Below, one piece after another: positions 1-39,569 of a DNA stretch of 39,569 bases. A model generated the notes under the pieces. The model was not told the origin of the DNA. It searched no databases and was given only the letters and a program-made list of their open reading frames with translations. The stretch is from Octopus bimaculoides (taxonomy: Eukaryota). The position numbers and the translations under genes were made by a program. The number at the start of each line of letters is the position of its first letter. Positions within the stretch are counted from its first letter, which is position 1. The stretch lies in NCBI RefSeq assembly GCF_001194135.2, contig NC_068999.1, forward strand, positions 18,749,423 through 18,788,991, read 5' to 3'.

Positions 1-855
1 ATGTGTATAGTTGTATATGCTTATATATATATATATATGTGTGTAAGAGTTCCAACTCTGTTTTTTATGTTTTATTTATATTCTTGTAAAATTGATCTAT
101 CTCTATATATAGACACGTGAATGTACGTAAGTATATGCGGTTGGCTTGTGTGTGATTTACGTATTCGTGCATGTACGTGCAATAAAACATACATGAGTAT
201 ATATCCGTAAAGACTAATTTTAATTGCCTAAAAATTACTGAAAGATAATATTAATTGATGGTAGTTTGTGATAAAAAAAACTTCACGGAATATTAGTGAT
301 ATTTGACATTAACTAGCAAAAAAAAAGGAAACGTTTGACAGAGTGCAGTATTATCGCCTAACTAAATCATAATTAATTATAATGTGTAATTTTTGTCGTT
401 TAGAGCGTCTAGGTATCGTGTAGGTTATTTCATCGTTAGGTTTACTATATTTAAATAACCTACGCCTAAATGCAGATTCAGATATTCTTATATGTTTCTT
501 TTCTGCTTCTACACATGTAGAGAATAAATAAACAATTTTATTTATATGATTTTTTTTTCTCCAAAGCCTTTCACATCGCAACTAATTCTAAGTCAAGAAA
601 ACTCATACGTCAGATTCCCATCAGAATANNNNNNNNNNAGAAATAGAGTTATTAATATTTCTAAGTCTCTCTAAAGGAGACTACGGCAGCGGTACTGGAA
701 ATTAATAGTTATTGCCAAGCCAACATGGCAGTCCCAAAATTAGGACGAAAGCTGCCGTGAATTAGCTCCAATATATATATATATATGAGGGATGACCACT
801 AAGCGGACATCCATTATCCTAGAAGACCACCTACGGTCTGACCACTAAGAAAAGA

Positions 856-1110
856 TTGTTCTCAACAAAATTCAGCAAATGCCACAGCAAGACAAATGAA
901 AAATTACAAAATATATTCACATTCACGTACATCGCCACCAACACAAAACACACAAACATACATACACACACAGCCACAGACGCACACAAAACACACGCGA
1001 ACAAACACATACACATACATGCTCACATACACACCCTAACAAATATTAATCACATACACACACACCATCGAACCAAATATAAAATACACACAGACCCATA
1101 TACACACGCC
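856..1110. repeat. Degenerate CA-rich low-complexity tract
   Basis: ACAC/ATAC-rich sequence; explains the H/T-rich ORFs 856..1179 and 831..1016. Confidence 0.8.
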
Positions 1111-1130
1111 ACAATAAACCTAAAAACGGC

Positions 1131-1740
1131 CGGTGTCAACAGTGGTTCCAGAAATTCCGAACCGGAAATTACAGTCTAGAAGACAAGCCTCGTCCTGAAA
1201 GACCTGTAGACCTCAACAAGGACGTCACGCAACATCTGGTGGGACAAAATCGCATAACTATTGAGGAACAACAGAGTTGCTTACATTTGGTCATTCAACC
1301 ATTCATCGAAACCTGCGTGCCATCGGGAAACAACCATCTTTGGTTTCAAGACGGAAGTTGTTCTTCCAGCAGGATAATCCTTGGCTATATAGACAGAGGA
1401 CGACATTCCAAAAGCGGGAGCAGTTTGAATGGGAAGCTATGCACCACCCACCATATTCGCCGGATAATGCCCCATCTGATTATCATTTATTCCGTAGTCT
1501 TGAAAATCATTTGGACACAAACGATATGAACTCTATAGACGAGGTCTAAGCAGTACTACATGAGTATTTTTGCATCACAGAAAACTGAATTTTGGGAAAC
1601 TTGCAAGTCTACCAGATTGTTAGAAGAGCATGGCAGTACATGAAGGAAAATATGTTTTAGATTAAAAAAGAACTTTATGTTACTTTTGAAAAATAAAAGA
1701 AGTACAAAAAACACCGCATTATTTATGGGCTGACCAAATA
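1131..1740 (+). mobile_element. Decayed, internally deleted mariner (Tc1/mariner, DD34D-type) transposon; 3' part with right TIR
   Basis: Frameshifted translation gives RCQQWFQKFRTGNYSLEDKPRPERP (from 1131), FGHSTIHRNLRAIGK (HTH), then directly FFQQDN...WEAMHHPPYSPDNAPSDYHLFRSLENHL (mariner YSPDLAPSD motif). Ends in ATTTATGGGCTGACCAAATA followed by TA (1721-1742), a mariner-like TIR end. No left TIR seen. Confidence 0.9.
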
Positions 1741-2267
1741 TATATAAATTCAATTCACAATTTATGGATTTACCTAATTCGGTGGTATTTGTAGATTCAT
1801 ATATTTAGTTGAATACAGCTATGCAATGATGAAATACATTTTACTCATTGTTTATTTCCCCTATTTGTAATTTATGCATGTCTATTTATATACGGAGCAA
1901 ATAATTCAGGAGACAATATTTGCGAAGATATTTTTACTCAAGTGTAACAATTGAAAATGATAATAACAGAATCAATAATATAGGTGAATGCAGGCCCCAG
2001 AATGCATTAACTAGCCGAAGGAATAAAAGTAATCAAATGACATACTGAGTATGTCTATTTGCTGGAAATAACAGTAAAATCTCTTATTTCAATCGCCGAA
2101 AAAATCGCCCATGATAACTACAGATATCAACCGTCTGTGGAAAAACAGACAATCTCTCAACATGTTTACATGCGATTTAAACAAGAGATTTGATTGTTAT
2201 TTCCAGCGGGTAAACATACTTGGAATGTCCTATGATTAATTTTACATATTTATTAATAATTTATCTC

Positions 2268-2341
2268 TGCGTGTGTGTGTGTGTGTGCGCGCGCGTGCGA
2301 ACGTGCGTGCGTGTGTGTGCGTCTGTGTGTGCGCGCGCGCG
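2268..2341. repeat. (GT)n/(GC)n alternating purine-pyrimidine tract
   Basis: GCGTGTGTGT...GCGCGCGCGTGCG...GCGCGCGCGC read directly. Confidence 0.9.
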
Positions 2342-2639
2342 TAAGTAATGTTTACAGCTACTCAAATGTGGATGGCTGTTCTGTAAGAACCGACGTTACT
2401 GCTATTTTTGAACCCCAGAAGGACGCCCCTTACTGTTGGTTATTCAATGCAATCTGCACCCGATATATCGCACGCAGGGGAGTGCACCAGTCCATACGGT
2501 TTCGGCATATTTCTGGTCATCCTTGGGACTTGCTTTTACAGATAGCAGTATTTCACTCCAGCTAGCAATATATATATAGAAATCAATTAGTTGGAACATC
2601 TCTATAATAGGCGAAAGCAATAACTATACTGAGAAGTAA

Positions 2640-2775
2640 TGTCTACCGCCACATAACATACGTCTACCAAATCTACACCCCATGCTTTGGTCGGCCGAGG
2701 TGCCACGCAAAGAGACTGAACCCTGTAGCAGATGTTGGGAAGCATGCTTCTTACCTCACACCAACGCTTGCGCCT
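2640..2775 (-). mobile_element. tRNA-derived SINE (family B), partial, internal deletion
   Basis: GTCTACCAAATCTACAC...GCTTTGGTCGGCC/GAGGTGCCACGC...GACTGAACCC...GGGAAGCATGCTTCTTACC...GCGCCT aligns with the copies at 21800, 32465 and 32915. B-box-like GGGTTCAGTC on the minus strand. Confidence 0.8.
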
Positions 2776-3839
2776 ACATTAACAATAACATATCCAGGAA
2801 TTATCAATGACACCCCTCCTTTTTACAAATTAATATCAAAGATATATTTATTAGTGTAGACATTAAAGTGTACTTCGTTATCGCCTTATATGGTACCAAC
2901 TATAAATTAGAAATTCATGTCACTACAGTGATCCAGGAAGAGCAATTAAGATTTTGTTTGACTGGCATTCTGTGAAGACCTTAGAATACTTTCGTGCGAA
3001 TGTTAGTTCTGACCAGTGTTGCCCTATTTTCAAATCCATCAGCATTAAGCTCCTTGAGGACTTCGCTAGTGATTTTAGAATCAATAAATTCGAAAGGATT
3101 AATTCATGTCTACAAATACTTTATTTTAGTGGACACAATAGAATCAGTAATTAATTCTACAATGTCTGGATACATTCCATTGGTAAATATGGACTATACG
3201 CTTGTAAAATACTAATTAACGATTATAAGTGGCAAAGTTTCTATCTGGTTAACACATATAGATCATCTATATTAATGTACATCACAGATACCGATATGAT
3301 AGGAAGTGGGACATAGACGTTTGCTCATCGTTAATGTTGTACACAGGTCGTTCATTTCGTGGGTGAAGAAAATGAGGTCTACAGTTACTTATGTCGATGT
3401 TAATGAAAATAAAAACATCTAAAAGTCAATTTTAATATTTGAAACTTTAGTTTGGCGAAACTGTATATTAAGTTATTCAGCAGATATGCCACTAGAAATT
3501 GCTATCGAATTGCTTCTTGTTCGACACCATGCAGATTACGACTACTAGTCAACGCACAGCGTTTAAGCCAGAGCGTATCACATATTATTTCATATGTTTC
3601 CTTTTTTGTTATTAAGACTGTTTATCGGTATTCAATCATCTCTTACTCCGTGGAGGAAAATTTGCCTGAAACAACATTCTACGTACCTGTTTCAAACCTA
3701 TAAAATCATTCATTTTATCACAAGATAAAGGTATTTTAAAACATTAAAGAGCAAACATAATTTTTATTCAGTTTACACCTTCTGCATTAAATGCAGGTGC
3801 ACAAAAGCTGTTATAATTCAATGATCCCCATAATGCATC

Positions 3840-3852
3840 ACACACACCGACA

Positions 3853-3907
<55 letters not shown>

Positions 3908-3932
3908 ATACACACACACACACACACATATA
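3840..3932. repeat. (CA)n microsatellite
   Basis: Direct reading. Confidence 0.95.
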
Positions 3933-4104
3933 TATATTCTAGTATTAGGTATCCTTGTGTTGAATCACTATTCACTGTCTCTATTTAATGATATCATTTC
4001 AAATAGACTGTTACTACTCTATCTTTCACATCATTAAATTAAATGTTTTGCATGTTTCACTTTTAGGTCCATCACAAATATATGTATATCCATATCATTA
4101 TTAG

Positions 4105-4252
4105 GCTGAGTTCAAATTCCGCCGAGGTCAACCTTGCCTTTCGTCCTTTCAGGGTCGATGAATTAAGTACCAGTTGCATACTGGCGTCGATCTAATCGAC
4201 AGGTCCCTTCCCCCCAAAATCTTGGGCCTTGTGCCTCTACTAGAAATATTAT
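4105..4252 (+). mobile_element. tRNA-derived SINE (family A), 5'-truncated
   Basis: B box GTTCAAATTCC (4110-4120), body CCGAGGTCAACCTTGCC...GGTCGATGAATTAAGTACCAG...GGGCCTTGTGCC and TATTATT tail. Reverse complement of the copies at 6240-6662 and 10410-10585. Confidence 0.85.
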
Positions 4253-5859
4253 TAGTCATTAACGTGTCTTGAATTTGTACACACATATACAGGCAGAAGA
4301 AAAAATGCTGAGTACGTTCACATTGATAACAAAAGATTTGTCAGCTATCTCTTTCAATATACCTAATTCAATGCAAATTTAAATACGATCCTTAAAAGTT
4401 TACGAAACAAAAGTTAGTGAAAAACACATATTCACCATTTGTCTCTATTTGAACTCTATATATTAACTTCATTCTGAACACTGCTCTCTATACGTAGTCA
4501 GAGTTTCTTTTCCATTGATTACATGATGGAATTTCCATTTGCAAAGTATGATGAATTATTATTGGCGGAATGTTGAAGGAATTTAACACCACTCATCTGA
4601 ATCTTTGCTTCTTTATTATATTTATATTGTAAATTGGTGTGACATGATAGTTACTAGAAACTGAAATTTGCAAACTCGAATAAAGGCTCAGAGAACGAGT
4701 TTGATGTATAAGTAATGATGATGATGAGTAAGAGGAGATGAAGAAAGATGTGGCAGGCGAGAAGTTTCGGAATGAACATGAGTCTATGTGGGTTATCACG
4801 ACTCAGTTTAGAGTCACAGATCATCAGCATGTCTGTCTGTATACCGGCAATATATAATCGCACAACTCTTAACACCTGAACTAATACACCACAGATGTCA
4901 ACTTTGTCGTTCATTATTCCAGGCTCGAGAAATCAAATACTTAATATATTAAAAATTTCGATTAAACGTTGCTACGAATAATCTGACAACCCAATATACT
5001 TATCTTAATAAAGAATAGGAAAACAATAACAACAAATGTAACGACACTTCAAACACAGCTTTACGAATACCTAGAGATTCTTTATAACGAAGTAAAAAAG
5101 AAACAGTATGATATAATGATAACTCTAAAATCATTAAAAAAAACTCTAAATTTCCCACAGTTCCAGGAGTTATAGGGTTGGATGTGAGTTGACTACGTCA
5201 CCGCCAATACTAATGTGTTACATACTTTAATAACAATGAAAGAATTAAAGTGAGAGTTGCTATGGGCAAGATTTGAACTCAGAACTAAAACACACCTGTG
5301 AGACATGCCACTGTTCATTTTGACCTGCATGGTAACTATTCCAGCAGGTCCGTCTTGGAATGGGATCTGTCTAATTTTGGCACACGACAAACAGGAGGGC
5401 ACATTCATTAGATTCATGATATTACTTGACTGGGAATTATTTCTGCTTCGTTCAAATGATAATTGGTTAAGTCGTCTTCAAAACAATTTGAAGGCAAAAA
5501 GGTGTTGCTAAGCACTTTCGTCGGCATGCTAAAAATTTGCCCGATAATAATAATGATAATATTAATAGGAATTGCCGTTTTACGATAGACGTGATCCATA
5601 ATGCAGAGGCTGACCCTTCTCGCTCACATCGATCCTAGTATCTAAATTGCATTGAATTTATCGACTATTTGGAATTTATAGGCCATGAAAACAGGAAAAC
5701 CAGTCCTTATGTGTCGGCATTACTCGAAAAGGTAACTTTACTTCGTAATTTTTTAAAATTGAACAATAGATTTAATAGATTTAATCCCTGCCCTTAAATT
5801 GCTGGCTTTCTGCAAACATTTGAAATCAATATTGATAAAATTGTTTCCTTTTATAATCA

Positions 5860-6025
5860 CATGGCCTGAAAACGTGGGGTGGGGCTACGTCGATTACATC
5901 TGCCCGCAGTGTTCAAAGAATGTAGCGCAATGTAGACCTCCGTGGAATATGAATTCAGAAAGCGCAACTAGAAGAAGTTCTGCTAAGCAATTTTTCCGGT
6001 GCACTAACATATCTGTTAGATTGCA
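5860..6025 (-). mobile_element. Highly degenerate SINE family A copy
   Basis: GGCCTGAAAACGTGGGG...GTCGATTACATC...CAGTGTTCAA and GACCTCCGTGGAATATGAATTCAGAA...GCTAAGCAATTT resemble family A. Confidence 0.5.
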
Positions 6026-6033
6026 CACAAGGA

Positions 6034-6097
6034 CTAAAACCGTGTTATTCGATTGTATAGCCCCTAAAAACTGTGTTATTCGATTGTATCGCCCCTA
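6034..6097. repeat. Short tandem duplication (~31 bp x2)
   Basis: CTAAAACCGTGTTATTCGATTGTATAGCCC followed by CTAAAAACTGTGTTATTCGATTGTATCGCCCCT. Confidence 0.85.
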
Positions 6098-6239
6098 GTG
6101 CTTAACTCTTATTTGTGTTATCGAGCAGGAATTTAAAATGTGAACTTAAAGATGGACGAAATACTGCTAAGCATTTTCAATGTGTTGGTAATAATACTTC
6201 CAACTCATTGTCTTGCCAATAGTAATATTAATAATAATC

Positions 6240-6442
6240 CGTTCTACAAAAGGCACAAGACCTGGAATCTTGAACGCGGCGATGTTTCGACCCCGATGTT
6301 TCACAGGTACTCAATTTATAGATCCTGAAAGAATGAAAGACACATTCGAACTGTGCGATATCTGAACGCAAAACGTAGCGGCAGAAGAAATACGCTGAGC
6401 ATTTCACCCGGAGTGCTAACGATTCTGCCAGCTCGCCACCTT
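6240..6442 (-). mobile_element. tRNA-derived SINE (family A), near full length
   Basis: Head AAGGTGGCGAGCTGGCAGAATCGTTAGC on the minus strand (A box TGGCAGAATCG), body, and AAT-type tail at ~6225-6240. Confidence 0.85.
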
Positions 6443-6454
6443 AACAACAATAAT

Positions 6455-6662
6455 AATGCAGGTTTCAAATTTTGACACAAGCTATTTTCGGGGAGGACAT
6501 GAGCCCATTACATCGACCCCAGTGTTCAACTGTTACTTATTATAGCGACCCCGAGAGGATGGAAGCCAATGACGACTTCGCCAGAACTTGAACTCAGAGC
6601 GTAGCGATGGGCGAAATATCGCTAAGCATTACGCCCAGCGCGCTGACGATTCTGCCAGTACA
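6455..6662 (-). mobile_element. tRNA-derived SINE (family A), near full length
   Basis: TGGCAGAATCG A box, GAGTTCAAG B-box-like motif and CGACCCCAGTGTTCAAC body; tandem with the 6240 copy. Confidence 0.85.
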
Positions 6663-6664
6663 CC

Positions 6665-6806
<142 letters not shown>

Positions 6807-7634
6807 TGAATACGTTGTGTTAAATGAAGGAGGTGTAAAATTAATGGATACAACGGTCGTAAGGAACGTCGTAAGACACAAGACAAAAACGAATGAAATA
6901 TTCGACGAAAACTAGAAAAAAAGAAGGAAATAAATAATATAAAGATTGAAACATTCGGAGAGAAAATTAGGGAGAGTGAAATCTGTTCTTTATTAAATGG
7001 TAACCCTTATTTGATTTAATCTTAATGTAATTTGTACTTGATGTGTTTATATAATGAATAAAGCGAACAAATATACGAAGGAAGGAAGAAGTAAATAATT
7101 TGAAAGCGAAGATGCGACTTAGGTTTGGTACACAACAATGTATTTCAACTATCTGCTAATGTTAGTGTTTAAATGTTCAAAAGTCAATATACGTAGTGTA
7201 TGATTGTATGTTTATAAGTGTGTTAATGTTTCTGTGAAATTCTGGTCGTTTGCGTTCGTGTGTGATTGGTTGTCGTCGTATAGCGTTTCACTTTTCGTTA
7301 AGTCTATGTTGCTATGCGTGTTAGAGACAAAAAAAAAAAAGGAAGAGAAATAGAAACATGCAGAGGGAGAGAGAGAGAGAATGTGAAAGATTGAGTAGGT
7401 GCGTATGGAGTGGTGTTAGACTTTTAATTTCGCTAATGGACACACTTAATTATATAAGATGTTGCCTAAGTCGGATGGATATTTACTGAATTAAAGAAAA
7501 TGGCCAACAGAATCGAGACAAGACATTGCCAGACATTTCTCCGATGGATTGCTATAATTTCGCTTAACTACGACATATATATTCTCATACTCCGCCTTCT
7601 TCTTCTTCGTCTACTTTCATCATCTCTACCATTA

Positions 7635-7870
7635 TCACAATCATCATCATCATCATCATCATCAACATCATCATCATCATCATCATCATCATTTCTGCTG
7701 TTTGCTTTGTTTCCATTACTACTCGTATTACTCTTCTAAGAGATAGCTACTATAATAATACAAATAATAATAATAATCATAAATTTTATTATTATTATAA
7801 TTATTGTTATTAACAATATTATTGTTGTTGTTATTATTGTTCTTGTTATTTTTATTATTATCATTAATAA
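7635..7870. repeat. (CAT)n and (TAA/TTA/TTG)n low-complexity tracts
   Basis: Direct reading. Confidence 0.9.
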
Positions 7871-7877
7871 ATATGCA

Positions 7878-9166
7878 TTCTTTATTAGCCGCAACGGCCG
7901 ACTAAAATAACACTGGACATTACAAAACATGAAAGAGAACAATGCCCCCCCCCCATTTTTTTAACTATAGGCTAAACACACACACTCCAATTGTGCATCT
8001 AAGATGGTGTTGAAATCCCCAATAACACTAATGGTAAGGGCGTACCCAGGAAAACCTTCAGACCTTGAAGTATTCCGGCTGTCCTGCACCTGTCGACGCG
8101 TAAATATCTAACAGTCTTAAGATCCCACCGTTACTAACGTTCTCGTCCAGGACCACTTGTTTACTTTCTGCTTCCAAGAAGACTGACCTTATTTTGGTAT
8201 CCAGACCTATCCGAAACAATACCGCGCTACCGGCACCACTCATTCCTCGCCGAAACGGAGATGCGTAGATCTGGTAGTCATCGAAAATAGGCATGAAAGC
8301 TCGCGGTTCGGTTAGTCTCGATTCAGTATTGTCTATTACATCTATTTCTTGTAACCTGAGGTCGTTGAGTAGGTGACCTTGTTTCCATGGGGATTCAAGG
8401 TCACGTACATTTATGCAAACTATTTAGAGTATGATCATTTGAGTGGATGGTAAGGAGACAAAACGAGAGGTCTACTTACCATTAGCACTCTGGGTTGGGA
8501 GCAGGGCAGATGTTCCGCTCGTTAAATGGAATGTGGTGGTCTCCATGACCAAGGATTTGTAGAGGCTCCAGTACATGTTCGTGTTGAAGCCTCCAACTGC
8601 CCGTGGAAATTTGGATTTTATGCTGCTGTAAGTATGTTGCGATGTTCGAAATATTTGTATGTGTAGTGGCGGTGTGTTATCCATGGAAAACACAAAATCA
8701 GTCGTTTTTATGTTTGTAATATCCTTTATGTATAATAGAAAGTTTGTGTTGTCTGTGTTTATGATGGTGACTTATGTGATGATTTTGTTATTTTTGTTTG
8801 CTTTTTGTGTTGACCCTGTTGTGCATTGTACTGCTGGATGTATCTGCGGTGTTGGTGGTGTCTTTGCTGGTGAAGGTTTTGGAAACGTGGCTGTTAGTGC
8901 GTTGCTGTTGTTGACGGTGATTTTGATTGCCTTTTGGTGGGTATTGCTTGTTTATGTGTTGGTATAATGTAGTGCGTATTTTTCGTAGTCTTTTAAGTAT
9001 GCATTCTGTCCACTCAATTCTAACGGCCTCTCCGCACGACATATCTGAATGGTCAGAGTCGGGAAAGGGTAGTTCCAGTGGGTCGATATTTACTGATTCT
9101 CTTGATCCTCTGGCAAATGCTGGGTCATTGGTGTTTTGTGGTCGCTGTGGGGGAAAGCTGAGTTGG
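7878..9166 (-). mobile_element. Tx1/L1-clade LINE remnant: probable ORF1 tail, ORF2 AP-endonuclease N-terminus, probable 3' UTR; RT absent
   Basis: From ATG 8438: MIIL*IVCINVRDLESPWKQGHLLNDLRLQEIDVI...ESRL...GSAVLFR...VVLD...LRLLDIYAS...QPEYFK, then after a frameshift LVLL/GDFNTILD (GDFN at 8009-8020). These match APE motifs NVRGL, QET, G-A-L, NVYAP and GDFN. AATAAA (7882-7887) precedes a simple-repeat tail. ORF1 assignment of 8470-9166 (T/P-rich, DSDHSDMS) is inference. Confidence 0.8.
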
Positions 9167-9197
9167 TAATGATAATAATAACAATAACAACAACAAC

Positions 9198-9266
<69 letters not shown>
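9167..9266. repeat. (TAA)n/(CAA)n microsatellite
   Basis: Direct reading. Confidence 0.95.
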
Positions 9267-9267
<1 letters not shown>

Positions 9268-10214
9268 GAAGTAAGAAGTATCTCTATGTGTGGGGGTGGT
9301 GTAGGTTGAAAGATTGCAAAGATAAGGCACTATACAAGAAATTGAAAACGAATGAAGCTGAAAATAAGTGGCTAAAGAAAAGAAAGGGTGGTCAAAATCA
9401 TAGAGATGCTGAAGATAAGACAGACAGCGAAAAAAGATGACTGTGGATGACTAAACGTGATTTAAAACCGGAAACAGAGGCTCTAATCTGTGCTGTCCAA
9501 GAGCAAGCACTAAGAAAAAAACTATATAAAATACAGAATAAACAACACATCAGAAAATGGTAAGTGCAGAATCTGTGGATAAAACGGTGAAACCGTAGGG
9601 AATTTTACCAGCCAATGTATGCCACTAGCCCAGAAGAAATATACGAGACGCCACGTCAATATAGCCAGGGTTGTCCATTGGACACTTTGTAGCAAGTATG
9701 GACTTGACAGAGCAAAAAATTGGTACGACCACAAACCTGAAGGCATTGACGAAAATAGAAATGCAAAGATCCTATGGAATTTTATGATTCAGTTCGACCA
9801 TGAGACAGAGAAAAGGAAGACAGACATAGTCTCAATTGAGAAGAAAGCAAACTATGCTGTATCATAGATATAGCATGCCCAGTTGACAACAAGGTATGCG
9901 ATAAAGAAGAAAGAGAAATCGAGAGATATGACAGGTTAGAGAGATATGACAGGGACGTTAAACAGTTGTGGTCGATGAAAAAGCTAGCGGTAGTACCGAT
10001 AATTATCGGAGCACTGGGGGTAGTGAGCAAAAATCTCGAGAAGTACGCGGAAGAAATAGGGGCTGCAAGAAGGGTGGAGCACTTGCAGAAAACAGCACTG
10101 CTTAGAACCGCTCAAATACTCCGGAAGGTGCTCGAAAAATAAGCGGTGTTACCTTACTGGTAGTGAACAGCTGACACTGTAGCACATCTCCAGCGTTAGA
10201 AGCTGTGCAAAGGC
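9267..10214 (+). mobile_element. R4/Dong-clade non-LTR retrotransposon, 5'-truncated 3' end (CCHC knuckle plus restriction-like endonuclease), with stops and frameshifts
   Basis: LWMTKRDLKPETEALICAVQEQALR...KCRICG*NGETVGNFTSQC...RRHVNIARVVHW...ILWNF...RKTDIV/IIDIACP...EIERY...VVPIIIGALG...LQKTALLRTAQILRKVLEK* (stop 10140-10142). Short 3' UTR, then (AAT)n. Confidence 0.9.
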
Positions 10215-10236
10215 AATAATAATAATTAATATTATG

Positions 10237-10292
<56 letters not shown>

Positions 10293-10385
10293 TATAATAA
10301 TAGGCGCACAGAGCTGCGCTCGGTAGTGAAGAGAAAGCACGTTATAAAAATAAAACTACTGAACAATAATAATAATAATAACTAA
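10215..10385. repeat. (TAA)n tracts with an intervening ~65 bp unique segment (possibly another LINE 3' end)
   Basis: GGCGCACAGAGCTGCGCTCGGTAGTGAAGAGAAAGCACGTTATAAAAATAAAACTACTGAAC lies between two AAT runs; its identity is inference. Confidence 0.6.
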
Positions 10386-10409
10386 AGGTAGAAGGCTTTA
10401 AAATTCCGA

Positions 10410-10585
10410 GGGAGGCAATCATTAAATTATATTGACCCCAGTGTTTCAGTAATGCTTAATTTATTGACCCCGAAATGAAATAATGCATATTCGATCTCGG
10501 CGGAATTTGAACTCAGAACGTAAAGATGGACGAAATTCCGTTAATAATTTCACCCAACGTGCTAACGATTCTGCCAGGTCACCAA
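10410..10585 (-). mobile_element. tRNA-derived SINE (family A)
   Basis: TGACCCCAGTGTTTCAG...TCTCGGCGGAATTTGAACTCAGAACG...GCTAACGATTCTGCCAG; A and B boxes on the minus strand. Confidence 0.85.
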
Positions 10586-10934
10586 TGATGATAATGATGA
10601 TAACGGCGACGACGATGATGATGAGGAGGAGGAGGAGGAATATGAAGTAGAGGAGAAAGAAGGGGAAGAGGGGAAGAAAGCTAAAGATAATGACAACAGT
10701 CATTAATTTTCCACCTTTAAAGTAACAGCTATAAAACGGATGACTAATCACCATCGTATTATTGGCAAAAGTTAGCCTAGCATTCGTTGTATTGAATATA
10801 TATGTAGACAGATATAAATGTATGTTGTAGACTGTTGAGTATTTCTAGTGATATATTTTGCTTAACCACCCTACCATACAAACTGAATCATGCGATTGCA
10901 TATGTTTTTTTATGAAAATGTCTACAAAACAGCG

Positions 10935-12335
10935 ACTCCTCGAATTACAAATATAATAATCATTGTTGGCCTGCAAAACGTGACCGTGCACTTGGACACA
11001 GTCCCAGAAGGCACCGTACTCACACTCTATGTCTGGAAGCAGTGGAATACTGGGTGACTAGATATAGAGATAAAATAAATGAACGTTTTAAGACGGATCT
11101 CATCACCAAAGCCACACGCATACTATTAGAGGAAAACATTTAAATTTGACCACAAAACACTTAAAGGGTACAGCTATGGATACGCGTTTTGCACCCTAAT
11201 ATGCTAACTTGGTCATGGGGTTCCTATTGGAAAAACCTTTGACCAGGAATTCCAGATATACATCATGAAGCAATGGAAAGGATTTCTTGATGATTGTTTC
11301 ATCCTTTGGGTAAAATCAGACGCGGACCTAAGCACCTTTAAAGAGATATTGACCAATTTGCATCCATCCATAAAATTTACTACAAAATTCAACTTTAATG
11401 AATTACCATTCCTTGACGTTCTCATAAAAACACAAAACTGCAGAGTAACTACAGACATTTATTACAAAAAAACATACACGCATCACTATCTCATATTTGA
11501 CTCTTGCCACCCATCACACATTAAAAGAAATATAACTTATTCCATGGCAAGACGCATATGCACTATAGTAACAGAAACTGCAATACGTAAAACGCGACGA
11601 ACTCCAGGACTTCCTCAAAATACAAAAAATGCCTCCAAAGATTCACAAAGGAAGGTTTTAAAAAGGCATTGAAACTCAACACCATCGAATTAAGAACACC
11701 AAAAGAAACAAATAACAAAAAGACAATACAATTCGTCTCCACACACAGTCCTGTCTTTGCCATAAACATTTTCCAGGTTATAAGATTAGACTTACCCATA
11801 CTTCTACAAAGCCCTAAAATGATGAACCTGATGAACAAAAAAAAAGTCTTACTTAGTAGCAAACGCCAACCGAAAACCCTTAAAAAACACTTCAAAAGGG
11901 CAGAATTCAGATCGGAGAAAGGACCAGAATTCTCAGTAACAGAATGTGGAGACAAAGGATGCGGAATTTGCAACAACAACACTAATTACAAATACCTAGA
12001 ATGTGGTTCCCACTTGAAATTCCAAAGTGGCCCTCTCTTTAAAATCAATGCAAATTTGACCTGTAAAATGCAAAAATTCATATATTGCATTACCTGCCCA
12101 AACTGCAAGGAAAATTATATTAGCGAAACGAACAACTCCCTCTGGCAACGCACTAGAATACAGAGACAACACATAAAACAGGAAGAGTTACGCAAGCTAT
12201 CATTAAGCAAATACCTGGAAGTATGGGGTAATGGAAATTGTTTAATTATTCCATTCTACAAATGCTCACGGAATGACCCAGAATACCGTAAAGCTATGGA
12301 ACTGCGTTTTATAGAACAAATAACCCAAAATTGAA
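10935..12335 (+). mobile_element. Penelope-like retroelement (probably Neptune type), decayed RT plus GIY-YIG endonuclease
   Basis: LEAVEYW...KGTAMDTRFAP...ANLVMGF, KQWKGFLDDCFILW, LHPSIKFT, LPFLDV, TDIYYKKT...SCHPSHIKRNI, Cys linker CGDKGCGIC, then FIYCITCPNCKENYISET (GIY-YIG) and RKAMELRFI. Several frameshifts. A Cys-rich RT-EN linker is typical of Neptune PLEs. Confidence 0.92.
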
Positions 12336-12877
12336 AGATTAAAAGAAGTTTTAAATAGTAAAAAATCAAACAACGAAGATGATAATGAAAAAGAATATGA
12401 TCTGTTAAAAAATGTGATATATAAAAAAGAAAAAAAAACTTCCTATGTCTTTATATACAAATGAAAGGATTCTCTCTTCACTTTTTATATATACAATTAT
12501 ACAATTTAACATCTTAAACTTCTAACAATGTATGTATATATTTATACATTCTTATATGCATGTAGATATGTATGTATGCATGTATGTGTGGGTATATGTG
12601 TGTGTACACGTGTATCTGCATGCATACATGTATGTGTGTGTAAATGTATTTCTATATATATATGTATACATGTATATATGTTTGTATGCGTGTGTATGCA
12701 TATGTACGTATATGTCTATATGTGTATATATATATATATATATNNNNNNNNNNNNNNNNNNNNNNNNNNNNNNNNNNNNNNNNNNNNNNNNNNNNNNNNN
12801 NNNNNNNNNNNNNNNNNNNNNNNNNNNNNNNNNNNNNNNNNNNNNNNNNNNNNNNNNNNNNNNNNNNNNNNNNNNNN

Positions 12878-12916
<39 letters not shown>

Positions 12917-13465
12917 ATGTATGTATATGTATATCAAACATTGAATGGTAGACCACCTGTTCTTCTAGAAACCCACAGGGAGTGCCAAGTAAGAAATGGA
13001 CACAATATTTTCTTTTGTTTTATATTTAATTTTTCTTTTATTATTCCCTGTCTTTCTTTCTCATTTTTCAGGACACAGCATATGTATGTATGAATGTTTA
13101 TGAAACGACTCACACACAGCATGTTCTTCCATGTATATATGTGTCTGTATATATGTATATATTTGTATGTAAGCATATATTTGTGTATGTACATAGTAAC
13201 ACTCCTATTATTGAAAAACAAACCTTTTTCCTTCGCTGTTTCCGTTTCTTACAAAGGTCATCTAAAACATACATAAGGACACAAAAAGAAAAAAAGTATT
13301 TTAAGAACACACGCACCCATATTCTCTGTCACATTCTCCTTCCATATCACTCTCCCACTCACTCTCTTTCACCTTGTCACTCCCTCTATTAAACACACAC
13401 ACACTCTCTCTCTCTCCCCACTTCATTCACCAATAATATAAAAACAAGTAAAACTTTGCAAACTT

Positions 13466-13510
13466 ACATTTCTGATGAAACTTTAGTAGTAGTTGAGAGC
13501 GCTTAAATAT
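13466..13510 (+). ncRNA. Minimal type I hammerhead ribozyme motif, one core mutation
   Basis: ACATTT-CTGATGA-AACT ttagtagt AGTT-GAGA-GCGC-TT-AAATAT: stem I 5/6 pairs, 4-bp stem II, palindromic stem III; GAAA is mutated to GAGA. Confidence 0.6.
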
Positions 13511-13655
13511 CAATTAAATGTGATTTGAAGAAACAATATTTGGTATGTAAATAAATGTGTATATATTTTTTATATACAACCATCCAGCATTCTGATCACC
13601 TTTTTCTTTCATATGTATTAAATCTGTACATCGCCCCAATACTTCTAATATATAT

Positions 13656-14334
13656 NNNNNNNNNNNNNNNNNNNNNNNNNNNNNNNNNNNNNNNNNNNNN
13701 NNNNNNNNNNNNNNNNNNNNNNNNNNNNNNNNNNNNNNNNNNNNNNNNNNNNNNNNNNNNNNNNNNNNNNNNNNNNNNNNNNNNNNNNNNNNNNNNNNNN
13801 NNNNNNNNNNNNNNNNNNNNNNNNNNNNNNNNNNNNNNNNNNNNNNNNNNNNNNNNNNNNNNNNNNNNNNNNNNNNNNNNNNNNNNNNNNNNNNNNNNNN
13901 NNNNNNNNNNNNNNNNNNNNNNNNNNNNNNNNNNNNNNNNNNNNNNNNNNNNNNNNNNNNNNNNNNNNNNNNNNNNNNNNNNNNNNNNNNNNNNNNNNNN
14001 NNNNNNNNNNNNNNNNNNNNNNNNNNNNNNNNNNNNNNNNNNNNNNNNNNNNNNNNNNNNNNNNNNNNNNNNNNNNNNNNNNNNNNNNNNNNNNNNNNNN
14101 NNNNNNNNNNNNNNNNNNNNNNNNNNNNNNNNNNNNNNNNNNNNNNNNNNNNNNNNNNNNNNNNNNNNNNNNNNNNNNNNNNNNNNNNNNNNNNNNNNNN
14201 NNNNNNNNNNNNNNNNNNNNNNNNNNNNNNNNNNNNNNNNNNNNNNNNNNNNNNNNNNNNNNNNNNNNNNNNNNNNNNNNNNNNNNNNNNNNNNNNNNNN
14301 NNNNNNNNNNNNNNNNNNNNNNNNNNNNNNNNNN
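13656..14334. other. Assembly gap (largest of seven; others 629-638, 12744-12877, 22795-22859, 28870-28879, 29848-29986, 32707-32910)
   Basis: Runs of N, nearly all flanked by microsatellites. Confidence 0.98.
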
Positions 14335-14388
<54 letters not shown>

Positions 14389-14448
14389 TGACAACAAAAG
14401 AATGAATGTGACATGAATATTATGTAAATAGAGGAATATGTGACAATT

Positions 14449-15084
14449 AGTTGGTTGTCATAATAAAAGTTAGAGTTTCGGATGCCGGTACTGAAGTCAG
14501 CTCTCATCAGTTATTAACACAACCAAAAACACTATGAAAAGAAAAACACTGAATAAAGGAAAGTTACTCCAATAGGCGTATGTGTGCATATGGACACATG
14601 TACCAATAAACATACACGTGCGCACACACATACACACACATGTGTGTATATATATATATATACATACTCACACACGCGTGTACATATACATACAAACAAT
14701 ACATATGTATATGTCTATACATACGTAAACATACATGCATACAATACACGCATACACGCACATACACACGTATATATAACCATGCACGCATCATTATGTT
14801 CATACACACATCTATATACGCACATGCACATATGTACGCGGATAGACGTATGTACATATAAAAACACATATGTAAAAAAATAAACCGCAGAACATTCACA
14901 TTCGCCACAAAACTTGAATATACATGAGTTATGTATGTATCTACACAAATACAACCTCCTGTCTGTCAAACATATCTACACCTGCAGATATTTAAACGTA
15001 TATACATACGTATATGTATGAAAGAATGAGTCAGGTACAACAGGTAGCGTTTTCCACTCGTGTATATACAATCATTCGTACACA
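14449..15084 (-). repeat. Left arm of a ~630 bp inverted repeat (Penelope-like 3' region/pLTR with a hammerhead-like end)
   Basis: Reverse complement aligns with 16250-16880 (GTGTACGAATGATTGTATAT, CAGGTGTAGAT, TACATACGTCTATCCGCGTA, ACGCCTATTGG, TAATAACTGATGAGA, GAAACTCT, TTTTATTATGACAACCAACT). Confidence 0.85.
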
Positions 15085-15102
15085 CCCACACACACCCACA
15101 CA

Positions 15103-15141
<39 letters not shown>

Positions 15142-15294
15142 ATAAAGTAGAATGTTCTCTATGTGGCTTGTGTGTTTTCTCGTCTCTGTTTTGTTTGCAA
15201 TGTCCTGTACCCAGATATGCACCTATACATACAGGTGGATGTCGGTATGCACATACCTGTACGTATATATGCATATACTCATTTACTATTTGTT

Positions 15295-15329
<35 letters not shown>

Positions 15330-15384
15330 TTACACAATAATAAAGGGTGAAAAGCAATATACAGAAAAAATATATAAAGCAATA

Positions 15385-15785
15385 AAAAATATATATGATA
15401 AAACCCTTCGTAAACCGATCTTGCGCTGGTCCATTGGGGTTTGTGGTTAAAGCTACGGCATCATCTTCGTAAATGGCGAAATACATACCAGGAAAAGTTT
15501 TATCTAACGTATCGAGTAGGAATAGTCCAATAAGATCGCATATGCCTGCTCCGTCATATGACCCCATGCTCATTTCGAAGGCACCCTCTGTATCGGTTGT
15601 CGTAACCAACTTTGCGTTTTCACTGAAGAGTAAATTCATTCTAGCATGGAAGACAATGTCCTTATCTTCTGTACTAATTTTTATAAATTCACTTGCGAAG
15701 GTGAGGGCTTTATCGAGCAGTTCCTTAGAAATAGATGTATAGAAGTCAACAATATGAAATTGTGTAAATTTCGCTCTGAGACACT
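15385..15785 (-). mobile_element. Penelope-like RT fragment (resembles the Naiad/Chlamys type)
   Basis: KFTQFHIVDFYTSISKELLDKALTFA...DIVFHARMNLLF...FEMSMGSYDGAGICDLIGLFLL...AIYEDDAV...GPAQDR corresponds to the FDIVDFYPSI, MGSYDGAExCELVG and YRDD motifs. Confidence 0.85.
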
Positions 15786-15799
15786 AGGAAAAAAGGAAA

Positions 15800-16035
15800 A
15801 CAACCACATTATCCAGTTATATATGATCCTTAAAAGAAACAGGTGCCGGCTATAAGATTCACTGGAAACTTCTGGTCAACTGCGAGCCTTACACCAATGG
15901 CAGTGGAAAATACGGTCTTTGCGATATGGAAAGATGGCTCATTTGGTAAAGTACTTTAAACCCCAATACATGTCTAAATTCAAGAATTGAACATTTGGGG
16001 TTTTCTCCACATATGGCACAACATTTGTTACGTTT
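15800..16035 (+). mobile_element. Penelope-like GIY-YIG C-terminal fragment
   Basis: TTTLSSYI/SLKETGAGYKIHWKLLVNCEPYTNGSGKYGLCDMERWLI*STLNPNTCLNSRIEHLGFSPH matches the LSKYIWxLK...IKW...Y.NG...CxLC...LN.R.E...C.H pattern. Confidence 0.75.
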
Positions 16036-16249
16036 TTGCACACCTCCTCCAAGATCACAAATAGAACCTGCTTCTTATTTTATGTTCACGTACAAGCCTT
16101 TCATATGTCTTAACATTTCGTATATATTTCTTATATATATATATTTTGCTTTGTATATTTCTCTGCATATTACTTTTTACCCTTTATAATTGTGGAAACT
16201 ATATACGCGTGTAGTATATATCAAATGTGTATTTCCGTGCATATATACA

Positions 16250-16616
16250 TGTGTACGAATGATTGTATATATACGAGTCTAAAACTTTACCTCTTGTAAT
16301 TGTCTCATTCCTTCATACATATATGTATGTATATATGTTTATATATCTACAGGTGTAGATGTGTTTGACAGTCAGGAGGATGTATTCTTGTACATATATA
16401 AATCATATGTATATTGAAGTTTTGCGTCGAATGTCAATGTTTTACGGTTTATGTTTACGCGAACGTGTTTTTATTTGTACATACGTCTATCCGCGTATGT
16501 ATGCACATGTTCGTATAGAGATGTGTATATGAACATAACGATGCATGCATGGGTTTATATACGTGTGTATATATATCAGTGTCTGTGTTTGCATCTATAT
16601 TTACACGCGTTAGTCC

Positions 16617-16664
<48 letters not shown>

Positions 16665-16880
16665 GTGCGTGTGTGCGTGCGTGTATGTATATGTGTACAT
16701 GTGTACATATGCAGATTCTATGAACGAAGTTTTACTTTCCCCACGCCTATTGGTATAATTCCCCTTCATTTAACAGATTCTTCATAGCATTTCTGCTTGT
16801 CTTAATAACTGATGAGATGCCGCCGGAGCAGAATTTAACCTCTGTATCGGAAACTCTGAGTTTTATTATGACAACCAACT
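16250..16880 (+). repeat. Right arm of the ~630 bp inverted repeat (Penelope-like 3' region/pLTR)
   Basis: See the left arm; ends in a hammerhead-like motif at 16803-16868. Confidence 0.85.
16803..16868 (+). ncRNA. Degenerate type I hammerhead ribozyme motif
   Basis: TAATAA-CTGATGA-GATGC...GTATCG-GAAA-CTCTGAG-TT-TTATTA; stem I is perfect (6 bp) and stem III is near-palindromic. A homologous motif lies on the minus strand at 14461-14516. Confidence 0.6.
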
Positions 16881-17745
16881 GTAACCTTAGCACCATCGAA
16901 GTATCAGTTGAGTTTTTTTTTTTTTAAACCAGACAATGTTCTGGTTTAATATATACACTAACGTGCACGCATAGGCATTCAAGACATGCACCACTAGGCA
17001 AAAACGTATATATATAAATAACAATATATGCATATATGCAAAATACGTACACATATACACACGCAAAACACGTGCATATAAATAGTGGTTATAGATATGC
17101 ATGCACAAAGCAAATTTACATAAAATGTTATAAATGCATATATGTACGCATGTACACACACTCAGACACTCATCCATGTATTCACAAACACACACCTACG
17201 CATTAGTGCATAATTTCGAAAAAAGACAATTATATATAACACATAGTTAACTATTTATTACAGCGTGTGCGTGTTAGCATATTTGAAACAAAGAAACCGT
17301 TATAGGTGTATACATATACGTAGTTTTCATTGATGTGTTTAACAGTAAATAAATCTCTTTATTTCATTATAAATTATATTATTAATTGTGAGAAATATTA
17401 TTTCTAGTTTATTTTTTATAAATTAATTAATTATTTTATAGCTGTGTTAGTCATAATTGCTAGTGTCTACGGTTAATTTTAATATTCTATTTAATTAATT
17501 TCATTATATTTATTTTACCCGGATATTGTTTTGTATGTATCACGTGACTGGGCTAGATTTTACATTTGTTTCTGCTATGTAGTAGTCGTGTCTTACCAAA
17601 GATTTGAGTTAAATTGTTATCTTTATTAGACTTACATCTTAGACTTATATTATAGTGCTTGTATATTTATATTTTCTATTAGACTACTGTTATTTCATTT
17701 TTCTATTGTAATTATATTTCTTAAATATGTGTTTACTCATGTGTG

Positions 17746-18108
17746 GCAGCGGACTCGCGGTCATAGGACCGCGGTTTCGATTCCCAGACCGGATGTTGTG
17801 AGTGTTTATTGAGCGAAAACACCTAAAAGCGCCACGAGGCTTCGGCAGGGATGATGGCGAACCCTGCTGTACTCTTTCACCACAACTTTCTCTCACACTT
17901 TCTTCCTATTTCTGTTGAACCTGTAATTCAAAGGACCAGCCTTGTCACACTGTGTCACGCTGAACCTCCCCGAGAACTACGTTAAGGGTACACGTGTCTG
18001 TGGAGTGCTCAGCCACTTGCACGTTAATTTCACGAGCAGGCTGTCCCGTTGATCGGATCAACTGGGACCCTCGACGTCGTAAGCGACGGTGTGCCAATAC
18101 AACAAACA
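17746..18108 (+). mobile_element. tRNA-derived SINE (family C, head resembles tRNA-Arg), 5'-truncated, with 11-bp TSD
   Basis: GCAGCGGACTCGCGGTCATAGGACCGCGGTTTCGATTCCC (B box 17773-17785) and tail CGACGGTGTGCCAATACAACAAACA. Flanked by ACTCATGTGTG (17735-17745) and ACTCCTGTGTG (18109-18119). Confidence 0.85.
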
Positions 18109-18114
18109 ACTCCT

Positions 18115-19100
18115 GTGTGATCAGGATATCCTCTGTCTATTTTCCTATTTTGATAAATGCCTGCATAGATAATATCGGGAAAACATCCTCAGCACACAAG
18201 TCACAATTCTTGTCCCCGATGATATAAGATTTTGCTCGATTAATTACTTCCCACTTTAGCTTATGATCCTTGTTTTTATATTTTATCTCACATATGTATC
18301 TCTTTAAGCTGGTGCTAGTTATTTTTCTTTAAAGGTGCTTTCGCGTTTAGCTATTCTTCTCTTTATGTAATTTACTATGGATCCTATATAGTAGTTTTTG
18401 ATCCCTCAGTTTCCATGTCATACCTATATACTAAACATGTTTGCGGAATATTTTTAACGAGCAGTGGTTAATAAATTTACAATCGCAACTTTAATTTTCA
18501 GCTTCTCATTTAATTATGCCTTGACCATTTCCACTTATATAGGTTCATTTCCACTTTCTTTATTTCTGATGGTTTGCTTCCTAAATATAAGATTTTTAGT
18601 GTACTGTCTTTCTTATCAATCTTAAAATTGGTATTTATGCTTATTCTGTGTTCATTGCATCCGTTATATGTATTCTCATATGCTTCTGGGTTCCTACTAA
18701 AGTTATTACCTTTATTGTTATCATTATGCGTTTTTTTTTTATATTTTACTGGGTTGTGACTTTTTATTTTTCTTATCTGCTTGGGAGACATAATGCCTTT
18801 CATTACTTCCTCTTTGTATTTTGCGAATTGTCGTCATGATTAACATATATTATGGTCAAGAAGCAGGTTATATGGATTCTTCTTGTCTCTATTATCATAG
18901 AAAATGTTCGTTCTTTTATTCTTCAGTGCAGATATGACTTCTGCAATGATTTTTGAAACGCAGAAGCTCACTTTTAGATTACAAGAGTTTATTACCTTGT
19001 GGTACTTATATTCCTCCCTAAAAGGTTTGGAGACAGCATTATAGAACAGTTGTAATATTATTTTAATCGGAATTTCTATTAAAATAATCTATGTGTGTGT
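18115..19100 (-). mobile_element. Decayed Penelope-like element, thumb/linker plus GIY-YIG (resembles the Naiad type)
   Basis: FREEYKYHKVINSCNLKVSFC (18961-19020), CDCKFINHCSL (from 18487), YYIGSIVNYIKRRIAKRESTFKK (YIG 18382-18390), STSLKRYICEIK...KLKWEVINRAKSYIIGDKNCDLC (18194-18205). Confidence 0.8.
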
Positions 19101-20628
19101 TAATTGCATTTATATATGTGCTGTAGCGTTTTATTCTATTTTTATGAATTTTATTCTTTAGGTCTTGGATATTAACCCATTCGTTCCTTTCTATCGTTTC
19201 TTATCTTTTACTTAAGAATTTACAATTATTACCATTATTATTCTTGGAGTATTCATGTTTTGGCCTTTTAAACTTTCTGTATCTTTTAAGTCTTATTTAT
19301 TCTTCATTGTTTCTATTCGTGCTATATGTGTTTTATTTCTTCATTTTATCTTATATTATTTCGTTGTTATGTATATATTCATAGCTATAGCATGTTGAGT
19401 TCCTTCCTTAGTTATTTTATTTTTCTGTTTAAATCACTAAGGAGATGTGCCGGTAATATCCAAACAAACTTCACAGTTTTCCATCTCTACCACTACAAAG
19501 AAACAATTTATATACAAGAAGGTTTAAATGAAGAATATTTGTTTATCGAATAGTACAGAACACATCTAAATATGAATGTATAGCCAACTTTGATGTCAGT
19601 ATATATTTTAATTCATGATCACATACCAATCACTATACATATTTTATCTCACTACTTCAGCTTTTGAGTTTTTATGTATACATTTTTGATCCATTCCTCG
19701 AGAGATGACCAATTACCTCCTCCGTCACTAAGAATAATGATCACGAATTACCTCCCCTTCGATTTTCTGCTTCGTGAACCATTCATTCACAAACTTTTCC
19801 ATACACAATATACACTAAACTCATTTTAAGAAAATACGAAATGGCAATAATTTCAATGTCACACTTAAAGAAAGCGAAACCGAGCGACATACACGATATA
19901 AAATATATTCTAAAATATATTAAAAGTATGTAAAGTGTGTGAATTCTCCTTCTTTATTCTATTTATATTTTGTTTTACATTACAACTCAACACGTGGAGA
20001 TAATCGAAATTCCTCTTTTTGAAATAAGAGCCATGAATTTTCCTATATATTAATAAAACTTGCTTATTATCCCATGCGCATTTCGATGCAAGATCCCGAT
20101 TCACTCTTGTCTGAGATAAGAAATTAGGGTCTTCCATATCTTCAGGGTCAAATTACATCAATTCACAACAGACAATATTATTATTTGTATATAGATTACA
20201 TGTATATGGAGAAGTTCTAATCAGGTTGTTTCAACATGAACATATTGATACGGCTTGCAATATCGGTGAAGAAAACCGTTATATATTAGAGTATCTAAGT
20301 ACAATTGTTAACCTAGGATATTAAGTGACGACATGCTCACGACGCTGTTAAATCAGATAAGAAAACCATTAGAGGTTTGGGAAGAAAAGAAATGAAAAAA
20401 AAAATTACATATTATAGATCTTGTAGAAATACAAATTAATGGTCAAAGGGAGGTAAATCTAGCAAAATAAGGTTTTTGACGTACATAATTTATATCATTG
20501 TGATCAACCCATTAAATAATTATATTTATTTATAAGTTTTAAATGACTTTGAGAAATAATTTAAGGAATATGTAATCAAGATAAATTATAAATTATAAAT
20601 TAAAAAAATATAAAATAAAATAAAGTAA

Positions 20629-21188
20629 GTTCTATAGAGAGATATATTCCAATCATGCAATATCATTAAACACATGTAATTTATAAAAAATCAGTAGCCG
20701 TGAATTGAATTTTATGCTTCTAGTATGAAAGGAATAAATCTTCCGTGGTATGTCCACCTCGGACAAAGATAACACATTTTTTCCACGTACGAGGGAAAAT
20801 AAATTTGGCGGTGAATATGTGTAATATTATGAATAAATGATGAAGAAATAGAAGAGGTTACCCATGTCCTTGAAGTGGTATGCGGTACGGTTTGAGATCA
20901 CAAAGATAACCAAATCAGATTTGAAAACCAAGCGAAGGAGACGTACTGAAGCGAATGAGCAAATGCCAATACAAACGCAGAGTCACGCACACTGACAGCC
21001 ACGCTCACGCCAAATTTATTTTCCCTCGTACGTGGAAAAATGTGTTATCTTTGTCCGAGGAAGACATACCACGGAAGATTTATTCATTTCATACTAGAAG
21101 CATAAACTTCAATTCACAGCTACTCATTTTTTACTTATTGCATGTGTTTAATCATACTGCATGATTGGAATATATCTCACTATAGAAC
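20629..21188. mobile_element. Foldback element/MITE with ~185 bp inverted arms and a 190 bp spacer
   Basis: 20629-20814 is the reverse complement of 21005-21188 (about 15 differences by manual count). No coding capacity. Confidence 0.85.
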
Positions 21189-21559
21189 CATTCATTGTAG
21201 TTATGGAATTAATACATATTTTATATAATTTTATGTATCATTTAAAAATCTACATTACAATGAAGTGAAGAAGGTAACTGTCTCAAACCGAGAGTGGAAA
21301 GTGAAGGAATAATACATATTGTGAAACACAATATTACAGAATAATATTGTGTTTTACTTAATAAGCTTTACATTTTACAGTGGCAGGCATTATGATGTGG
21401 AAATAACTTTGCTTTACAACCATAGAATCTTGGTTGAAATCTCACTGCAATGCAATTTACGCAATCGTTTTCTCATTTTCTTTAAACACGGGCCACCCAA
21501 AGCAGTGTAAATGGACCTAATACACGCAGACTAAACCAAGCCTCCCATGCATATATATA

Positions 21560-21895
21560 TTCTTGTATTTGTTTCAGCGAAGTGGTTGCGGTCATGCTGG
21601 AGCACTGACGTGAATGATTTTAGTCGAACAAATCAAACCCAGGACATATTTTTAACCTTAGTACTTCTATCGGTCTCTTGCTAAGCCGTTAGATAATTGG
21701 GACGTAAACACATGAACACCAGTTGTCAAGCGGCGATGGGTGGACAAATACAGATGCACATAAACACATAGTTATATATATATATATATATATATATATA
21801 CGACAGACTTCTTTCATTTTCCGTCTACCAAATCCACTCACAAGGCTTTGGTAAGTCAGAGGCTATAATAAGAGACGCCCAATGTGCTATCCATG
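21560..21895 (-). mobile_element. SINE family B body and 3' segment with internal CA/TA microsatellite
   Basis: GTTTCAG...GCGGTCATGCTGGAGCAC...TAGTCGAACAAATC...GTACTTCTATCGGTCTC...GTTGTCAAGCG then (TA)n then CGACAGACTTCTTTC...GTCTACCAAATCCACTCACAAGGCTTTGG. Confidence 0.8.
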
Positions 21896-21929
21896 ATTTT
21901 TAAGGTAAAGTATTGTTAGACTGCTAAAT

Positions 21930-22560
21930 ATGAAAGTTCACATTGGACCTATATAATCTGTATTGAGTTACAGCCTGCCATGTGTTTGTGGGTGTGAGTG
22001 GACTGGTTATTTCTTTTAAGGAGGGTTTCTATGGGAGATGTTTTGGGGAAGATTTTATGCATTAAATTTGGGGTCTTATTATTGATTAGAATTTATTCAT
22101 GTTTGTACAAATTCGTAAGCAAGTGTCCCTAGTCGTTGGTACTTACAGGATTTGACAATAGCTTTAGTTATTTTTGTTTCTCTGGCTTTTAATCATTTGC
22201 TTTCTCTCAATGTAAAGATAAAAAGTTAAGCGTCCAGTATTTAAAAACTTAGTACCTGAGAGTATCAACATTTTTGTGATGGAAAATTGAAGGGATTCAC
22301 AAAAAATGTAAGTAGGTTGTAATATTTAGCTACTCAGTTTCTGTAATCGTCGTTATTTATGTTATTTCCTACTTTTTTTTGGTAGGTTAGGGTTATCCAA
22401 AAGGAACATAATGGAGTTGTTTGTCTCGAATATTTTTTCTTGTTACTTGGATGTCCAGAAATGTATTTGGGTAGCTGTAAGGTATGTTGGCCTGTATGTT
22501 TCTCTTTAGGTCTTCTTTGTTCTTTTACCAATTTGCTTAGTACGTAGATGTTTCAACACT
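21930..22560 (-). mobile_element. Highly decayed Penelope-like RT C-terminus/thumb fragment
   Basis: Frameshifted motifs TFLDIQVTRK, YSQVL and KIFPKTSPI...PSLKEI resemble PLE FLDV, YSQxLR and IFP..P..AYRR..NL motifs. Confidence 0.5.
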
Positions 22561-22694
22561 TGTGGTTTATGGAGGCAGAATTAGAGACGATAGAAAAGCC
22601 CACATTAAGGTCCAATACATCCCAGTCTGACAATAGCTTAATTGTACGAAACTTAGAAGTTTCTGTCAATAAAATGCATTTTCCTTAGAATCTT

Positions 22695-22699
<5 letters not shown>

Positions 22700-22744
<45 letters not shown>

Positions 22745-22859
22745 CCTCTCTCTCTCTATCTCTCTATCTCTCTCTCACTCCCTTGATATATATANNNNNN
22801 NNNNNNNNNNNNNNNNNNNNNNNNNNNNNNNNNNNNNNNNNNNNNNNNNNNNNNNNNNN

Positions 22860-22915
<56 letters not shown>
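22700..22915. repeat. (CT)n, gap, (TA)n(GA)n microsatellites
   Basis: Direct reading; N-gap 22795-22859. Confidence 0.9.
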
Positions 22916-22960
22916 TAACATAAAGATAAAGACAGGCCAATCAATTCACATACAATAATA

Positions 22961-23167
22961 TAGGGTGTTCAAAAAGGCTCTCCGTAGTAAGTATTTAATA
23001 GGTTTCGGTCGATTCTTGTACACTGTTCCCTTACGTGTTAAATCAAGAGATCTTGGTGGCCGAAGACCCTTCGAAATAATCCGTTCGCGTAAAAACTCTT
23101 GAAGTAGCGCCAGAGTGATGCGCAGTATGAAAAAAATTCACTGCGGAGAGACGTTTTGAACACTTTT
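22961..23167. mobile_element. ~207 bp MITE with imperfect ~24-28 bp TIRs, Tc1/mariner-like ends
   Basis: GTGTTCAAAAAGGCTCTCCGTAGT pairs with ACTGCGGAGAGACGTTTTGAACAC. Left end TA-TAGGGTGTTCAAAA; TA follows the right end. Confidence 0.6.
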
Positions 23168-23539
23168 TACACATATTCAACATATGACCCAATATGCATA
23201 AATTTTCAAACAAATATTTTTAATACATCAAACATGTTTTAAAATATATAGATGTATAAATATAATGAAAATATATAGATTTATCAATACATTAAAAATA
23301 TATAAGTACATAAATGTATAAATGCATTACAAATATATTGCAAATATAAATACATATATAGATCGACTTACAGAATAAAATCAATGGCATACAGAAAAAA
23401 GTAAATAATGATAGATTTGAATAGTAATCATCCGACGGCGGTTTCTAGGGGTCCAGTAACCCAGTCAAATAAAGGATACTTCTATACATTTTTGGACGCA
23501 GCATTCTTCAGGGAAAAGTAAAGTTGTAGAAAGATTCAC

Positions 23540-23597
<58 letters not shown>

Positions 23598-26500
23598 GCC
23601 AGTGTTACTATGTTTATATGTGAATGTATATATTTCATAAGTTTAAAATATGTTACTAAAAACCTTTTGAGAAAATCACACATTTTCTCCTTTACCATTA
23701 TTTAGAAATACATAAGCAATTTTATTTTATTTTACTATTTTCAGAGAGTCCATAGAAGGAAGTTCTGTCAGTTACAGTAATCATTTATTAAATTTTCATT
23801 CTGTTCTTTAACAAATTGTAAATGACGTTCTAAATTATTGAGAATGATGCTAAGCAGAGCCTGCTTTCAACGGATATGTTTGATATTATATCCATTTACA
23901 TTTCTGTTGTTCATTAATCATTTCTAAAACTTGCACATTGTCTTCTAAACAATGTAAAAGCGTACGCTGTTCCGCAAAATTTTAAATATTTCACCCGGTA
24001 CTTAGTCGAATATCGGACGATAGAATTCAAGTAATATCTTAATCATCTGTCAGGACTGCAATGAAAGAATAAATCGTGACTCAAAGAGTGGATAAAATAG
24101 GAAATGAGTCAGATCAGGATAGCATGCTGTAAATACATGAGAAACATACGAGGGTTTTAAACTAGCCCATGCCAAAGACTCGGCTCTCTTCCCACGGTAT
24201 AGGTATCTTATTTCAGCCGCCAGCATTTAATATCACTTCAGAAAGCTAATATGAGACCCAGAAGGTGTACGCCAAATATTACGATAATTGCTGCTACCTA
24301 AACAAAACCCACGCATCGCATCATCATGAAGTCAGAGGTTTAGCCTCTATCGTTTCTCTTTGTCTTCTTGGCACAATTTTATAGTTTCACATTATGCGTG
24401 ACTCTCTGGTTTCGTAACACAACCTATCACGAACTCCAGATGCACATGTAATGATGCATGTACATGCTACTCTGCACTACCCGCAAGATATGGGCATTTC
24501 TGCGCCAAATATCTGCTGTTTTCTCATGCCATTCCTGCATACGTCTATCATTTTCAAAGAAAATTTTCAGCATCATGCTGAACATTATCAGAGGGATTTT
24601 TTTAATATGGGATGAGTTCTTCCAGTTTCAGCATGTAGAAAAAAATCTAGATATGACTTATGCCTAGCTAAATGTAACCATAAACTATCAAATTTTAGAA
24701 ACAAACCTTTGTTTCAACCCATGCCTTAGTGAACTTATATTTATTAATGGGATGCTCACTGTGATCGAACAAAGAACCAAATATTACAAGCTCCAAAAAT
24801 GTGAACACATTTACATCACACAAAACCGTTTGCGCTAATCGGTAGCTGTAATATCGAAGTACTCTTTTATTTAATATCATCCGAAATTGGAAAATGCTTA
24901 TACGTTGGACGATCGGCCTTGTTTATGCTGCACCAGAGAATATAAACATAGCATAGTCATGACAGAAAAAATGTTGATCCTCGTCAAATATCAATAGTTT
25001 TACATTTTAAAACATATTTATTAAATCTAAAACCTGGAATATATGATAATCGAAATGTATATTGTAGTGTTACTGATTCATAGAAATACATAATCTCCAA
25101 AATATATACATAATGTGGTATTTCAAATGTTTCTATTATGTGCACTAACGAATATGATTTTCACGAACGCCTGAATATTGCGACGCCATTGTTGCCAATG
25201 TCTTCATATGTTTGACATTATTGTTTAATAAAATCATTTGATACCAAACTTAAGCATTTCTATTTAATCTTGTTTCATAATTAGTTGGAATGAATGAAAT
25301 ATGCATTTCGCTATAGGAAACGTATTGGATCGACACCACCGACAATGATTCCTTATATAGAACTATTGCAAGAGAAAGAGATATATGTGACAATAAACCT
25401 AAAAATACAATGACTTTGCTTCTTGTAAACATTAAAAATAAAACATTAATATGCATCTACCAGATGAAGATAGTTATATGTGTATGCGCCCTGGCATGTA
25501 TGTGTGCGCGTGCATTTGTGTGTTTGTATATGCGTGTGTGTAGAGGCATGCCTGTGTGAGTGTTTATGTGAATGCAAGTATGTATGCAGGTATGCATGAT
25601 TTTTGTATGCAGGTGTGTATGTATGATAAGGTCGGCAATATAATTATTACTGCATATAGCTGCTGAGTCGATTTTGCGAGGATTTATGCCCTTAGGCAAT
25701 ATTGACGACACTTCGGCCAAAAAAGCCGGAATGATTTATAACCGTTTGAGCGGGTAGTATAGACGCTTGTCTATACTTTGACTTTGAGCTCGTTATAAGT
25801 AAGACACCTGACGTTGTCAAATTCTTATAAAGCGGCTGTGGGGAGTAGAGAAAGTGTTACTTCCCAAGGAGTAGACCTTAGACATTACAGAATAGCGTAA
25901 TATATATTTCTCTATGCATATATCATTTCGTATTGCAAAAATGGAGACGGTCACGTTGACAGAAAGGCATTTCGTTTCAAAGAGGCAGCTTTCGAATGTT
26001 TTACATTGTGAGTTTGGAAAGCACCCGCTCCGTATTAACATTTAAGAAAGGTTTTCCTCTCTGCTAAAAAGACTACATGCTTTACTTTCGTATACATTTA
26101 CAAGTGAACATTGAATATTTCAAACACACAAAGAGCTATTAAAATGAGCAACAGTTTTCAAGAACGAATATTTCAAGAAGTATATCAAAAATTGCTCTCG
26201 ACGCTCAAACCACAAAGATTTTTCCTATTATCAAATGATACTTAAGTGCACAATGGGAAAAATCAAGCTGTTACGAATTACATTTGCATGAAACACTTAC
26301 ACAAAGAAAATAAATAAAGACGTCACTAAAATTTGCTGAACCTGTGGTCAAAGAGAAAAGGCATCCGAAAAAGACATCATCTTTTACAAACTTAGAATGT
26401 CATATGCAGAGCAAAAAAAAAAAAATAAGACACCAAAGTATACTTGTTAGATAAAAACTCAAATATGCCAACAAATATATGTATGCAAAAGAAAACAAAT

Positions 26501-27009
26501 TTAAAGTACGCAAGTGTCAAGAATATATACTTAGAACATAAGGCTAAAGTGTAACAAGTATTAGCGGCAAATACGAAACTGTCAACTAATTTACAGTGCA
26601 AAACAGTGAATAATGAAAGGTATATTTTGTAAGACTTACCAAAATATATGACTACAAACTCACACATATATGCACCGTACTCTATGTAGATATACGTAGG
26701 TTTCTGTACGCATGTATGTTTGTCGGTTTGAATGCGTACGTGTGTACAAAAGTATGTGCGAATCACTTCCTGCATACTACTATGCGTGCGCGTGTTTACG
26801 GATTTAGTCTGTTTGTGTATAAGCGTGTAAATAATATTCAGTTCTTTTCGAACATCAAAGAAATCTATGATTGAAATAGAATTCAGTACAGACGAAATAT
26901 GTGCAAAGATATTTACATTAATAGATATGTTAAAAGGTACAAGTGATTTTCTCATACGGGAAAATATACTGAAGTAGATAAACATGTGAAATATATAATA
27001 ATATATATC

Positions 27010-27015
27010 CCTATG

Positions 27016-27075
<60 letters not shown>

Positions 27076-27150
27076 GAGAGAGAGAGAGAGAGAGACACAC
27101 CCACACATACACACACACACACACACACATATAAATATACACACATATAA
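27010..27150. repeat. Compound (TA)n(GA)n(CA)n microsatellite
   Basis: Direct reading. Confidence 0.95.
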
Positions 27151-28789
27151 ACTGCATATTATTTACTTGCTCTACGGGAAAAGAAAGTCATAGGAAAGTC
27201 ATAGAATAAATAAAATACTGGGGTACATTATCAGTTACAACAATTGTGAACGCTACTCATATATTGTTGGTTATCTTACGTGTTCAAAGGTAGTTTACCT
27301 TTTTTTTCTAGCTAATGTTAGACATGACATGAATTTTGTCGTTTTCCATTGCAAGGAATACAATCCGAATATCTATTTCTATTTTGAAAATATTATGTGG
27401 GAATTATATTCTGTTTCTATTTTTGATATCCTTATCAGTCTACCATTTACATTCTTTTCTTCTGCTTGTATTATTCCTCCTCTTTATTTTGTAAATTTTA
27501 TGTTCATTAAAAACGAGCTTCTAACGAAATGCACTCATCTTATTAGGCGTTCTTTTAGAAATCAGATTAGATTTTTTCTTTTTCTTTTTTTTTTGGTATG
27601 TCATATCTCCACTAAGTGCTTCTCAACATTTTGAAGTTTTATCTCGTGTTTTCTATGAACATCCATCGTATCATATCGGATAAAATTTTCTTTTGTAATG
27701 TGTCGTGTTTCATTTATAATACCTCCTGGAATCAGTGACACAGGTACTTAAAAAGCAGACAATCAGCGTATCAAGGAAAGTCAATTGCCTATCGTTCATT
27801 ACATTCAATTTTGCAAATAGGTAACCAGCTAATTTCACAAATATCATTCCGTTTCATACACATTATTAAACATGCACATGTAATTACCTACAAATGCAAA
27901 AAAATATTTTGGGTATTTTCTTCACTCATTCATTCAACATAGACTACATGGCTGATTAAAATTTTCATCTCGCTATCGTATACACACTGTTAAAAGGCAA
28001 GATAAGGTACAATTATTTGGAACACAGACTCGTTGTGTGGAAAATACACCATATATAAAAGTGAGCCGAACTTCACTGTTGCAGTAACTCGAAAGAAAGA
28101 CAAATGTGTTTCTGTGATTTTGTATGGCCAACTGTCATTCCAATGACCTTATATGAAAGGCATCGACTTAGAGTCATTTTGTCAATGGGGGATGTTTGTA
28201 CAATAAGCATAGGTTATAATCCAGTATATGTTTCAATTATGCTAATTAGATTACACGTAAGCTGCCATGACTGTAAGTATACTGACATAATATATCTATT
28301 AAAACATGTTTCATTGTGTATTTACGAGCAATCCGTTTAAAATATATTAGTATTGTAGAACATAAAAGTTCCGCAAGTCATTTCATTTTGTTTGCCAGGA
28401 CGATACTCGTTTTCAGTAGACCTTTTCCATTAGCAGGGCGAAGAAATATTTAAATCTTCATCTCTGAATATGTCTTTTTGCTGTCATTTTTTTTATAGTT
28501 TGACATAGAAATTGATTTGATTTTACCCCGAACATATAGACCGTAATATGTATTTGAAGAACAAGACATCTGCTACAAATCAGGAAAGATGTTTTCCCTT
28601 TAAAATGCGATCAATATTTCTCACAGATATATATTAAAAGATTTGTAGTTCTACACCACAAAGTTTGATGCAGTCTTCTGTATAACCCTGCATTACCAAA
28701 CACGCAATCATATATGCACACACATTTACACTCTCATATATAAACTTATATGCATAAGATATATGTGTATATGCATACAAATATGTATG

Positions 28790-28814
28790 TATATGTGTAT
28801 ACACACACACACAC

Positions 28815-28869
<55 letters not shown>

Positions 28870-28879
28870 NNNNNNNNNN

Positions 28880-28922
<43 letters not shown>

Positions 28923-28935
28923 TACATATATACAT
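28790..28935. repeat. (CA)n, gap, (TA)n microsatellite
   Basis: Direct reading; N-gap 28870-28879. Confidence 0.95.
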
Positions 28936-29792
28936 ATATACATACCTACATATATACATGGACATACATATAATCGATTGTTACATTAACAAACAGATTA
29001 CATTAGCATTTCTGCAATCTATAAATCATTTATATTTTGGTTTGTGTCCAAAGTCTTCAGACAGTCTTTTGATTCTTCTGTAATTATCAAGGAATCACTA
29101 TTTTCATTGGTAATAATATTATGTCGAAGATATTTGTTACGTAACGGAAATATTGAATGCACAGTGTGAGACAATTCAGTGGTAATCGGATCAGTTATTG
29201 TATTGCCTCTCTATAGTATTCAAAATATTTGTTCTTTTCTGTTACTTTATATCATTCTTCAATTAGGTAGTAAGTTAATTGTGACAAATATTTCTACTTC
29301 TGTTATATGCTGTAGGCTAGAAGATCTACGAAATGTCACACATCTTCTTCTCTCACATTGTTCCAATAAATCGTGTGCAAATTAAAAATATATACGGTCT
29401 TCGATTGATCATTTGCAATGCTTCCTTGGTTTCATACATGGGAATCGTAAAGTGTATTTTGACTGTTGTTTTGTTAAATAGAAATTTGAATAGCTTAAAC
29501 ATTACAGTCTTCCTTTTAACTTGCCCTCAATATAATACACAATGCATTTATGTATTGAAATCGTAGAAATTATTTATTACATGTTACATGATTAGAAACG
29601 GATTCACATGTTTCTCATATTTTCTCTCGCGTCTGCATGTTTGTATCGATGTAACAATGTTGGCATGCATGTATGTATATATGCACGTATGTATATATGC
29701 ATGTCTGTATGTCTATGTGTGCGTATATGTATGCATATATATGTGTATTTATTTTATTTGTCTGCCTATCTATATCTATATTTGTGTGTGAG

Positions 29793-29847
<55 letters not shown>

Positions 29848-30155
29848 NNNNNNNNNNNNNNNNNNNNNNNNNNNNNNNNNNNNNNNNNNNNNNNNNNNNN
29901 NNNNNNNNNNNNNNNNNNNNNNNNNNNNNNNNNNNNNNNNNNNNNNNNNNNNNNNNNNNNNNNNNNNNNNNNNNNNNNNNNNNNNNTATAAAGTAGTTGC
30001 ATACTGCGAACTTAGCGTGATGGTCCCAATAAGGGAATATACTATTGCTGTTTAGCCCTAGGAAGCCAGACCGCTTCCTATTAGGCATTGACACACTTTC
30101 TGTGTCCTTATCCATACAAAGGGGCGACAAACGTCTCCAACCAGCCCAGCCTGCA

Positions 30156-30198
30156 TTCAGGGACATGTTTCTGAGACTTTGCTCGTCATCAGCCTGAA
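30156..30198 (-). ncRNA. Minimal type I hammerhead ribozyme, copy 1
   Basis: TTCAGG-CTGATGA-cGAG caaagt CTCa-GAAA-CATG-TC/CCTGAA; predicted GUC cleavage between 30162 and 30161. Confidence 0.85.
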
Positions 30199-30507
30199 GT
30201 AGCTCGGTGGGCTATCTGAAGAAATCTGTCTAAGCTTTGTATGGATATACTATTTCAGTGAAATACTATTCACTGGTAACGAAAATTAGAAATAACGAAT
30301 TTCTAAATCTCTCAGTGAGACTTAAGCAGTAGTGACGCAATAAAGTAGTTGCATACTGCCATCTTAACGTGACAGTCCAAATAAGGGAATATACTATTGC
30401 TGTTTAGCCCTAGGAAGCCAGACCGCTTCCTATTAGGCCTTGACACACTTTCGGTGCCCTTATCCATACAAAGGGGCGACAAACTCATCCAACCAGCCCA
30501 GCCTGCA

Positions 30508-30550
30508 TTCAGGGACATGTTTCTGAGACTTTGCTCGTCATCAGCCTGAA
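30508..30550 (-). ncRNA. Minimal type I hammerhead ribozyme, copy 2
   Basis: Identical to copy 1; predicted GUC cleavage between 30514 and 30513. Confidence 0.85.
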
Positions 30551-30820
30551 GTAGCACGGCGGGCTAGCTGAAGAAATCTGTCGAAGCTTTGTATGGATCT
30601 GATGACATATCTTATGATATTTACTTTGTTTTATATTATACTCATTTATTGTGCTTTTAATTGTTAATTTTTCTATATGTGATAGTGGATTTTCATCGAT
30701 GAGTTCTTGAAACTTGGTTATTTTCCTTAAAACTATATATTTTATCTATATAATTTTGATTTTTTATAAATTGATTTTAATTGAGTTTTTACCTGTAATT
30801 TTGGATTTTGTCCCGAATAT

Positions 30821-30874
<54 letters not shown>

Positions 30875-31429
30875 GGGAAGAGATAGAGTGAGAGAGAGGA
30901 GAGATACCTGTATGCATGTCTATATATATTATCTATGCGTGTGTGGATATGTGGAATGTATGCGTATGTGTTAGAGATGTTTGTGTGGATGTGTATATGT
31001 TATACGTGATACGACATGGATTGTTAAATATTTATTTATGCGCACATAAATACCCACACAAAATTTACACTTATGACAGGCTCATATGCTTATAGCACAT
31101 GAATCTAAAGGAACTCGCAGACATGCATATCCTACTCAGACATACCACACCTTTGTTCTGTACACACAAACGATACCCCTTCATAGAAACTAGACCCAAT
31201 AATGTTATAACCTTCACAGAGAAACACTCTTACATCCGTGTTTCTCGGGCTCTTTTATTGATGCAAATACATAGCTTGTAATCAAAGAAAAGCACTTATG
31301 AGAAACACGCGCCCACACACACACACACACATGTATATATGTAGAATGTTGAAAAGAAACACACGAGTTGATACGTATGAGGATAACAAGACAAGGTAGA
31401 AAATGCTAAAATAATTTCACGACGAAGAA

Positions 31430-31481
31430 CATTTTACTACCGGTTTCAGTCGTTACGACTTTTTCAACTTAGAGTACAATG
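31430..31481 (-). ncRNA. Decayed hammerhead-like motif
   Basis: TTGAAAA-AGTCG taa CGACT-GAAA-CCGG-TA-GTAAAATG; stems II and III are intact but the CUGANGA core is mutated. Confidence 0.4.
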
Positions 31482-31527
31482 TTGTTTTTTTCAAAATACA
31501 TATTTCCATAGCTTTCAAATGCAAGGA

Positions 31528-31536
31528 TTATATATA

Positions 31537-31572
<36 letters not shown>

Positions 31573-31592
31573 TGTATGTATGTATGTATATA
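31528..31592. repeat. (TA)n(TATG)n microsatellite
   Basis: Direct reading. Confidence 0.95.
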
Positions 31593-32409
31593 TAATAAAA
31601 TATGAGTCCGCTGAAGGTTGTCTAAACATTACTTAAAGTTTCGAAATGTACAACATAGACACGAGCGGATGAGTTGTTTCTGGGAGAAAACTAATTACAT
31701 GATATAATAATATATTTGCATTGGTTGAGGGTATTTCATCGAACATTGCGTAGTTCAGAGCACGTAGTAATGTGCACTTAGCATAGAAAACACGTAATTC
31801 ATATATATTGCACAAGCGTGGAAGATGACACTAGATTTTCATTTATGTGTGTGATTTGTCAATCCAGTGACCTTTGTTACAGCGTATTAATGTGATATCG
31901 GATTGCATGGAATCTATGATGCGTTTCTTCAATATAGGTCGGTATTAATATGTCACAGTGGTATAAGTTAGGATTATACAAAATAAAACAATCGGAAAAG
32001 GGGCTTATCCACCTCGTAATTTTGTATGCGGTAGACAGACTTTGAATGGTCTTTACGCTGTATAGAGAGGGATTGCTCAGGACCTAAAACATCGAGCAGA
32101 GAATATAAGTAGCGATCTTGATAGCCACCACGAAGACATGATCAAGCTCAGTAACAATCTATTAAGTAAAATCTACCCCACAAAACATACTATCCACTCC
32201 AGTTATGAAGAAAAGAGAGGATGAAAAGAGAGGTTGTTAGTGGCATTTGGAGTGTAGTTACTGTCATGATAATTGTCGTGGGTTTTTATGCTATTCCGGT
32301 TATTTCTATAGTCTAAATCTTCCATGTTGGCCCGCTGAACATTACAGAAAATTTATTTTTTCATTCTCTCTCTATATTTTCTCTTATTCCTTTCTACTTA
32401 TTCCGTAAA

Positions 32410-32620
32410 GACACAAAGCTATGTTGGGGAACAAACACCGACAACCAAATATATACATATATGCAACGGGCGTCTTTCAGAGACCGTCTATTAAATCTAC
32501 TCGCAAGGCTGTGGTCGGTCCAAGGCTATTGTAGAAGACACTTGATCAAGGTTCCATGCAGTTGGACTTAACCCGGAGCCATGTATATGGTAAACAAGTT
32601 ACTTACCACACAGCCACTCC
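32410..32620 (-). mobile_element. SINE family B, degenerate
   Basis: CAACGGGCGTCTTTCAG...GTAGAAGACACTTGATCAAGG...CTTACCACACAGCCACTCC; A box TGGCTGTGTGG on the minus strand. Confidence 0.8.
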
Positions 32621-32660
32621 TTCCCTTATGTTGTTCATAAACCTACTTTCCTCTTTTGTT

Positions 32661-32706
<46 letters not shown>

Positions 32707-32910
32707 NNNNNNNNNNNNNNNNNNNNNNNNNNNNNNNNNNNNNNNNNNNNNNNNNNNNNNNNNNNNNNNNNNNNNNNNNNNNNNNNNNNNNNNNNNNNNN
32801 NNNNNNNNNNNNNNNNNNNNNNNNNNNNNNNNNNNNNNNNNNNNNNNNNNNNNNNNNNNNNNNNNNNNNNNNNNNNNNNNNNNNNNNNNNNNNNNNNNNN
32901 NNNNNNNNNN

Positions 32911-33086
32911 ATATATATACAACGGGCTTCTTTCAGTTTCCATCTACCAAATCTACTTACAATAATTTGGTCGGCCCTACGCTATAGGTAAAGATAGTTA
33001 CTGAAGGTGCCACGAAGTAGGAGGACTAAACCCAGAACCATGTGGTTGGGAAGTAAGCTTCTTACCACACAGCCACGCATGCTCCT
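32911..33086 (-). mobile_element. SINE family B
   Basis: CAACGGGCTTCTTTCAGTTTCC...AAGGTGCCACG...GGACTAAACCCAGAACCATGTGGTTGGGAAG...CTTACCACACAGCCACG. Confidence 0.85.
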
Positions 33087-36000
33087 ATGTCTATAACTTT
33101 CTACCTAAACTTAAACACGCCATCATAGTTCAGATACACTTTGACAGGTAAGCATTTATACTTGCTCATATCCGAAACATGAGGGTATATACGCTTCTTT
33201 ACAGTATCCAGGGGAAAATCTCAAACGCCACTCTCAAACTTCATCCAACGTTCCTCCCTCCTGGTATATTGATTTCTAGTTCGCTTTCTTCGTTTAACCT
33301 GAAGCAAAATCTTGAGACAACACTGAACACCTAATTTTCAGAGAGAATCTGATATCCAGGCAATAGTTAGTAATTAAACTTAATTGTCAACTGAATTGGA
33401 AGGTATTCACGACGATTGATATCGATATTCTTCAATAGAATTCCATTCTATCTACATGGAAGAAACTGCCAGCAACTTCATCGTCAATGCTGAGTAAGTA
33501 ACTCCATTGAATCAACTCTGTAACCTCCTGCACCCACACACACTACACTTAACTCAGAGTTGATGGCATCGTGTTGCTTATAATTATTTTGTCTGCGTCA
33601 CTGATAAGCACATATTTATGCTTGCAAAAGTGTTCGTTTTCATAGATATTAGGTCACGTGTCGAGGCGGAAACAAGTAATCATTTCTCTTAGTTTGTCTT
33701 CATTTTATAGCGAGTGCTTCCTTTTTTGGTATGTTTCGTTGGTGCTGGTGTTAGGGTTATTTAGATCGTGGACATGCCTTGATTCGCATATATTACTGAT
33801 TTATCGACGAGAATTTATCGTGTTAAAATCCATCGGTAATACTTTTGGGCCAACGTAATCAAATCTCTCCTTCGGATTTCTAACCTGCCAATGTAGAAGA
33901 AATAGTATTTATTACTGTCTGTGAGCTAGTGATATAAATATTGATGCTGTTCCTGAATACAATATAAATCAACTTCACAAATAACAAAAGCCAAAATATT
34001 TTTACATTATTTTCATCTAGATTTACTCTGCACATTTAAAAAGAATGCATCCTGATAATTGGTAGTCTGACAAAATTCTATGGTCAGTTCCACGAACGAT
34101 AGAAAGCATTCAAATATATTTTTTCTTTCAAATTGGACTCTGCAGAAAGAAATAAGAAACTATAAATGGAAAACTAAAACATAATATAAACACACTATAT
34201 ATTTTGCCTTATTTTTATGTCATCATCAGCCCTAGGGAAATCAATACGAGACTGTTTCGCATTTTTTTAGTAATGCTTCATTTACGTATGTGTTTCTACG
34301 TCTCTATTTCCATATATTTATGTATTTAGTTAAACTTACTGTGCCCCCGGTAGAGTGAACGAGTATTTTAAAAAGTAATTTCATCGTATGTATGCAACAA
34401 TTGAAATGAATAGTAGAGGCTGTCTCGTATCCAATAAATTGCGAAATTCAATATACATCTAGAAATACGCTGACAAATTGCACGTATATTATACTACACA
34501 AAATCTTACAAACGCAAACGCATACTTATATGAATGCGTAAATACACAGATACATATATTAATATGCGTATATGTGTGTGTATAAATATATGTGTATTTC
34601 GTGTGTGTTACTGTCATTGTGCTTTCCATATGTTTGTATACGTGTGTGCATCATAAATATTTCTTCAGTCTTTTCAAACTTTTCAAAATGTTGACAATCA
34701 TAATGTATTAATTTACTTGAGTGTATACACTAGAGGTGATACATGACCTATCAAATATATCAAAATATCATTTTTGTCAGTCTGGGTTATATTTAACTAC
34801 GCCCATTTCATACTACTTTTGAATAAAATTATCCCTCATTTTCCTATATTGTTCAATCTTACGTTTTTCGAACGATTTTAACAAATTAATTAATGTTCAC
34901 TACTTTTCTTTGATAATACGTTAAAAGTCTACTTTATGTGCAATATCACATATTTCGTAAATATATGACGATTTAAATATCACCGAAAGCCTAGGCGAAA
35001 CGCATGTATTCATTCTCGAATTGTTAAACTTGAGAAAATATCAATGTCTTACGAGGTAGAGCTTTACAATTTTCTTAACAGATTTAATTTCATAATGATT
35101 TACATATTACTGTAGTAGTATTTTCCAAGAAGATCCTTTGATATTTATGCCTACACAAAGCTTTTATCAAGATATCTCCACCATTTTAATAGTTTGTTTA
35201 ACATTTGCGCTACGTTCTTGAGTATCATGTTATGATTATTTCAAATTCTGATTATCAGGGATTAAATAAAATAATATCCCCTTAAACTTAGAGATGAGTG
35301 TATATCTCCTAACATTTACAAAATATTTAAAGCACCAGCAAGTTAATTAATTTCGCTGATATATACTTGTAATAACTTCTTCTTAGATTAAACTATAAAG
35401 TCTGTGTCATTTTGTTTTATATATATAGGGCTTCTTAATAGATATCTCAATTCTTTCATGACTTCTTTAAATTAATGCAGATTTTCTGTTACATTCCATA
35501 CAAGAATCTATGTGTGGAATGGTGGTTCCAAAATACGATTAGATATATTTAAAACTGTTTACGATCTGATGCGCATTTCGCTGCGTATTTCAGATTCAGT
35601 TATAACATGGTATTATACAGCTTTGTCGCTTTATAAAACTACTGAGTACTGATCCTTCAGTCATGTGATCATAGACATTTTGCAAGTGACCCATAAACAT
35701 TGTAAGATATCTTAATTGCGTAAGATGTGCGATTTGAAGCTAAATGGTCATAACGATCATAGTTTTAGTGAAACACAGACACGAATCGGATAGGAAATCT
35801 CATCAGCAAGACGGAAAATTACGATAAAGGTGACTACATATGTTCACGAACAAAAACAAATGATCTGAAAAATCATTCCGTGAATTGTGTATAGAATAAG
35901 AGAAAACGCAGTTTAAACAATTAAAACGGAAGCGACTCAGCTGAAGAAATAATATTTATATAAAACAGAAAGTTTTAAAAATATTGCAGAAATACAAGAA

Positions 36001-37489
36001 TTTCAAAATTACAAAGGAAACGCTGATATTTTTCGCAGAATCGGAAAAATATCCGACAGTATTGAAAGTCGTAAACAAATCTTTGAAACTGGACTCGATA
36101 ACGTTATTTATAGAACGAAGTTGAAACAAAATCCAAATCAGTTTAGTCACCAGCAAGCAAGGGAACTGGAATTAATTTTAGATTTTAGCGTGGATTACTG
36201 ACAGTGATAATGTCAACACAAGCGAGTTTGCTAAAAGTATAATTGTACACCCTATGAAATATAGTGAAATTGAATGACAACACAAAGCTTTGGTGAATAC
36301 ACAGAACAATGTTAACGTGAATACAACGAAAAGATAATGTCTTAAACTTCGGCATAATACTTTTAAGGGACATACTTAAGCTCCAACGAGATGTTTAATA
36401 AGATCTTAACGTATCTGAAAACAACATGTGACTCAGCCAATGAATACAATCATATTTAACTCCAAATAATAAAAATCGATGAATCCTAATGTTAACAAAT
36501 CCATGGCGTATAATCCATCTTATAGAGCCTTAACCTCAATAATATCGAAAACACGTCCCCAAAATACGGGATTTCAGAACAGAAGACGGACTGATGTAAC
36601 TAAATATATGAGGGTTAATAATATTTACAGAATACTCAATCCCAAAGGAAAGTGTGCAGAGAAACTACTTTATAATTAGCATAAAATATATATAGCAAAA
36701 AAAGAAAAACAATTCCGCTTGTAATAACATAATCCATAATTTGTGAACATTAAAACTAAATATTTTCGTATTCAAAACTTCCACGGAATTTGCATTGATT
36801 TTATCGACATGAAAATGGCCAGATCATCACACTGGTAACATAAGTACAAAAATAGTCTTATGTTTGCAAACTACATCATCGCCATGTTCTGTATAGGTAA
36901 GAAGAGATGCCAAATGACGTCTGGTATTTAAAGCAATGAATTCGGGAAAAAGCTGCTGCAACTCTTAATAATCAGTGAAAGTTCACAAAGGCAATAACAG
37001 ATGCAAGTGTGTCAACATGCTGGATACTTGCTACGATTTCAATGAAATATCAATCACGTTAGGGAATAAATGCTGGAGACTGGTGGTTTGCAGATATTCA
37101 AGCATATTTCAGCGATGGGGTTTGTAAGTGTTTAAGTCGGTATAATTGGTAAAATATACAACTGTCATAAGAGCATTTAAGTGCAGATTAATCATGCATT
37201 CAGATGTGCCTTCCATTTAAAATTACACGTGATAAAATTGATCAACCTCATTGAAACAACTTTGATTTGTAGTGTTTTATATATGTTGGAATCTTCTTTA
37301 AAGGGATATTTGTTGCAGATTTTCTTTGCAATAACATGAAAAGAAGGCGTTATATTGTTCATAATATACAATATTGTCATTCTTTCAGATAGTTATTAGT
37401 CCACATTCCCATGAAATGACGGATTTGTCTTTGTGTAACTCAATATTACACACTTCCAATAACATATATTCTTGTTTTGTTTGCACATG

Positions 37490-37619
<130 letters not shown>

Positions 37620-37854
37620 GCCTCAAGCTACTGCTATCTAGCACCTTCGGATGATCTCTAATCGACTGCTATACGACTGATCCTCGTCAGCTACTCAACA
37701 GTCACTCAACCCTATTCAACTCTTCTACCATCGCTAGACTACCTCTATTCATATGTCACGGGTGGTCGAACTTCTTCGTTTGGAGGTGTTGTCACAATAA
37801 TATGCATATTTGTTTCTGTCATTGGAGGGTTTCGTAGGACAATACCGATATTAC

Positions 37855-37975
37855 TTGAAACCTCGTACTTATTGTATCGGTGTTTTGGTGCCAAATTCGT
37901 AATTTCAGGGGACGTAACCAAGCTGACGCCGCTTGTCAAACAATATTGGGAGAAAATACAAACACATAGGCATAC
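37855..37975 (-). mobile_element. SINE family B 3' segment, degenerate
   Basis: CCTCGTACTTATTGTATCGGTG...GGGGACGTAACCAAG...CTTGTCAAAC aligns with 21655-21745. Confidence 0.65.
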
Positions 37976-38062
37976 ATCTATATATATATAAACGGCCATC
38001 GAACAAAATATCTGTATATATGTTTATGCCTTTTTTCATATGTATACGCATGTATATTTTTA

Positions 38063-38095
<33 letters not shown>

Positions 38096-38739
38096 TTACT
38101 TTATTCATGGTTTTAAAATGCATATATTTTACTTTTCTATATTTATATATATTATTTATGTTTAATTCTTATTTATATTTGTAAATCACATATTGTACTT
38201 TTCTTTCTTCTATATTTGAATGAGCTACACCACGTCGGTCAACGGACTGTTATTTGATCACTTTATAGATCGTTTGAGTGTCGATTTGGTGTCTGGAATG
38301 GGATAGCTTACCTGATGGGCTGGTAGAAACTCTTTAACCATGGTTGGTAATCTATCTAGAAGAAAATCTCCGAATTAAAGCCTGAGGTCTTGTAATTTCC
38401 TGGTTCGTCAATTTTCCTGAAACACCGGCGAAAATCTTCTTGGCCCAATAGTTGGTGGTAGTGCAGTGCATGCTACACCCACTGAACAATTATTCATGTG
38501 TACATGTACTTCCTTTACACCAGATCTTTGTAAATCATTGAATTGGTTGGTTGGTGGAAACCTAAAAATGCACTTGTAACTTACTCTACAATGTCTCAAA
38601 CAGATTTAGTAAATGGCAAAAATGGCTTGGGAATGTCAGGGGAACAGTTCTGGTTCCGCAGACGTCCCAGTGTCTCATAAACTGGGCTTGTGATACACTA
38701 TAACACTGTGGTCAATCAATCTTCAAGAAAAAATTTAAA

Positions 38740-39015
38740 TAAACATCCTTTGAATTTTGGCTGTTGGAATGTGCGCACACTTCTTGATAATAATTTCAAC
38801 AAGAGACAAGAAAGGCGTATGGGAGCTGAAGAAATATTCCCTTGATATAGTTGCACTCTCTGAAACTCGTCTCTCTTGTGAGGGTCAAGTAATTGAACCT
38901 ACTTATGGATATACTATATTTTGGAGAGGAATACCTAAGGGTAGCGTAGAGAATCTGCTTTTGCTCTCACTAATTCGTTAATATCCTCCATTGCAGATCT
39001 TCCAAGTGGTACAAT
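38740..39015 (+). mobile_element. RTE-clade LINE, AP-endonuclease N-terminal fragment
   Basis: PLNFGCWNVRTLLDNN...RQERR/ELKKYSLDIVALSETRLSCEGQVIEPTYGYTIFWRG...SAFAL...IADLPSG matches the RTE WNVRTL...DIAALSETR...GYTFFW.G pattern. Upstream sequence may be 5' UTR. Confidence 0.88.
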
Positions 39016-39025
39016 TTAGAGAACC

Positions 39026-39067
<42 letters not shown>

Positions 39068-39083
39068 CACATGTAAATTATTT

Positions 39084-39234
39084 ATATTATTTACATTTGA
39101 CGGATATTTGTTCTCATCTTGTTTGCTGTTAAAACAACGTTTCAGATGATGTACCCTCCAGCCTTCGTCAGCCGAAACGTTGTGTTAACACCGAACAAGA
39201 TAAGGACAAATATTCGTCAAATGTAAGTAATGTA
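39084..39234. repeat. Short inverted repeat (~62 bp arms) enclosing a hammerhead-like core; probable collapsed head-to-head pLTRs
   Basis: TTACATTTGACGGATATTTG...ACAACGTTTCAG pairs with CCGAAACGTTGTG...CGTCAAATGTAA. The minus strand reads CTGACGA-AGGCTG gagggtacat CATCT-GAAA-CG-TT. Confidence 0.75.
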
Positions 39235-39444
39235 CATAATTCCTCATCTCTTAAATATAGATCTGTATATCCACTTTTTGTAACAAAATATGAACTATTG
39301 TAATCTACTTACCATGAACAAAAAGTATTTCTACGTATTCTACACAGCACTCTCTTTGGATAGTGGAATTTCAACTGTAAAATCCTACATACAAATCCAA
39401 CGGATACTAACTTTTAGAGAATCGTAGTACTTATTCTAACGTTG

Positions 39445-39530
39445 TTTTGTTGCCGAATCCCTAATTTCAGTGGAAGTAAACAAACTAACACCGGTTGTCA
39501 AGCGACAGTGGGGAATAATACAGACTCATA
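39445..39530 (-). mobile_element. SINE family B 3' segment fragment
   Basis: TTGCCGAATCCCTAA...GTAAACAAACTAACACCGGTTGTCAAGCGACAGTGGGG resembles 21690-21745. Confidence 0.65.
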
Positions 39531-39569
39531 GGTATTTATCTATATGCCTATATATATATATATATATAT

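What the first reader, a model, noticed from the sequence alone, without database searches (positions are those of the whole stretch)
29988..30598. Tandem hammerhead-ribozyme repeat: candidate retrozyme producing a 352-nt self-cleaved, circularisable RNA
Seen: two direct repeats offset by exactly 352 bp, each with an identical minus-strand type I hammerhead (UUCAGG-CUGAUGA-stem II-GAAA-CAUG-UC/CCUGAA, canonical GUC site). All 16 inter-copy substitutions fall outside the 43-nt ribozyme. There is no RT or transposase inside. Established: metazoan non-LTR retrozymes are tandem arrays of short hammerhead-bearing monomers that are transcribed, self-cleaved and circularised, and are proposed to be mobilised by Penelope-like elements, which are abundant here. 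Inference: cleavage at 30514/30513 and 30162/30161 releases a 352-nt monomer. I do not recall such a family being described from octopus, but could not check.
Basis: partly seen in the sequence, partly recalled or inferred. Interest (0 to 1): 0.88.

Follow-up and report, generated by a model that had tools for sequence, protein, structure and literature searches.

The report
Hammerhead-ribozyme tandem repeat, retrozyme-like
A 352-bp non-coding repeat, present as at least 1.74 tandem copies, carries a small self-cutting "hammerhead" RNA motif in each copy. It has the anatomy of the animal "retrozyme" mobile elements already known from mussels, corals and salamanders, so it is a plausible but ordinary new example whose activity is untested.

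Summary
Two direct repeats lie exactly 352 bp apart, with 16 differences in 259 aligned bases. Each carries the same 43-nt minus-strand type I hammerhead, and cleavage at 30514/30513 and 30162/30161 would release 352 nt.

- The lower copy runs straight into a 139-N assembly gap, so the array size is unknown.
- Position 10.1/11.1 at the base of helix II is a C·A mismatch.
- A more stable alternative hairpin sequesters part of the catalytic core.
- Helix III is only the palindrome ACAUGU, so the ribozyme can form only as a dimer.
- Rfam finds nothing at curated thresholds.
- "No substitutions in the ribozyme" is weak evidence (p about 0.055).

In favour:
- The motif is far beyond chance.
- The 611-nt transcript folds by minimum free energy into a double hammerhead.
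- The 352-nt monomer is unusually structured (z = -7.7).
- Helix III is identical to that of a validated axolotl retrozyme.
- A Penelope-like element lies in the same window, and the unit shares no sequence with it.

Verdict: this is a probable non-LTR retrozyme-type element, a new member of a known kind. Activity, copy number and independence from a Penelope terminal repeat could not be tested here. Interest is moderate to low.

The parts
30247..30598 (-). Repeat unit, copy A: one complete 352-nt unit (unit position 1 = 30598)
   Evidence: 100% self-match; the junction to copy B at 30247/30246 lies inside contiguous sequence
29988..30246 (-). Repeat unit, copy B: first 259 nt of the unit. It ends one base (29987) short of the assembly gap
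   Evidence: 243/259 identical to copy A
29848..29986 (.). Assembly gap of 139 N next to copy B. The rest of copy B, and any further units, would lie here
30508..30550 (-). Type I hammerhead, copy A: helix I UUCAGG/CCUGAA, core CUGAUGA...GAAA, helix II CGAG-CAAAGU-CUCA with C10.1·A11.1, helix III ACAUGU, GUC site. Predicted cleavage is between 30514 and 30513. A UAC bulge lies at 30553-30551
30156..30198 (-). Type I hammerhead, copy B, identical in sequence. Predicted cleavage is between 30162 and 30161
30162..30513 (-). Predicted 352-nt RNA monomer released by the two cleavages. Its ends are held together by helix I at the base of a long imperfect stem of roughly 45 bp, capped by a branched domain
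   Evidence: MFE -128.8 kcal/mol, z = -7.69; circular fold -122.3 kcal/mol, 65% paired, ACAUGU unpaired
30462..30598 (-). 137-nt hairpin (unit positions 1-137) with the hammerhead at its tip, closed by a perfect 12-bp stem AUCCAUACAAAG/CUUUGUAUGGAU. The copy B equivalent is 30110-30246
   Evidence: -71.2 kcal/mol, z = -8.9 (copy A); -62.6 kcal/mol, z = -7.3 (copy B)
30599..30823 (-). 225-nt A-rich stretch between the 5' end of the array and a (TA)n run. It may be flank or a 5' extension of the insertion; this is unresolved
   Evidence: no significant match elsewhere in the window
30824..30851 (.). (TA)n microsatellite on one side of the locus. A second run, 29797-29846, lies on the other side, just before the gap. 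This may be the target microsatellite, but such runs occur about every 1.9 kb here
   Evidence: 21 TA runs in 39.6 kb. Penelope-like elements favour microsatellite targets (PMC8557442)

Best explanation
The locus is a short tandem array, at least 1.74 units before an assembly gap, of a non-autonomous, non-coding, hammerhead-bearing retroelement. It is of the metazoan non-LTR retrozyme kind and sits in a mollusc-like genome that also carries Penelope-like elements.

Proposed mechanism:
1. The minus strand is transcribed through two or more units.
2. The helix III of each hammerhead is only the palindrome ACAUGU and cannot close as a hairpin. Two neighbouring copies therefore pair through it and swap helix I strands, giving a double hammerhead.
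3. [quoted passage not shown]
4. Helix I, at the base of a long quasi-rod, holds the two ends side by side.
5. A host RtcB-type tRNA ligase seals them into a circle.
6. In the monomeric circle helix III cannot form, so the circle is not re-cut.
7. A Penelope-like RT/GIY-YIG enzyme copies the circle or a multimer, giving new tandem insertions.

What is shown here: the repeat, the motif, its non-random nature, the predicted double-hammerhead and monomer folds, the absence of coding capacity, and a Penelope element in the window. What is inferred from published work on other animals: transcription, cleavage, ligation and mobilisation.

This particular copy pair is probably old. The two units differ by 6.2%, and the locus may no longer be active.
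For: Repeat geometry and identical hammerheads.

Beyond chance: 0.017 loci expected against 3 observed; 0.13 against 3 for the simpler pattern.

Canonical metazoan type I architecture: the alignment to Rfam Hammerhead_HH9 matches the UAC bulge 5' of a 6-bp helix I, all of CUGAUGA, loop 2 CAAA, GAAAC and GUC.

Double hammerhead: the minimum-free-energy fold of the 611-nt transcript pairs ACAUGU 79-84 with 431-436. Pair probabilities are 0.75-0.84 for this trans helix III, and 0.76-0.85 for swapped helix I against 0.12-0.14 for the local hairpins.

Structured RNA: the monomer folds with z = -7.7 and the hammerhead hairpin with z = -8.9. The circular monomer leaves ACAUGU unpaired.

No coding capacity. 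GC is 43.5%, within the published bound of <45-50% (PMC7229834).

Precedents in validated retrozymes (supplement of PMC7229834):
- Axolotl Ax330 has the identical GAAACAUGUC helix III. It cleaves poorly as a monomer and well as a dimer.
- Axolotl Ax353 has a U·U mismatch at the base of helix II and still cleaves.
- Mussel retrozyme units are 350-390 bp.

Penelope-like RT/GIY-YIG remnant at 11208-12331. The unit is unrelated in sequence to it and to the other hammerhead-bearing repeat in the window.
Against: - The C10.1·A11.1 mismatch falls at a position described as a highly conserved G-C pair (PMC4209133).
- The hairpin CUGA-U-GAC/GUC-UCAG sequesters core nucleotides. It is predicted to be more stable than the 3-bp catalytic helix II (-6.9 against -1.1 kcal/mol; whole motif -12.1 against -5.7).
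- Rfam gives no hit at curated thresholds. The best score is 16.9 bits against a gathering score of 52.
- The double-hammerhead fold beats the alternative by only 1.4 kcal/mol.
- Only one locus with 1.74 copies is available, and TRF does not call it.
- The substitutions in the long stem are disruptive rather than compensatory. Copy B's hairpin is 8.6 kcal/mol weaker, so there is no covariation support.
- Conservation of the ribozyme between the two copies is not significant (P = 0.055).
- No relatives were found in any searchable collection. None of those collections holds animal genomes, so this says little.
- There are no expression data.
Confidence: 0.58

Rival explanations
1. The unit is the terminal repeat (pLTR or 3' end) of an autonomous Penelope-like family, present here as an ORF-less, 5'-truncated partial tandem. 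It would then not be an independently propagating retrozyme family.
For: - Penelope insertions are typically 5'-truncated partial tandems with hammerheads in the terminal repeats, and they favour microsatellite targets (PMC8557442; PMC4209133).
- In Xenopus, 24 of 57 retrozyme families match Penelope termini (bioRxiv 10.64898/2026.07.22.740005).
- A Penelope element is in the window.
- The locus lies between (TA)n runs.
Against: - Only 352 bp separate the two hammerheads, which leaves no room for an ORF, and there is no ORF remnant on either flank.
- The unit has no similarity to the Penelope 3' region at 12332-12743 or to the 14.4-16.9 kb inverted repeat.
- Its hammerhead has the canonical retrozyme architecture: 6-bp helix I, UAC bulge, four-position helix II and CAAA loop. 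The Penelope-type motifs in this window instead have a long helix II of about 7-8 bp in the consensus. This is the same split as reported in coral.
- The two readings are not cleanly separable, because retrozymes are proposed to derive from such termini.
Confidence: 0.2
2. The locus is a dead relic. It is a locally duplicated or decayed hammerhead-bearing satellite or SINE-like repeat whose ribozyme no longer cleaves, and no 352-nt RNA is produced.
For: - The C·A mismatch at 10.1/11.1 and the stronger competing hairpin.
- The sub-threshold Rfam score.
- The 6.2% divergence between adjacent units, with non-compensatory changes in the stem.
- Only 1.74 copies are visible.
- Minimal hammerheads of this type cleave poorly in vitro.
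Against: - Every invariant core nucleotide, the GUC site, 6-bp helix I, the UAC bulge and the CAAA loop are intact and identical in both copies.
- A mismatch at the base of helix II, and the same ACAUGU helix III, each occur in experimentally active axolotl retrozyme ribozymes.
- The double-hammerhead fold is the predicted ground state of the dimer.
Confidence: 0.2
3. The finding is a chance hammerhead-like motif, or the tandem duplication is an assembly artefact beside the gap.
For: The array abuts a 139-N gap. Draft assemblies can duplicate sequence near gaps.
Against: - Both copies and their junction lie on the same side of the gap in uninterrupted sequence, and they differ at 16 sites.
- Chance expectation of the motif is 0.017 per window.
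- The extra matches to the family consensus (UAC, CAAA, palindromic helix III) and the strongly non-random folds argue against chance.
Confidence: 0.02

Closest known systems
Metazoan non-LTR retrozymes (Cervera & de la Pena 2020, NAR, PMC7229834), e.g. mussel Mg353 and axolotl Ax330 / Ax353
   Same: - A type I hammerhead in every unit of a short, non-coding, low-GC tandem repeat.
- A unit of 352 bp, against 350-390 bp in mussel and 330/350 bp in axolotl.
- A highly self-paired monomer.
- Coexistence with Penelope-like elements.
- Helix III GAAACAUGUC identical to Ax330, which works only as a dimer.
- A mismatch at the base of helix II, as in Ax353 (U·U there, C·A here).
   Different: - No sequence similarity outside the ribozyme core.
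- It combines both weakening features, and adds a competing hairpin that uses the extra A.
- Only one locus with 1.74 copies is seen.
- Expression, cleavage and circularity are untested.
- No cephalopod example turned up in the searchable literature.
Newt / salamander satellite 2 hammerhead (Epstein & Gall; Forster et al. 1988, as cited in PMC7229834 and PMC4209133)
   Same: - About 330-bp tandem units.
- A type I hammerhead with a one- to two-bp helix III and a palindromic loop, active only as a double hammerhead.
- The predicted double-hammerhead fold is reproduced here.
   Different: A different phylum and an unrelated unit sequence. [quoted passage not shown]
[quoted passage not shown]
   Same: Type I topology, a palindromic helix III region, and a dimer mode of action. 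They are found in the same genomes and may be the evolutionary source.
   Different: - The Penelope minimal motifs have a long helix II (7-8 bp), a short helix I (4-5 bp), a conserved G10.1-C11.1 pair and no loop-loop contact nucleotides. They flank a roughly 3-kb RT/GIY-YIG ORF.
- Here helix I is 6 bp with a UAC bulge, helix II has four positions with a CAAAGU loop, and the two motifs are 352 bp apart with no ORF.
- Motifs of the Penelope type do occur elsewhere in the window, at 14461-14516 (-) and 16803-16868 (+).
Rfam Hammerhead_HH9 (RF02275) / canonical metazoan type I hammerheads
   Same: The best Rfam match. The UAC bulge, 6-bp helix I, CUGAUGA, CAAA loop 2, GAAAC and GUC all align.
   Different: The score is 16.9 bits against a gathering score of 52. 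The closing pair of helix II is non-standard and the HH9 helix III hairpin is missing. It is not a member by Rfam's criterion.

Membership tests
Hammerhead ribozyme, type I | Invariant core C3-U4-G5-A6-N7-G8-A9, G12-A13-A14, the A15.1-U16.1 pair, and H17 (not G) at the cleavage site | tested here: met
   CUGAUGA ... GAAA ... U-C are present and identical in both copies
Hammerhead ribozyme, type I | Three helices around the core, with helix I open and helices II and III closed | tested here: inconclusive
   - Helix I: 6 bp, perfect.
- Helix II: 3 Watson-Crick pairs plus C10.1·A11.1, and it competes with a more stable hairpin.
- Helix III: only ACAUGU, which is not closable in cis. It forms in trans in the predicted dimer fold.
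Hammerhead ribozyme, type I | Reaches the curated Rfam gathering score of a hammerhead model | tested here: not met
   No hit at gathering score. Hammerhead_HH9 scores 16.9 bits against 52.
Hammerhead ribozyme, type I | Site-specific self-cleavage | not testable with these tools
   Requires in vitro transcription of monomer and dimer constructs
Metazoan non-LTR retrozyme | Hammerhead in each unit of a short tandem repeat (about 150-450 bp, from dimers to multimers) | tested here: met
   Period 352, with two complete hammerheads in 1.74 visible units. The array is cut by a gap, and TRF does not report it.
Metazoan non-LTR retrozyme | Non-coding, with no LTR/PBS/PPT, and GC below about 45-50% | tested here: met
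   The longest ORF is 81 aa with no homologue. There are no tRNA-like or other Rfam features. GC is 43.5%. PBS and PPT were not searched for specifically.
Metazoan non-LTR retrozyme | Monomer RNA predicted to be stable and highly self-paired | tested here: met
   -128.8 kcal/mol, z = -7.7. The circular fold is 65% paired.
Metazoan non-LTR retrozyme | Coexistence in the genome with Penelope-like elements that carry minimal hammerheads | tested here: met
   An RT-thumb/GIY-YIG remnant lies at 11208-12331. Penelope-type hammerhead-like motifs lie at 14461-14516 and 16803-16868.
Metazoan non-LTR retrozyme | Multi-copy dispersed family in the genome | not testable with these tools
   No animal genome collection is available. 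There is no second copy in the window, and the pattern scans of metagenome, viral and prokaryote collections were empty.
Metazoan non-LTR retrozyme | Expressed as linear and circular monomer RNA | not testable with these tools
   Needs northern blots, RNase R treatment or total-RNA sequencing
Penelope-like element pseudo-LTR pair | Two hammerhead-bearing repeats flanking an RT plus GIY-YIG ORF of about 3 kb | tested here: not met
   The spacing is 352 bp, with no ORF between or beside the repeats
Penelope-like element pseudo-LTR pair | Sequence identity of the unit to the terminus of a known Penelope family | tested here: inconclusive
   There is no similarity to the Penelope-related sequences in this window. 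Repeat libraries and the rest of the genome were not available.

The most novel reading that the evidence does not exclude
The C10.1·A11.1 variant with its competing CUGA/UCAG hairpin is the functional consensus of a so far undescribed cephalopod retrozyme family. The ribozyme would act as a conformational switch: it is kept off in the monomeric circle and in the nascent single unit, and switched on only when two units pair. This would extend the sequence rules for natural hammerheads at the helix II base, and would add cephalopods to the animals that make abundant ribozyme-derived circular RNAs.
Probability: 0.15. Interest if true: 0.5.

Novelty: new member of a known kind. Interest (0 to 1): 0.35.

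Why it matters
If active, the element would add a cephalopod-type mollusc to the animals known to make small circular RNAs through hammerhead ribozymes. It would also give a natural example of a hammerhead that tolerates a C·A mismatch at the normally G-C 10.1/11.1 position.

It shows a practical blind spot as well. Rfam thresholds and TRF-based retrozyme pipelines both miss this locus, so such elements are probably under-counted in draft assemblies, where arrays collapse into gaps.

It does not change the current picture of retrozymes or of Penelope-like elements.

Tried and rejected
- Rfam at gathering score over the whole window, and at E<=10 over 713 nt, found no hammerhead. The RAGATH-27 and LLnc147 hits at E of 1 to 2 are chance.
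- I used the 81-aa ORF inside the unit as a handle to fetch related copies from the 5.8-billion-protein collection. It found no candidates.
- Exact and helix-II-degenerate hammerhead patterns were scanned against the metagenome, viral and prokaryotic genome collections, with 0 hits. These collections do not hold animal genomes, so the result is uninformative about family size.
- Pfam on the window's ORF fragments found nothing useful, even at E<=10. The word-indexed search with the GIY-YIG ORF also found nothing. The exhaustive HMMER search was needed to confirm the Penelope element.
- The ORF at 15289-15783 (-) looked RT-like by eye but does not align significantly with a Penelope protein (E 5.7). 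That reading was dropped.
- BLAST of the unit against four experimentally validated retrozymes gave only 9-12-nt matches.
- I looked for covariation between the two copies. The changes weaken the stem rather than compensate, and two sequences give no statistical power.
- TRF found no array.
- A literature search for the effect of 10.1/11.1 mismatches gave nothing decisive. The Lunse et al. 2017 paper on dimeric Penelope hammerheads is not held.

Full report
**Observation**

The minus-strand read of 29700-30900 and the repeat finder (family D5) show a direct repeat, 29988-30246 and 30340-30598, with a start-to-start spacing of exactly 352. An ungapped alignment gives 243/259 identities. The repeat junction at 30247/30246 lies in uninterrupted sequence. 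Copy B ends one base (29987) before a run of 139 N at 29848-29986. What is visible is therefore 1.74 units, and the real array may be longer. TRF does not report it. No other copy or fragment of the unit occurs in the 39.6-kb window.

**The ribozyme**

Both copies carry, on the minus strand, UAC-UUCAGG-CUGAUGA-CGAG-CAAAGU-CUCA-GAAA-CAUG-UC-CCUGAA, at 30553-30508 and 30201-30156. All invariant hammerhead core positions are present. Helix I is a perfect 6 bp and the cleavage triplet is GUC. C17 is at 30514 and 30162, so two cuts would release 352 nt.

The motif is well beyond chance. CTGATGA-N8-30-GAAAC is expected 0.13 times in the window and is seen three times. A structural descriptor with helix I of at least 6 bp is expected 0.017 times per dinucleotide shuffle and is also seen three times, two of them being these copies.

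Rfam does not call it at gathering thresholds, nor at E<=10 in a 713-nt search. In a 61-nt search the best model is Hammerhead_HH9, at 16.9 bits against a gathering score of 52, E 0.028. That alignment is still informative. The UAC 5' of helix I, CUGAUGA, loop 2 CAAA, GAAAC and GUC all match the consensus of canonical metazoan type I hammerheads.

1. The pair at the base of helix II (10.1/11.1) is C·A. Only three Watson-Crick pairs (GAG/CUC) remain. This position is described as a highly conserved G-C pair (PMC4209133).
2. The extra A makes UCAG complementary to the core's CUGA. The predicted local ground state is therefore the hairpin CUGA-U-GAC/GUC-UCAG, at -6.9 kcal/mol against -1.1 for the catalytic helix II. 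For the whole motif the figures are -12.1 against -5.7.
3. Helix III is only A15.1-C-A-U-G-U16.1, which cannot close as a hairpin but is a perfect palindrome.

**Dimer mode and RNA architecture**

The 611-nt minus-strand transcript of the visible array has a double hammerhead as its minimum-free-energy structure.
- ACAUGU of copy A (positions 79-84) pairs with ACAUGU of copy B (431-436).
- The helix I strands are swapped between the copies.
- Both C17 residues are unpaired.

In the ensemble these trans pairs have probabilities of 0.75-0.85, against 0.12-0.14 for the two local hairpins. The energy margin is only 1.4 kcal/mol.

Each hammerhead sits at the tip of a 137-nt hairpin closed by a perfect 12-bp stem (-71.2 kcal/mol, z = -8.9 for copy A; -62.6 kcal/mol, z = -7.3 for copy B). 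The predicted 352-nt monomer folds to -128.8 kcal/mol (z = -7.7). Its two ends are held together by helix I at the base of a long quasi-rod capped by a branched domain. As a circle it is 65% paired and leaves ACAUGU single-stranded. A monomeric circle could therefore not assemble the ribozyme. This is the regulatory logic long proposed for dimer-only hammerheads (PMC4209133).

**Conservation**

All 16 substitutions avoid the 43-nt ribozyme, but under uniform substitution this has P = 0.055. The 68-nt substitution-free run that contains the ribozyme has P of about 0.11, and there is another clean run of 59 nt. The changes in the long stem weaken it rather than compensate. With two sequences there is no covariation evidence. 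If both units arose in one insertion event, the 6.2% divergence implies an old insertion; this is inference.

**Context**

The ORF at 11208-11669 (+) has 8,428 relatives at E<=0.001. Most of the full-length relatives scanned (about 700-820 aa) carry RVT_1 followed by a C-terminal GIY-YIG domain. The next ORF, 11591-12331 (+), aligns with residues 272-493 of the best hit, including its GIY-YIG domain (43% identity, E 1e-59). This is the 3' half of an endonuclease-positive Penelope-like element with a frameshift. Its nearest named relatives are from Mytilus edulis, so the window is mollusc-like. The octopus origin could not be verified.

A second structure is an inverted repeat, 14449-15084 against 16250-16880 (73-83% identity). 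Each arm ends about 12 nt after a hammerhead-like motif, uaauaa-CUGAUGA-(long helix II)-GAAAC-ucuNaN-UU-uuauua. The inferred consensus helix II (GAUGCCG.../...CGGCAUC) matches the long-helix-II minimal hammerheads of Penelope pseudo-LTRs. Both copies are damaged.

The 352-nt unit shares no sequence with either element. Its ribozyme is of the canonical type rather than the Penelope type. This mirrors the split reported in coral.

The locus lies between (TA)n runs at 29797-29846 and 30824-30851. That fits the microsatellite preference of Penelope elements, but such runs occur about every 1.9 kb here, so it proves little.

**Comparison with what is known**

Cervera and de la Pena (2020, PMC7229834) defined metazoan non-LTR retrozymes by these features:
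- short tandem repeats of low GC (150-450 bp, from dimers to multimers);
- a type I hammerhead per unit;
- no coding capacity;
- expression as highly self-paired circular RNAs of 170-400 nt;
- sealing most likely by a tRNA ligase;
- coexistence with Penelope-like elements.

Mussel units are 350-390 bp. A 2026 preprint argues from Xenopus that retrozymes derive from Penelope terminal repeats. [quoted passage not shown]

The construct sequences in the NAR supplement give two precedents. Axolotl Ax330 has exactly the same GAAACAUGUC helix III; it gave 6% cleavage as a monomer and was efficient as a dimer. Axolotl Ax353 has a U·U mismatch at the base of helix II and is still active. Outside the core, the present unit has no similarity to the coral, mussel or axolotl units. 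This is expected, because the sequences are species-specific.

Full-text searches found no description of such elements in octopus or cephalopods. The 2020 paper does state that analogous repeats occur in many invertebrate phyla.

**Verdict**

The interpretation as a retrozyme-type element is the best reading (about 0.58). The structural membership criteria that could be tested are met. Rfam membership is not met. Activity, expression, family size and independence from a Penelope terminus remain untested.

The main rivals are:
- a Penelope-terminus-derived partial tandem (0.2);
- an inactive relic (0.2);
- chance or assembly artefact, which is effectively excluded.

This is a new member of a known kind. 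It is of moderate to low interest, with a modest chance that the C·A variant and its competing hairpin are a functional peculiarity.

Noticed in passing
window 11208-12331 (+): This is the 3' half of an endonuclease-positive Penelope-like element. It consists of two overlapping ORFs in different frames, RT thumb/linker and then GIY-YIG, so there is at least one frameshift. The best relative is 63% identical. Most full-length relatives scanned carry RVT_1 plus GIY-YIG, and the nearest named ones are from Mytilus edulis. Its 3' untranslated region (12332-12743) runs into microsatellite and a 134-N gap, and no hammerhead is visible.
   Followed up: yes
window 14449-15084 and 16250-16880; motifs at 14461-14516 (-) and 16803-16868 (+): A roughly 640-bp inverted repeat (73-83% identity). 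Each arm ends about 12 nt after a Penelope-type minimal hammerhead-like motif: helix I UAAUAA/UUAUUA, a long helix II, and a palindromic ACUCUGAGU in the plus copy. Both motifs are damaged. The minus copy has a 10-nt deletion that removes the 5' strand of helix II. The plus copy has substitutions in the 3' strand.
   Followed up: partly
window 15289-15783 (-): A 165-aa open frame between the inverted-repeat arms looks polymerase-like by eye (FHIVDFYTSISKELL..., MGSYDGAGICDL...). It has no Pfam hit and no significant alignment to a Penelope protein. Its identity is unknown.
   Followed up: partly
window 1083-1546 (+): Two overlapping frames read like a decayed mariner/Tc1-type transposase (…FRTGNYSLEDKPRPERP…, …HHPPYSPDNAPSDYHLF…). 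This rests only on recognition by eye. Pfam gave nothing except a weak DUF7003 hit.
   Followed up: no
window 8061-8423 (-) and 9583-10139 (+): A weak Exo_endo_phos-like fragment (E 0.088) lies at 8061-8423. Nearby frames on the opposite strand resemble C-terminal parts of non-LTR retrotransposon proteins. They are probably remnants of one or two non-LTR elements.
   Followed up: no
window 629-638, 12744-12877, 13656-14334, 22795-22859, 28870-28879, 29848-29986, 32707-32910: There are seven assembly gaps (1,241 N in total). Several of those inspected (12744, 28870, 29848) sit directly beside (TA)n or (CA)n microsatellites or repeats. The window has 34% GC and 21 (TA)n runs of at least 12 bp. 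It is a draft, repeat-rich animal scaffold in which tandem arrays are likely to be collapsed.
   Followed up: partly
window 30599-30823 (-): A 225-nt A-rich, unique stretch separates the 5' end of the array from the (TA)n(GA)n run. The array starts exactly at the base of the 137-nt hairpin (unit position 1). It is unresolved whether this stretch is flank or part of the inserted element, such as a 'tail' like those described for Penelope insertions.
   Followed up: partly
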